The notes under the pieces are model-generated. The model was not told the origin of the DNA. It ran no database searches and saw only the letters and a program-made list of their open reading frames with translations. A stretch of 64,000 bases of DNA from Gammaproteobacteria bacterium (GTDB lineage Bacteria; Pseudomonadota; Gammaproteobacteria; JACKNK01). Made by a program: the position numbers and the translations under genes. Shown piece after piece: positions 1 through 64,000 of the stretch. Within the stretch, counting starts at the first letter, position 1. Each line of letters begins with the position of its first letter. The stretch lies in NCBI GenBank assembly GCA_024234895.1, contig JACKNJ010000002.1:395565-459564 (forward strand). Reading direction: 5' to 3'.

Positions 1-594
1 GACGCGATCGAACTGAATATCTCGTGCCCGAACGTGAAGGAGGGCGGCGCGGCCTTCGGCAACGACCCGGATGTGTCGGCACGCGTGGTCGCGGCGGTGC
101 GCGCGGCGACCCGCAAGCCGCTGATCACCAAGCTGTCGCCGAACCAGACCGACATCGCCGAAAACGCGCGCCGCTGCATCGAATCCGGCACCGACGGCTT
201 TGCCGTCATCAACACCCTGATGGGCATGGCCATCGACATCGAGCAACGCGCACCGGTGCTCGGCAACAACCAGGGCGGGCTGTCCGGGCCGGCGATCAAG
301 CCGGTCGCCGTGTTGAAGACCCATCAGGTCCATCAGGTCGCACGCAGGCACGGCATCCCGATCATCGGGCAGGGCGGCATCACCAGCGCCGCCGATGCCC
401 TGGAATTCATCATCGCCGGCGCGTCAGCGATCGGTGTCGGCACCGCGCTGTTCTACGACCCGCTGGTCTGTGAATCGATCAACGCCGGTATCGCCGATTA
501 CCTGCGCCGCCACCAGTTGAGCAGCGTCGCCCAACTGGTCGGAACACTGGAATTGAACTCCGCGATCAGCGCCTGCGACGTCTGCGTCGACTGA
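1..594 (+). CDS. pyrD: Dihydroorotate dehydrogenase, class 1 catalytic subunit (C-terminal part, 5' end outside window)
   Basis: Frame 1 is open from nt 1 (DAIELNISCPNVKEGG...), so the ORF-track Met at 34 is internal. Class-1 DHODH motifs are present: NISCPN, GGLSGPAIKP, IIGQGGI. Confidence 0.85.
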   Translation, partial: DAIELNISCPNVKEGGAAFGNDPDVSARVVAAVRAATRKPLITKLSPNQTDIAENARRCIESGTDGFAVINTLMGMAIDIEQRAPVLGNNQGGLSGPAIKPVAVLKTHQVHQVARRHGIPIIGQGGITSAADALEFIIAGASAIGVGTALFYDPLVCESINAGIADYLRRHQLSSVAQLVGTLELNSAISACDVCVD

Positions 595-597
595 ACC

Positions 598-1305
598 TCA
601 GTCGTCGAGCGGCTGGCCGAGCAACTCCGCCAGCCGCTCCGGGGTACGCACGTAGATCAGATTGTGATCGGTCTCGATCGCACCATCCTTGCGCAACTTG
701 CCGAGCACGCGACAGAGCGTTTCCGGGGTGATGCCGAGCGCGCAGGCCAGTTCGGAGCGACGGCCGGGCAGGTGGCTGACGGCCACGTCCGGCTGTTCGT
801 CGTCGTAGTTGTCCATCAGGTAATGCACGACGCGCTGTTCCGCGGAATGACAGGTCGCGGAGCGCAACTGCCCGACCAGCTGATGGGCCCGCCGGCTCAG
901 CACCGCGAGCATGTTCCAGCTCACATGGGGGTGCTGGTGCATGTAGCGAGCGAGTGCGAAACCATCCACCGCCAGCACCGAGGCATCCGAACTCGCCATT
1001 GCCGACACCGGATAGCCCTGCCCGGAGAACAATGCGGCCTCCGCGAAGGAATCACCCGGCTCGATGAATTCGATGACCTTTTCCTGGCCCTTCGGTCCGA
1101 GCACGAACAGTTTGATCAAACCGCTCTCGGCGATGTAGATCGCGCTGCACGACTCCCCGGCACGGAACAACACCTCGCCCATCCTCAGGCCACGCAGGTG
1201 ACTCATCTCGGCGATGGCCGCGATGTCCTCGTCACCCAGACCGGAAAACAGGCGCGCCGATTTGAGCATCTCGCGCGCGATGGACCCACGGTCGTTCTTC
1301 GTCAT
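598..1305 (-). CDS. Crp/Fnr-family transcriptional regulator (Dnr/NnrR-like, no N-terminal Cys cluster)
   Basis: 235 aa. It has a cNMP-binding-type beta-roll (GEVLFRAGE..IYIAESGLIKLF) and a C-terminal HTH with an FNR-type E--xR recognition helix (ITPETLCRVLGKL). It lacks the FNR Cys-X2-Cys-X5-Cys cluster. Confidence 0.85.
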   Translation of the reverse strand: MTKNDRGSIAREMLKSARLFSGLGDEDIAAIAEMSHLRGLRMGEVLFRAGESCSAIYIAESGLIKLFVLGPKGQEKVIEFIEPGDSFAEAALFSGQGYPVSAMASSDASVLAVDGFALARYMHQHPHVSWNMLAVLSRRAHQLVGQLRSATCHSAEQRVVHYLMDNYDDEQPDVAVSHLPGRRSELACALGITPETLCRVLGKLRKDGAIETDHNLIYVRTPERLAELLGQPLDD

Positions 1306-1401
1306 CGGACTCCCCCCCTTCCGCAGCCGATGCCTCTTCTTGTCGGGGAGGCATTTTCGGCAAATTAGTAATTATCGTATTACAGCAATAACTTATACGC
1401 C

Positions 1402-1415
1402 TTGACATTCGTCAA
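1402..1415. promoter_or_regulatory. FNR/Dnr-type palindromic box TTGAC-ATTC-GTCAA
   Basis: Perfect 5-4-5 palindrome in the divergent intergenic region. It lies about 90 bp upstream of the hao-like ATG and about 97 bp upstream of the regulator ATG. It fits the TTGAT/C-N4-ATCAA/GTCAA family of sites. Confidence 0.55.
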
Positions 1416-1504
1416 GCTCGTTCGTTGTTGCAACCCCTGCGGGTCCCTACGCTGAGCAAACCCATATTGGGGTAATGGTTTCTCGCACCTAGGGGGAATG
1501 GGAA

Positions 1505-3001
1505 ATGCTCGACAACAATCAGACGAAAGCACGAGGTTGGCGTGCCATCGCGGGTGCGCTCGCGGTAGCCGGCCTGCTGCTCAGTGCGCCCGCCGATGCG
1601 GCGCGCCCTGGCGGCGAAAAAGGCAAGGACTGGGGCAATCCGGCGGGCGAAGGCTGTATCGCCTGTCATGCCAGCGTGAGCCCGGGGCTGTTTCAGGAGT
1701 GGAACAACTCCCAGCATGGTCAGGTAGGCGTCAACTGCCTCGACTGCCACAAGGCGGAAGAAGGCGACGTCGACGGCTACATGCACAACGGCCAGCGCAT
1801 CTCGATCATCGTGACGCCGAAAGACTGCTCCCGCTGTCACTCGACCGAGTTCGAGGAGATGGACGGTTCGCACCACTCGCACGCCGGACGCATCCTCGCG
1901 TCGCTCGACAACCTGCTCGGTGAGGTCGTCGGTGGCCCGGCGGCCGTCAACGCCGGCTGCCGTCAGTGTCACGGTGCCAAGGTCGAGATCGGTGAAGATG
2001 GCAAGCCGATTCCGACGACCTGGCCGAATACCGGCATCGGTCGCCTGAACCCGGACGGCTCCGAGGGCACCTGCTCCGCCTGCCATGGTCGCCATCGCTT
2101 CAGCCGCGCCCAGGCCCGTACCCCGGATACCTGCGGCAAGTGCCACGTCGGTCCGGATCATCCGCAGATCGAGGTCTACAACGAGTCCAAGCACGGCATC
2201 ATCTACCGTGCCCAGGTCGACGAGATGAACCTCAACTCGGACAAGTGGGTTGCGGGTGTGGACTACACCGCCGCGCCGACCTGCGCGACCTGTCACATGT
2301 CCGCGTCGCCGCGTGAGGGCAAGACCCACAACGTCGGTGACCGCATCTCCTGGACGCTGCGTCCGCCCATCTCCCAGAAGATCAATCTGGTCCGCCTGGA
2401 GAACGGTCAGGAATTCGACGTCAAGGAAGGCGGCGAGATCCCGAAAGTCGGTGATGAGGCCAAGGGTTCCAAGGTCGTCGAAGTCCTGACCTGGGAACAG
2501 CGTCGGCAGAAGATGAAGAACGTCTGCACGGCCTGCCATACCAGCAGCGTCATCGAAGGCCACTACTACCAGTTCGATGGTGTCGTGGACCTCTACAACG
2601 ACAAGTTCGCGAAGCCGATCGCCGCTGTCATGGGCGAGCTGAAGAAGGCCGGCTACATCACCGGTGCGCCGTTCGACGAAGAGATCGAATGGACCTGGTG
2701 GGAGATCTGGCACCACGAGGGTCGTCGCGCCCGTCACGGCGCCTCGATGAACGGCCCGGACTACACGTGGTGGCACGGTCTCTATGAAGTCGCCAAGCAC
2801 ACCTACTTCGAGTGGATTCCGCAGCTGCGTGAAGCCGTCCACAAGAAGGATGGCAACGAGAAGTTCGCCGATGAAATGCTTGAGAAGTACTTCAAGCCGA
2901 TCGACGGCCACGACTGGTACTTCAACGGCATGAGCAAGGAAGCGATCGACAAGGTTCGCAAGGGCTTTGAAGAACGCTACGGCAAGGGCGCCCTGAAGTA
3001 A
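1505..3001 (+). CDS. Octaheme cytochrome c of the hydroxylamine oxidoreductase (HAO) family, secreted
   Basis: 498 aa with a signal peptide (..LLLSAPADA). Eight CxxCH motifs start at C51, C78, C108, C152, C190, C210, C260 and C341. HAO-family blocks are present: CSACHGRHRFS, CGKCHVGPDHPQIEVYNESKHG, APTCATCHM, CTACHTS. SD is AGGGGGA. Confidence 0.85.
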   Translation: MLDNNQTKARGWRAIAGALAVAGLLLSAPADAARPGGEKGKDWGNPAGEGCIACHASVSPGLFQEWNNSQHGQVGVNCLDCHKAEEGDVDGYMHNGQRISIIVTPKDCSRCHSTEFEEMDGSHHSHAGRILASLDNLLGEVVGGPAAVNAGCRQCHGAKVEIGEDGKPIPTTWPNTGIGRLNPDGSEGTCSACHGRHRFSRAQARTPDTCGKCHVGPDHPQIEVYNESKHGIIYRAQVDEMNLNSDKWVAGVDYTAAPTCATCHMSASPREGKTHNVGDRISWTLRPPISQKINLVRLENGQEFDVKEGGEIPKVGDEAKGSKVVEVLTWEQRRQKMKNVCTACHTSSVIEGHYYQFDGVVDLYNDKFAKPIAAVMGELKKAGYITGAPFDEEIEWTWWEIWHHEGRRARHGASMNGPDYTWWHGLYEVAKHTYFEWIPQLREAVHKKDGNEKFADEMLEKYFKPIDGHDWYFNGMSKEAIDKVRKGFEERYGKGALK

Positions 3002-3042
3002 GCCATCGCCCACGCTCCGGCCCTGCCGGAGCCACAGAGGAA

Positions 3043-3072
3043 ACGGCCCGGGAATGCCCGGGCCGTTTTTTT
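3043..3072 (+). terminator. Rho-independent terminator after the hao-like gene
   Basis: Hairpin CGGCCCGGG-AAT-GCCCGGGCCG followed by a run of 7 T. Confidence 0.8.
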
Positions 3073-3099
3073 ACTCTCCCGCAAATTGGGGAAAACGAT

Positions 3100-3534
3100 A
3101 TGAAACGCCTGCTATTGAGTGTTCTGACCACCCTGACCCTGCTGAACGGTGTCGCATCCGCCGACGTCGCGCCGATCGATCAGGCCGCGACCGCGATCGA
3201 GGAAGGCGCGATCGATCGGGCGCGGGAACTGCTCACCGGATTGCTGCAATCCGAGCCGGATAACGTCGAGGCCTTGTTGAAGCTCGGCGGGCTGGAACTC
3301 GGGTCCGGCAAATACGCGGAAGCCATCGAGCTGCTGAAAAAAGCCGCCTCACTTGACGCCGCCACCCCGCGTCCCTTCATCGGTCTCGCGCTTGCCTATG
3401 TCCACACCGGTCGAGGCGTGCTTGCGCACGCGGCCATCCAGGAAGCCATCAGGCGCGATCCCGGCAAGGCGGAAGCCCTCAAGCCCCTGCTCGATCGCCT
3501 GGCGCAGGCCGACGCGCCGCCGGTCGCGCACTGA
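3100..3534 (+). CDS. Secreted tetratricopeptide-repeat protein
   Basis: 144 aa with a signal peptide (MKRLLLSVLTTLTLLNGVASA). TPR-like repeats are visible (EALLKLGGLELGSGKYAEAIELLKKAASLD..). Confidence 0.7.
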   Translation: MKRLLLSVLTTLTLLNGVASADVAPIDQAATAIEEGAIDRARELLTGLLQSEPDNVEALLKLGGLELGSGKYAEAIELLKKAASLDAATPRPFIGLALAYVHTGRGVLAHAAIQEAIRRDPGKAEALKPLLDRLAQADAPPVAH

Positions 3535-3555
3535 CCGGTTTTTCGCGGCCTGAAC

Positions 3556-4969
<1,414 letters not shown>

Positions 4970-4977
<8 letters not shown>

Positions 4978-6046
4978 TCGTGATCTCCATGGGCAGGTAG
5001 ATTGAGAAAACGGTGCGGCCAGGCTGGCTTTCGCATTCGATCAGGCCCTGATGACGGTTTATCAGTGACTGCGCGATCGGCAGGCCCAGGCCGGTGCCCT
5101 CGGCGCGCGAGGTCACCATGGGAAAGAAAATCCGGTCCTTGTACTCCGGGTCGACGCCCGGACCGTCATCGATGACGTCGACGCGCAGGACCAGGCGGTG
5201 GCGGTTCGCACCGATCGTGAACTGGCGTTGCGCGCGGGTGCGCAGCGTGATCGTTCCGCCCGTCGTCCCGATTGCCTCGACCGCGTTCCGGACCAGATTC
5301 AGCAGCGCCTGGATCAGCATTCCGCGATCCGCGGACAACTCCGGGATGCTCGGGTCGTAATCGCGCACGATGCGGACCCGGGTGCCGGCTTCCGCCGCAA
5401 TCAGGCGGATGATGTGTTCGAGCACCTCGAGGATGTTCACCGCCGCGAAACGCGGTTCGTTGCGGGGACCGAGCATCCGGTTGACCAGCGTCTGGAGACG
5501 GTCGGCCTCGGCGATGATGACCTGGGTGTACTCGAGCAGTTCCGGGTCGCTCAGTTCCTTCTGCAGGAGCTGGGCCGCGCCGCGCAGGCCGCCCAGCGGG
5601 TTCTTGATCTCATGTGCCATGCCGCGAACCAGCGCGCGACTCACCTTTTCCTGCGCGAGCAGGGCCTCCTCACGGTTGATGCGCAGGTGGCGATCGACCT
5701 GGACCAGCTCGACCAGCAGCGAAACGGGGCCGTCGTCGTCCACCAACGGCGTGACCGTGCAATCGACGGTGATGATCTGGCCGTCGCTGCGTTGCAGTTC
5801 CAGCTCGCGCTCCGCGAACGGCTGATCCTGCTGGATGGACCGGCGCATGCAGTCGTGGGCATCTTCCATGCCGTTGAAGATGTCGGCGACACCCTGGCCG
5901 AGCGCGTGCCGCTCGCTGATGCCCAACAAGGCCTCGGCCGCCGGATTCAGGTAGGTGAGGGTGAGATTGCTGTCGAACAGAAGCACGGCGGCGGATTGGT
6001 TCTCCACCACCTGACAGGCGATCGAACGTGTGGTCTGGGCGTCCAT
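4970..6046 (-). CDS. ntrB: Nitrogen regulation sensor histidine kinase NR(II)
   Basis: PAS domain followed by an H-box (MAHEIKNPLGG) and an HATPase domain (GTGLGL). I chose the start at MDAQTT.. (ATG 6046), which matches NtrB N-termini (..AVLLFDSNLTLTYLNPAAE). The ORF-track Met at 6094 is probably upstream of the true start. It overlaps the ntrC start by 8 nt. Confidence 0.9.
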
Positions 6047-6156
6047 GGAATCTGTGTGTGCAAAAACCGATCCATTGATACCAACGTGGATCAATACGCC
6101 AAGTCTTTGAAAAATATGGCCTTGCGACTATCCATATCAAGGCCGGATCGCGGGCG

Positions 6157-6173
6157 TGCACCATTGTAGTGCG
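6157..6173. promoter_or_regulatory. Putative NtrC binding site upstream of ntrB
   Basis: TGCACCA-TTG-TAGTGCG compared with the consensus TGCACCA-N3-TGGTGCA. The left half is perfect and the right half has 2 mismatches. Confidence 0.45.
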
Positions 6174-6191
6174 CCATCGATTTGACCGTGC

Positions 6192-6230
6192 ACAAAAAAA
6201 ACGCCCCCGTGCTCCGGGGGCGTTTTTTCC
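6192..6230 (-). terminator. Rho-independent terminator after glnA (structurally bidirectional)
   Basis: Hairpin ACGCCCCCG-tgct-CGGGGGCGT. It is flanked by an A-run on the plus strand (a T-run on the minus strand after the hairpin) and by TTTTTT on the other side. Confidence 0.8.
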
Positions 6231-6281
6231 GACCCTGGCCACTTGCGTGACCCGGGTTCGGGCTCCTTGAATCCGTCTGGA

Positions 6282-7691
6282 TCAGCAGGAGTAGTACATG
6301 TCGAACTCGATCGGGTGAGTCGTCATGCGCAGGCGCTGAACCTGCTCGTACTTCAGCGTGATGTACGCATCGATGACGTCATCGGTGAACACGCCACCGG
6401 CCTTCAGGAACTCACGATCGGCATCCAGGGCGTCCAGGGCCTCATCCAGGGAGGAGCAGACCTTCGGGATCTTCTTGTCCTCTTCCGGCGGCAGGTCGTA
6501 CAGATCCTTGTCCATGGCATCGCCCGGGTGGATCTTGTTGATGATGCCGTCGAGGCCGGCCATCAGCATCGCCGCGAACGACAGATACGGATTGGCGATG
6601 GAGTCCGGGAAACGGACTTCGATACGACGACCCTTCGGGTTGGCGACGTACGGGATACGGATGGACGCGGAACGGTTGCGGGCGGAATAGGCCAGCATGA
6701 CCGGGGCTTCGAAGCCCGGCACCAGACGCTTGTAGGAGTTGGTGCCCGGGTTGGTGAAGGCATTCAGGGCCTTGGCGTGCTTGATGATGCCGCCGATGTA
6801 GTACAGCGCGGTCTCGGACAGGCCGCCGTACTGGTCACCGGAGAACAGATTCACACCGTCCTTCGCGATGGACTGGTGGACGTGCATGCCGCTGCCGTTG
6901 TCGCCGACCATCGGCTTGGGCATGAAGGTCGCGGTCTTGCCGTAGGCATGGGCGACGTTGTGGATGACGTACTTGAGCTTCTGCACCTCGTCGGCCTTCT
7001 TGACCAGGGTGTTGAAGCCGACGCCGATCTCGCACTGGCCGGCGGTGGCGACTTCGTGGTGGTGCACTTCGACGCGCAGACCGACGTCTTCCATGGTCAG
7101 ACACATGGCGCCGCGCATGTCGTGCAGGGAGTCGACCGGCGGAACCGGGAAGTAGCCGCCCTTGACGCCCGGGCGGTGACCCATGTTGCCGTCTTCATAG
7201 GCACGCTCGGAGTTCCACTTCGCTTCTTCGGAATCGATCTTCACGAAGCAGCCGCTCATGTCCGCGCCCCAGCGGATGTCGTCGAACACGAAGAATTCAT
7301 TCTCCGGGCCGAAGTAGGCGGTGTCGCCGATGCCGGTGGACTGCAGGTAGGCCTCGGCACGCTTGGCGACGGAGCGCGGATCGCGCTGGTAGCCTTGCAT
7401 GGTCGACGGCTCGATGATGTCGCAGCTGATGTTCAGGGTCGGTTCGTCAGTGAACGGGTCCAGGAACGCGGTGGAGGCTTCCGGCATCAGGATCATGTCG
7501 GACTCGTTGATGCCCTTCCAACCCTGGATGGAGGAGCCATCGAACATCTTGCCTTCTTCGAACACTTCTTCATCGAACTCGGAGACCGGCACGGTCACGT
7601 GCTGTTCCTTGCCGTGGGTATCCGTGAAGCGGTAGTCAACGAACTTGACACCCTTCTCTTCAATCAACTTCATCACGTCACTAGCGGACAT
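6282..7691 (-). CDS. glnA: Glutamine synthetase type I
   Basis: 469 aa and collinear with GSI throughout ([31 protein letters not shown]..., adenylylation-loop region NLYDLPPEE). SD is GGAGGAG. Confidence 0.97.
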
Positions 7692-7766
7692 TGAAACTCC
7701 TCCGAGTTGGATCAGTTTGGATAAGTGGGGGATGGCCCCGGAACGATAAGCCCGGCCCGCTTTGAC

Positions 7767-7781
7767 GCAGTAAATATGCCA
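7767..7781 (-). promoter_or_regulatory. Sigma54 (-24/-12) promoter of glnA
   Basis: The minus strand reads TGGCAT-ATTTA-CTGC, with GG-N10-GC spacing as in TGGCAC-N5-TTGC. It lies about 75 nt upstream of the glnA ATG. Confidence 0.65.
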
Positions 7782-7874
7782 AGGGGTTAGGCATGTAAAA
7801 TCAGTGTGTTAGCGAAACTCCGGATACACAGCACGGGTTTGCGTGACCAACAATGGTGCGCGTACCACCCATAT

Positions 7875-7891
7875 CGCACCACCGTGGTGCA
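7875..7891. promoter_or_regulatory. NtrC upstream activator site for glnA
   Basis: CGCACCA-CCG-TGGTGCA matches TGCACCA-N3-TGGTGCA at 16 of 17 specified or spaced positions (1 mismatch). It lies about 100-130 bp upstream of the sigma54 promoter. A second near-palindrome, TGGTGCGCGTACCA, sits at 7854-7867. Confidence 0.65.
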
Positions 7892-7899
7892 TATGCTGC

Positions 7900-9057
7900 T
7901 CAATGGTAATACACCCGGACTTCGCCGATATGGTCCAGTTCACGGGTCGCGGCAATCAGCGCGGTCCGCACCTGGTGCCGCCGATCCGCGTCGCCGACGC
8001 AAGCAAGGTCCACGGTCAGGTCGAGATGCACGTGACCGTCGAGATAGTGCATGACCACTTCCTCGACCATCGGGCAATTGTGCCGTTGCCAGGCCTGCTG
8101 CAACAGGGGCAGGAGCGCGCTTCTGCTGGGCAAGCCCTCGCAGGGGGCGGCTTCCTCGTCATCCTCCGGATCGATATGCACGGTGACGTCGGTGAGCTCC
8201 TCGATGTTCTTTACCAGTGCAAGCCGGACCGTCTCGCTGATCTGGTGGCCTTCCGAAACGCTCAATCTCGGTGCGACCTGGATGTGCACGTCGGCGAGCG
8301 CATCCGGCCCCATGCGGCGCGTGCGCAGCATGTGCAGGCTGCGCACCCCGGGGGTACCGACGATGATCTCCTGAATCGCCTGCACGCGATCTTCCTCGAG
8401 ACCGGTGTCGACCAGTTCGCGCACGCCCTGGCGGATCAGATCCCAGCCGATCTTGGCGATCATCACCGCCACGCCCAGCGCGGCGATGGCGTCGAGCACA
8501 GGCACGCCAAGCATGGCGCCGCCGACGCCGATCAATACGACAATCGAAGAGAACGCATCCGAGCGGTGGTGCCAGGCGTTGGCCTTGAGCAGATTCGAGC
8601 GGATGCGCCGCGCGATGATCAGCGTGTACCAGTAGAGCGCCTCCTTGGAGACGACCGAGGCGAGGGCAACCCATAACGCGATGGTGGAGGGGATCGGCAG
8701 GGATTCGGGATCCGCCAGCCGCGCGGTCGCGTCGACGCCGATGCCGATCGCGACCAGCATCAGGATCACCCCCAGCAAGACGGTCGCGACCGTCTCGATG
8801 CGACCGTGACCATAGGGGTGATCGTCGTCGGCCGCCGCGCTGCCATGCCGGGAGGCGACCACCACGATCGCATCGGAGGCGAGGTCGGAGAGGGAATGGA
8901 TACCGTCCGCGATCAATGCCTGGGAGTGGCCGATCCAGCCGAACATGATCTTCGCGACACTCAGGACCAGATTGACCACCGCGCCGACGATGGTGGCGCG
9001 TTCGGCCAGGCGGCGACGCTGGATCGGATCGGTGACGACGGGTGTCGGCGTGGGCAT
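7900..9057 (-). CDS. Cation diffusion facilitator (CDF) family metal efflux transporter with an extended C-terminus
   Basis: Six-TM CDF core (..NLVLSVAKIMFGWIGHSQALIADGIHSLSDL.., HHRSDAFSS) and a cytoplasmic domain. I chose the start at MPTPTPVV (ATG 9057), because the ORF-track Met at 9162 would run through the tusA-like gene. Confidence 0.85.
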   Translation of the reverse strand: MPTPTPVVTDPIQRRRLAERATIVGAVVNLVLSVAKIMFGWIGHSQALIADGIHSLSDLASDAIVVVASRHGSAAADDDHPYGHGRIETVATVLLGVILMLVAIGIGVDATARLADPESLPIPSTIALWVALASVVSKEALYWYTLIIARRIRSNLLKANAWHHRSDAFSSIVVLIGVGGAMLGVPVLDAIAALGVAVMIAKIGWDLIRQGVRELVDTGLEEDRVQAIQEIIVGTPGVRSLHMLRTRRMGPDALADVHIQVAPRLSVSEGHQISETVRLALVKNIEELTDVTVHIDPEDDEEAAPCEGLPSRSALLPLLQQAWQRHNCPMVEEVVMHYLDGHVHLDLTVDLACVGDADRRHQVRTALIAATRELDHIGEVRVYYH

Positions 9058-9077
9058 TGGGCGGGAATCGGTCGGGG

Positions 9078-9317
9078 TCAGTCCCCGCCGACCTCGAGGA
9101 CCATCAGGATTTCGCCAGCGTCGTCGCGTGCTTCCAGGACCCGGTGGCCGTTGATGCGGCACCAGGCGCCGATGTCGTTTAGCGCACCGGGGTCGGTGGC
9201 ATGGACTTCAAGGATATCGCCGCGGACGAGTTCGGCGATCCGGTCCTGGGTGCGGATCACGGGCATCGGGCACAACAGGCGGCGGGCATCGAGCTGGTGG
9301 CGGCTCACAGGTACCAA
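9078..9317 (-). CDS. TusA/SirA-family sulfur carrier protein
   Basis: 79 aa with the CPxP active-site motif (LLCPMPVIR) and the ATDPGALNDIGAWC block. It overlaps the stop of the upstream PP-loop gene by 13 nt. Confidence 0.8.
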   Translation of the reverse strand: MVPVSRHQLDARRLLCPMPVIRTQDRIAELVRGDILEVHATDPGALNDIGAWCRINGHRVLEARDDAGEILMVLEVGGD

Positions 9318-10351
9318 TCCTTCGGGATCTCGGCCGGCGACATCGGCGCAACGTTGAATGTGCGCGCCATGCCGGTCTCGTCGACGTATTCGACCTCGAC
9401 CTCCGGTGCGGTCCGACCCTGGCTGAAACGGGCGAGCAGACGGGCGGCGAGCGCCACGTCCGCCTCGTCGAACCGGCTGCCGTCGATCAGCGCCAGCGGG
9501 CCCATGTGGCTGATGGTGCGCAAGTGGCGGAACTGACGACGGTAGCCCTCGAGGAACCGCGATTCACCCTCCTCGCGGCTGATGATCATCTTGAAGTAGG
9601 GACGGGGTCGCAGGTGGCGGCCGACCTTGAGCAGCATGATGTCGTCGAGCTCGTAGCGACGTTCCCCCCGCGCTTGCCAGAGGTCGGCGAGCTTGTGGGA
9701 ATAATTCTCGTCGGTCAGGAAACAGCAGCCACCGGCAGGGGCGGCGTAGTCCTCGAAGCCGAACTGTGCGGCGAGGGCCATCTGCGGCTTGCGACCGCGC
9801 CCGGAGAAATCGTAAAGGCGGTCGCGATCCACCCAACCCTCACGTTCCGGCAGGGTCTCAGGCAGGTTCCGGGCGCACAGAGGCCGCAACAGACGATCGC
9901 CGGCGCCGGATTCGTCAGCCACCACCGGCATCGTGTCCTTGCGCTGCGACATCGGGCGCTGGCCGATCACCTCGCCGGTGATGATGAAGTCGAAACCGTG
10001 CTTGTCGATCCATTCCTGGGCCTTGTGGACCATGAAGATCTTGCAATCCAGACACGGGTTCATGTTCGCGCCGTACCCGTGTTTCGGGTTAAGCACGATG
10101 TCCTTGTACTCATCCACGATATCGACGATGTGCAGCTTGATGCCGAGTTGCTCGGCGACCCACAAGGCGTTGTTGCGCTTCGGCTTGGCTCGATCCTGCT
10201 TGCGGATTGCGTGGGTATGACCCTCGACGCAGAAGCCTGTGTAGAAATTCACGCCCTCGACATGGATGCCCTGCTCCTGCACCACGCGTGCCGCGAGCAG
10301 CGAATCGAGTCCACCGGAAATCAGGGCAAGGGCTTTTCGTGGCGCGCTCAT
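9305..10351 (-). CDS. PP-loop ATP pyrophosphatase, ThiI/MnmA-like putative thiolation enzyme (no THUMP domain)
   Basis: 348 aa with the SGGLDS PP-loop at residues 12-17. It also has NPCLDCK (MnmA/ThiI-like CxxC), ITGEVIGQRPMSQ (ThiI-like) and a GGCCF Cys pair. The C-terminal 130 aa or so are of unknown fold. Confidence 0.7.
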   Translation of the reverse strand: MSAPRKALALISGGLDSLLAARVVQEQGIHVEGVNFYTGFCVEGHTHAIRKQDRAKPKRNNALWVAEQLGIKLHIVDIVDEYKDIVLNPKHGYGANMNPCLDCKIFMVHKAQEWIDKHGFDFIITGEVIGQRPMSQRKDTMPVVADESGAGDRLLRPLCARNLPETLPEREGWVDRDRLYDFSGRGRKPQMALAAQFGFEDYAAPAGGCCFLTDENYSHKLADLWQARGERRYELDDIMLLKVGRHLRPRPYFKMIISREEGESRFLEGYRRQFRHLRTISHMGPLALIDGSRFDEADVALAARLLARFSQGRTAPEVEVEYVDETGMARTFNVAPMSPAEIPKDWYL

Positions 10352-10439
10352 ACGTGCTTCGGGTTCAGGGCGGCAAGGAGGCGCTCAGGATAACAAAGCC
10401 GTGCCTCCCCAGGGCGCAGGGGAAACCATCATATGAAGC

Positions 10440-10593
10440 TGTGGATAAGGTGCCCATATCCCCGCTTCGCCAAAACCCCCGGAATTCATCCACAAGGGAC
10501 GCACAGGCCGCGAACCGTATGCGCGCCCACCCACGCACCGGGGTTTTCCATCGCAACCCATTGATTGGACGACACTTGGCAAACTTATCCCCA
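10440..10593. promoter_or_regulatory. Cluster of DnaA-box-like 9-mers
   Basis: TGTGGATAA at 10440-10448 is a perfect TTATCCACA on the minus strand. TCATCCACA at 10486-10494 has 1 mismatch. TTATCCCCA at 10585-10593 has 1 mismatch. Confidence 0.45.
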
Positions 10594-10606
10594 AGCCGGG
10601 GCGGCC

Positions 10607-10655
10607 TCTATAACAACAATAATCTTTATATATAAAGCTTTTATATTTGTAATCA
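10607..10655. other. AT-rich element (possible DNA unwinding element or strong promoter region)
   Basis: By my count 41 of 49 positions are A/T, in a genome of about 65% GC. It contains the perfect palindrome CTTTATATATAAAG (10624-10637). Confidence 0.4.
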
Positions 10656-10782
10656 GCTCGCTCAGCGTGACGCGAACTGATCCGTTTCATCGGGACCGGT
10701 AAGTGACTCAGGCGGGTCGGGTATACTTCGCGACCTCGCATACATCCCCGTTTTCATGTCGTTTCGGTATCGCGGATATCCC

Positions 10783-11718
10783 ATGTCGCTGCATCACGAT
10801 GTCACCACCTTCCAGGGGCTGATTCAGGCTCTGGACAGCTACTGGGCGGAACAAGGCTGCGTTCTGCTCCAACCACTGGATATGGAAGTCGGAGCCGGCA
10901 CGTTCCACCCGGCGACCTTCCTGCGTTCGATCGGACCCGAGCCCTGGGCGGCCGCGTATCCGCAACCGTCGCGCCGTCCCACGGATGGCCGCTACGGCGA
11001 GAACCCGAACCGTCTGCAGCACTATTACCAGTATCAGGTGGTCATCAAGCCGTCGCCGGATGACATCCAGGACCTGTATCTGAATTCCTTGCGCGCGCTC
11101 GGGGTGGATCCAACCGTTCACGATATCCGGTTCGTCGAGGACAACTGGGAATCACCGACGCTCGGGGCCTGGGGGCTCGGCTGGGAAGTCTGGCTGAACG
11201 GCATGGAGGTCACGCAGTTCACCTATTTCCAGCAGGTCGGCGGGCTCGACTGCCGTCCGGTCACCGGTGAAATCACCTATGGCCTGGAACGCATCGCGAT
11301 GTATCTGCAAGGCGTGGAGAGCGTTTACGACCTGGTCTGGACGCGCGGGCCACAGGGCACGGTCACGTATGGGGACGTGTTTCATCAGAACGAGGTGGAG
11401 CAGTCGACCTACAACTTCCAGCATGCGGATACGGATGCCCTGTTCGCCTGGTTCGATACCTGCGAGCGGGCGAGCCAGAGGCTCATCGAAGCCGGACTCC
11501 CGCTGCCGGCGTATGAACAGGTGCTCAAGGCCTCGCACACCTTCAACCTGCTGGATGCGCGTAGCGCCATTTCCGTGACCGAGCGGCAACGCTTCATCCT
11601 GCGCGTGCGGGCCCTGGCGCGTGCGGTTGCACAGGCCTACTACGACGCGCGCGAGGAACTGGGTTTCCCGATGCTTGCGGGTGCCGCTGCGGGCACGGTG
11701 GAGGTGGCCAATGGCTGA
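10783..11718 (+). CDS. glyQ: Glycine--tRNA ligase alpha subunit
   Basis: Near-identical blocks to E. coli GlyQ (TFQGLI..YWA.QGC...[66 protein letters not shown]). The start at the second Met (10783) fits homologue length. Confidence 0.95.
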
Positions 11719-13801
11719 GTCGACCGCACGCATCGCTGATCTGTTGATCGAACTCGGCAGCGAGGAGCTCCCGCCGAAGGCGCTGGCCAGCCTGTCCCGC
11801 GAATTCCTCAATGGGGTGATCAGTGGCCTGGACAAGCTTGGTTTCGCTCATGGCGATGCCGAGGCCTTCGCGTCGCCGCGTCGCCTGGCGGTGCGCATCG
11901 CCGCCGTGGCGTTCGCGCAGCGCGCGAGCGAACAGGAACGTCGTGGCCCGGCGGTCGCGGCGGCGTTTGACGCGGACGGCAACCCGAGCAAGGCAGCGCT
12001 GGGCTTCGCGGCATCCTGCGGAGTCGCGGTGGAGGCGCTCGAACGGCTGGCTACCGACAAGGGCGAGTGGCTGGTTCATCGCCAGATCGTGGGTGGCAGT
12101 ACGCTGGATGAGTCGCTTGCCGGTGTGGTGGAGGCGTCGCTCGGCGCGCTGCCCATCCCCAAACGCATGCGCTGGGGCGCCGGGACGGCGGAATTCGTCC
12201 GCCCGGTTCATTGGCTGGTCATGATGCATAGCGATCAGGTGATTCCCGGGACGGTGCTCGGCCTGACGAGTGGCAATGTCAGTCGCGGCCATCGCTTCAT
12301 GTCCGTCGGTGACATCGTCATCGGTTCGGTCGGCGACTACGTCAACACGCTGCGCGATCAAGGCTTCGTGATCGTCGACATGGCGGCGCGCAAGGCGGCG
12401 GTGCGGGACGGTGTCATCGGCATCGCGGCTGAGGTCGGCGGACATGCGCTGGTCGACGAAGACCTTCTCGATGAGGTGACGGCGCTGGTCGAATGGCCGG
12501 TACCGCTGATCGGCGGGTTCGATCGACGTTTCCTGGAGCTGCCACACGAAGCCGTGATCTCCAGCATGCAGGGTCATCAGAAGTGTTTCCCGGTGGTTGG
12601 GGACGACGGTCGGTTGCTGCCGCATTTCATCGCGGTCTCGAACCTGCGGAGCAAGAATCCTGCGATCGTCCGCGCCGGTAACGAGCGTGTCATCCGGCCA
12701 CGGCTGACGGATGCCGAGTTCTTCTGGCAGCAGGATCTGAAGGTCGGCCTCGACAAACTCGGCGACGGCCTCGGCGCGATGACGTTCCAGGCGGAACTCG
12801 GCTCGTTGGCGGATAAGGCGGCACGGGTTGGTGAGCTTGCTGCCGGCATCGTCGAGCAGATTGGCGGTGATGCAACGGAAGCGCGTCGCGCGGCGCGGCT
12901 CGCGAAGGCGGACCTGCTCAGCGCGATGGTGTTCGAATTTCCCGAGCTGCAAGGCGTGATGGGGCGTTACTACGCGCGGGCGGCGGGTGAACCTGCTTCG
13001 GTCAGTCTCGCGATCGAGGAACAGTATCTGCCGCGCTTCGCCGGGGATGCGCTGCCGACCGGAGCGATCGGCTTTGCGCTCGCGCTCGCGGATCGCCTCG
13101 ACACCTTGGTTGGTATTTTCGCGATCGGGCAGAAGCCGACCGGCAACAAGGACCCGTTCGGTTTGCGCCGCGCGGCACTCGGGGTGTTGCGCATGTTGAT
13201 CGAGGGCAAGCGCGATCTCGACCTATTGGCGCTTATCGGCGGGAGTGCGGCGGTGCTGGCCGATAAGGTCGATGCGAGCGGCAGCGTCGACGAGGTCTTC
13301 GAATACGTGATCGACCGTTTGAAGGTCTATTACGCTGACGAAGGTATCGACGCGGACGTGATCGATGCCGTGATGGGCGTTCGGCCGACCCGCCCGCTGG
13401 ATTTCGATCTTCGCGTTCGGGCGGTGCAGGCCTTCCGGGCGACCGACGCCGGTCAGACCCTCGCGGCCGCCAACAAGCGGACGAGCAACATACTCAAGAA
13501 GGTCGACTTTGATCTCGCGGATCTGGCCGTCGATCGCGGCGCCTTCGTCGAACCTGCCGAAACGGCGCTGGCGAATGCGGTCGATGCGGTTCGTGGGCCT
13601 GTCGCCGAAGCGTTCGCCGCGGGCGATTATGAGGCGGGCCTCGCGCGGCTCGCGGATCTTCGCGAACCCGTCGATGCGTTCTTCGATGGCGTCATGGTCA
13701 TGGCTGACGACGATGCCCTCAAGCGGAATCGGCTGGCCCTGCTGATGGATCTCTCCCGCATGTTCCTTGGCGCCGGGGATTTCTCCCGGCTGCAGGGTTG
13801 A
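11711..13801 (+). CDS. glyS: Glycine--tRNA ligase beta subunit
   Basis: The start [23 protein letters not shown] overlaps the glyQ stop (ATGGCTGA). About 696 aa, with a typical GlyS N-terminus. Confidence 0.95.
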
Positions 13802-14166
13802 GCGGCTGGGCGGATCGGAGGGTGGCGGTGCAGCGCAATCCGGATTCCTACCAGCAGATGCTGGAGGCGGTGCAGGCATTTCATGACAAGCATCGCTTCC
13901 GGGATACCGGCGGCGAGGAGTTGACCTACCGGGTCGCATTGATGGCGGAGGAGCTCGGGGAGATCTCGTCATGCGTGACCAAAGGCAAGTCGCGGGAGGC
14001 GCTTGCGGAGGAGGTGGCCGATTTGCTTATTCTGGTGATGGGCACCGGCATCGCGGTCGACTTCGATCTGAACGCGGCGTTCTGGGCGAAGCTTGAAAAG
14101 CTGATGCAACGGGAGGCTCGGGTCGTCAATGGCCGTATCCGGGTTTCGGAGTTCCGCGATGTCTAA
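13798..14166 (+). CDS. MazG-like all-alpha NTP pyrophosphohydrolase domain protein
   Basis: EExxE...ExxD signature (MAEELGEISSC....LAEEVADLLILVM). A TTG start overlaps the glyS stop. An alternative ATG lies at 13858. The stop overlaps the gmhB start. Confidence 0.6.
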   Translation: MSGWADRRVAVQRNPDSYQQMLEAVQAFHDKHRFRDTGGEELTYRVALMAEELGEISSCVTKGKSREALAEEVADLLILVMGTGIAVDFDLNAAFWAKLEKLMQREARVVNGRIRVSEFRDV

Positions 14167-14713
14167 CAGCGATCGCGCGCAGCTCGTCATTCTCGATCGG
14201 GACGGTGTGCTCAACGAGGACTCGGACGCGTTCATCAAGACGCCTGATGAGTGGATTCCGGTCCCAGGGAGTCTGCAGGCGGTCTCGCGGCTCAATCAGG
14301 CGGGTTATCGGGTGGTCGTCGCGACCAATCAATCGGGCGTGGCTAGGGGCTTCCTGGACCTCGACATGCTTGCCCAGATCCACGAGAAGATGCGTCAGTC
14401 ATTGCTTGAGTGCGGTGGCCATGTCGACGGCATCTTCTTTTGTCCACACGGTCCCGAAGACGGTTGCCGTTGCCGCAAACCCCGGCCAGGGCTGTTTGAA
14501 GAGATCGCGGCGCGATACGACGTCGACCTGAAAGGTGTGGTGGCGATCGGCGACTCCTTGCGGGATCTTCAGGCAGCGGTGACGGCGGGCGCGTCGCCCG
14601 TGCTGGTGCGCACCGGGAAGGGTGAGCGGACATTGGCGAACCCGGCACTGGACGCGGCCATACCCGTTTACGCAGACCTTGCAGCAGCCGTGGACGCGCT
14701 GCTGGCCTCCTGA
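14159..14713 (+). CDS. gmhB: D-glycero-beta-D-manno-heptose 1,7-bisphosphate 7-phosphatase (HAD family)
   Basis: DRDGVLN HAD motif I, TNQSG, and a CxC Zn motif (CPHGPEDGCRCRKPRPG), plus GDSLRDL. The start MSNSDRAQLVILDRDG is at 14159, in an ATGTCTAA overlap with the preceding gene. Confidence 0.85.
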   Translation: MSNSDRAQLVILDRDGVLNEDSDAFIKTPDEWIPVPGSLQAVSRLNQAGYRVVVATNQSGVARGFLDLDMLAQIHEKMRQSLLECGGHVDGIFFCPHGPEDGCRCRKPRPGLFEEIAARYDVDLKGVVAIGDSLRDLQAAVTAGASPVLVRTGKGERTLANPALDAAIPVYADLAAAVDALLAS

Positions 14714-14729
14714 TCCGGCTCAGCCTGCA

Positions 14730-15473
14730 ATGTTGATTTTTCTCCGGTCCGCGTTGTTTTCCCTCGGGATGCTGCTGGCGACCGTGGTGTTTTCAGTCGG
14801 CGCCCTGTTCACGCTCCCGTTCGGATTTTCGGTTCGATACCAGTTCGTTATCCGCTGGGCCTGGTTTGTGTTGTGGTGGCTCAGGGTGACCTGCGGTGTT
14901 CACTACGAAGTGCGCGGGCTGGAGAACGTGACGACGGCTAACGCCATCCTGTTCTCAAAACACCAGTCGACCTGGGAAACCCTGGCGATTCAAAAACTGT
15001 TTCCCGTGCAGGCATGGGTTCTCAAAAAGGAGTTGCTGGCGGTCCCCTTCTTCGGGTGGGCGCTTAGGCTCATGGAGCCGATCGCGATCGACCGCAGCGC
15101 GGGCAGCCAGGCGGTCAAGCAGCTGATCAAGGAAGGCAAGGAACGCCTGGCCGGCGGTCGCTGGGTGGTTGTGTTCCCGGAAGGGACACGTGTCGCGCCG
15201 GGCAAGGTCGGACGCTATGGCATCGGTGGGGCGCTGCTCGCGCAGGCCTCGCGCTATCCGGTGGTGCCGATGGCGCATAACGCGGGCGAATACTGGCCGC
15301 GGCGCGGGTTCCTGAAGAAGCCCGGCACGATCATCGTGTCGATCGGGCCCGCGATTCCTACCCAGGGCAAGAAAGCGGACCAGATCCTCAGCGAAGCCAA
15401 AGGCTGGATCGAAGGGGAGATGGCCCGGATATCCAGCGTTCCAACGGTGGACGACGGGCTATCGGCGGACTGA
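14730..15473 (+). CDS. 1-acyl-sn-glycerol-3-phosphate acyltransferase family protein
   Basis: N-terminal TM, acyltransferase blocks KHQSTWE and VVFPEGTR. Its position next to gmhB and gyrB matches the Pseudomonas lptA locus. The start was chosen at MLIFLRSALFS. Confidence 0.85.
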   Translation: MLIFLRSALFSLGMLLATVVFSVGALFTLPFGFSVRYQFVIRWAWFVLWWLRVTCGVHYEVRGLENVTTANAILFSKHQSTWETLAIQKLFPVQAWVLKKELLAVPFFGWALRLMEPIAIDRSAGSQAVKQLIKEGKERLAGGRWVVVFPEGTRVAPGKVGRYGIGGALLAQASRYPVVPMAHNAGEYWPRRGFLKKPGTIIVSIGPAIPTQGKKADQILSEAKGWIEGEMARISSVPTVDDGLSAD

Positions 15474-15491
15474 CAGTCCGCAAAGCATTCG

Positions 15492-19039
<3,548 letters not shown>

Positions 19040-19071
19040 GACGGCTGACGGTCAGAAGGACTGGTGACGGA

Positions 19072-20172
19072 TCAAAGCCGCATCGGCATGACGACGTGCA
19101 AGCACTCGCTGCTGCCGGCAGCCTGAATCAGGCAGCTGCTGTTCTGATCCTTCAATGTGAGGGTAACGTCCTTGTGACTCAGCACAGCAAGGGCGTCGAG
19201 GATATAGGTCACGTTGAACCCGATCTCGATTTCGGCGCCTGCGTACTGGACTTCGATTTCCTCTTCCGCCTCTTCCTGTTCAGGGTTGTGCGCCTGAATG
19301 CGCAGCGTGTCCGGCAGGAGCGTCAACCGGATACCCCGATACTTCTCGTTGGACAGGATCGCGGTGCGGGAAAGCGCCTGACGCAGCCATTCCCGGTCAG
19401 CGGTCACGACGAGCTCACCGCCCTGGGGGATCACACGGTCATAGTCCGGAAACCGTCCGTCGATGAGCTTCGAGGTGAAACGCAGGTCGGCGAGCGTGAT
19501 CCGGATGTGGTTCTCGCCAATCTCGATATGCGCCGGGTTGTCCGTGGACTCCAGCAGGCGCAGGAGCTCGGTGATGCCCTTCCGCGGGACGATGACCTTG
19601 CTCAACTGCGATACCTGCGTGTCCGCTTCAATGACGCAGGTTGCCAAGCGGTGGCCGTCCGTCGCGACAGCACGAAGTTGATTGCCGTCGATCTCCAGCA
19701 GCAGACCGTTGAGGTAATAACGGACATCCTGGACCGCCATCGCGAACTGGGTGCGTTCCAGCAAGCTGCGAAGATCCTTTTCGGGCACGGAGAAACGAAC
19801 CGTTGCGCCAATATCGTCGACGCGGGGGAATTCATCCGCGCTAAGTGTGGAAAGCGTGAAGCGGCTGCGGCCAGAGCGCAGCATGGCGCGGTTGTCGCCG
19901 ACGCTGAGGTTGACGTTCGCGCCGTCCGGGAGGCTGCGGCAGATATCGGCCAGCTTGCGGGCGGGCAGGGTGATCTCTCCACCCTCGTCGATCTTCATCG
20001 TCGCGCGCGCAACCAGTTCGACCTCGAGGTCGGTCGCGGTGACTTCAAGTTGATCGCCACTGGCCTTGACCAGGAGATTGGACAGTACGGGCAGAGTTTG
20101 CCGACGCTCGACAACCCCGATCACCTGCATGATCGGTTTGACGATGATGTCCCGGTCGACCTGGATCTTCAT
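19072..20172 (-). CDS. dnaN: DNA polymerase III beta sliding clamp
   Basis: 366 aa with a typical DnaN N-terminus (MKIQVDRDIIVKPIMQVIGVVERRQTLPVLSNLL) and C-terminus (..VVMPMRL). Confidence 0.97.
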   Translation of the reverse strand: MKIQVDRDIIVKPIMQVIGVVERRQTLPVLSNLLVKASGDQLEVTATDLEVELVARATMKIDEGGEITLPARKLADICRSLPDGANVNLSVGDNRAMLRSGRSRFTLSTLSADEFPRVDDIGATVRFSVPEKDLRSLLERTQFAMAVQDVRYYLNGLLLEIDGNQLRAVATDGHRLATCVIEADTQVSQLSKVIVPRKGITELLRLLESTDNPAHIEIGENHIRITLADLRFTSKLIDGRFPDYDRVIPQGGELVVTADREWLRQALSRTAILSNEKYRGIRLTLLPDTLRIQAHNPEQEEAEEEIEVQYAGAEIEIGFNVTYILDALAVLSHKDVTLTLKDQNSSCLIQAAGSSECLHVVMPMRL

Positions 20173-20232
20173 GGTTTACCCCTTGGATAGCGTGTTCAAG
20201 CTGAATGTTATTGAAAGTGATCAAGCGGTTTG

Positions 20233-21621
20233 TCACGAGGTGAGCAACCGTCGCAGTGTCTGCACGTCGTCTTCGATGCTTGTATCCGTCGTGCGCAGTT
20301 CGGCGATCTTGCGGCAGGCGTGGATCACTGTAGTGTGGTCCCGTCCGCCGAACGCCTGTCCGATTTCCGGGTAGCTGTGTCGCGTCAGCTCCTTGGCAAG
20401 CGCCATCGCGACTTGGCGAGGCCGTGCTATGGAGCGACTGCGCCGGGAGGAGAGCAGTTCCACCAGACGGATCTTGTAATACGACGAGACGACCTTCTGA
20501 ATATTGTCGATGGTGACCTGCTTCTGCTGGATTGCGAGCAGGTCCTTGAGCGCATCCTTGACGAAGGGAACGGTGATCTCGGCGCCCATGAAATGCGCGT
20601 TTGCCATCACCCTTCTCAATGCACCTTCAAGCTCACGCACGTTGGAATGCACGGCGTTGGCGATGAAGAACGCGACATCCGTGGACAGGGCGATGCCGAA
20701 CTGCTCGGCCTTGCTCTGCAGGATCGCGACGCGTGTTTCCGTGTCGGGCGGGTCGATGCTGGTGGTCAGCCCCCAGCTGAATCGGGATTTGAGGCGTTCG
20801 TCGACGCCCTCGACTTCTTTCGGATATTTGTCGCTGGTGAAAATGATCTGCTGCTGGTTTTCGAGCAGGGCATTGAACGTGTGGAAGAACTCTTCCTGGG
20901 TACGTTCCTTGTTCGCGAAGAACTGGATGTCATCGATCAGTAGCGCGTTGAGCGTGCGATAGCGCGCCTTGAACTGATCCATGGCGTTGTGCTGTAGCGC
21001 CTTGACCATGTCGGCGACAAAACGCTCCGCGCGGAGGTACGCGATTTGCGCCTTGGGATTGTGTTCGCGAATCAGGTTGCCGATCGCATGCATCAGGTGG
21101 GTTTTGCCGAGCCCGGTGGAGCCATATATGCAGAGCGGGTTGTACGCACCGCCCGGGTTTTGTCCGACCTGCACGGCTGCGGCACGCGCCAGCTGGTTCG
21201 ATTTGCCTTCGACGAAGGTGTCGATGGTGAATTCAGGATTCAGCGTGTCTTCCCAGTCCGTGGCCTGCTCGACGATCGCCGCGATAGCACTGCCTTCATA
21301 ACCGGCGCGCGCGGTTGGGGCGAGCTCGTTGAGCAGCGCGGCATGGTCGACGGGTTTCGCGGGGGAGGGGGTGCGCTGGCGGCTGCCGATCGATAGCCGA
21401 ACGCCGAAATCGGCCCGGCCGGTCAGTTGCGACAACGCCGATTCGATCTGCGGAAGGTAGTGATCCTTAACCCAATCGAGCACGAACCGGTTGGGCGCGA
21501 GCAGTTGGATACCGTTGTCCGACACAGTGGCCTGCAGCGGACGAATCCAAGTGTTCAGGTGCTGATCGCTGAGCTGACCCTCGAGCTGGCGAATACACTG
21601 ATTCCAGAGATTGGAGTCCAA
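20233..21621 (-). CDS. dnaA: Chromosomal replication initiator protein DnaA
   Basis: 462 aa with the AAA+ Walker A motif [10 protein letters not shown] and the domain IV signature ([37 protein letters not shown]). Confidence 0.97.
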
Positions 21622-21691
21622 GGATGGAGACCTGCGAAAAGCGGAAGTGGCCCGGAAGCGGAGCGACCGAGTCTATACCCGCTCCCCTTGG

Positions 21692-21700
21692 TTATCCACA
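21692..21700 (+). promoter_or_regulatory. Perfect DnaA box TTATCCACA in the dnaA-rpmH intergenic region
   Basis: Exact 9-mer, 71 bp upstream of the dnaA ATG (divergent orientation). A 2-mismatch box, TTATCCCTG, sits at 21759-21767. Confidence 0.6.
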
Positions 21701-21753
21701 GGGTTGGAACGAAGGATCAGGCCACTTTAACGACGCCAAACAAACAATTCGCT

Positions 21754-21782
21754 TTGACTTATCCCTGCGGAATCCATATATT
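21754..21782 (+). promoter_or_regulatory. Sigma70-type promoter for rpmH-rnpA
   Basis: TTGACT, 17-nt spacer, TATATT. It lies about 70 nt upstream of the rpmH ATG. Confidence 0.55.
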
Positions 21783-21850
21783 CCGCCGGCTCTGCGCCCG
21801 CCCGGGCATGGTCCGCTTAGACCTTCACGACAATACGAGCCGAATACGTC

Positions 21851-21985
21851 ATGAAACGTACTTTCCAGCCGAGTAATCTGCGCCGCAAACGCACCCATGG
21901 GTTCCGCGCCCGCATGCAGACCAAGAACGGTCGTCGCGTGCTGAAAGCTCGCCGCGCCAAGGGCCGCGCGCGCCTTTGCCCGTAA
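21851..21985 (+). CDS. rpmH: 50S ribosomal protein L34
   Basis: Not in the ORF track because it is under 60 aa. Translation is [44 protein letters not shown] (44 aa), a canonical L34. Confidence 0.95.
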
Positions 21986-22032
21986 ATCGACGTTAACGTC
22001 TGGCCGCGGCATCACGCATGTGACCCGCGACC

Positions 22033-22443
22033 TTGATGGAGAACACGCGCGCGCCAGTCAACGGCACTTTGCCGTACGACAACGCCCGGTACCCGAAATC
22101 GCATCGCCTGCGGACTGCTCCGGAATTCCGGTTGGTCTTCGATGGCGCCACGCGATCCGGTGATCGGGCGTTAACGTTGTTGGCACGCCCCAACTCTGTC
22201 GGCTTCGCCAGGCTAGGCATGGCCATTGCGCGCAAGAAAACGCGAACAGCGGTCGCGAGAAATCGTCTGAAACGGATGATTCGCGAAAGCTTTCGCGTCA
22301 ATCAGCCTGAACTGCCCGCCATCGACATTGTCGTGCTGTTGCGCGACGGGGCAGTTGGTCGGTCGAACCGGGAGTTGTTAACGGAACTCGACCGGCATTG
22401 GCGGCGACTCTCCGATCGTATGGGCAAGCCCGTGCCGGCTTGA
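22033..22443 (+). CDS. rnpA: Ribonuclease P protein component
   Basis: Basic protein with the RNR motif region (ARKKTRTAVARNRLKRMIRESFR). Position is between rpmH and yidC. The exact start is uncertain. Confidence 0.9.
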   Translation: MMENTRAPVNGTLPYDNARYPKSHRLRTAPEFRLVFDGATRSGDRALTLLARPNSVGFARLGMAIARKKTRTAVARNRLKRMIRESFRVNQPELPAIDIVVLLRDGAVGRSNRELLTELDRHWRRLSDRMGKPVPA

Positions 22444-22488
22444 TGAGCCTGCACTGCTTGCATCGAACGTAAACAAAAGAGCGAATTC

Positions 22489-24156
22489 ATGGATAACCAA
22501 CGGTTGATCCTGTCCCTGGGTCTGGCCTTCGTGGTTCTGCTGATCTGGCAGCAATGGCAGGCGGACTATGCGCCGAAGCCTGTTCCTGCGAGCTCCGTCG
22601 CGGAGGCCGGTCCCGCGACTGGCGCCGCCGCTACGGGAGCGAGCAACAAGGAAGATGTGCCTGGCGCGTCCGAGGCCGCAGCCGCACCGCCAGGGCAGTC
22701 CGCCTTGCCGACCGTCCGTGCCGTCGCCAGCAGCAAGCGCTTCCTGGTCGAGACCGATGTTTACAAGGCCGAGATCGACAGTACCGGTGGTGACCTCCGC
22801 CGCGTCGATCTGATTCAGTATCCGGTAGCGGTCGATCAGCCCGACAACCCCTTCCGCATCCTGGATGACAGCCCGGCGCGCACCTACATCGCCCAGACTG
22901 GCCTGATCGCGGGCGAGGGCACAGCGCCGAATCACTACGCCGAGTTCAGCGCGGAGTCTGACCGCTATGTGCTGGCGGCGGGTCAAGACATCCTGCGAGT
23001 CCCGCTTACCTGGGTGGATGGTGAGCGCGTCGTTATCAAGACATACATCTTCCGCCGTGGCAGTTATCAGATCGATGTCGAATACACGATCAAGAACGCT
23101 GCCGGTTCCACATGGAACATTCGCCAGTACCGGCAGTTGCAGCGTTCCCGACCGCCGGCGGAGAGTGAGTCGAACCTGATCTACACGTACACCGGCGGCG
23201 CGATCTACAGCCCGGAGGAAAAGTACGAAAAGGTCGATTTCGACGAAATGGATGATGCCAACCTGGCCCGCAACATCACCGGCGGCTGGGCAGCGATGCT
23301 GGAGCATTACTTCGTGTCGGCCTGGGTACCGCCGTCCGACAAGGCGCAGGGTTACTACAGCAAGGCGCTCGGCGATGGCCGCTACGTGCTCGGCATGATG
23401 TCCGGCCAGCAGGTGATCGCCGCCGGTGCGACCGAGGTGTTCACGGACCGTCTGTATATCGGCCCGAAGATCATGGACAACCTGGATGCCGTCGCAGAGG
23501 GTCTGCATCTGGCTGTCGACTACGGCTGGATCACCTTCATATCCGAACCCCTGTTCTGGTTGCTGGACCGGATTCAGGACATCTTCGGTAACTGGGGTGT
23601 CGCGATCATCATCCTGACCGTGCTGATCAAGTTGGCGTTCTACAAGCTGTCGGAAGCCAGCTACAAGTCCATGGCGAACATGCGCAAGCTGACGCCGCGT
23701 CTGCAGGCGCTGAAAGAAAAATACGGCGACGACAAGCAGAAGCTGAACGCCGCGATGATGGAGATGTACAAGAAGGAGAAGATCAATCCGCTTGGCGGAT
23801 GTCTCCCGATGCTCGTGCAGATTCCGGTCTTCATCGCCCTGTACTGGGCGATTCTGGAATCCGTCGAGCTGCGCCAGGCGCCGTTCGCGTTGTGGATCAA
23901 CGACCTGTCGCAGATGGACCCGTACTTCGTGCTGCCGATCATCATGGGCATCTCGATGCTCATTCAGCAGAAGCTGAACCCGGCGCCGATGGACCCGATC
24001 CAGGCCAAGATCATGATGGCGCTGCCGATCGTGTTCACGGTGTTCTTCGCGTTCTTCCCCTCCGGTCTGGTGCTGTACTGGGTGGTCAACAACATCCTGT
24101 CGATCGCGCAGCAATGGGTCATCACCAAAAAGATCGAAGCCGGCGAGAAGGTCTGA
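22489..24156 (+). CDS. yidC: Membrane protein insertase YidC
   Basis: 555 aa. It has an N-terminal TM, a large periplasmic domain and a conserved C-terminal 5-TM core (..GNWGVAIIILTVLIKLAFYKLS.., GGCLPMLVQIPVFIALYW). Confidence 0.95.
   Translation: MDNQRLILSLGLAFVVLLIWQQWQADYAPKPVPASSVAEAGPATGAAATGASNKEDVPGASEAAAAPPGQSALPTVRAVASSKRFLVETDVYKAEIDSTGGDLRRVDLIQYPVAVDQPDNPFRILDDSPARTYIAQTGLIAGEGTAPNHYAEFSAESDRYVLAAGQDILRVPLTWVDGERVVIKTYIFRRGSYQIDVEYTIKNAAGSTWNIRQYRQLQRSRPPAESESNLIYTYTGGAIYSPEEKYEKVDFDEMDDANLARNITGGWAAMLEHYFVSAWVPPSDKAQGYYSKALGDGRYVLGMMSGQQVIAAGATEVFTDRLYIGPKIMDNLDAVAEGLHLAVDYGWITFISEPLFWLLDRIQDIFGNWGVAIIILTVLIKLAFYKLSEASYKSMANMRKLTPRLQALKEKYGDDKQKLNAAMMEMYKKEKINPLGGCLPMLVQIPVFIALYWAILESVELRQAPFALWINDLSQMDPYFVLPIIMGISMLIQQKLNPAPMDPIQAKIMMALPIVFTVFFAFFPSGLVLYWVVNNILSIAQQWVITKKIEAGEKV
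23104..23119. promoter_or_regulatory. parS-like site GGTTCCACATGGAACA
   Basis: The 14-nt core GTTCCACATGGAAC is identical to the site at 17983-17996. It lies inside yidC. Confidence 0.5.
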
Positions 24157-24171
24157 CGCCGGCTGCATGAC

Positions 24172-25521
24172 ATGAACGACGCCGATACCATCGCGGCGGT
24201 GGCCACGCCGCCCGGCCGCGGTGGTGTCGGCATCGTGCGTATATCCGGCCCGAAGGCCGTCGAGGCGGCACGACGGATCGTCGGTGTGGTGCCGCCGGCG
24301 CGCACCGCCATCTATCGACGCTTCCACGATCGCGCCGGCCACGAGATCGATGACGGGATCGCGTTGTATTTCCCGTCGCCCAACTCCTTTACCGGCGAAG
24401 ACGTGCTCGAACTGCAGGGCCATGGTGGGCCGGTGGTGCTGGACATGCTGATGGCCGCGCTTGGCGAGATCGGAATCCGCCCGGCCCGCCCCGGTGAATT
24501 CTCGGAACGCGCGTTCCTGAACGACAAGCTGGACCTCGCGCAGGCCGAGGCGGTCGCCGACCTGATCGACAGCGCGTCGGAGGCAGCGGCGCGTGCCGCG
24601 CTGAATTCGTTGCACGGCGAGTTCTCGCATCGCGTGACGGCCATGGTCGACGCGTTGATCGAACTGCGCATGTACGTGGAGGCCGCGATCGATTTCCCGG
24701 AGGAGGAGGTCGACTTTCTCGCCGACAGCGGCATCGCGACGCGCCTGCACGATATCGAACAGAAGTTGCAGCAGACCTTGGCCAGTGCCCGGCAGGGAAC
24801 GCTGCTGCGCGACGGGATGAATCTGGTCATCGCCGGGCGCCCGAACGCGGGCAAGTCGAGCCTGTTGAACGCCCTCGCCGGTACCGACGCCGCGATCGTG
24901 ACCGATGTTCCGGGCACCACCCGCGACGTGCTCCGCGAGCGCATCGAGATCGACGGCCTGCCGATTCATGTGATCGATACCGCCGGGATTCGCGACAGCG
25001 ATGATGTCGTCGAACAGGAAGGCATCCGCCGCACCTGGCGCGAGGTGGAGCGCGCCGATCGCCTGCTGCTGGTGATGGATGCCCGTGAGCCGATGCATGT
25101 GGAAGATCAGCAACTGCTCGCGCGGATTCCGCCGCGCCTGCCGGTCACCTTGTTGCACAACAAGATCGATCTGCTGGAGCGCGACATTCCCGACGATGTC
25201 GACGCGGAACGGGCCGAGTTGTGGATCTCCGCCAGAACCGGGGCGCGTCTGGACCGCCTGCGCGAGCATTTGAAAAACGCGGTCGGCTATCAACCTACTG
25301 GGCAGGGGACGTTCAGCGCGCGTCGCCGCCACCTCGACGCCTTGTTCCGGGCCGAGCGCCATCTGCTCGATGCGCGTGAGCGATTGGAGAAGTCGCGCGC
25401 CGGGGAACTGGTCGCGGAGGAACTGCGCCTGGCCCAGAATGCCTTGGCGGAGATCACCGGTGCGTTCAGCAGCGACGATCTGCTGGGGCGCATCTTTTCG
25501 AGTTTCTGTATCGGTAAGTAG
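24172..25521 (+). CDS. mnmE: tRNA modification GTPase MnmE
   Basis: 449 aa with G-domain motifs [12 protein letters not shown] and DTAG, and the C-terminal FCIGK motif. Confidence 0.95.
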
Positions 25522-25523
25522 CG

Positions 25524-27422
25524 ATGAGCAACGAGCAGTACGACGTCATTGTCATCGGCGGTGGGCATGCCGGCACCGAGGCCGCGCTGGCCGCGGCGCG
25601 CATGGGCGTGAGCACGCTTCTACTGACGCAGAATGTCGAGACGCTGGGCCAGATGAGCTGCAATCCGGCGATCGGCGGTATCGGCAAGGGGCATCTCGTC
25701 AAGGAGATCGATGCCATGGGCGGCCTGATGGCGCACGCGGCCGATCTGGCCGGCATCCATTTCCGCATACTTAACAGTCGGAAAGGCCCGGCCGTCCGGG
25801 CGACCCGCGCGCAAGCGGATCGCCAGCTCTACAAGCGCGCGGTCCGTGCGGCAATCGAGAATCAGCCCAACCTGCGCGTGTTCCAGCAGGCCGCCGATGA
25901 TCTGATCGTCGAGCAGGGGCAGGTGGTGGGTGTGGTCACGCAGATGGGTCTCGCATTCCGCGCACGTGCGGTGGTGCTGACCGTTGGCACTTTCCTCGGC
26001 GGTCGCATTCACATCGGCTTGAACAATTACCAGGGTGGGCGTGCCGGCGATCCACCGTCGAACGCACTGGCCGCGCGCTTGCGCGAACTGGCGTTGAAGG
26101 TCGATCGGCTCAAGACCGGCACGCCGCCGCGGATCGACAAACGCAGCGTGGATTTCTCACGCATGCAGGAACAGCCGGGTGACGAGCCGGTGCCGGTGTT
26201 CTCCTTCATGGGCGACGCGGCGGAACATCCTCCGCAGACCCTGTGCCACATCACCCGCACCAACGAGCGTACCCACGATCACATCCGCGCTGGCATGGAC
26301 CGCTCGCCGATGTACACGGGCGTGATCGAAGGGGTCGGCCCGCGTTATTGCCCGTCGATCGAGGACAAGATCGTGCGCTTCGCCGACAAGGATTCGCACC
26401 AGATCTTCGTCGAGCCGGAGGGTCTGGATAGCAACGAGCTGTATCCGAACGGCATCTCGACCAGCCTGCCGTATGACGTGCAGGTCAACGTGGTGCGCTC
26501 GATCGAGGGCTTCGAGAATGCGCACATCACCCGGCCTGGCTACGCCATCGAATACGATTTCTTCGATCCGCGCGATCTGAAACCGAGCCTGGAGAGTCAG
26601 CATCTGCCGGGCCTGTTCTTCGCCGGGCAGATCAATGGCACGACCGGCTATGAGGAAGCCGCCGCGCAGGGCATGCTCGCCGGCATCAATGCCGCGCGAC
26701 GGGCGGGTGACCAGGAGTCGTGGTCACCAGGCCGGGAGCTCGCCTATCTCGGCGTGTTGGTCGACGACCTGCGGACGCAAGGAACCAATGAACCGTATCG
26801 CATGTTTACCAGCCGGGCGGAACATCGCCTGCTGTTGCGTGAGGACAATGCCGACCTGAGGCTGACCCCGATCGCGCGGGAACTTGGCCTGATCGATGAT
26901 TTGCGATGGGCAAGGTTCGAGCGTAAACGTGAAGCGATCGAACGCGAAAAGCAGCGATTGAGCGATCACTGGTTGCGTCCGGGCGATCTGTCCGAAGCTC
27001 GACAGACCCAGCTGTTCGGCGGGCCACTGATCCGCGAGCAACGACTTGCGGAGCTGTTGCGGCGCCCGGAGGTGGATTACGCGAGCCTTACCGGATTGCC
27101 GGGGTGCGGGCCGGGGGTCGAGGATGCGCAGGTTGCCCAGCAGGTGGAGATCGACGCCAAGTACGCCGGCTACATCGACCGCCAGCGGGACGAGATCGAT
27201 CGTCATCGTCGTCAGCAGGAAGCGAGCATCCCGGATGACTTCGACTACGCCACCGTGCGCGGGTTATCCACCGAGGTGCGCGAAAAATTGCAACGCACGC
27301 GCCCGGCGACGGTCGGCCAGGCATCGCGCGTCCCCGGCGTGACGCCTGCGGCCGTCTCGTTGTTGCTGGTCCATCTGAAGCGGCAAGGCGCTGGCGCGGG
27401 CAGTCTGCGTCACCAGGCCTGA
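25524..27422 (+). CDS. mnmG: tRNA uridine 5-carboxymethylaminomethyl modification enzyme MnmG
   Basis: 632 aa with the FAD motif [14 protein letters not shown] and conserved GidA blocks throughout. Confidence 0.95.
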
Positions 27423-27430
27423 GCCGGCGC

Positions 27431-28057
27431 ATGGACGAACACGCTGCGTTGCACGGTGCCTCCGAGGCCATGGGGCTGGCGCTCACCGCGGACGCGATCG
27501 ACCGGTTGCTGGGCTACCGCGACCTGATCGCGAAATGGAACCGCGTGTACAACCTGACGGCCGTGCAGGCCGCTGGCGAGATGCGTTCGCGACACCTCCT
27601 GGACAGTCTGTCCATCGCCCGTTTCATCGATCGGGCACCGGTGCTCGACGTCGGCAGCGGAGCGGGTTTGCCGGGTATTCCGCTCGCCATCGCGCTACCG
27701 ACGGTCCCATTCACCTTGCTGGATACCGCCGCCAAGCGGACGCGCTTCATGACGCAGGCGGTGGCGGAGCTGGGGCTTGAGAATGTCGAAATCGTGACCG
27801 CGCGGATCGAGACCCTGGATCCCGCCCGCTTGTTCGGCCTGATCACCAGCCGTGCGTTTTCTTCGTTGCCGGATTTCGTGCGCTTCACGGAGCGGCATCT
27901 CGTCGTCGGCGGGCGCCTGCTGGCGATGAAAGGGCAGCTGCGCGACGACGAAATGCGGGGCGTCACGGGTGCCTGGAAGGTTGAGGTGCACGACCTCGAT
28001 TATCCCGACCGCAATGGCGAACGCCATGCGGTTATACTCAGCCGCCCCGCACCCTGA
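27431..28057 (+). CDS. rsmG: 16S rRNA (guanine527-N7)-methyltransferase
   Basis: 208 aa with the KWNRVYNLTA block and the SAM motif DVGSGAGLPGIPLAI. Confidence 0.92.
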   Translation: MDEHAALHGASEAMGLALTADAIDRLLGYRDLIAKWNRVYNLTAVQAAGEMRSRHLLDSLSIARFIDRAPVLDVGSGAGLPGIPLAIALPTVPFTLLDTAAKRTRFMTQAVAELGLENVEIVTARIETLDPARLFGLITSRAFSSLPDFVRFTERHLVVGGRLLAMKGQLRDDEMRGVTGAWKVEVHDLDYPDRNGERHAVILSRPAP

Positions 28058-28112
28058 GCGGGATTCCTCGTACCCCTCGGCTCGCCGTGACGGCGGGCGT
28101 TCGGGAGCTGAC

Positions 28113-28892
28113 ATGAGTCGCATCATCGCGGTCACGAATCAGAAAGGTGGGGTCGGCAAGACCACCACCAGCGTCAATCTTTGCGCGGCGCTGGCGGCAT
28201 CCGATCGCCGCGTGCTGCTCATCGATATCGACCCGCAAGGCAACGCAACCATGGGTTGCGGCGTGGACAAGCACGAACTGGAACGGAGTACCTACGACGT
28301 GCTGATTGGCGAAGCTCGCGCGCTCGACGCCATCATTCATGTCGAGGCTTCCGGCTTCGATCTGATGCCTTCCAATGGCGACGTCACTGCCGCCGAGGTT
28401 GCGCTGCTGAACGGCGAGAATGGGCAGCGGGCGCTGCGCGATGCGTTGACCCCGATAGAAAGCCGATACGATTATGTGATCATCGATTGCCCGCCCGCGC
28501 TGAACATGCTGACCATCAACGCCCTGGTCTCCGCGCAATCGGTGCTGATCCCGATGCAATGCGAGTACTACGCGCTGGAAGGGCTCTCCGCGCTGCTCGA
28601 CACGATCGACCAGATCGCTTCGACGGTGAATCCGGAACTCAAGGTGGAGGGCCTGCTGCGGACGATGTTCGATCCACGCAACAACCTTTCCAACGAGGTC
28701 TCCGCGCAGCTGATCCTGCACTTCGGCGACAAGGTCTATCGCACCGTGGTGCCGCGAAACGTGCGTCTCGCCGAAGCGCCCAGCCATGGTCTGCCTGTGT
28801 TGCAGTACGACCGGCTGTCGCGTGGTGCCAAGGCCTACCAGATCCTCGCCGATGAGGTGCTGCGCCGCGAGCACCCACGGCAGGTCGCGTAA
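28113..28892 (+). CDS. parA: Chromosome partitioning ATPase ParA/Soj
   Basis: The start MSRIIAVTNQKGGVGKTTT carries the deviant Walker A motif. The ORF-track Met at 27969 overlaps rsmG and is rejected. Confidence 0.93.
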   Translation: MSRIIAVTNQKGGVGKTTTSVNLCAALAASDRRVLLIDIDPQGNATMGCGVDKHELERSTYDVLIGEARALDAIIHVEASGFDLMPSNGDVTAAEVALLNGENGQRALRDALTPIESRYDYVIIDCPPALNMLTINALVSAQSVLIPMQCEYYALEGLSALLDTIDQIASTVNPELKVEGLLRTMFDPRNNLSNEVSAQLILHFGDKVYRTVVPRNVRLAEAPSHGLPVLQYDRLSRGAKAYQILADEVLRREHPRQVA

Positions 28893-28905
28893 GCGGGTGG
28901 AAATA

Positions 28906-29772
28906 ATGAGTGCGAACAAGAAACTCGGCCGCGGACTGGACGCGCTGCTCGGCGCGGCAGCCGGTCGCCGAAACGCGGGTGACGTCGCTGCCGGTGGTGC
29001 CAAGGAGGTCCTGAAGGACCTCGCCGTCGACCTCATCCAGCCCGGTCGCTACCAGCCCCGGCAGGATATGAATCCGGACGCCTTGCAGGAACTGGCGGCT
29101 TCAATCCGGGCGCAGGGCGTGGTTCAGCCCATCGTCGTGCGCCCGATAGGCGCTGGCAAATACGAGATCATCGCCGGCGAGCGTCGCTGGCGGGCCTGCC
29201 AGATCGCGGGCCTGCACCAGGTCCCCTCCGTCATCCGCGACGTGCCGGATCAGGCGGCGATCGCGATGGCTCTGATCGAGAACATCCAGCGCGAAGATCT
29301 GAATCCGGTCGAGGAAGCGGTTGCACTGCAACGTCTGCTCGATGAGTTCGGCCTGACGCACCAGCAGGTCGGGGATGCCGTCGGGCGTTCCCGCGCGGCG
29401 GTGTCCAATCTGCTGCGTCTGTTGCAGCTGCACCCCGAGGTGCGGCGTCATCTGGAGCTCGGTGCGTTGGAGATGGGCCACGCCCGCGCCCTGCTGTCCC
29501 TCGATGACGAGGTCCAGATGCGCGCGGCCAACGAGATCATTCGGAAAGGCTTGTCCGTGCGTGAGACCGAGGCGCTGGTCCGGCGGCTGCTCAATCCGGC
29601 CAACAAGCCCAAGTCCGCGCGCGACCCAAACATCACCCGTCTGGAAAACGAGCTTGCCGAGCGCGTCGGCGCGAAGATCCATATTCAGCACAAGAATTCC
29701 GGAAATGGCCAGGTGGTGATCCGTTACAACTCGCTGGACGAGCTCGACGGCATCCTCGCGCACATTAAATGA
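28906..29772 (+). CDS. parB: Chromosome partitioning protein ParB/Spo0J
   Basis: Start MSANKKLGRGLDALLG. ParB box GERRWRA and an HTH region. The ORF-track Met at 28786 overlaps parA. Confidence 0.93.
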   Translation: MSANKKLGRGLDALLGAAAGRRNAGDVAAGGAKEVLKDLAVDLIQPGRYQPRQDMNPDALQELAASIRAQGVVQPIVVRPIGAGKYEIIAGERRWRACQIAGLHQVPSVIRDVPDQAAIAMALIENIQREDLNPVEEAVALQRLLDEFGLTHQQVGDAVGRSRAAVSNLLRLLQLHPEVRRHLELGALEMGHARALLSLDDEVQMRAANEIIRKGLSVRETEALVRRLLNPANKPKSARDPNITRLENELAERVGAKIHIQHKNSGNGQVVIRYNSLDELDGILAHIK

Positions 29773-29790
29773 GAAATATTCCCCTATCGA

Positions 29791-29819
29791 TTGACCCTAT
29801 AAGGGGCGCTGTCTACAAT
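29791..29819 (+). promoter_or_regulatory. Sigma70-type promoter of the atp operon
   Basis: TTGACC, 17-nt spacer, TACAAT. It lies 67 nt upstream of atpI. Confidence 0.6.
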
Positions 29820-29885
29820 TCGCGCGCCTTGCTCGGTATGGCACGGGATTGTCGCTGCGGTCGCGCCTGAGCTGGTCGCGCCGCG

Positions 29886-31353
<1,468 letters not shown>

Positions 31354-31426
31354 TCGACGAGTCCGGATCGTGTCCCGATCCGCTCCACATCAAGACGTGC
31401 GTTAACAAGACAACCGAGGTTTCGGT

Positions 31427-31897
31427 ATGAACATCAATCTGACCTTGTTCGGCCAGACCATCTCGTTCTTCCTGTTCGTGTGGTTCTGCATGAAGTTTGT
31501 GTGGCCGCCGATCATGCAGGCCCTGGAAGAGCGCAAAGGCAAGATCGCCGACGGCCTCGCCGCCGCCGATCGCGGCAAGCACGAGCAGGAACTGGCCGAG
31601 AAGCGTGCCAAGGAACTCCTGGTTGAGGCCAAGCGTGAAGCCGCCGAGATCATCTCCAACGCCAACAAGCGCGCCACGGAGATCGTCGAAGAGTCCAAGG
31701 GTGATGCCCGCACCGAAGGTGAGCGCATCATCGTCGCGGCTCGTGCCGAGATCGACAAGGAACGCAATCTGGCCCGCGAAGCGCTTCGCGAGCAGGTCGT
31801 CGCGCTGGCCCTGGCCGGTGCCGAGAAAGTGCTGGGCAAGGAGATCAACGCTGCCGAGCACAATGACTACCTGACCAAGATGAGCGCCCAGCTCTAA
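31427..31897 (+). CDS. atpF: F0F1 ATP synthase subunit b
   Basis: 156 aa with an N-terminal TM and a long charged helix. Operon position fits. Confidence 0.93.
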   Translation: MNINLTLFGQTISFFLFVWFCMKFVWPPIMQALEERKGKIADGLAAADRGKHEQELAEKRAKELLVEAKREAAEIISNANKRATEIVEESKGDARTEGERIIVAARAEIDKERNLAREALREQVVALALAGAEKVLGKEINAAEHNDYLTKMSAQL

Positions 31898-31906
31898 GGC
31901 CCTGCA

Positions 31907-32443
31907 ATGGACGATCTCAACACCGTCGCCCGTCCGTACGCGGCCGCCGCGTTCGCGCAGGCCAAGGAAGAGAGTCAGCTCGACCTCTGGTCCGAGATGC
32001 TCCATTTCCTGGCCGACGTCGTACGTGATGCGGACATGCAGGCCGTGCTGGTCAACCCGAAGGTCACCGATGAACAGCGCCTTACGTTGATCATCGATGT
32101 GGCTGGCGGGCGTCTCAACGCGACGGCGACCAATCTCGTCAAAACCCTCGGACAGTTCCGTCGCCTGGCGGCACTGCCGGCGGTGGCTGCCCAGTTCGAC
32201 CGACTCAAGGCGGAAGCCGAGGAGCGCGTCGAAGTCGAGGTGATTTCGGCCTACAAGCTCAACGCAAAGCATCAGAAGGTCATTGAGGATGCCATGCGGG
32301 AGCGCTTCAAACGTGATGTGGTCCTTACCAACCACATCGACCGTGATCTCCTCGCCGGCGTGATCATCAGGGCCGGGGACCACGTCATCGACATATCCGC
32401 GCGCGGCCGCCTGAAGGCGCTGACGCAGGAGCTGATGGGCTGA
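31907..32443 (+). CDS. atpH: F0F1 ATP synthase subunit delta
   Basis: 178 aa with an OSCP-like sequence (VARPYAAAAF..). Operon position fits. Confidence 0.93.
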   Translation: MDDLNTVARPYAAAAFAQAKEESQLDLWSEMLHFLADVVRDADMQAVLVNPKVTDEQRLTLIIDVAGGRLNATATNLVKTLGQFRRLAALPAVAAQFDRLKAEAEERVEVEVISAYKLNAKHQKVIEDAMRERFKRDVVLTNHIDRDLLAGVIIRAGDHVIDISARGRLKALTQELMG

Positions 32444-32505
32444 TGCCCATCATTAACGAATACCGCCCGACGGCACCGAATTCGAAAGGTTCAAGGGGTT
32501 AGACC

Positions 32506-34047
<1,542 letters not shown>

Positions 34048-34088
34048 GACCACGACCGTTCGGTTTTACCGGGGAGCATTGAAGCGAT

Positions 34089-34949
34089 ATGGCGAACGCC
34101 AAAGAAATCCGCACGCAGATCAAGAGCATCCAGAACACGCGCAAGATCACCAGCGCGATGGAGATGGTTGCCGCATCGAAGATGCGCAAGGCTCAGGATC
34201 GCATGCGCGCGGCGCGCCCTTACGGCGAAAAGATGCGTCAGGTCATCGCCCATCTTGCCCACGCGCATCCGGAATACCGCCATGGCTATCTGGAGCCGCG
34301 CGCGGCCAAGCGTGTCGGTTACATAGTCGTGACCTCCGATCGTGGTCTCTGCGGGCCGCTGAACGTCAACGTGTTCAAGTCGGTGGTGAAGGACATGAAG
34401 AGCTGGGCCGATCAGGGTGCGGAAATCCGCATGGTCACGATCGGTACCAAGGGCTCCGCATTCTTCCGCCGCATGGGCGTGAACATCGTCGCGCAGGCCG
34501 AGCACCTCGGCGACGCGCCGGGCGCCGAGGACGTGATCGGGCCCGTCAACGTGATGCTGAAGGCCTACGATGACGGCGAGATCGACCGTCTCTTTCTGGT
34601 CTTCAACGACTTCGTCAACACGATGACGCAACGCCCGCACGTGGAGCAGCTGCTGCCCGTCGTGGCGGACGAGTTGCCGGAACAGTCTCACCACTGGGAC
34701 TACATCTACGAGCCGGACGCCAAGGACGTGCTCGATGGTCTGTTGCAGCGCTACATCGAATCGCTGGTCTACCAGGGTCTGGTCGAGAACATCGCCTGCG
34801 AGCAGGCGGCGCGCATGATCGCGATGAAGAGCGCGACCGACAATGCCGGCGAGCTGATCAACGAGCTCAAGCTTGCCTACAACAAGGCACGCCAGGCCGC
34901 GATCACGCAGGAACTGAGTGAGATCGTCGCGGGCGCCGCGGCGGTCTGA
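34089..34949 (+). CDS. atpG: F0F1 ATP synthase subunit gamma
   Basis: 286 aa. N-terminus is [36 protein letters not shown] and the C-terminus carries [14 protein letters not shown]. Confidence 0.96.
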
Positions 34950-34988
34950 CGTCAAGAATTCAAATACACACTTACCCGACGCGTTTAA

Positions 34989-36389
<1,401 letters not shown>

Positions 36390-36421
36390 CCGCCCGCGAC
36401 GACGACCTGAGGTAAGAGACT

Positions 36422-36844
36422 ATGGCCATGACCATGCACGTCGATATCGTGAGCGCCGAGAACGAGATCTTCTCGGGGCAGGCGACGATGTTGGTGGCGC
36501 CCGCCCAGATGGGCGAGGTCGGCATCATGCCGCGTCACAGCCCTTTCATCTCCAGGCTGAAGCCGGGCGAAGTCCGCGTCGACACGCCGGATGGGGAAGG
36601 CCTGTTCTTCTACGTCTCCTCTGGCGTCATCGAAGTCCAGCCGAACATCGTGACCGTCCTCGCCGACACCGCGATGCGCGCGAAGGACCTGGACGAAGCA
36701 GCGGCCCGCGAGGCGATCGCGCAGGCGGAACGTGCGATGCACGACAAGCAGGCGAACATCGATTACGCCAAGGCGCAGGCGCAGCTTGCCGAAGCAATGG
36801 CTCAGCTACGGGCGTTGGAGAATCTCCGCAAGCGCACGCGCTGA
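36422..36844 (+). CDS. atpC: F0F1 ATP synthase subunit epsilon
   Basis: 140 aa with a typical epsilon N-terminal beta sandwich and C-terminal helices. Confidence 0.93.
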
Positions 36845-36868
36845 GTTTTGCGGGATTGCGATACGAAC

Positions 36869-36892
36869 AAGGGGGCAGCCAGCCCCCTTTTT
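36869..36892 (+). terminator. Rho-independent terminator after the atp operon
   Basis: Hairpin GGGGGC-AGCCA-GCCCCC followed by TTTTT. Confidence 0.75.
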
Positions 36893-36992
36893 CATTGAGT
36901 GCACCCTGACGACCCTGTCATCGCCGACGGCGAGTGCGCAGTCGGTCGCGCTACACTCCACCAGCACGTTCACCACCCAGAGGAATTACCGA

Positions 36993-38360
36993 GTGGCCAA
37001 GGGACTCAGTGTCGTGATTCTCGCCGCCGGCAAAGGCACACGTATGCGCTCGGCGCTGCCAAAGGTGCTGCACGAGCTCGCGGGTAAGCCATTGGTCGAG
37101 CATGTGATCGACGCGGCCCGCGTACTCGGCGCCGCGGATGTCCATGTCGTCTTCGGCCACGGTGGTGAACTGGTCAAGCAACGCCTCGCCCACTGCCAGG
37201 TCGAATGGGTGCTGCAGGAACCGCAGCACGGCACCGGCCACGCGGTCGCCCAGGCGTTACCTGGCATCCCGGATGATCATCGCGTACTGGTGCTTTATGG
37301 TGACGTTCCGCTGATATCGACCGGCGACATCGCGCCGATGGTCAACGCCGACGATGTCGGCGTCCTCACCGTCGAGCTCGCGGACCCGGGCGCCTATGGC
37401 CGGATCGTTCGCGATGAACTTGGCCGGGTCCGCGCGATCGTCGAATTCAAGGACGCGAACAGCGCCCAGCGCGCCATCCGGGAAATAAACACCGGCATCA
37501 TCGCCGCGAACGCGAAAGAACTTAAGGACTGGGTCGGCCGACTCAGGAACGACAATGCGCAGGCCGAGTATTATCTGACCGATGTGATCGCAATGGCAGT
37601 CGCGGACGGTCGGGAGGTGAACGCCTATCCCGCAGCCAGTGAATACGACGTCGCCGGCATCAACGACCGCGTGCAGCTTGCCGACCTGGAGCGCGCGTAC
37701 CAACGTCGATTCGCCAACGCACTGATGACGGCAGGCGTGACGATCCGGGATCCGAGCCGGATCGATGTTCGCGGCACCCTGACGTGCGGCCAGGACTGCG
37801 AGATCGATATCAATACGATGTTCGAAGGCCGGGTGGTGATCGGCGACAACGTGCGCATCGGCCCGAACAATGTCATTCGGAATGCGGTGATCGGCGATGG
37901 CGTCGAGATACGCGCGAACTGCGTTCTGGAAGACTGCGAGATCGGGGCAGGCGCGATCATCGGCCCGTTCGCGCGGCTACGCCCGGAAACCGTGCTCGCA
38001 GACCATGTCCACATCGGAAACTTCGTGGAGATCAAGAAGTCGACGATCGCAAGCGGCAGCAAGGTGAATCACCTCACCTACATCGGCGACACCACGATGG
38101 GCAGCCGTGTGAACATCGGCGCTGGCACGATCACCTGCAACTACGACGGCGCCAACAAGCACCGGACGATCATCGGCGATGACGTGTTCGTCGGCAGCGA
38201 CACGCAGTTGGTTGCGCCGGTGACGATTGGAGACGGCACCACGATCGGGGCGGGTTCCACCATCGTCAGGGACACCCCTCAAAACAAGCTGACGCTTTCC
38301 CGCGCCAAGCAGGTCACGATCGACAACTGGAAGCGTCCGGTCAAAAAGCCGAAAACCTGA
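36993..38360 (+). CDS. glmU: Bifunctional UDP-N-acetylglucosamine pyrophosphorylase / glucosamine-1-phosphate N-acetyltransferase
   Basis: GTG start with SD AGAGGA 8 nt upstream gives (M)[19 protein letters not shown] (LxxGxGTxM motif), about 455 aa as in E. coli. The C-terminus has hexapeptide repeats. The long ORF-track extension from 36732 overlaps atpC. Confidence 0.93.
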
Positions 38361-38428
38361 GTTGGCGAACCCACGCGAGTCGCGCATCATCGCCACTCAG
38401 GCACGTCGAAACGAGGTCCGTCTCCCTA

Positions 38429-40261
38429 ATGTGTGGAATCGTCGGCGCAATCGCGCAACGTAACGTCACCCCGATCCTGCTCGAAGGTCTGCGCAGGCTG
38501 GAATATCGCGGCTACGACTCCGCCGGCATCGCGCTGCTGACGGAATCCGGGGCCCTGGATCGGCGCCGCACGCTTGGCAAGGTCGCCGAACTCAGCAAGG
38601 CGATCGACAGTGCGCCATTCACCGGCCTTCGCGGTATTGCCCACACGCGCTGGGCGACGCACGGACTGCCGTCCGAGCAGAACGCGCACCCACACATCTG
38701 CCGCCAGCACGTTGCCGTAGTCCATAACGGGATCATCGAGAATCACGAAGAACTCCGTCGTTTGCAGGCGGCTCGTGACCACAAGTTCACATCGCAGACC
38801 GATACCGAGGTCATCGTCCACCAGATTCACGATGAGCTCGCGAAGGGCGCCGATCTGCTGACCGCCGTGCGCGACGCGGTGAAGGTGCTGCACGGCGCAT
38901 ACGCGCTCGGCGTCATCGCGACGGACGCCCCCGACCGCCTGATCGCCGCCCGCCAGGGTTCTCCGCTGGTGATCGGTGTCGGCATCGGCGAGCATTTCAT
39001 CGCCTCCGACGTGGCGGCACTGTTGCCCGTCACGCGGCGTTTCATCTTCCTGGAAGAAGGCGATATCGCTGATCTGACCACCGATACGGTGACCATCTAC
39101 GACCGCAGCGGGGCCGTCGTCGAGCGTCCGATCCGCGAATCGGAATTGACGGCAGACGCCGCCGACCGCGGCCAATACCGGCACTTCATGCTCAAGGAAA
39201 TTCACGAGCAGCCGCGCGCCATCGCCGAAACGCTGGAAGCGCGCCTCGGCAACGAACGCGTCCTGCCCGGTATCCTCGGCCCGGAAGAGGACGCGCTGCT
39301 CGCGGACATCAACGAGGTGCAGATCATCGCCTGTGGCACTTCGTATCATGCGGGACTGGTCGCCAAGTACTGGTTCGAAGGCATCGCCGGCGTGCGCTGC
39401 AACGTCGAGGTGGCGAGTGAATTCCGCTATCGACGCAGCGTGGTGGTGCCCGGCACGCTATTCGTGACGATCTCGCAATCCGGCGAAACGGCTGACACGC
39501 TCGCAGCCCTTCGACAGGCCAAACAGCAAGGTTTTCGCACCACGCTGACGGTCTGCAACGTGCCCGAGAGCTCGTTGGTGCGTGAGTCGGATCTCAGTCT
39601 GATGACCCGCGCCGGCCCCGAGATCGGCGTGGCTTCGACGAAGGCGTTCACCACACAGCTGGTTGCGCTGCTGATGCTGGTGACCGTGATCGGTCGTCGG
39701 CATCGCATCAAACCCGAGCGCGAGGCCGCGATCGTGCGCGCTATGACTGCATTGCCGGCGCAGATCGAGTCCGTGCTCCAGCTCGACGACGTGATCACCC
39801 GCACCGCCGAGGGCTTCGCCGAATTGCACCACGCGCTGTTCCTGGGCCGCGGGGTGCAGTACCCCGTCGCAATGGAAGGCGCGTTGAAACTGAAGGAAAT
39901 CTCGTACATCCACGCCGAAGCCTACCCGGCGGGCGAGTTGAAACACGGCCCACTGGCGCTGGTTGATGCGGACATGCCGGTGGTTACCGTCGCGCCCAAC
40001 GACGAGTTGCTCGAGAAACTGAAATCCAATCTGGAGGAGGTGCGCGCACGCGGCGGTCGGCTGTATGTGTTCGCTGACGACCAGAGCGGAATTCGCCCCG
40101 GCGGCGACATCACCGTTGTGACCGTGCCGACCACGGACGAAGTGGTCAGCCCGATGATCTACACCGTGCCGCTGCAATTGCTTGCCTATCACGTGGCCGT
40201 GCTGCGTGGCACCGACGTCGACCAACCGAGAAACCTGGCGAAGTCGGTCACGGTCGAATAA
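38429..40261 (+). CDS. glmS: Glutamine--fructose-6-phosphate aminotransferase
   Basis: 610 aa with the N-terminal MCGIVG Ntn nucleophile, two SIS domains and a C-terminal ..AKSVTVE. Confidence 0.97.
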
Positions 40262-40289
40262 TCACCCAATTCTTTCCTGAGATATTCCG

Positions 40290-41534
40290 ATGTCCGACAC
40301 CCTGCGCGAACGCGCGCTCGCCTATCACCAGCTACCGAAGCCCGGCAAGATCGCCATCGAGATCACCAAGCCGAGCGCGACCCAGGACGACCTGGTACTG
40401 GCCTATACCCCCGGTGTCGCCGCGCCGGTGCGCGAGATCGCCAAGGACCCAGAGGCCGCCTACCGTTACACCGCCAAGGGCAATCTGGTTGCGGTGATCA
40501 GCAACGGGACCGCGATCCTCGGTCTCGGCGACAAGGGCCCGCTGGCGTCCAAGCCGGTCATGGAAGGCAAGGCGGTGCTGTTCAAGAAGTTCGCTGACGT
40601 CGACGTGTTCGACATCGAGGTCGATGCCGCCGATCCGCGCGACCTGATCGAGACCGTCGTGCGCATCGCGCCGACCTTCGGCGGTATCAACCTGGAAGAC
40701 ATCAAGGCGCCGGAGTGCTTCGATATCGAGGCCGAGTTGATCGAGCGTCTCGATATTCCGGTGTTCCACGACGATCAGCATGGCACCGCAATCATCATCG
40801 CCGCCGCGCTGGAGAATGCACTGCGGTTGAACGGCAAGAAGCTTGAAGAGATCCGGATCGTCTGTGTCGGTGCCGGTGCCGCAGGTATTGCGTCCATGCG
40901 CCTGCTCAAGAGCATGGGTGTACCGCCCGCGCACATCATGATGTGCGATCGCGGTGGCGTCGTGCATACGGGCCGCGACGATCTGAATCGCTTCAAGCTG
41001 GAATTCGCGGTCGAGACCGACCGCCGCACCCTGGCCGACGCGCTCGATGGCGCCGACGTGTTCATCGGGCTGTCCGGTCCCGATCTGATGAGCGCCGACA
41101 TGCTGCGCAGCATGGCACGCGACCCGCTGGTGTTCGCCTTGTCCAACCCCGATCCCGAGATCGATCCCCAGCTGGCGCGCGCCACCCGTGACGACGTGAT
41201 CATGGCGACGGGCCGTTCGGACTACCCGAATCAGGTGAACAACGTGCTCGGTTTTCCCTTCATCTTCCGTGGCGCGCTGGATGTGCGCGCGCGGCGGATC
41301 AATGAGGAGATGAAGATCGCCGCCGTGCGCGCGCTGCGCGACCTGACGCACGTGCCTGCTCCGCAGGCCGTTCTGGATGCATACCGGCTGGACCGACTGG
41401 AGTTCGGACGGGAATACCTGGTGCCGAAGCCGCTCGACCCGCGCCTGATCGACTGGGTGCCGCCGGCCGTGGCGCGCGCCGCTGTCGAATCCGGCTCCGC
41501 GCGCCTGCCGTATCCGCCGCATTACCCGGCATGA
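40290..41534 (+). CDS. NAD(P)-dependent malic enzyme (short form without PTA-like domain)
   Basis: 414 aa with an N-terminus typical of MaeB-type enzymes ([32 protein letters not shown]) and the dinucleotide fold GAGAAG. Confidence 0.88.
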
Positions 41535-41724
41535 TCTGATCCAATGCCTGGGGACGCGGGTTACAATCCCGTGCCCCACGCACACCGCATGGCCAACCGC
41601 GTCACAACACGCAGCGGCAGTCGCACGGTCGGCATGGAGACGCCCGCGCACCGTTATCAAATCCCAATGCGCACAGGCGGCGGATCGCTCGACACCCGCC
41701 GCGTCCGTGCCTGAGGAGGCTTGC

Positions 41725-43017
<1,293 letters not shown>

Positions 43018-43029
43018 CGGCGGCGGGGA

Positions 43030-43632
43030 TCAGGCCACGCCGATGAGTTCGCGTACCGCTTGCTCATCGGCGTGGGCCATCGGTTTGCCGTCGACCGGGC
43101 TGAGCGGCGGGCGGCTGCGGAGTTCCGGAGGCAGCACCACGAGTTCCAGTGGCGCGTCGCCGGCGAAGAAGCGGTAGGTCGGGAATTCGTGGGTCAGACC
43201 CGCGACATTGACGCGCTTGCTGGCATCGTCGAACGGAATCTCCTTGTCCATCAGAAACAGCAGCACGTCCTCGGCGCGATCCGCAAACAGGTGCAGCGTG
43301 ATCCGCGTGTTCTCGCCGGCGATACCGGTCAGTACCGGTCCGACCAGCAGTGGCTTGAAGTGTGCGAAGAACTGCATCGCGGCCAGTGCCGCTTCCCGCA
43401 GGGTAGCTAGACGCCGGGCGCCGGCCTCTCCCAGAAACAGGCGCTGATATTCCAGCGCGGCATCCTCGATTTCCCGGTTGGTGGGCAGGTCGTGGTGCCC
43501 ATCCAGACCGAGCCGTCCGACCGCCTTGCGTTTGGCCAGGGCAAAGTCGATGACGCCCTCGTCGATGATGATGCGAGCCGCTTCGTGCGCGATCTCGGTG
43601 CGCGCGCGAGGATGTCTCATGCGCGCGCCCAC
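43030..43632 (-). CDS. Conserved hypothetical protein (no family recognised)
   Basis: 200-aa ORF with coding-like composition. It begins 3 nt after the mrcA stop on the same strand. I could assign no motif. Confidence 0.55.
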   Translation of the reverse strand: MGARMRHPRARTEIAHEAARIIIDEGVIDFALAKRKAVGRLGLDGHHDLPTNREIEDAALEYQRLFLGEAGARRLATLREAALAAMQFFAHFKPLLVGPVLTGIAGENTRITLHLFADRAEDVLLFLMDKEIPFDDASKRVNVAGLTHEFPTYRFFAGDAPLELVVLPPELRSRPPLSPVDGKPMAHADEQAVRELIGVA

Positions 43633-43634
43633 GG

Positions 43635-46160
43635 TCAGAACAGCCCGCCGTCCAGGCCGCCGGGCGTTGTAGGCGCCCCGGGCCCGTCGCCATCGACCAC
43701 ACCTGGCACCGGTACCACCGACGGCAGTGCCCCGATCGACCGGGGCCTGGCCTTCGGCGCGTACTCGGTGCGGAACAGCTCGAACTCGGCGGCCGGGTTG
43801 CGTGGATCAGCCGGTTCCCCGGTTTCCGGGTCGATGCGCACGCGCACCAGGCCCGGGGGTTCCGGCACGAGCGCTGGAGGCGTGCCCGCCAGCGCCACTC
43901 GCATGTAGTCCATCCAGGCGGGCAGCGCTGCGCGCCCGCCGACCTCGCCGCGTCCGAGAGGCCCCATCTGGTCGAATCCCACCCAGGCGATCGTGACCAT
44001 GTTGGCGTTGTAACCGGAGAACCAGGCGTCGTTCTGGTCGTTGGTGGTGCCGGTCTTGCCGGCCAGATCGTCGCGTCCGAGCTCCAGCGCGCGGCGCGCG
44101 GTGCCGCGTTTCACCACGTCGCGCATCATGTCGTAGATCAGATAGGCGTTGCGCGCCTCCACGACCCGCGGCGCGGCCCGGGTCGGAGCCGGCCCGGCCA
44201 CGATCCCGGCTTCGTCGGTCGGCGGCGGGTTCGTGGTCCCGGTATCGTCGTCCGCTTCGTCGTCGGTTTCCTTGGCGGGCTTCGTCAGATCGAGATAGTC
44301 GCATTTCGGACAGACCACGATCGGGTCTGCCTGATAGAGGATGCTGCCGTTGCTGTCCTCGACGCGTTCGACCAGCCACGGTTCGATCCGGAAGCCACCG
44401 TTCGCCCACACGGACTGCGCCGCCGCCAACTCCAGCGGCGTTACCTGCGCGCTGCCGAGTGCCAGCGACAGATTGTGCGGGATGCGGTTGGGATCGAAGC
44501 CGATGCGCTCCAGATAGGCTGCGGTGTGGTCGATGCCGGCCTGCCGCAGTACCCGGATCGAGACGAGATTACGTGAGTTATACAGCGCGACCCGCAGCCG
44601 GGTCGGGCCAAACACTTTGCCGCTGTAGTTCTCCGGTCGCCACGATCCTTCCAGCGACGGGTCGTTGAACACCACCGGCGCGTCGTTGATCAGCGTGGCG
44701 ACGGTCATGCCCTTGTCCAATGCGGCGGAATACACGAAGGGTTTCATGCCGGAGCCGGGTTGGCGTTGAGCCTGGACGACGCGGTTGAACTTGCTGTGGG
44801 CGAAATCGAAACCGCCGACCAGGGCGTTTATGCGTCCGTCGTGCGGGGAGACCGAGACCATGGCGCCGGCAACGACAGGCAGCTGGGCCAGCATCCGGCT
44901 GGTCGTGCCGTCCTCCGCCGTGAGTTCCCGCAGGCGCACGATATCGCCGACGGCCAGCACGGCGCCGGCGGTCTTCGGCGCCGCGCCACGCCGGTTCTCG
45001 TCGATGTACGGGTTCGCCCACTTGATGGCATTCCAGTCGAGCCCGACCCGCTCGCCGCCGCGCAGATAGATTTCCGCATCCTTCTCGCCGACGTTGAGCA
45101 CCAGGCCCGCGCGCAGCCCGCCGAGCCGCTCGTAAGGGACGAGCAGGTCGTCGCGCCCGGCATCGTCGACCGGCAGGACGTCGATATGTGCCTCCGCGCC
45201 GCGCCAGCCGTGGCGGACGTCGTAATCGAGCAGGGCGCCGCGCAGGCCATCCTGGGCGGCTCGCTGCAGGCGCGAATCCACGCTCAGGTAGACCTTCATC
45301 CCGGCCGTGTAGGTCGACTGTTCGCCAAAACGTTCGAGCATCCAGGCGCGCGCCATTTCCGCGACGTAACCGGCCTCAAGGTCGACCTGCGGGCCGTGCA
45401 GGCGGGCGACCACCGGTGCCTCGATGGCTTCCCGGTATTCCGCCTCGCTGATGTAACCGAGCGTCTTCATGCGGCCAAGAACGTAGTTGCGGCGCAGCTT
45501 GGCGCGCGGCGGATTGCTGACCGGGTTGAACGCGGAGGGCGCCTTCGGCAGGCCTGCGATCATCGCGATCTGGGGCAGCGTCAGCGAGCTGAGATCGCTG
45601 CCGTAATACACCTGCGCGGCCGCGCCGATGCCGTAGGCGCGCTGACCCAGGTAAATCTTGTTCGCGTACAACTCGAAGATCTTCTCCTTGCTGAGTTCGC
45701 CTTCGATCTTCAGCGCGAGCAGGATCTCGTTGACCTTGCGCAGATACGACTTCTTGCGGCTGAGGAAGAAGTTTCGCGCCACCTGCATGGTGATCGTCGA
45801 GCCGCCCTGCTTCTTCTCGCCGGTCATCGCCAGCGTATAGACGGCACGCAACAGGCCCTGATAGTCGACCCCGGGATGGGTGAAAAACCGGTCGTCCTCG
45901 GCGGACAGGAAGGCCTGGACCAGGCGCTCGGGAATCTCGTCGTAGCGGACCGGGATACGGCGCTGCTCGCCGAACTCGGAGATCAGCGCGCCATCTTGGC
46001 TGTATACGCGCAACGGGACCTGCAGGCGCACATCCTGAAGTTCCACGGTGTCAGGCAGGTTCGGAACCAGGGCGAACCACACCCAGGCGCCGATCGCGGC
46101 ACTGGCGATCACACCGAGCAGGGTCAGGATCAGGAAGGTTTTCAGCAGGACGCGGCGCAT
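43635..46160 (-). CDS. mrcA: Penicillin-binding protein 1A (bifunctional glycosyltransferase/transpeptidase)
   Basis: 841 aa with an N-terminal TM, GT51 motifs (EDDRFFTHPGVD, GGSTITMQ) and transpeptidase motifs (SGMKP for SxxK, KTGTTN). Confidence 0.95.
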   Translation of the reverse strand: MRRVLLKTFLILTLLGVIASAAIGAWVWFALVPNLPDTVELQDVRLQVPLRVYSQDGALISEFGEQRRIPVRYDEIPERLVQAFLSAEDDRFFTHPGVDYQGLLRAVYTLAMTGEKKQGGSTITMQVARNFFLSRKKSYLRKVNEILLALKIEGELSKEKIFELYANKIYLGQRAYGIGAAAQVYYGSDLSSLTLPQIAMIAGLPKAPSAFNPVSNPPRAKLRRNYVLGRMKTLGYISEAEYREAIEAPVVARLHGPQVDLEAGYVAEMARAWMLERFGEQSTYTAGMKVYLSVDSRLQRAAQDGLRGALLDYDVRHGWRGAEAHIDVLPVDDAGRDDLLVPYERLGGLRAGLVLNVGEKDAEIYLRGGERVGLDWNAIKWANPYIDENRRGAAPKTAGAVLAVGDIVRLRELTAEDGTTSRMLAQLPVVAGAMVSVSPHDGRINALVGGFDFAHSKFNRVVQAQRQPGSGMKPFVYSAALDKGMTVATLINDAPVVFNDPSLEGSWRPENYSGKVFGPTRLRVALYNSRNLVSIRVLRQAGIDHTAAYLERIGFDPNRIPHNLSLALGSAQVTPLELAAAQSVWANGGFRIEPWLVERVEDSNGSILYQADPIVVCPKCDYLDLTKPAKETDDEADDDTGTTNPPPTDEAGIVAGPAPTRAAPRVVEARNAYLIYDMMRDVVKRGTARRALELGRDDLAGKTGTTNDQNDAWFSGYNANMVTIAWVGFDQMGPLGRGEVGGRAALPAWMDYMRVALAGTPPALVPEPPGLVRVRIDPETGEPADPRNPAAEFELFRTEYAPKARPRSIGALPSVVPVPGVVDGDGPGAPTTPGGLDGGLF

Positions 46161-46377
46161 GCGGGCAAAGGCGGGGGCGGGGAAAAGGAACGCGGATTAG
46201 CGACGGGAATGGGCGGCAGTATAACCTCCCGAAGCGGTATTACCGGCTCCGTTCGAGTTCGCCCGGCGGCGTGCCCGGACTGCCTGGCCATGGCAAAGTG
46301 GGTGCCGGTGACGCCTTGATTATTTATTAATCACCATATTTAATGTGTCAGCATAAAAAGTCACGCTAACTAGCGGA

Positions 46378-47625
46378 ATGTCAGAGAAAAAAGCGCGATC
46401 CATGTTCTCGTTCTTCGGGGGTGGAAAAGCCAAGGGAGGAGACGGCGCGGACAACTCCGCCGGGAGCAAGACCGGAGGGCTGTCCGGCGGTCGGTCCGCT
46501 GGCGACAAGTCTGCCGATGACGGCAGCGCGAAGGCCCAGGGCAAGACGGGTCTCGTCGAGCAGCTGCGCGCCCGCTTCCAGCCGGTCAAGCCCGTACTGG
46601 GGATCGACATCTCATCGATGGCGGTGAAGGTGCTGGAGTTCAGCAAGGATGGGGCCGGTTACAAGATCGAGAGCTACGGCGTCGAACCGTTGCCGCCGAG
46701 CGCGATCTCGGAACACAACATTACCGATGTCGATGGAGTCGCGGAGGCAATCCGCCGGGTGATCCGTCGTGCCAAGACCAAGACCAAGGACGCCGCGGTC
46801 GCGGTGCCGTCATCGGCCGTGATCACCAAGACCATCCAGTTGGTCAAGGCGCCCAACGATGCCGAAATGGCGGGCCTGGTCGAGCTGGAGGCGCCCAAGT
46901 ACATCCCGTTCCCGCTCAGCGAGATCAACTACGACTTCGAGGTCATCGGTCCGGCGGAGAGCGATCCAGCAATGGTCGATGTGCTATTGGTGGCGTCGCG
47001 CAGCGAGAACGTCGACATGCGTTCCGCCGCGCTGGAGCTTGCCGGCCTGAACGCGAAGGTCGTCGATGTCGAGTCGTACGCCCTCGAGCACGCACTGACG
47101 CTGCTCGCGCCGCAGATGCCAAACCACGGCGTCGATACCACGGTCGCGCTCGTCGATGTCGGTGCCGTGGTGACCTCCGTCAGCGTGGTCCGCAATATGG
47201 AGATCATCTACTCGCGCGAGCAGGACTTCGGCGGCAAGCAACTGACCGAGGAGATCATGCGGCGCTTCGGCATGAGCTACGAGGAAGCCGGCCTCGCCAA
47301 GCGCATGGGCGGGCTGCCGCCGGAGTACCAGCGCGAAGTGCTGGAGCCGTTCAAGGCCGCGATGGCTCAGCAGGTCCTGCGCGCCCTGCAATTCTTCAAT
47401 GCCTCCAATGAGCAGCAGGACGTCGATCAGGTCATCCTGGCCGGCGGGTCCGCCGCGATCAGCGGCGTGGCGCAGTTCATCAGCAAGCAGGTCGGGCTGC
47501 CGGTCGTCATCGCCAACCCGCTCGCGGACATGGCCATCTCCGATCGGGTTCAGCGCAACAATCTGATGGCCGACGCACCGGCGTTGCTGACTGCGGCCGG
47601 ACTGGCTTTGCGGGGCTTCGACTGA
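46378..47625 (+). CDS. pilM: Type IV pilus assembly ATPase-fold protein PilM, with a low-complexity N-terminal insertion
   Basis: Actin-like PilM core starting at ..VLGIDISSMAVKVLEF. It is divergent from mrcA, as in Pseudomonas. Confidence 0.9.
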   Translation: MSEKKARSMFSFFGGGKAKGGDGADNSAGSKTGGLSGGRSAGDKSADDGSAKAQGKTGLVEQLRARFQPVKPVLGIDISSMAVKVLEFSKDGAGYKIESYGVEPLPPSAISEHNITDVDGVAEAIRRVIRRAKTKTKDAAVAVPSSAVITKTIQLVKAPNDAEMAGLVELEAPKYIPFPLSEINYDFEVIGPAESDPAMVDVLLVASRSENVDMRSAALELAGLNAKVVDVESYALEHALTLLAPQMPNHGVDTTVALVDVGAVVTSVSVVRNMEIIYSREQDFGGKQLTEEIMRRFGMSYEEAGLAKRMGGLPPEYQREVLEPFKAAMAQQVLRALQFFNASNEQQDVDQVILAGGSAAISGVAQFISKQVGLPVVIANPLADMAISDRVQRNNLMADAPALLTAAGLALRGFD

Positions 47626-48260
47626 TGCCGCGCATCAACCTGTTGCCGTGGCGCGAGACGCAGCGCCGCGAACGCGAGAAACAGTTCAAGGTGATGGCGG
47701 CGGCGGCGGTCGCGTGCGGAATTGTGGTGTCGGTGTACGCGCACTGGATGATCAGCGACGCGATCGAGGCTCAGCAGGCACGCAACCAGGTTCTGACCAA
47801 GGAGCAGGCCCGCCTCAAGACGGCATCCAAGGTGCGTGAGGAACTTGAGCAGAAACGCGACGATCTGCTGTCGCGCATGGCCATCATCGAGCGCCTGCAG
47901 CGCAGTCGTGCGGTCAGTGTCCGCCTGTTCAACGAGATCGCGGCGGTGTTGCCGGGCGGCAGCTTTCTCGGGGAGATCGCGCAGTCCGGGAGCACTCTCC
48001 GCCTTGCCGGCCGCGCCGGATCCAACGCAGATGTCTCCGAGCTGATGCGCCGGCTGGGAAAAAGCGAGGTGGTCGGCGAGCCGCGGCTGGTATCGATCGT
48101 CACCGACGATACCGATCACACCGTCGACTTCAGTTTGCAGGTGGTGGTGAAGGGGCTCGAGGTCATCGCGCCGGAAGGCGCCGCAGCCAGCAAGACAAAG
48201 GACCAGAAGAAGGCCAAGGCGAAGCCGAAGAAGTCCACCGCCGATGGCTCGCCGCATTGA
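47625..48260 (+). CDS. pilN: Type IV pilus assembly protein PilN
   Basis: MPRINLLPWRE.. is the canonical PilN N-terminus, followed by one TM. It is in an ATGA overlap with pilM. Confidence 0.9.
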   Translation: MPRINLLPWRETQRREREKQFKVMAAAAVACGIVVSVYAHWMISDAIEAQQARNQVLTKEQARLKTASKVREELEQKRDDLLSRMAIIERLQRSRAVSVRLFNEIAAVLPGGSFLGEIAQSGSTLRLAGRAGSNADVSELMRRLGKSEVVGEPRLVSIVTDDTDHTVDFSLQVVVKGLEVIAPEGAAASKTKDQKKAKAKPKKSTADGSPH

Positions 48261-48272
48261 GGTTGGGTGCTC

Positions 48273-48854
48273 ATGAATCTCTCTGAACTCAACGAACTGG
48301 ACTTTTCCGACATTGGGGCCTGGCCTGTCGGCGCGCGGTATGTCGCCGTGGTGCTGATATTCGTGGTTACCCTGTTCGGTGGTTATTGGCTCTACCTTGA
48401 GGACCAGCTGTCGTTGCTGGAAAAGGAGGAGGCCGAAGAACCCCGACTCAAGAAGCAGATCCAGTTCGCGCTGAACAAGACGGCGGTGGTGCCGGAGCTC
48501 AAGAAACAGCTGGAAGAAGGCGAAGTCACCTTCGCGGAATCCCTGCGTCAGTTGCCGAGTAGTGTCGACGTCGCCGAGTTGCTGACCGACATATCCGGTT
48601 CCGGGTTGCAGGAAAGCCTGATCTTTGAATCGATCACGCCGCAGGCCGAGAAGCAGCTGGAGTTCTACGCGGAACTGCCCATCGAGATCAAAGTGTGGGG
48701 CAATTATCACGAGTTCGGCCGCTTCGTCAGTCGCCTGTCGGCGTTGCCCCGCATCCTGACTCTGCACGACGTCAACGTTCAGAAGGTTGAAAACGGTCAG
48801 GCACCGCTGAAGATGACGGCCACCGCGAAAACCTATTGGTACATCCAGAAATGA
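48273..48854 (+). CDS. pilO: Type IV pilus assembly protein PilO
   Basis: MNLSELNELDFSDIGAWP.. is a typical PilO N-terminus, followed by a TM and a coiled coil. Confidence 0.88.
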   Translation: MNLSELNELDFSDIGAWPVGARYVAVVLIFVVTLFGGYWLYLEDQLSLLEKEEAEEPRLKKQIQFALNKTAVVPELKKQLEEGEVTFAESLRQLPSSVDVAELLTDISGSGLQESLIFESITPQAEKQLEFYAELPIEIKVWGNYHEFGRFVSRLSALPRILTLHDVNVQKVENGQAPLKMTATAKTYWYIQK

Positions 48855-49432
48855 CCGGCGCGCGTTCGCAACCGACACGACGAATCACCTGGGGCCGGGT
48901 CGCCGGGATGGGGTTGCGCGCGCTGGTGGTCGGGGGCGTGCTTGTGGGTCTGACCGGCTGCGAGCCGGAGGGTGAGAACCTCAAAACCTGGTTGCGTCAG
49001 GCCAGCAACGGCAAAGCCATCAAGCTGGACCCATTGCCGCAGCCATTGGCGTATCAACCCATCGAGTACATCCAGGTCGAACAACGCACGCCCTTCGAAC
49101 CGGTCGCGCTGGTTGCGCCGGAGATCAAACCGATCGCCTCGGCGATCTCCCCGGATTTCACGCGTGAGCGCGAGCCATTGGAGGCATTTCCGCTCAGCGA
49201 ACTGTCGCTGGTCGGCATGGTGGGCCTGGACGATGGCATGGTTGCCCTCGTGCAGTCGCCGGACGGCGAAGTCGTGCGCGTGCGCGAGGGTAATTACCTG
49301 GGGCGGAATTTTGGTCGGGTCGAATCGTTGGACGAGAAGGGCCTGGTGTTACGCGAAATCGTCAAGGACGACGGCGGCCAATGGCAGAAGCGAACCACGG
49401 AGTTCGGCTTTGCCGAGCCCGGGGGAGGTTGA
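48851..49432 (+). CDS. pilP: Type IV pilus assembly lipoprotein PilP
   Basis: ATG at 48851 overlaps the pilO stop. Lipobox LTGC is present. Operon position fits. Confidence 0.85.
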   Translation: MTGARSQPTRRITWGRVAGMGLRALVVGGVLVGLTGCEPEGENLKTWLRQASNGKAIKLDPLPQPLAYQPIEYIQVEQRTPFEPVALVAPEIKPIASAISPDFTREREPLEAFPLSELSLVGMVGLDDGMVALVQSPDGEVVRVREGNYLGRNFGRVESLDEKGLVLREIVKDDGGQWQKRTTEFGFAEPGGG

Positions 49433-49436
49433 CGAT

Positions 49437-51629
49437 ATGCGAGCCTTGATCACGATGAGTGCTACCCGCAACCGCCGGCACGGGCCGCGATCCACCGGGG
49501 GAATCGACATTCCACGCCGGTTCGGTTTCGTTCTGCTGTGGTTGCTGATTGCCGCGATGCCGGCGCACGCCGCATTGAACGGGCTGACCGAGGTCAAACT
49601 GAATGCCGATGCGACCGGCACCGAACTGCTGTTCGGCTTCAGGGCCGAACCGCCGGTCGCGCGCAGTTTCCTGCTGGAAAGTCCGAATCGTCTGGTGCTC
49701 GACTTTCCGGGCACGGTGAACTCGACCGGGAAGAACTTCCTGCCCTATGCGTTCGGCATGATCGGCGGCGTGCAGGTGGTCGAATCGGGCGATCGCACCC
49801 GTGCCGTGATCAATCTGACCGGGCCGGTCAATTACGAGACCATCCGCCGGGATGGCAATGTCATCGCGCTCATTCTGGAGCCATTCGCCAGCGTCGAGGC
49901 GGCGGGACGCGCCCGCGAGATCAGGAATGTCGATTTCCGCCGCGGCACCAACGGTCAAGGACTGGTCGAGATCCGGCTGGCCGATCCGCAGACCATCGTC
50001 GACGTGAACCGGGTGGGCGAGCAGGTCTTGGTGGAGGTGCGCGGCACGACCGTGCCGGAATCCCTGCAGCGCCTGCTCGACGTGATCGACTTCGCCACAC
50101 CGGTGCGTACCGTCGACGCCCTCCAACGGGGTCCGGATACGAAGCTCGTCATCACGAGCTCCGGGGAGTTCGTGCACAGCGCCTATCAGACCAACGACAT
50201 GTTCACGGTCGAAATCGCGCTGCCGCCGCCTCCGGATGTTGCCGAGATTCCGTCGGCCGACCAGGCAAAGGACTACACCGGCGAACGTCTGTCGCTGAAT
50301 TTCCAGAACATCGAGATTCGCGCCATCCTGCAGATCATCGCCGACTTCACCGGACTGAATATCGTCGTCAGTGACACGGTGTCCGGGAACCTCACGCTGC
50401 GTCTGAAACAGGTTCCCTGGGACCATGCGCTGGACATCATCCTGAAGACCGAAGGTCTGGCGATGCGCCGGACCGACAACGTCATCCTGGTGGCGCCGAG
50501 CGAGGAAATCGCCGCGCGCGAGAAGCTGGAACTGGAGTCCAAGCAGCAGATTCAGGAACTCGCCCCCCTGGTGACCGAGATCATCCGTCTGCGCTACGCG
50601 ACCGCGAAGGACATCGAATCGCTGCTTGCCGGCGACAGTGGCGGCGGAGAAGAGGGCGGTGCGGCCACCGAGGCGGGCGATGCCGGCGGGGCCGCGTCGA
50701 CCGCCACCGACCCGGCGGGCGGGTTGCTGTCCGCCCGCGGCACCGCCAAGGCGGATGAGCGGACCAACAGCATCCTGATTCAGGACACGGCCGAGCGGCT
50801 GGCCCAGATCAAGGCGATCCTGGAACAACTCGACATACCCATCCGACAGGTCATGATCGAGTCGCGCATCGTCATCGCGAGCGATTCCTTCTCCAGAGAC
50901 CTCGGTGTCCAGTTTGGTGTCGGCTACGCGGAAAACAGCAGCAACGATTCAGCCCTCATCGGTGGCTCGGCGGGTTCCGGGCGGGTGCCCGCCACGGGCA
51001 GTGTCGGGTTCACCCGCGACGGCAATGAGCAATTCCTGGTCGATCTGCCGGTGGCGGGGACCTCGGGCATCGGACTGGCGATCGCGGCGGCAAGCCGTTA
51101 TCTGATTCGCCTGGAATTGTCGGCGGCGCAACTGGAAGGCAAGACCGAGATCATCGCGAGCCCACGCGTCGTGACCGCCGATCGTGCCGAGGCGACCATC
51201 AAGCAGGGTATCGAGATTCCCTACCAGACCGTGGAGGGTACCGGTGCTGACGCGACGGTCAGCGTGGAATTCAAGGAAGCCGTCCTCCAGCTCACCGTCA
51301 CCCCGCAGATCACCCCGGACAACCGCGTCATCATGGAGATCGATCTGTCCAAGCAGGACCCGGACTTCGGGAACGCGATCGGCGGCAATCCCTCCATCCA
51401 GACGCGCCAGATCACGTCCACGGTGCTGGTCGATAACGACGAGACCCTCGTCCTCGGTGGTATCTACGAACGCACCATCAGCAACACGATCGCCAAGGTG
51501 CCGTTCTTCGGCGACCTGCCGGTCGTGGGGAACTTGTTCAAAAGAAACGAAAATTCCGATAGGAAGGACGAGCTGCTGGTGTTCATGACGCCGGACATCA
51601 TCGACAAGGTCGATATCGTGCGCCGTTGA
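49437..51629 (+). CDS. pilQ: Type IV pilus secretin PilQ
   Basis: The start MRALITMS.. is followed by a signal sequence (..AAMPAHA), AMIN-like N-terminal repeats and a secretin C-domain (..LVLGGIYE...[15 protein letters not shown]...[11 protein letters not shown]). The ORF-track Met at 48972 overlaps pilP. Confidence 0.93.
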
Positions 51630-51643
51630 GCCAAGCCCCGTTC

Positions 51644-52204
51644 ATGATCCGACGCAGAAAAGCCCTGCCACCGACGTTCGCCGACAATCTGTTCCTGATC
51701 GGGCCGATGGGTGCCGGCAAGTCAACCATCGGGAGACGGCTCGCGCAGACCTTGAAGCGACCGTTCATCGACAGCGATCACGAGATCGTCGCGCGGACCG
51801 GCGCCGACATCCCGTTGATCTTCGAACTGGAAGGCGAGGAAGGCTTCCGCCGTCGCGAGACGGCAATGATCGACGAGCTGACCGCGCGCCAGGGTATCGT
51901 GCTGGCGACCGGCGGCGGCGCCATCCTCGCCGAGGAGAACCGCCGACATCTGCGTGAGCGCGGCCTGACCATCTACCTGCGTACGTCGATCGACCAGCAG
52001 CTGAAGCGCACCGCGCACGACAAGAACCGTCCGTTGCTGCAGACCGACAACCCGCGCGCACGTCTGCAAGCCCTCTTCGAGGTGCGTGATCCGCTGTACA
52101 CCGAGACGGCCGACCTGATCCTGGAAACCGACGGCAAACCGGTGCCCCAGGTCGTCGACCGGGTGCTGCGCGAACTCAGCGATTTCCTCGAACGGCGGTC
52201 CTGA
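51644..52204 (+). CDS. aroK: Shikimate kinase
   Basis: Walker A motif [14 protein letters not shown], plus DSD and GGG motifs. It follows pilQ, as in other gammaproteobacteria. Confidence 0.92.
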
Positions 52205-52214
52205 GGTCGCCGAC

Positions 52215-53024
52215 ATGAGCAGTTGGGCGCTGGCGCTCGCCGCGTTCGCGGCGACCGGCTTGCTGTCCGGCCTCGTCGCCGGACTGTTGGGTGTCGGGGG
52301 CGGCCTGGTGATCGTGCCCGCGCTGATATTCACGCTCTCCCTGTTAGGTCCGGACTGGGCGCCACCGCCTGCCGCGCTCACCCACGTTGCGGTCGGAACC
52401 TCGCTGGCGGCAATCGTCTTCACCGCCATCGCCTCCACCCGCGCACATCATCGGCGGGGCGGGGTGCGTTGGGAGATATGGAAGGCGGCGACGCCCGGCC
52501 TGCTGATCGGCGCCATGCTGGGCGCGGCGATTGCCGACGCCCTGCCCGGTGATGTGCTGCGTCGGGTGTTCGCGCTGTTCGAATTCGCCGTCGCCGCGCA
52601 GCTTGCCTTTGGCAGCGAGCCGGGGCCGCATCGGCGTCTGCCGGGGGTCATCGGCATCGCCTCCGGTGCGGGCGTGATCGGCACCGTGTCCAGCCTGCTC
52701 GGCATCGGCGGCGGAACCTTGTCGGTGCCGGCCATGCGTTGGTGTGGAGTGGCGATGCATCAGGCGGTCGGCACGGCCGCCGCGATGGGGTTGCCGATCG
52801 CCGTCGCTGGCGCGACCGGTTTCCTGCTGGCCGGCAGCGATGTCGATACCGGTGGTGCCCAGCTTGGCTACGTGTCGTGGCCGGCGCTGGTGGTGATCGC
52901 CAGCGTGAGCCTGTTCACCGCACCGTTGGGCGCGCGGCTCGCCTATCGTCTGTCAGCGCGCGCCTTGCGGCTCGTGTTTGCATTGTTTCTGGCGCTGGTG
53001 GCGATCCGTCTCGGCTGGTCCTGA
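52215..53024 (+). CDS. TauE/SafE (DUF81) family anion/sulfite exporter-type membrane protein
   Basis: 269-aa polytopic protein with two LGVGGG/LGIGGG repeats. Confidence 0.8.
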   Translation: MSSWALALAAFAATGLLSGLVAGLLGVGGGLVIVPALIFTLSLLGPDWAPPPAALTHVAVGTSLAAIVFTAIASTRAHHRRGGVRWEIWKAATPGLLIGAMLGAAIADALPGDVLRRVFALFEFAVAAQLAFGSEPGPHRRLPGVIGIASGAGVIGTVSSLLGIGGGTLSVPAMRWCGVAMHQAVGTAAAMGLPIAVAGATGFLLAGSDVDTGGAQLGYVSWPALVVIASVSLFTAPLGARLAYRLSARALRLVFALFLALVAIRLGWS

Positions 53025-53074
53025 AACCGTCGCCAGACACGTCGGCCGGGCGCGGGCTCCACCCGCCCAGGAAA

Positions 53075-54262
53075 TCAGTTGGCGTAATAGTTCAGCAGCG
53101 CCTCGAAGCCGGCATCGCCCTCAGTCTCGATGAGTTGCTCGAAGGCTTTGCCCATCTTGCGCCCCATCGGTCGCTCGCCGGCGCGGAAGGCGGCGATGCT
53201 GGCTTCCAGATACGGTCGCCATTGGCCGGCGAGGATGCCGGCGTCTTCCTCGACCGACAGGCCGCCATCGCCGTGGCACTTGTCGCAATAGCGTTTGTGC
53301 AGGCGGCGCCCGAGGTTGGCCTGTTCCCCGTCGGCCACCTGATCGGCCTCGTGATACGGCAGCTTGCTGAAATGGGCGGCGAGCGCGTCGATATCGGCTT
53401 CCGACAAGCCACCGAGCAGGCGCCCCATGATCGTGCTCGGCACCTTGCCGGAACGCATGTCCCGCATCACCTCGGCCAGATAGTCACGCGACAGACCGGC
53501 GATCGAGGGGGTGCCGGGCCCGGCGGATATGCCGTCGACGCCGTGGCAGGCGGTGCATTGCGCGGCGATCAGGAAGCTTCGATCCAGCGTAGCCGGGGCG
53601 GTCGGCAGGTTAAGCGGGAGGGCGACCGGCGTCGGTTGCAGGTTCAGGTCGGGTAGCTCGATCGGGCCGCGCGGTTCCGGCGCGGGAACCGGGTCGAGCG
53701 GCGCGCCGATGTTGTCGACGACCGGCTCCGCCGGCATCTTGTGCGCCAGCCCCTTGTGGCATTCGATGCAGGTCTGCCCGTCCTTTTCGGCCTGCGCGTG
53801 CTTGCGGGCGGCCAGCTCGTCCTGGCGGCTGGCATCCATCGAGCGGGCGTCGTGACAGGCGCGGCACTCGCGTGAATCGGTCGCGAGCATGCGCTCCCAG
53901 ACGCGCTCGGCAAGCTCGAAACGACGCGCCTCGAATTTGGCCTCGGTGTCGATATGGCCGTTGATCTCCGCCCAGACGTCGCGCGCGGCCATCAGCTTCG
54001 CCCACAGCAACGGTTTGGTCTCGCGTGGGACGTGGCAGTCCGCGCAGCCGGCGGTCACGCCGCTGGGGTTGTGCGCGTGACTGCTGTCGCGGGTCTCGGC
54101 CGCGACCCACTGCATCGAGTGGCAGGACTGACAGAACTCGTTCGAGTTGGTGTAGCGCAGACCGAAATCCAGTCCGATCACCAGGCCGGCGCCGATCAGG
54201 ATGAGAACCAGCGCGCCGAACACCCCGCGCTGACGCTCCGGTTCGAACGGGTCGCGTCGCAT
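53075..54262 (-). CDS. Hexaheme cytochrome c: NapC/NirT-type membrane tetraheme quinol dehydrogenase fused to a c4-like diheme domain
   Basis: 395 aa with an N-terminal TM. Four NapC/NirT-spaced CxxCH motifs are present (CQSCH, CADCH, CRACH, CIECHKGLAH). A Pro-rich linker follows, then two class I cytochrome c motifs (CTACHGVDG, CDKCHGDGG). Confidence 0.8.
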   Translation of the reverse strand: MRRDPFEPERQRGVFGALVLILIGAGLVIGLDFGLRYTNSNEFCQSCHSMQWVAAETRDSSHAHNPSGVTAGCADCHVPRETKPLLWAKLMAARDVWAEINGHIDTEAKFEARRFELAERVWERMLATDSRECRACHDARSMDASRQDELAARKHAQAEKDGQTCIECHKGLAHKMPAEPVVDNIGAPLDPVPAPEPRGPIELPDLNLQPTPVALPLNLPTAPATLDRSFLIAAQCTACHGVDGISAGPGTPSIAGLSRDYLAEVMRDMRSGKVPSTIMGRLLGGLSEADIDALAAHFSKLPYHEADQVADGEQANLGRRLHKRYCDKCHGDGGLSVEEDAGILAGQWRPYLEASIAAFRAGERPMGRKMGKAFEQLIETEGDAGFEALLNYYAN

Positions 54263-54263
54263 G

Positions 54264-54428
54264 TCAGTCCCTCGATTCGCGTTCCGCCGATGCGGCGGCG
54301 GCGTTGGCGGCGGCCGAATCGTCCATCAGCTTCTTCAACATCGCGCCGATGACGACCTTGAGCCCGACCAGCACCACGACGATGCCAAGGCCGACCCAGA
54401 CGAAGTTTTCAACCAGCCACTCGGACAT
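54264..54428 (-). CDS. Small single-TM membrane protein (54 aa, not in the ORF track)
   Basis: Minus-strand ATG at 54428 is preceded by SD GGGAGA. Translation is MSEWLVENFVWVGLGIVVVLVGLKVVIGAMLKKLMDDSAAANAAAASAERESRD. Its stop lies 1 nt before the cytochrome ATG. Confidence 0.55.
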   Translation of the reverse strand: MSEWLVENFVWVGLGIVVVLVGLKVVIGAMLKKLMDDSAAANAAAASAERESRD

Positions 54429-54531
54429 GGGGTGTCTCCCGGAAGGTTCGTGATTGGTGGGGTGAGCTTAGCGAACCGCATCAGCGAGCGCCGCGAATCA
54501 TATCGATCGCCCGATGGTGCGGTTCGCCGCA

Positions 54532-57279
54532 TCAGTGAGCTTCGTCCCAGTTCGCACCGCGCCCGACGTCGACCACCAGCGGCACATGCAGATCGGCGGC
54601 GCCCGCCATCAGCTTGCGGATCTGTTTCTCGGCGGCGTCCGCGAAGCCTGCATCGACCTCGAATACCAGCTCGTCGTGCACCTGCATGACCATGCGCACC
54701 GGCGGGGCCTTGTTCATGATCCAGTCGTCGACGCTGAGCATCGCCAGCTTGATGATGTCGGCAGCGGTGCCCTGCATCGGGGCGTTGATCGCGGCGCGCT
54801 CCGCGCCCTGGCGGCGCGGCACGTTGCTGGAGTTGATCTCCGGCAGGTACAGGCGGCGCCCGAACACGGTCTCGACATAACCCTGCTCGTGGGCCTGTGC
54901 CCTGGTTCGTTCCATGAAGATCTTCACGCCGGGATAGCGTTCGAAATAGAGGTCGACGTAGCCCTGCGCCTCCTTCGGCTCGATGCCGAGCTGGCGCGAC
55001 AGCCCGAACGCCGACATGCCGTAGATCAGGCCGAAGTTGATCGCCTTGGCGGCGCGACGCTCGTTGGAGGTGACCTCGTCAGGGGTGCGCCCGAACACCT
55101 CGGCGGCGGTCGCACGGTGGATGTCGGCCCCATGCGCGAAGGCGTCGAGCAGGCCCTTGTCGCCGGACAGGTGCGCCATGATGCGCAGCTCAATCTGCGA
55201 ATAGTCGGCGGCCATGACGATGTGTCCAGGCGGCGCGACGAAGGCCTGACGGATCCGGCGGCCCTCGTCGCTGCGCACCGGGATGTTCTGCAGGTTGGGG
55301 TCGGAGGAGGACAGCCGCCCGGTCGCGGCCACCGCCTGGTGATAAGACGTATGCACCCGACCGGTATCCGGGTTGACCTGTTCCGGCAGCTTGTCGGTGT
55401 AGGTCGACTTGAGCTTGGACAGGCCGCGCCAGTCGAGGATCAGGCGCGGGAGCGCGTGCTTCTCGGCCAGCTGTTCGAGCACGTCCTCGGCGGTCGACGG
55501 CTGACCCTTCGGGGTCTTCTTGATGACCTCGATGCCGAGCTTGCCGTAGAGCAACTCCTGCAACTGTTTGGGCGAACCGAGGTTGAACGGCTGGCCGGCG
55601 GCGTCGTGCGCCTCGCGTTCCAGTTCCAGGATGCGCTTGGCGATCTCGGTCGACTGACGCTTGAGCTGCGCGGTGTCGATCAGCACGCCGCCGCGCTCCA
55701 TGCGCTTGAGCACGTCGATCAGCGGCAGCTCGATGCTCTCGAACACGAAGCGGGTACCGTCGTGGGCGGCGACACGCGGCCACAGCGCCTGGTGCAGGCG
55801 CAACGTGATGTCGGCGTCCTCGGCCGCGTAGGGGCCGGCGTCGTCGATGGCGATGTCGTTGAAGCTGAGCTGCTTCGCGCCCTTGCCGGCGATGTCCTCG
55901 AAATGGATCGTGGTGCGGCCCAGGTATTTCTCGGCCAGTGAGTCCATGTCGTGCCGCGAGCCGGTGGAATCGGCCACGTAGGATTCCAGCATGGTGTCGT
56001 AAGCGATGCCGGCGAGGGTGATGCCGTGGTTGGCCAGCACCTCGGCGTCGTACTTCAGGTTCTGTCCGACCTTGAACTTCTTCGGGTCTTCGAGCAGCGG
56101 CTTGAGGCGCGCGAGCACGACCTGGCGGTCAAGCTGATCCGGCGCGCCGGGGTAATCGTGCGCCAGCGGCACATAGGCGGCCTTGCCGGGTTCGACCGCG
56201 AACGACACGCCGACGATGCGTGCCTGCATGTAGTCGAGGCTGGTGGTCTCGGTGTCGAAGGCAAACAGTTCGGCCTCTTCCAGGCGTTCCATCCAGCCGT
56301 GCAGCTGGTCGGCGGTCAGGACGATGTCGTATTCGGGTTCGGCGTCCGTGTTCGCGACCGATGCCGCCGTGGTCGTGGCGTCCGCAGCGGGCGCGCCTTC
56401 GACCTTGATTCCGCTGCCGTGATTGCCGGCCTCGACCTGCGCCAGCCAGGTGGTGAATTCGAAGCGCGCCAGCAATTCCTTGAGCCGGGCGGTGTCGGCG
56501 GGCGCGAGGTTCAACGCTTCCGGCTTGCGGTCGAGGGCGACGTCGCACTTGATCGTCACGAGCTCGCGCGCCAGCGGCAGCCATTCCAGGCTCTCGCGCA
56601 GGTACTCGCCGATCTTGCCCTTGAACTCGTCGGCGCGGGCCATGATCGCGTCCAGGCTGTCGTACTCGGCCAGCCATTTGACCGCCGTCTTGGGGCCGAC
56701 CTTGGGCACGCCGGGGATGTTGTCGACGCTGTCGCCGATCAGCGCCAGGTAATCGATGATGCGTTCCGGCGGCACGCCGAACTTGCCGATCACGCCGTCG
56801 CGGTCCATGCGCGTGTTGGTCATGGTGTTGATCAGCGTGACGTGCTCGTCGACCAGCTGCGCGATGTCCTTGTCGCCGGTCGAGATCAGCGTGTGCCGAC
56901 CTTCCGCCGAGGCCTGGCGGGCGAGGGTGCCGATCACGTCGTCCGCCTCGACACCGGGTTCCATGATCACCGGCAGGCCCATTGCCCGCACCAGCTCCAG
57001 CAGGGGCTCGATCTGCGCGGCCAGCTCCTGCGGCATCGGCGGGCGGTTGGCCTTGTACTGGTCGTACATCTCGTTGCGAAAGGTCGGCCCCTTGGCATCG
57101 AACACGAAGGCGATGTGTTCGGGCCGGTACTCGTCGAGCATGCGCCGCAGCATGTTGGCGACACCGAAGATCGCGCCGGTCGGTTCGCCGTGCGCGTTGG
57201 TCAGCGGCGGCAGCGCATGGAAGGCGCGGAACAGATAGCTGGCGCCATCGATGAGGATGAAGGGCTTGGAGGCGGACAT
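54532..57279 (-). CDS. polA: DNA polymerase I
   Basis: 915 aa with a 5'-3' exonuclease domain (ILIDGASYLFRAFHA), a 3'-5' exonuclease domain and pol motifs (DYSQIELRIMAH, QVHDELVFE). Confidence 0.97.
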   Translation of the reverse strand: MSASKPFILIDGASYLFRAFHALPPLTNAHGEPTGAIFGVANMLRRMLDEYRPEHIAFVFDAKGPTFRNEMYDQYKANRPPMPQELAAQIEPLLELVRAMGLPVIMEPGVEADDVIGTLARQASAEGRHTLISTGDKDIAQLVDEHVTLINTMTNTRMDRDGVIGKFGVPPERIIDYLALIGDSVDNIPGVPKVGPKTAVKWLAEYDSLDAIMARADEFKGKIGEYLRESLEWLPLARELVTIKCDVALDRKPEALNLAPADTARLKELLARFEFTTWLAQVEAGNHGSGIKVEGAPAADATTTAASVANTDAEPEYDIVLTADQLHGWMERLEEAELFAFDTETTSLDYMQARIVGVSFAVEPGKAAYVPLAHDYPGAPDQLDRQVVLARLKPLLEDPKKFKVGQNLKYDAEVLANHGITLAGIAYDTMLESYVADSTGSRHDMDSLAEKYLGRTTIHFEDIAGKGAKQLSFNDIAIDDAGPYAAEDADITLRLHQALWPRVAAHDGTRFVFESIELPLIDVLKRMERGGVLIDTAQLKRQSTEIAKRILELEREAHDAAGQPFNLGSPKQLQELLYGKLGIEVIKKTPKGQPSTAEDVLEQLAEKHALPRLILDWRGLSKLKSTYTDKLPEQVNPDTGRVHTSYHQAVAATGRLSSSDPNLQNIPVRSDEGRRIRQAFVAPPGHIVMAADYSQIELRIMAHLSGDKGLLDAFAHGADIHRATAAEVFGRTPDEVTSNERRAAKAINFGLIYGMSAFGLSRQLGIEPKEAQGYVDLYFERYPGVKIFMERTRAQAHEQGYVETVFGRRLYLPEINSSNVPRRQGAERAAINAPMQGTAADIIKLAMLSVDDWIMNKAPPVRMVMQVHDELVFEVDAGFADAAEKQIRKLMAGAADLHVPLVVDVGRGANWDEAH

Positions 57280-57393
57280 GACGGACCTGCTTCGATGATT
57301 CGCCGCATTATGCCAACCCGGTCGGGGTGCTGGACAAACGCCGCCGTGTTCGGGAGGCTAGGCGCATCTCTTCCGCGATTCGGGGAATTCTGC

Positions 57394-57774
57394 ATGCGCC
57401 GTCCCGCTCTCCTGATGACCGCCGCCCTGTTCGCGGCGACCGCTAACGCCCAGCCGCCATTTCCGGCGCCGCCCCCGCCACCGGCGATGCCGCAATTTGC
57501 GGAGCCCGAGGTGCCGCCGCCGGCGCCTGTCGACATCCCCGAGGAGGCGACGCAGATCGCGCCAGCGGACGTGCGCATCATCCAGACGCCGCAGGGGCCG
57601 GCCCGGATCGAGGAATACAGGAACAATGGGCGGGTTTACATGGTGCGGGTGACGCCCTCGTTCGGCCCGGCGTATTTCCTTGTCGATACCGACGGCGACG
57701 GGCGTCTCGATCAGCGCCGTACCGGCGGCGTCGAGGAAGTCATGCCGACCATGTGGAGGCTGTTCAGCTGGTAA
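57394..57774 (+). CDS. Secreted DUF2782-like protein
   Basis: 126 aa with a signal peptide (MRRPALLMTAALFAATANA), a Pro-rich segment, then ..NGRVYMVRVTPSFGPAYFLVDTDGDGRLD.. It is divergent from polA, as is commonly seen. It sits in the 3' part of a long spurious ORF (55951..57774). Confidence 0.65.
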   Translation: MRRPALLMTAALFAATANAQPPFPAPPPPPAMPQFAEPEVPPPAPVDIPEEATQIAPADVRIIQTPQGPARIEEYRNNGRVYMVRVTPSFGPAYFLVDTDGDGRLDQRRTGGVEEVMPTMWRLFSW

Positions 57775-57778
57775 GCGC

Positions 57779-60478
57779 TTAGCGTTGCATCAACATGGTG
57801 CCGACCACCTGTTCGGCATTGCTGCCGGTGGAGGCGCCAAAGCCGCTGATGGCGTATTCGGCATTGGTGCCGATGAGATCCACGGTGGCGTTGCCGACGA
57901 CGGTGCTGGTCGCGCAGCCGGTGCATGTGCCCGTCAATGCGACTTGCGCCATCGGCACGCTCGACAAGGCGATCGTGCTCGTGGCGGCGCTCTTGCTGAG
58001 ACTCCAGGACCGCCCGGTGGTGTTGGTGAAACCGACGTTGAGGTTGAACGCGGTCACGGTCATGCCGAGCAGATCGACGTTCATGCTCGCGGATACGCTG
58101 TTCGCGACATTGCCCTTTTCATCGGTCGGGCTGGTGCCGGCGATGCGGTTGAATGTCGCGAGGGACAAGGCCGGCGTTGAGGTTGAACGCTTGTCGGAAT
58201 AGATGAAATGCGCGTGGCCGGCGGAGCCGGTGCCGACGCCTGATATCTGCGCGTTCCAGCCGTCCTGCCAGCGACCCCAGTTGACGCCCACCGAGTTGCC
58301 GCCGGTATCCGTCAGGTCGGCGCGGGTGGATTCGAAAACCGTCCGGTTGGTTGCCGCGTTGAGGTTCTCGGTCGCCTCGACAACCACGTTGCCTATCGTG
58401 TTGACCGTGGCGATCTTGATCTGGTCGTTGGTGCCATCCTGCCTGAGCCCGTGGACCTCGCGCTTGTATCCCGCGCTGTCGGAGGTGACGAACGCCAGGT
58501 GCGCGACCGCGTTGGCGGCGGCGTTAACCTCGACTGTGCGGGTGCTCTTGGATTGCAGGATCGCGGCGCCGGTGAAGCCATGCTGGCTGTTGCTGTCGCG
58601 GACCGCGAAGCCGGCCCCCAGATAAGTGAGCGCGTCGTCGATGAACATGATGGAACCGTCGCCGGTCAGGGTGACGCTCGCCGCATTGCCGCCACAGCCA
58701 GTGCAGGTGCCGGTGAGCTCCGCGCTCCGGTCGCCCAGAACCTCGCTGAGATCCAGGTCGTTCTTCAGCTCGACCGTGTAGATGGCGTTGCCGAACTTGG
58801 CCTTGATTTCGTAGCCCACCAGCTTCTGGGTGGCGAAATTCACGCCGATGATGAAGTACTCGTATGAGCCGGTGTTGCCGTTCACGTCGGTCGGGGTGGT
58901 CGACGCGGCGTCGATGCGGTCGTAAATGACGATCGGTTCCGCGCGGGAACTGGCCCCGGAAATGGCCGATTGCGAGGCTTGAGAGCCGGCATAGACGTAG
59001 TGCAGGTCGGTGATCGGGTCGTTATTGACGCCGTCGGTGGTGACGGTGAAATCACCTGACCACCGGCCCCAGCTGGCGCCGCTCGCGCTGTGCAGGCCGC
59101 CTTCCACCAGGCTCGCGGTGCCGAACGAGAAGGTGTGGGTCTGGACGACGTTGCTTTCGTTCTTTCCCTGCGTGGTCGCCTGTTTGACCCGGACGTTTCC
59201 GGACGTGCCGGTGTCGAAATAGATCGAATGCGCGTCCGTGCCGTTGTCCCTGAGGATCGCCGTTATCAGCTCCCACTTGCTGCCGTCGTTGTCAATGAAG
59301 CCGATGACCGTACCCGCCCCGTTCGGAGCGCGGGTGAACGAGGACGCGATGACTTCCTTGTCGCTGAGCGCCTGGTTGGACGCGAACACGCTGGTCGTGC
59401 TCCCGGAAGTATCCGACGTGGTCAGGGTCAACACCGAATCCAGTGAGCCGGTCGGCGTCAGCGTCGACGGGAACGTCAATGGGGCATCGGCGCCGGTATC
59501 GGACCCCGCGCCCGTTCCCGTGTCGCCACCGGCATCGGTGCCTGTGCCCGCACCACCGCCATCGGCGGCAATGCCATCGCCGTTGGTACCCGTAGCGGCC
59601 GCGTCGCCCTCGCCAGCTTCGCTTGCTGCTGTGTCTTGCTGCGCTTCGCCGCCGGTCGTTTCGCCGCCGGTCTCCTCGGCAGCCTGTTCTTCGGCAGCCT
59701 GTTCTTCGGTCTGTTCGCCCTCGGCGGCCGGCGGCCCGTCGCCGCCTTCCTCGGTCTGTTCTTCCTCGCCGGTGGGCTGGTCTTCATCGAACACCACACC
59801 CGGCGGTTCTATGAGGCTTTCGGGTGGGGTCTGCGCGTTGGCGACGAAGAAGTAACGGTCGTTGCCGAAGGTCTGTTCACCGCCGGCGTTGCCGACGGCG
59901 ATTTCGCCATCCACGACGCCTCCATACAGGCCGGGCCGGAGATTCTCCCCGCCCTGCCGCTGGGATTCCGCCGCGAGTTCGGGCGTGACCTGGCGTACGC
60001 CGTAGTGGGTGCCGCGAATACCGATGGTCGCGACCGGCGTGGAGACCTGGTAGTTCTCCTTGTTCTTGTGTCCGATCGCGCCGGTGATGGTGCGGAACCC
60101 ACCCTTGATCAGCTTGAAGATGGCGCGCTCCGTGCCGTCCTCGGCGCCGTCGAAACGGTAGTCCTCGATGGTGAACTCGGTGTCCGGACGCAACGCCACC
60201 AGGGCGCCGTCCTTGAAGCGGATCTGCGCGAACACGTTGCCGCCGGTGATCAGCGTGTCGCCATTGAAGATCTCGGCCTGGCGGCGCAGCGGGCGGATGC
60301 TGCCATCGGCGGCGCGCGCCTCGATCTTGCCGGCGGCGACGATCAGTTTGCCGATCGGTTCGGCGGCCATGACCAGGGACGCGAACAGCAGACCGCACAG
60401 CACGAACAGGCCCATGAGCCAGCGCGTGCGACGCACCGGCAGGGTCGATGAGGCGGGATGTCCGTTGTTCATGGTCAT
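57779..60478 (-). CDS. Large exported FecR-domain protein with an acidic/Gly-Thr linker and a duplicated TbpB/fHbp-like C-terminal region
   Basis: 899 aa from ATG 60478, in an ATGA overlap with the cyclase stop. It has a signal/anchor sequence (..LFVLCGLLFASLVMA). The FecR-type domain spans about aa 43-165 (GKLIVAAGKIEARAADG...FNGDTLITG...IRFKDGALVALRPDTEFTI...VATIGIRGTHYGV). Low complexity runs over aa 230-335. Two homologous modules of about 250 aa cover aa 380-644 and 655-899. Confidence 0.8.
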   Translation of the reverse strand: MTMNNGHPASSTLPVRRTRWLMGLFVLCGLLFASLVMAAEPIGKLIVAAGKIEARAADGSIRPLRRQAEIFNGDTLITGGNVFAQIRFKDGALVALRPDTEFTIEDYRFDGAEDGTERAIFKLIKGGFRTITGAIGHKNKENYQVSTPVATIGIRGTHYGVRQVTPELAAESQRQGGENLRPGLYGGVVDGEIAVGNAGGEQTFGNDRYFFVANAQTPPESLIEPPGVVFDEDQPTGEEEQTEEGGDGPPAAEGEQTEEQAAEEQAAEETGGETTGGEAQQDTAASEAGEGDAAATGTNGDGIAADGGGAGTGTDAGGDTGTGAGSDTGADAPLTFPSTLTPTGSLDSVLTLTTSDTSGSTTSVFASNQALSDKEVIASSFTRAPNGAGTVIGFIDNDGSKWELITAILRDNGTDAHSIYFDTGTSGNVRVKQATTQGKNESNVVQTHTFSFGTASLVEGGLHSASGASWGRWSGDFTVTTDGVNNDPITDLHYVYAGSQASQSAISGASSRAEPIVIYDRIDAASTTPTDVNGNTGSYEYFIIGVNFATQKLVGYEIKAKFGNAIYTVELKNDLDLSEVLGDRSAELTGTCTGCGGNAASVTLTGDGSIMFIDDALTYLGAGFAVRDSNSQHGFTGAAILQSKSTRTVEVNAAANAVAHLAFVTSDSAGYKREVHGLRQDGTNDQIKIATVNTIGNVVVEATENLNAATNRTVFESTRADLTDTGGNSVGVNWGRWQDGWNAQISGVGTGSAGHAHFIYSDKRSTSTPALSLATFNRIAGTSPTDEKGNVANSVSASMNVDLLGMTVTAFNLNVGFTNTTGRSWSLSKSAATSTIALSSVPMAQVALTGTCTGCATSTVVGNATVDLIGTNAEYAISGFGASTGSNAEQVVGTMLMQR
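59681..59710. repeat. 15-bp tandem duplication inside the linker-coding region
   Basis: AGCCTGTTCTTCGGC followed by AGCCTGTTCTTCGGT. On the minus strand this encodes the repeated EEQAA units. Confidence 0.8.
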
Positions 60479-62697
60479 TTGCTCTTGTGCTCGTACACGG
60501 CGTCCCAGTCCGCCGGGAGGGGGTGTGCGCGCAGGTTGTCGATGCGTTCGCGGTAAATCTCGACGAGCCGGCTGGCCGGCAATCGGTCCATGTGATCGAG
60601 GGCCGCCTGCCAATCCCGGTGGCGATAGGCCGCCAGAGCCAGGTCCCATTCGGCGAGTTCGGCGGCGGCGTGCGCGTCGAACTCGCCGAGTGGCGCGAGC
60701 GGCTGGAATATCCCCACCGGCCGGGTCTTGCCCTTGACGCGGACCAGATCCAGCTCGCGATAGGCAAAGCCGTTGGCCGCGTCGCGGGTGTCGGCGCTGA
60801 CGATGATGCCGACCCCGTAGAACTTGGTCAGACCCTCCAGGCGGGAACCCAGGTTCACGGAGTCTCCAAGCACGGTGTATGCCATGCGGAACTGCGAGCC
60901 CATGTTGCCGACATTCATGGTGCCGGTGTTGACGCCAATGCCGATCGCCAGCGCCGGCCAGCCGCGCGCCTGGAATTCGCGATCGAGCTGGCTGACCCGG
61001 GCCTGCATCGCCAGGGCCGCGCCGACCGCCTGCGTGGCGTGCGCGGGGTTCTCCAGCGGCGCGCCCCAGAAGGCCATGATCGCGTCGCCCATGTACTTGT
61101 CGATGGTGCCGCGATACTCATGGATGACGCCGGTCAGCGGCGTCAGGAAGGCGTTCATCAGGGCGGTGAGTTCATCCGGGGCGAGGCGTTCGGACAGGGA
61201 TGTGAAATTGCGCACGTCGGAGAACAGCACGGTCATCTCGCGCGATTCGCCGCCGATGCCGAAATTGCCGCCACGCCCGTTCATCTCGTCGACGATCTCG
61301 GGCGGCACGTACTGGCCGAACATCCGCCCGAGGCGGCGCTTGTTGCGCGTCTCGAGCAGATAGCCGTAGCTGCTGTGGAACAGCAGAAGTGTCAACAGAA
61401 GTAACAGGTGTCCTGCCAACGGCAATACCAGATTGTGCCCGGACCAGGCATACAGATTGCCGCCGACCACGACGATCGCGAGCACGATCACCAGCGCGAT
61501 GCCGAACGCCGCGCCGAGCCACGGCAGGGCAAGGGACAGCAGCAGGCCGAGGACGAGCGCGATGACCAGCTCGTAGGCGACGGTCCAGCCGGGCCGGTGA
61601 AGGATGCTCTGCACTTCCGGGTCGGGCTGGATCGCATCCATCAGCCCGGCGAGCAGGTTCGCGTGCACCTCGACACCCGGATAGTTGGATTGCATCGGCG
61701 TGGTGCGCTGGTCGTAGAGGCCGGGGGCGGTGGTGCCGAGAATCACCACGACGTTGTCGAGCACCGCGCGCGGCGTGCGCCCGGCGAGCACGTCGGCGGC
61801 CGGCACGTAGCGGAACGCCGGGGTGCGGCCGCGATAAGGCACCAGTACGACACCCTGCTGATTGACCGGGATACGGACGTCGCCGACGCGGATGGCGTCC
61901 AGTTCCGGTGGCGATTCCTGACCGAGCTCGAAGCCGATTTCGGGGTCACCGAGCATTGCGCGCAGCACCGCGAGACTGAGCGTCGGATAGAGCGCGTCGG
62001 CGTGGCGGTAGACCAGGGAGACGCCGCGATAGACGCCGTCCGGGTCGAACGCGGGGTTGTCGAAGAAGCCGCCGCCGACCGCCGCCGCCTGCAACTCCAC
62101 GAGGTTGCCGGTCACGCCGTAACGTTCGAACAGGGGCAGACGGTCGATCGCGTCGGGCAGGGGTGCGAGCAGCGGCGGCGGCAGGGCGCCGTGCGTGCCT
62201 TCGCGCTGGGCGGCGGTGAAGCCGGTGACCACGAAACCGCGCGCGATCGCCTCGGCAAACAGGCGGTCATGTTCCAGCCGTGGCCGCAACGCGGCGTACG
62301 CGTCCTGAAAACCGGGTTGCTCGCCAAGCGGGCCGGCGGCGACCTGATCCAGGTCGGCGAGGATCGATTTCCCTTCGGCTTCCGCGAACACCATGTCCAT
62401 GCCGAGCACGTAGATCCGGTAATGCCCGAACAGCTGGTCGAGCAGCCGTGCCAGCACGTCGCGCGGCCACGGCCAGTGCCCGACTTCGGCGAGGCTCGCC
62501 TCGTCGAGATCGACGATCACGATGCGTTCGTCAACGCCACCGCGCAGTGTGGCGATGACCCTAAGGTCGTAAGTCCAGCGCTCGAACTGCTCGACGAAAC
62601 GGAGCGCGGGCAGCGCGCCGATCGCCTGCAAAGCGAAGATAGCGGTGATCGCCAGGCTGATCAGGACGCGGACGACTCGCTGGCGAGACATGATCAC
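60475..62697 (-). CDS. CHASE2 sensor-domain class III adenylate cyclase
   Basis: 740 aa. It has an N-terminal TM, a periplasmic CHASE2 domain with the hallmark GHWPWPRDVLARLLDQL, and about 3 TM segments (aa 370-445). The cyclase domain spans aa 487-665 and carries the metal Asp residues (FSD, GD), DKYMGD Lys, YTVLGD Thr and VNLGSR Asn/Arg. Confidence 0.88.
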   Translation of the reverse strand: MIMSRQRVVRVLISLAITAIFALQAIGALPALRFVEQFERWTYDLRVIATLRGGVDERIVIVDLDEASLAEVGHWPWPRDVLARLLDQLFGHYRIYVLGMDMVFAEAEGKSILADLDQVAAGPLGEQPGFQDAYAALRPRLEHDRLFAEAIARGFVVTGFTAAQREGTHGALPPPLLAPLPDAIDRLPLFERYGVTGNLVELQAAAVGGGFFDNPAFDPDGVYRGVSLVYRHADALYPTLSLAVLRAMLGDPEIGFELGQESPPELDAIRVGDVRIPVNQQGVVLVPYRGRTPAFRYVPAADVLAGRTPRAVLDNVVVILGTTAPGLYDQRTTPMQSNYPGVEVHANLLAGLMDAIQPDPEVQSILHRPGWTVAYELVIALVLGLLLSLALPWLGAAFGIALVIVLAIVVVGGNLYAWSGHNLVLPLAGHLLLLLTLLLFHSSYGYLLETRNKRRLGRMFGQYVPPEIVDEMNGRGGNFGIGGESREMTVLFSDVRNFTSLSERLAPDELTALMNAFLTPLTGVIHEYRGTIDKYMGDAIMAFWGAPLENPAHATQAVGAALAMQARVSQLDREFQARGWPALAIGIGVNTGTMNVGNMGSQFRMAYTVLGDSVNLGSRLEGLTKFYGVGIIVSADTRDAANGFAYRELDLVRVKGKTRPVGIFQPLAPLGEFDAHAAAELAEWDLALAAYRHRDWQAALDHMDRLPASRLVEIYRERIDNLRAHPLPADWDAVYEHKSK

Positions 62698-62882
62698 GGC
62701 AAGCCTTATGGAACCTTGGATCCACGCAGGCGCGGTTCATCGGGATGGGCGAAACGGCGGCTTCCGGGGCATGAACCCCGGACCTTGGCCGCTCCCCGGG
62801 CAGCTTGCCGCGCTACGGGCATCGGGAGGAAAGCCGTCATTGCTGGCGTCGGCTGAGCGGGCATGAACGGGCCGGAGTTTTC

Positions 62883-64000
62883 CTAGTACTCATAGCGGAG
62901 ATTCAGCGTGAACAGTTCGCGGTCGTACTTGTTGATGGCGAAATTGGAGTCGTTGGTGGTCGTCGACGCTTCCGCGGAGACGCTCCAGCGATCGTCCAGC
63001 AGGTGCTTGAGGATCAGGCCGAGGCTGCCGAAGTCGTCCTCGCGGCGTGCCAGGAACAGGCTGTTGACGCCCTGGTAGCGACTGTTCTGCCAGGCCAGGG
63101 TGGTGGTCAGGCTGGTCGATTCGCCCAGAGTCCATTGCAGACCGCCGCTCAGGCCCTTGATGTCGCGGTGGGCGATCGCGTCCGCCGAGGTGCCCTCCTC
63201 ATGCGGGGTTTCCTGCCCGAAGTAAACGCTGCCGAACGCGACCGGCTTGCCGGGCCAGTCCAGCGCGCGGATCAGGCCGATGCCGGCGTTGAACAGGTGC
63301 GAGTCCTGCACGTCGGCGCCAGGAAAGTGCTGGCTCGCGTAACTCATGAAGCCGGTGAGCTGGGTGCGCGCGTCGAGGGTATGGCGGGTATCCGCCGACA
63401 GGCTGCCGAGGGTGCGGTAGGTGGTGTGGTCCAGTTCGTAGTTCTGCGCCCGGAACGCGAAGGTGGTTTGCAGATCGCCGACGTTGTCGGTCAGCGAAAC
63501 GGTCATGGTCTGGGCGTCGGTGTCGAACCGGTCGTGCTCGTCGTTGCTGCGGTGGTGCACATCGAAGCTGGCGCCGACGTAGCGGCCGGGCGCGACCGGG
63601 ATGGTCAGCGATGCGCCGACATTCGCCTCGGTGTAGAAATCGCCCAGCTGGGTGGAGCCGCTGGACAGCGTGCCGGGGCCGAGCACCGGGGACACGAACT
63701 CCGGCGAAAACGGCGCGCTGTTGACGTTGCTGTCCCAGCCGCGATCCAGGTCGAAGGTCAGCCGCGCGGTCGATTGGTAGCGGCTTTCCTTGACCCGGAT
63801 GATGTTCAGGAAGCGCTGGATGTTCTCCTGGACCGAGACCGGCGGCGCGGCGGCCAGCACCGTCTCGAATTCGCGGCGCGCGCGATCGTATTGTTCGAGC
63901 AGGAAGTAGCCGCGCGCGAGTTCCAGGCGGGTGCGATGGTCGTCGGGGTTTTGCAGGAGCACGCGCTCCAGGGCGAACACGCCCTGGCTGTAGTGCCCCG
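62883..64000 (-). CDS. TPR plus C-terminal beta-barrel outer-membrane protein, Slam/DUF560-like (N-terminus outside window)
   Basis: The frame stays open to the window edge (..GHYSQGVFALERVLLQNPDDHRTRLELARGYFLLEQYDRARREFETVLAAAPPVSVQENIQRFLN). Amphipathic beta-strand-rich sequence follows, with DSNVN/DSNF motifs and a terminal ..FTLNLRYEY aromatic OMP signature. Confidence 0.6.
   Translation of the reverse strand, partial: GHYSQGVFALERVLLQNPDDHRTRLELARGYFLLEQYDRARREFETVLAAAPPVSVQENIQRFLNIIRVKESRYQSTARLTFDLDRGWDSNVNSAPFSPEFVSPVLGPGTLSSGSTQLGDFYTEANVGASLTIPVAPGRYVGASFDVHHRSNDEHDRFDTDAQTMTVSLTDNVGDLQTTFAFRAQNYELDHTTYRTLGSLSADTRHTLDARTQLTGFMSYASQHFPGADVQDSHLFNAGIGLIRALDWPGKPVAFGSVYFGQETPHEEGTSADAIAHRDIKGLSGGLQWTLGESTSLTTTLAWQNSRYQGVNSLFLARREDDFGSLGLILKHLLDDRWSVSAEASTTTNDSNFAINKYDRELFTLNLRYEY

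Follow-up and report, generated by a model that had tools for sequence, protein, structure and literature searches.

A probable divergent type 11 secretion barrel and its FecR-domain partner, possibly wired to a CHASE2 adenylate cyclase

The locus described here consists, in the reading that we favour and to which we give a probability of about one half, of a divergent outer-membrane protein of the type 11 secretion system (T11SS) and its cognate cargo-like partner, wired in this lineage to a CHASE2 adenylate cyclase. It lies at positions 57779-64000 of the window, that is, of the whole 64,000-nucleotide stretch of DNA that was analysed, where the list of open reading frames agrees with the three co-directional minus-strand genes of the original prediction: a barrel gene, a CHASE2 cyclase gene, and the gene of a FecR-domain protein with C-terminal modules. 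Apart from the length of a linker, the sequence features first described for these genes are confirmed; the interpretation placed on them is supported in part.

Contig JACKLH010000017.1 contains the segment 57779-64000 letter for letter, and the full barrel gene, at 6271-7590 in the locus sequence from that contig, encodes 439 amino acids. The end of the window removes its first 68 codons, which hold the signal peptide and the first TPR helices: what is left, by ORF and translation, is the 3' 1118 nucleotides (62883..64000, minus strand), or residues 69-439 and the stop codon. The gap of 185 nucleotides announced between this gene and the cyclase is recovered when counted to the cyclase GTG at 62697, and the cyclase TGA does overlap the ATG of its partner, in the ATGA at 60475-60478. 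Read from that ATG, the FecR-module gene (57779..60478, minus strand) has the expected product of 899 amino acids; public gene calls start at the next ATG and give 897.

In the barrel protein, a signal peptide and TPR helices precede a predicted barrel of 14 strands; its translation contains both AAAPPVSVQENIQRFL and the C-terminal end LRYEY, as had been read from the DNA. Pfam TPR_19 and TPR_9 match its periplasmic TPR region (residues 69-139; 63786..63998, minus strand), after which comes a conserved connector, PPxxVxxxIxxFL..IR..E.RY; the predicted 14-stranded outer-membrane beta-barrel spans residues 145-439 (62886..63770, minus strand). The AlphaFold2 model has a mean pLDDT of 91.7, with 14 long strands and helices at 24-139. 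The claim that this barrel is Slam/DUF560-like stands through the homologues, the TPR region and the 14-strand model, and not through the protein's own sequence: searched against Pfam SlipAM (PF04575/DUF560), the window barrel gives no match at E<=5, and its TPR_Slam match (E 0.0015, 19 bits) is below the cut-off of 35. PF04575 is matched by 32 of 50 full-length homologues, at 30-50% identity; all eight homologues that were tested, which come from cassettes of this kind, exceed the SlipAM gathering score (25-49 bits for a cut-off of 22, over profile positions ~4-288), and homologues found at E 1e-60 to 1e-133 carry either PF04575 or the NCBI name "surface lipoprotein assembly modifier". By homology, the protein belongs to the SlipAM family, as a predicted divergent member of type 11 secretion (Slam/DUF560 family).

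The partner begins with a Sec signal peptide (aa 1-39) that has no lipobox. The FecR-type domain claimed for it is delimited by conservation at aa 40-232 (59783..60361, minus strand) and matched by Pfam FecR at aa 74-165 with an E of 9e-12; no N-terminal anti-sigma domain and no transmembrane helix were found in the protein. The linker is longer than the 100 or so residues first given for it: this acidic, low-complexity segment, rich in Gly, Thr, Ala and Glu, has ~150 residues (aa 233-380; 59339..59782, minus strand) and a net charge of -31. The two tandem modules that follow, also announced, are a real duplication (24% identity, E 2e-14). Module 1 (aa 381-645; 58544..59338, minus strand), placed by its likeness to module 2 and by a module HMM match at aa 437-645, carries the motifs WGRW, HYVY, TPTD..GN and VNFATQKLVGYEI. 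The AlphaFold2 model of module 2 (aa 646-899; 57782..58543, minus strand), with a pLDDT of 92.6 and a pTM of 0.91, is an all-beta fold in two parts, an N-terminal sheet and then eight C-terminal strands.

The likeness of these modules to the lobes of TbpB and fHbp holds for the fold and fails for the sequence. The top 50 PDB matches of module 2 in Foldseek are all fHbp, TbpB (C-lobe) or HphA/hemophilin, all known Slam/T11SS cargo; the best E is 6.6e-6, with modest TM-scores (0.32-0.45) and a large rmsd. By sequence, the modules match neither a PDB chain nor TbpB_B_D significantly; weak TbpB_B_D matches occur in 2 of 25 modules. Both VNFATQKLVGYEI and ISGFGASTGSNAEQVVGTM are found in the protein, and the motif likeness to fHbp is not significant: compared with fHbp in hhalign, the module profile reaches a probability of 0.1%, and the alignment pairs fHbp GIFGGKAQEVAGSA with VDLIGTNAEYAISGF, not with the stretch chosen originally. 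Judged by the predicted structure, the modules carry the fHbp/TbpB-lobe/hemophilin fold. Their family, of ~1,400 clusters at 50% identity, is always found at the extreme C-terminus of proteins, in keeping with the C-terminal position of the targeting domain in T11SS cargo (PMC12282271).

The middle gene (60475..62697, minus strand) encodes the expected CHASE2 class III cyclase: Pfam finds CHASE2 (E 8e-52) and Guanylate_cyc (E 1e-19) in a product of 740 amino acids from GTG 62697, or 738 from ATG 62691. Its hydrophobic segments are at aa 7-35 and 369-443, and the CHASE2 domain (aa 22-385; 61543..62634, minus strand), which contains GHWPWPR, is predicted to be periplasmic because it is placed between TM1 and a three-helix bundle. 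In the catalytic domain (aa 486-659; 60721..61242, minus strand), the residues D493, D537, K534, D612, N615 and R619 can be read off the sequence; presumably, from what is established for class III cyclases, D493 and D537 are the metal residues, and K534 and D612 the adenine-specifying pair. The middle gene is a CHASE2 class III cyclase whose catalytic residues are, as predicted from sequence, of the ATP type. Just upstream of the locus, two cNMP-binding proteins are encoded divergently, one of them fused to a FeeM-like N-acyl amino acid synthase; cNMP-binding genes also adjoin the locus in a relative whose FecR protein is 58% identical, and the Neptuniibacter locus includes a class-II cAMP phosphodiesterase-like gene and a GAF-HD gene.

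The co-conservation proposed for the barrel and the FecR protein is very strong: their genes are paired in 72 of 74 informative loci of Gamma- and Betaproteobacteria, the second directly after the first in 71, with the cyclase between them in one further locus, and look-ups from the FecR side show the same pairing in three loci out of three. The triad as a whole, in contrast to this pair, is not conserved. A CHASE2 cyclase lies within 8 kb in 12 of 37 well-flanked loci, about one third, in at least three gene orders, and none is found in three more loci to which look-ups from the FecR protein led. With CHASE2 genes missing within 8 kb of about two thirds of the cassettes, the pair cannot have the coupling of FecR to CHASE2 as its general role. 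One barrel gene can precede two FecR-module paralogues, the copy number of the module ranges from 1 to 8, and, among 117 newly retrieved top matches, nearly every complete protein has the modules fused to FecR. Mean pairwise identity is 57% for the FecR domain versus 33% for the modules (90 homologues), and 52% for the TPR region versus 31% for the barrel among barrel homologues: the presumed periplasmic parts are the conserved ones, and modules and barrel vary more.

Set beside the known T11SS (Slam1 and Slam2, NilB and HrpB, with cargo TbpB, fHbp and hemophilin/HphA), the locus has in common a TPR region with a predicted 14-strand barrel, a Sec-dependent partner encoded next door, and the possibility of one barrel serving two paralogous partners; SlipAM is passed by the homologues, the window barrel itself being below Pfam detection. 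The C-terminal part of the partner has the predicted fold of fHbp, TbpB lobes and hemophilin, and its tandem modules recall the two lobes of TbpB. However, the partner is no lipoprotein and has a conserved FecR domain, in place of a variable effector, in its N-terminal part, and its modules are not recognisable as TbpB_B_D by sequence; no TonB-dependent receptor, metal or haem genes are found near the locus, the hosts are free-living Gamma- and Betaproteobacteria, and a CHASE2 cyclase is associated.

Envelope-to-cAMP signalling has prior examples, and the novelty claimed for a surface-to-cAMP relay was overstated. In S. meliloti, the outer-membrane barrel protein NsrA is required for the response of a CHASE2 cyclase to an external signal, with cAMP as output (PMC13001267, PMC7529298), and a cluster of CHASE2 cyclase, phosphodiesterase, FecR and TPR genes has been noted in Campylobacterota (PMC9239204). 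We took as nsrA, by size and position only, the 1219-aa ORF that abuts cyaK, the CHASE2 cyclase gene; in it, a FecR domain and TPRs precede the barrel. NsrA with CyaK, CyaD1, CyaD2 and Clr has the same domain set as our locus (FecR, TPR, barrel, CHASE2 cyclase), in a single chain where ours is split over two proteins, and without fHbp-like modules; no homology between the two barrels is detectable, as hhalign aligned a TPR stretch only, with a probability of 7.5%. CHASE2 sensors come with short FecR proteins in Burkholderia (PMC5192318), S. meliloti (PMC5498481) and Campylobacterota (PMC9239204), and we find such a protein in an Ensifer locus. In the Burkholderia BiofilmReg operon and the Campylobacterota cluster, the CHASE2 sensor gene has, as here, a neighbour that encodes a FecR-domain protein with a signal peptide (PMC5192318, PMC9239204), and some clusters also have a TPR protein and a cAMP phosphodiesterase. 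Unlike ours, these FecR proteins, which are short or contain LysM, lack cargo modules at the C-terminus. The TPR proteins of these clusters are not described as Slam-family barrels, and in place of a cyclase the output may be a histidine kinase. The FecR-type domain of FecA-FecR-FecI relays from an outer-membrane protein to an inner-membrane partner, as we propose here; in contrast, our protein is devoid of the anti-sigma domain and membrane helix, no ECF sigma factor or TonB-dependent receptor lies within 10 kb, and the output would be cAMP. Our literature search found no paper linking T11SS to envelope-to-cAMP signalling or describing FecR-fused cargo.

In the reading that we favour, the barrel would recognise the C-terminal module or modules, as Slam does the C-terminal barrel of its cargo, and place them in or beyond the outer membrane, while the linker would keep the conserved FecR domain tethered in the periplasm, where this domain would contact CHASE2 and possibly the TPR domain as well. 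Events at the surface modules would alter cAMP synthesis, and the two upstream cNMP-binding proteins would read the cAMP. We infer this topology and the physical coupling. Counting for the cAMP link are the ATGA overlap, the adjoining cNMP-binding genes, the cyclase near 12 of 37 loci, and the phosphodiesterase-like and GAF-HD genes of Neptuniibacter. A periplasmic FecR domain is favoured by its place before TPRs and barrel in NsrA, by the short FecR proteins beside CHASE2 sensors elsewhere, and by the stronger conservation of the presumed periplasmic parts. Against the reading count the missing SlipAM match of the window barrel, the modest TM-scores of the modules and their want of significant sequence matches, and the many cassettes with no CHASE2 gene nearby; we also know of no precedent for a cargo that stays half in the periplasm. 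The S. meliloti FecR protein beside cyaD1, moreover, is dispensable for signal perception (PMC5498481).

It is possible, if unlikely, that we are dealing with an ordinary T11SS pair: the FecR-module protein would be exported to the surface or released in full, with its FecR domain, as an adhesin or ligand binder, and the cyclase would be co-regulated or a mere neighbour with no physical link. Every characterised T11SS cargo fully crosses the outer membrane (PMC8406197, PMC12282271), most cassettes lack a nearby cyclase, two FecR-module paralogues can follow one barrel as several cargos follow Slam, and the best NCBIfam matches of the FecR domain, weak and far below cut-off, are the Leptospira surface proteins Lsa33 and LipL45. 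However, conservation is opposite to that of known cargo, with the N-terminal domain kept and the modules varying in sequence and copy number; FecR proteins beside CHASE2 sensors elsewhere are reported to be periplasmic (PMC5192318), FecR comes before TPRs and barrel in NsrA, and the cyclase shows strong over-representation around the cassette, besides being translationally coupled here.

The same diversification of the modules, as expected of exposed parts, speaks against a transducer that is wholly periplasmic, which we consider doubtful: the barrel would be a surface sensor or entry port like FecA or NsrA, the modules would bind barrel or ligand, FecR would bind CHASE2, and nothing would be secreted. 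The module fold is that of proteins which Slam-type barrels move to the surface, the module has the C-terminal position of targeting domains, and the barrel is homologous to SlipAM and not detectably to that of NsrA; yet NsrA/CyaK does use a barrel with loops that are presumed to do the sensing (PMC7529298), FecA-FecR logic is established, the TPR domain is highly conserved, and clusters of Ensifer and Campylobacterota (the latter in PMC9239204) have short FecR and TPR proteins without modules. We give very little credit to a barrel with no functional tie to its neighbours, whether a generic porin or a polysaccharide exporter like BcsC, PgaA, PelB or EpsL. Foldseek does rank BcsC and generic porins as best structural matches, with OmpG and CymA (14 strands, TM 0.55-0.72 on target), PelB and PgaA also among the top matches, there being no solved Slam structure to compare against; NCBIfam gives a weak EpsL C-terminal match (E 2e-5, far below cut-off), and BBP2_2 matches the tail of 37 of 50 homologues. 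These BBP2_2 matches cover the last ~60 residues only, whereas SlipAM matches homologues over their full length and above cut-off; in 72 of 74 loci the barrel gene is next to that of the FecR-module protein, the conserved neighbours include no recurrent glycosyltransferase or polysaccharide genes, and the 14 strands of the model agree with the number quoted for TXISS proteins, against 16 for PgaA (PMC8406197).

If the locus is indeed a T11SS barrel and cargo-like partner wired to a cyclase, a secretion system may have been adapted for carrying signals across the cell envelope.

The segment 57779-64000 holds three open reading frames, all on the minus strand, and is found without any mismatch in contig JACKLH010000017.1 (assembly GCA_024235975.1). 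The barrel gene, which ends at 62883, runs past the edge of the window: its in-frame translation, with a TPR-like segment, the sequence AAAPPVSVQENIQRFL and an LRYEY terminus, supplies residues 69-439 of a product that is 439 amino acids long on JACKLH010000017.1. A related contig encodes a barrel protein 74% identical. The barrel stop and the cyclase start (GTG 62697 or ATG 62691) lie 185 nucleotides apart, and the cyclase TGA overlaps, in the ATGA at 60475-60478, the ATG of an 899-aa reading frame. The three frames, the gap and the overlap had all been read from the DNA in the original prediction, and are confirmed. Public gene calls put the start of this last gene, which encodes the FecR-module protein, two codons later, for a product of 897 aa (P0001). 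The G+C content is uniform, at about 65%, and a scan of 57400-64000 for promoters and terminators returned counts at or below the shuffled expectation.

A DUF2782 gene (95 aa, Pfam E 2e-23) lies at 57487-57774 on the plus strand, convergent with the FecR gene, the two stops being 4 nucleotides apart; it is likewise present in L003, a relative whose FecR protein is 58% identical to that of the window. The downstream neighbours at 53075-54262 (-) and 54532-57279 (-) are ordinary genes: one encodes a NapC/NirT-type multihaem cytochrome with a cytochrome c-like C-terminal part, the other DNA polymerase I.

The middle gene was said to encode a class III cyclase with a CHASE2 sensor, and Pfam agrees: CHASE2 matches at residues 22-385 (E 8e-52) and the class III catalytic domain at residues 486-659 (E 1e-19). 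Hydrophobic segments at residues 7-35 and 369-443 flank CHASE2, which is thus predicted to be periplasmic. The catalytic residues read from the sequence are D493, D537, K534, D612, N615 and R619; in class III cyclases, this set corresponds to the residues that specify ATP. With CHASE2 between transmembrane segments and the metal, substrate and transition-state residues in place, the protein is a predicted CHASE2 class III adenylate cyclase. Exact-match look-ups of its product, with either start, returned none.

The third product begins with a putative Sec signal peptide at residues 1-39, read by eye as a hydrophobic N-terminal segment followed by VMA/AEP; it has no lipobox, and Cys is absent in the homologues. 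T11SS (type 11 secretion) cargo carries a Sec signal peptide, lipidated or not, and by this reading the protein has one. The FecR domain announced for it is recovered by Pfam at residues 74-165 (E 9e-12), within a conserved block of about 40-232. A linker rich in Gly, Thr, Ala and Glu, with a net charge of -31, occupies residues 233-380, and leads to two modules, at residues 381-645 and 646-899, that are 24% identical to each other (E 2e-14). Nearly all of the top 120 homologues share this layout, with one to four modules, the last one at or near the C-terminus. The module consensus reads GVNWGRW .. HyIYS .. GGT.PTD..GN .. VDF..q.i..Y .. C..C.G.AS..FVG..A.GaitSY .. G.a.l.R. In 86 of the 120 homologues (P0016, P0018, P0032 and others), an additional N-terminal stretch of about 100-150 residues, which the window protein does not have, carries the LysM-like motif W.V..GDS.YSIAR ... 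VG..L.LP. A Pfam LysM match is on record for 3 of the 120 and was found in neither of two tested, so that the extensions give a hint of LysM.

The original prediction likened the two modules to the lobes of TbpB and fHbp on the basis of short motifs. At the level of sequence, this likeness did not hold: the window protein has no match to Pfam TbpB_B_D or to the lipoprotein C domain at E<=1; TbpB_B_D matches are weak and confined to 2 of 25 modules of the family (best E 0.006); the module profile found no chain among PDB sequences, those of cargo included; and hhalign of the same profile with an approximate fHbp query, a comparison in which a negative is weak evidence, was not significant. At the level of fold, the likeness stands. 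An AlphaFold2 model of module 2, computed with 77 sequences, has a pLDDT of 92.6 and a pTM of 0.91. It consists of nine predicted strands followed by eight, that is, a handle or sheet domain and a putative eight-stranded barrel, the fold expected of T11SS cargo. The best 50 Foldseek matches in the PDB are all fHbp, HphA/hemophilin or TbpB, with E-values from 6.6e-6 to 1.4e-3 and probabilities of 0.97-1.0. These three are known Slam/T11SS cargos. The TM-scores of the module 2 matches are modest, 0.32-0.45, as is expected if the two sub-domains meet at a different angle. The predicted fold is thus clear even though sequence searches fail.

The claim that the first gene encodes a Slam/DUF560 barrel divides in a similar way. 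Against Pfam, the full protein of 439 amino acids shows only TPR matches, and SlipAM (PF04575, formerly DUF560) is absent even at E<=5. TPR_Slam scores 19 bits for a cut-off of 35, and NCBIfam yields a tail match to EpsL alone, far below threshold. The homologues tell more. A database search returned about 200 full-length ones, 30-82% identical; PF04575 is annotated in many of them, and NCBI gives some the name “surface lipoprotein assembly modifier”. Scanned singly, 32 of 50 full-length homologues match SlipAM at E<=1e-3, and 37 of 50 have a tail match to BBP2_2. All eight homologues tested against the SlipAM gathering score of 22 bits exceed it, with 25-49 bits, in alignments that span almost the entire profile of 288 positions, while BBP2_2 accounts for the last 60 residues or so; the Neptuniibacter orthologue scores 33 bits. 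The homologues used for this transitive link match with E-values from 1e-60 to 1e-133.

The architecture agrees with that of Slam. An AlphaFold2 model of P0121, a barrel protein 99% identical to that of the window (50 sequences, mean pLDDT 91.7), predicts a signal peptide, then helices (24-139) that make up a periplasmic TPR domain, then 14 long strands (145-438) that make up a beta-barrel. Proteins of this secretion type are described with 14 strands, and PgaA with 16 (PMC8406197). Compared with the PDB by Foldseek, the model finds BcsC, porins, the 14-stranded OmpG and CymA, PelB and PgaA; it cannot separate Slam from porins or BcsC, because no Slam sequence was found in the PDB. Among PDB sequences, the barrel profile finds TPR proteins only, and no Slam. 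We thus place the protein in the SlipAM family as one of its divergent members, a placement made from transitive homology, from architecture and from context, and not from its own Pfam score.

A scan with the barrel alignment, restricted to one genome per species, gave 286 relatives, of which 80 loci, in Gamma- and Betaproteobacteria, were kept; they include the cultured Neptuniibacter pectenicola, N. marinus and Amphritea atlantica. These loci were surveyed with HMMs built from the sequences of the present analysis. A gene for a FecR protein, with or without modules, directly follows the barrel gene in 71 of the 74 loci that have downstream sequence; counting the relative of the window, in which the cyclase intervenes, the barrel/FecR pair recurs in 72 of 74. 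Look-ups from the FecR side found a barrel gene just upstream in three cases out of three. At L086:5224-11019, a SlipAM-type barrel gene precedes two FecR-module paralogues, of 652 and 672 aa, just as several cargo genes can follow a single Slam gene.

The recurrence at issue for all three genes holds for this pair but less so for the cyclase, which lies within 8 kb of the cassette (barrel gene plus FecR-module gene) in 12 of 37 well-flanked loci. Its position varies: barrel-cyclase-FecR as in the window, barrel-FecR-x-cyclase, or cyclase-barrel-FecR, and once it is on the opposite strand. By an informal estimate of ours, the association is far above chance for a family with a few copies per genome. 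The cyclase is facultative. Other recurrent neighbours were considered as parts of the system and rejected: by eye, ten cluster representatives look housekeeping or spurious, and fit lineage synteny. The only well-flanked loci with a barrel homologue and no FecR gene are L008:6843-10180 and L011:6980-9257. Upstream, both loci encode a protein, and the N-termini of the two are near-identical; Pfam identifies two cNMP-binding stretches in the copy of L008, and a trypsin-like protease is encoded downstream in L008.

The modules form a large family. Searched against 1.84 billion representative proteins, a module-only profile gave 1,396 matching clusters at E<=1e-3, or 704 if E<=1e-10 is required; the proteins carry between one and eight modules and reach 2,808 aa. 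Among 117 newly retrieved top matches, the plan of signal peptide, FecR and then modules is found in nearly all complete proteins, and most of the matches that have no FecR resemble fragments. Mean identity peaks in FecR (57%) and TPR (52%), the parts presumed to be periplasmic, and is lowest in the barrel (31%) and the modules (33%). In P0322, a protein of 1239 aa from the representative library, a SlipAM-like TPR-barrel at residues 24-412 runs into three modules, and FecR is absent: it is either a natural fusion of barrel and cargo, or an artefact of read-through or assembly.

Genes related to cyclic nucleotides are found around several of these loci. Beyond position 64000 of the window, and divergent from the barrel gene, L001:3106-6137 (-), on contig JACKLH010000017.1, holds a set of four genes that is kept in the relative L003. 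Their products are a 399-aa fusion of a FeeM-like N-acyl amino acid synthase (GNAT) with a cNMP-binding domain, a SAM methyltransferase, a cNMP-binding protein (157 aa) and a DUF2452 protein. The two cNMP-binding products are possible local readers of the cAMP made by the cyclase. In N. pectenicola (L052:7133-15840), the locus comprises a small extra FecR protein, a SlipAM barrel, a FecR-module protein and a CHASE2 cyclase, with a class-II cAMP phosphodiesterase-like MBL protein and a GAF/HD protein as accessories. The HMM survey gives the same layout for N. marinus (L053) and, minus the extra FecR protein, for three Amphritea loci (L056, L070 and L077). On a plasmid of Ensifer sp. PDNC004 (L085:1-9773), TPR and FecR proteins of 104 and 220 aa are encoded alongside NHLP-type bacteriocin export genes, all divergent from a CHASE2 cyclase 37% identical to that of the window. 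The vicinity also encodes an MBL hydrolase and a cNMP-binding protein.

The locus can be compared with two known systems. CHASE2 cyclases of S. meliloti depend on the outer-membrane protein NsrA to respond to a plant signal (PMC13001267, PMC7529298), and FecR-domain proteins are encoded beside CHASE2 sensors in Burkholderia (PMC5192318) and S. meliloti (PMC5498481). On pSymB (L084:2211-5870), a reading frame of 1219 aa abuts a CHASE2 cyclase gene. From its size and the barrel reported at residues 600-1200 we take this frame to be NsrA, and the adjacent cyclase gene to be cyaK. It has a Pfam FecR domain at residues 85-179 (E 2e-15), and TPRs ahead of the barrel. NsrA thus unites in one chain the FecR, TPR and barrel domains that the window distributes over two proteins; the window locus differs from an NsrA-type sensor, which is a single polypeptide beside a CHASE2 cyclase. 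When the barrel profile was compared with NsrA by hhalign, the TPR stretch alone aligned, and the barrels had no detectable homology. The literature consulted on NsrA and CyaK makes no mention of the FecR domain of NsrA, and no molecular mechanism was found in the literature searched.

The other comparison is with T11SS, in whose literature cargo is united by a C-terminal barrel domain. There, FecR appears only as a neighbouring FecI/FecR-type regulator, and CHASE2 and cyclases go unmentioned in the papers searched; these also yielded no link between T11SS and NsrA-type CHASE2 signalling. The FecR-module protein is not itself such a regulator: FecR anti-sigma proteins have a cytoplasmic anti-sigma domain, one transmembrane helix, and fecI-type sigma and fecA-type receptor genes beside their own, whereas here the FecR domain is preceded by a signal peptide only, and the gene table of L001 contains no sigma-70 r2/r4 or TonB-dependent receptor genes. 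The locus appears as a variant of two known kinds of system, T11SS and CHASE2 signalling of the NsrA type.

We give a probability of about three in four to the reading in which the barrel, as outer-membrane protein, and the FecR-module protein, as its cargo-like partner, are a pair of the T11SS type. The rival reading, that the barrel is unrelated to its neighbours, has to be set beside a FecR-module partner at 72 of 74 loci, whose C-terminal module has the predicted cargo fold. It is plausible that the FecR domain remains periplasmic and feeds the CHASE2 cyclase. This reading draws on the architecture of NsrA, on FecR-CHASE2 pairs in other organisms, on how conservation is distributed, on the translational coupling at the locus and on the genes related to cyclic nucleotides. 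Against this coupling, two thirds of the cassettes have no cyclase nearby, and we know of no precedent for a T11SS cargo that is translocated halfway. The FecR-module protein might, instead, simply be secreted whole, or act as a wholly periplasmic transducer.

That a branch of T11SS was converted from secretion into a signalling device, with FecR as the input of CHASE2, is a more tentative conjecture, and the odds are rather against it. The barrel would then hold its partner across the outer membrane, fHbp-like modules outside and FecR inside, and CHASE2 would take its physiological input from the FecR domain, not from a small molecule. The interpretation given in the original prediction is partly supported, and its two structural claims are well supported.

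Type 11 secretion has been characterised in animal-associated bacteria only; the nine remaining sequence clusters, which come mostly from organisms of water and soil, include no characterised protein (PMC8406197), and in one marine cluster the prediction of cargo was largely unsuccessful (PMC12282271). The module family, with about 1,400 clusters at 50% identity and one to eight modules, offers such an environmental branch a cargo-like partner that is consistent at the level of fold, and the signalling domain of that partner suggests a role of T11SS in signal transduction rather than in nutrient capture. The signals recognised by CHASE2, a widespread sensor domain, are unknown (PMC5192318), and the recurrence of a FecR-domain partner linked to an outer-membrane protein opens a concrete and testable route for its input. 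The locus also connects with the unexplained NsrA/CyaK system of S. meliloti. The same arrangement in cultured Neptuniibacter and Amphritea makes the hypothesis tractable. The conversion into a signalling device, if true, would provide a cargo class and a role for many uncharacterised environmental DUF560 clusters, and would account for the lack of any defined CHASE2 ligand.
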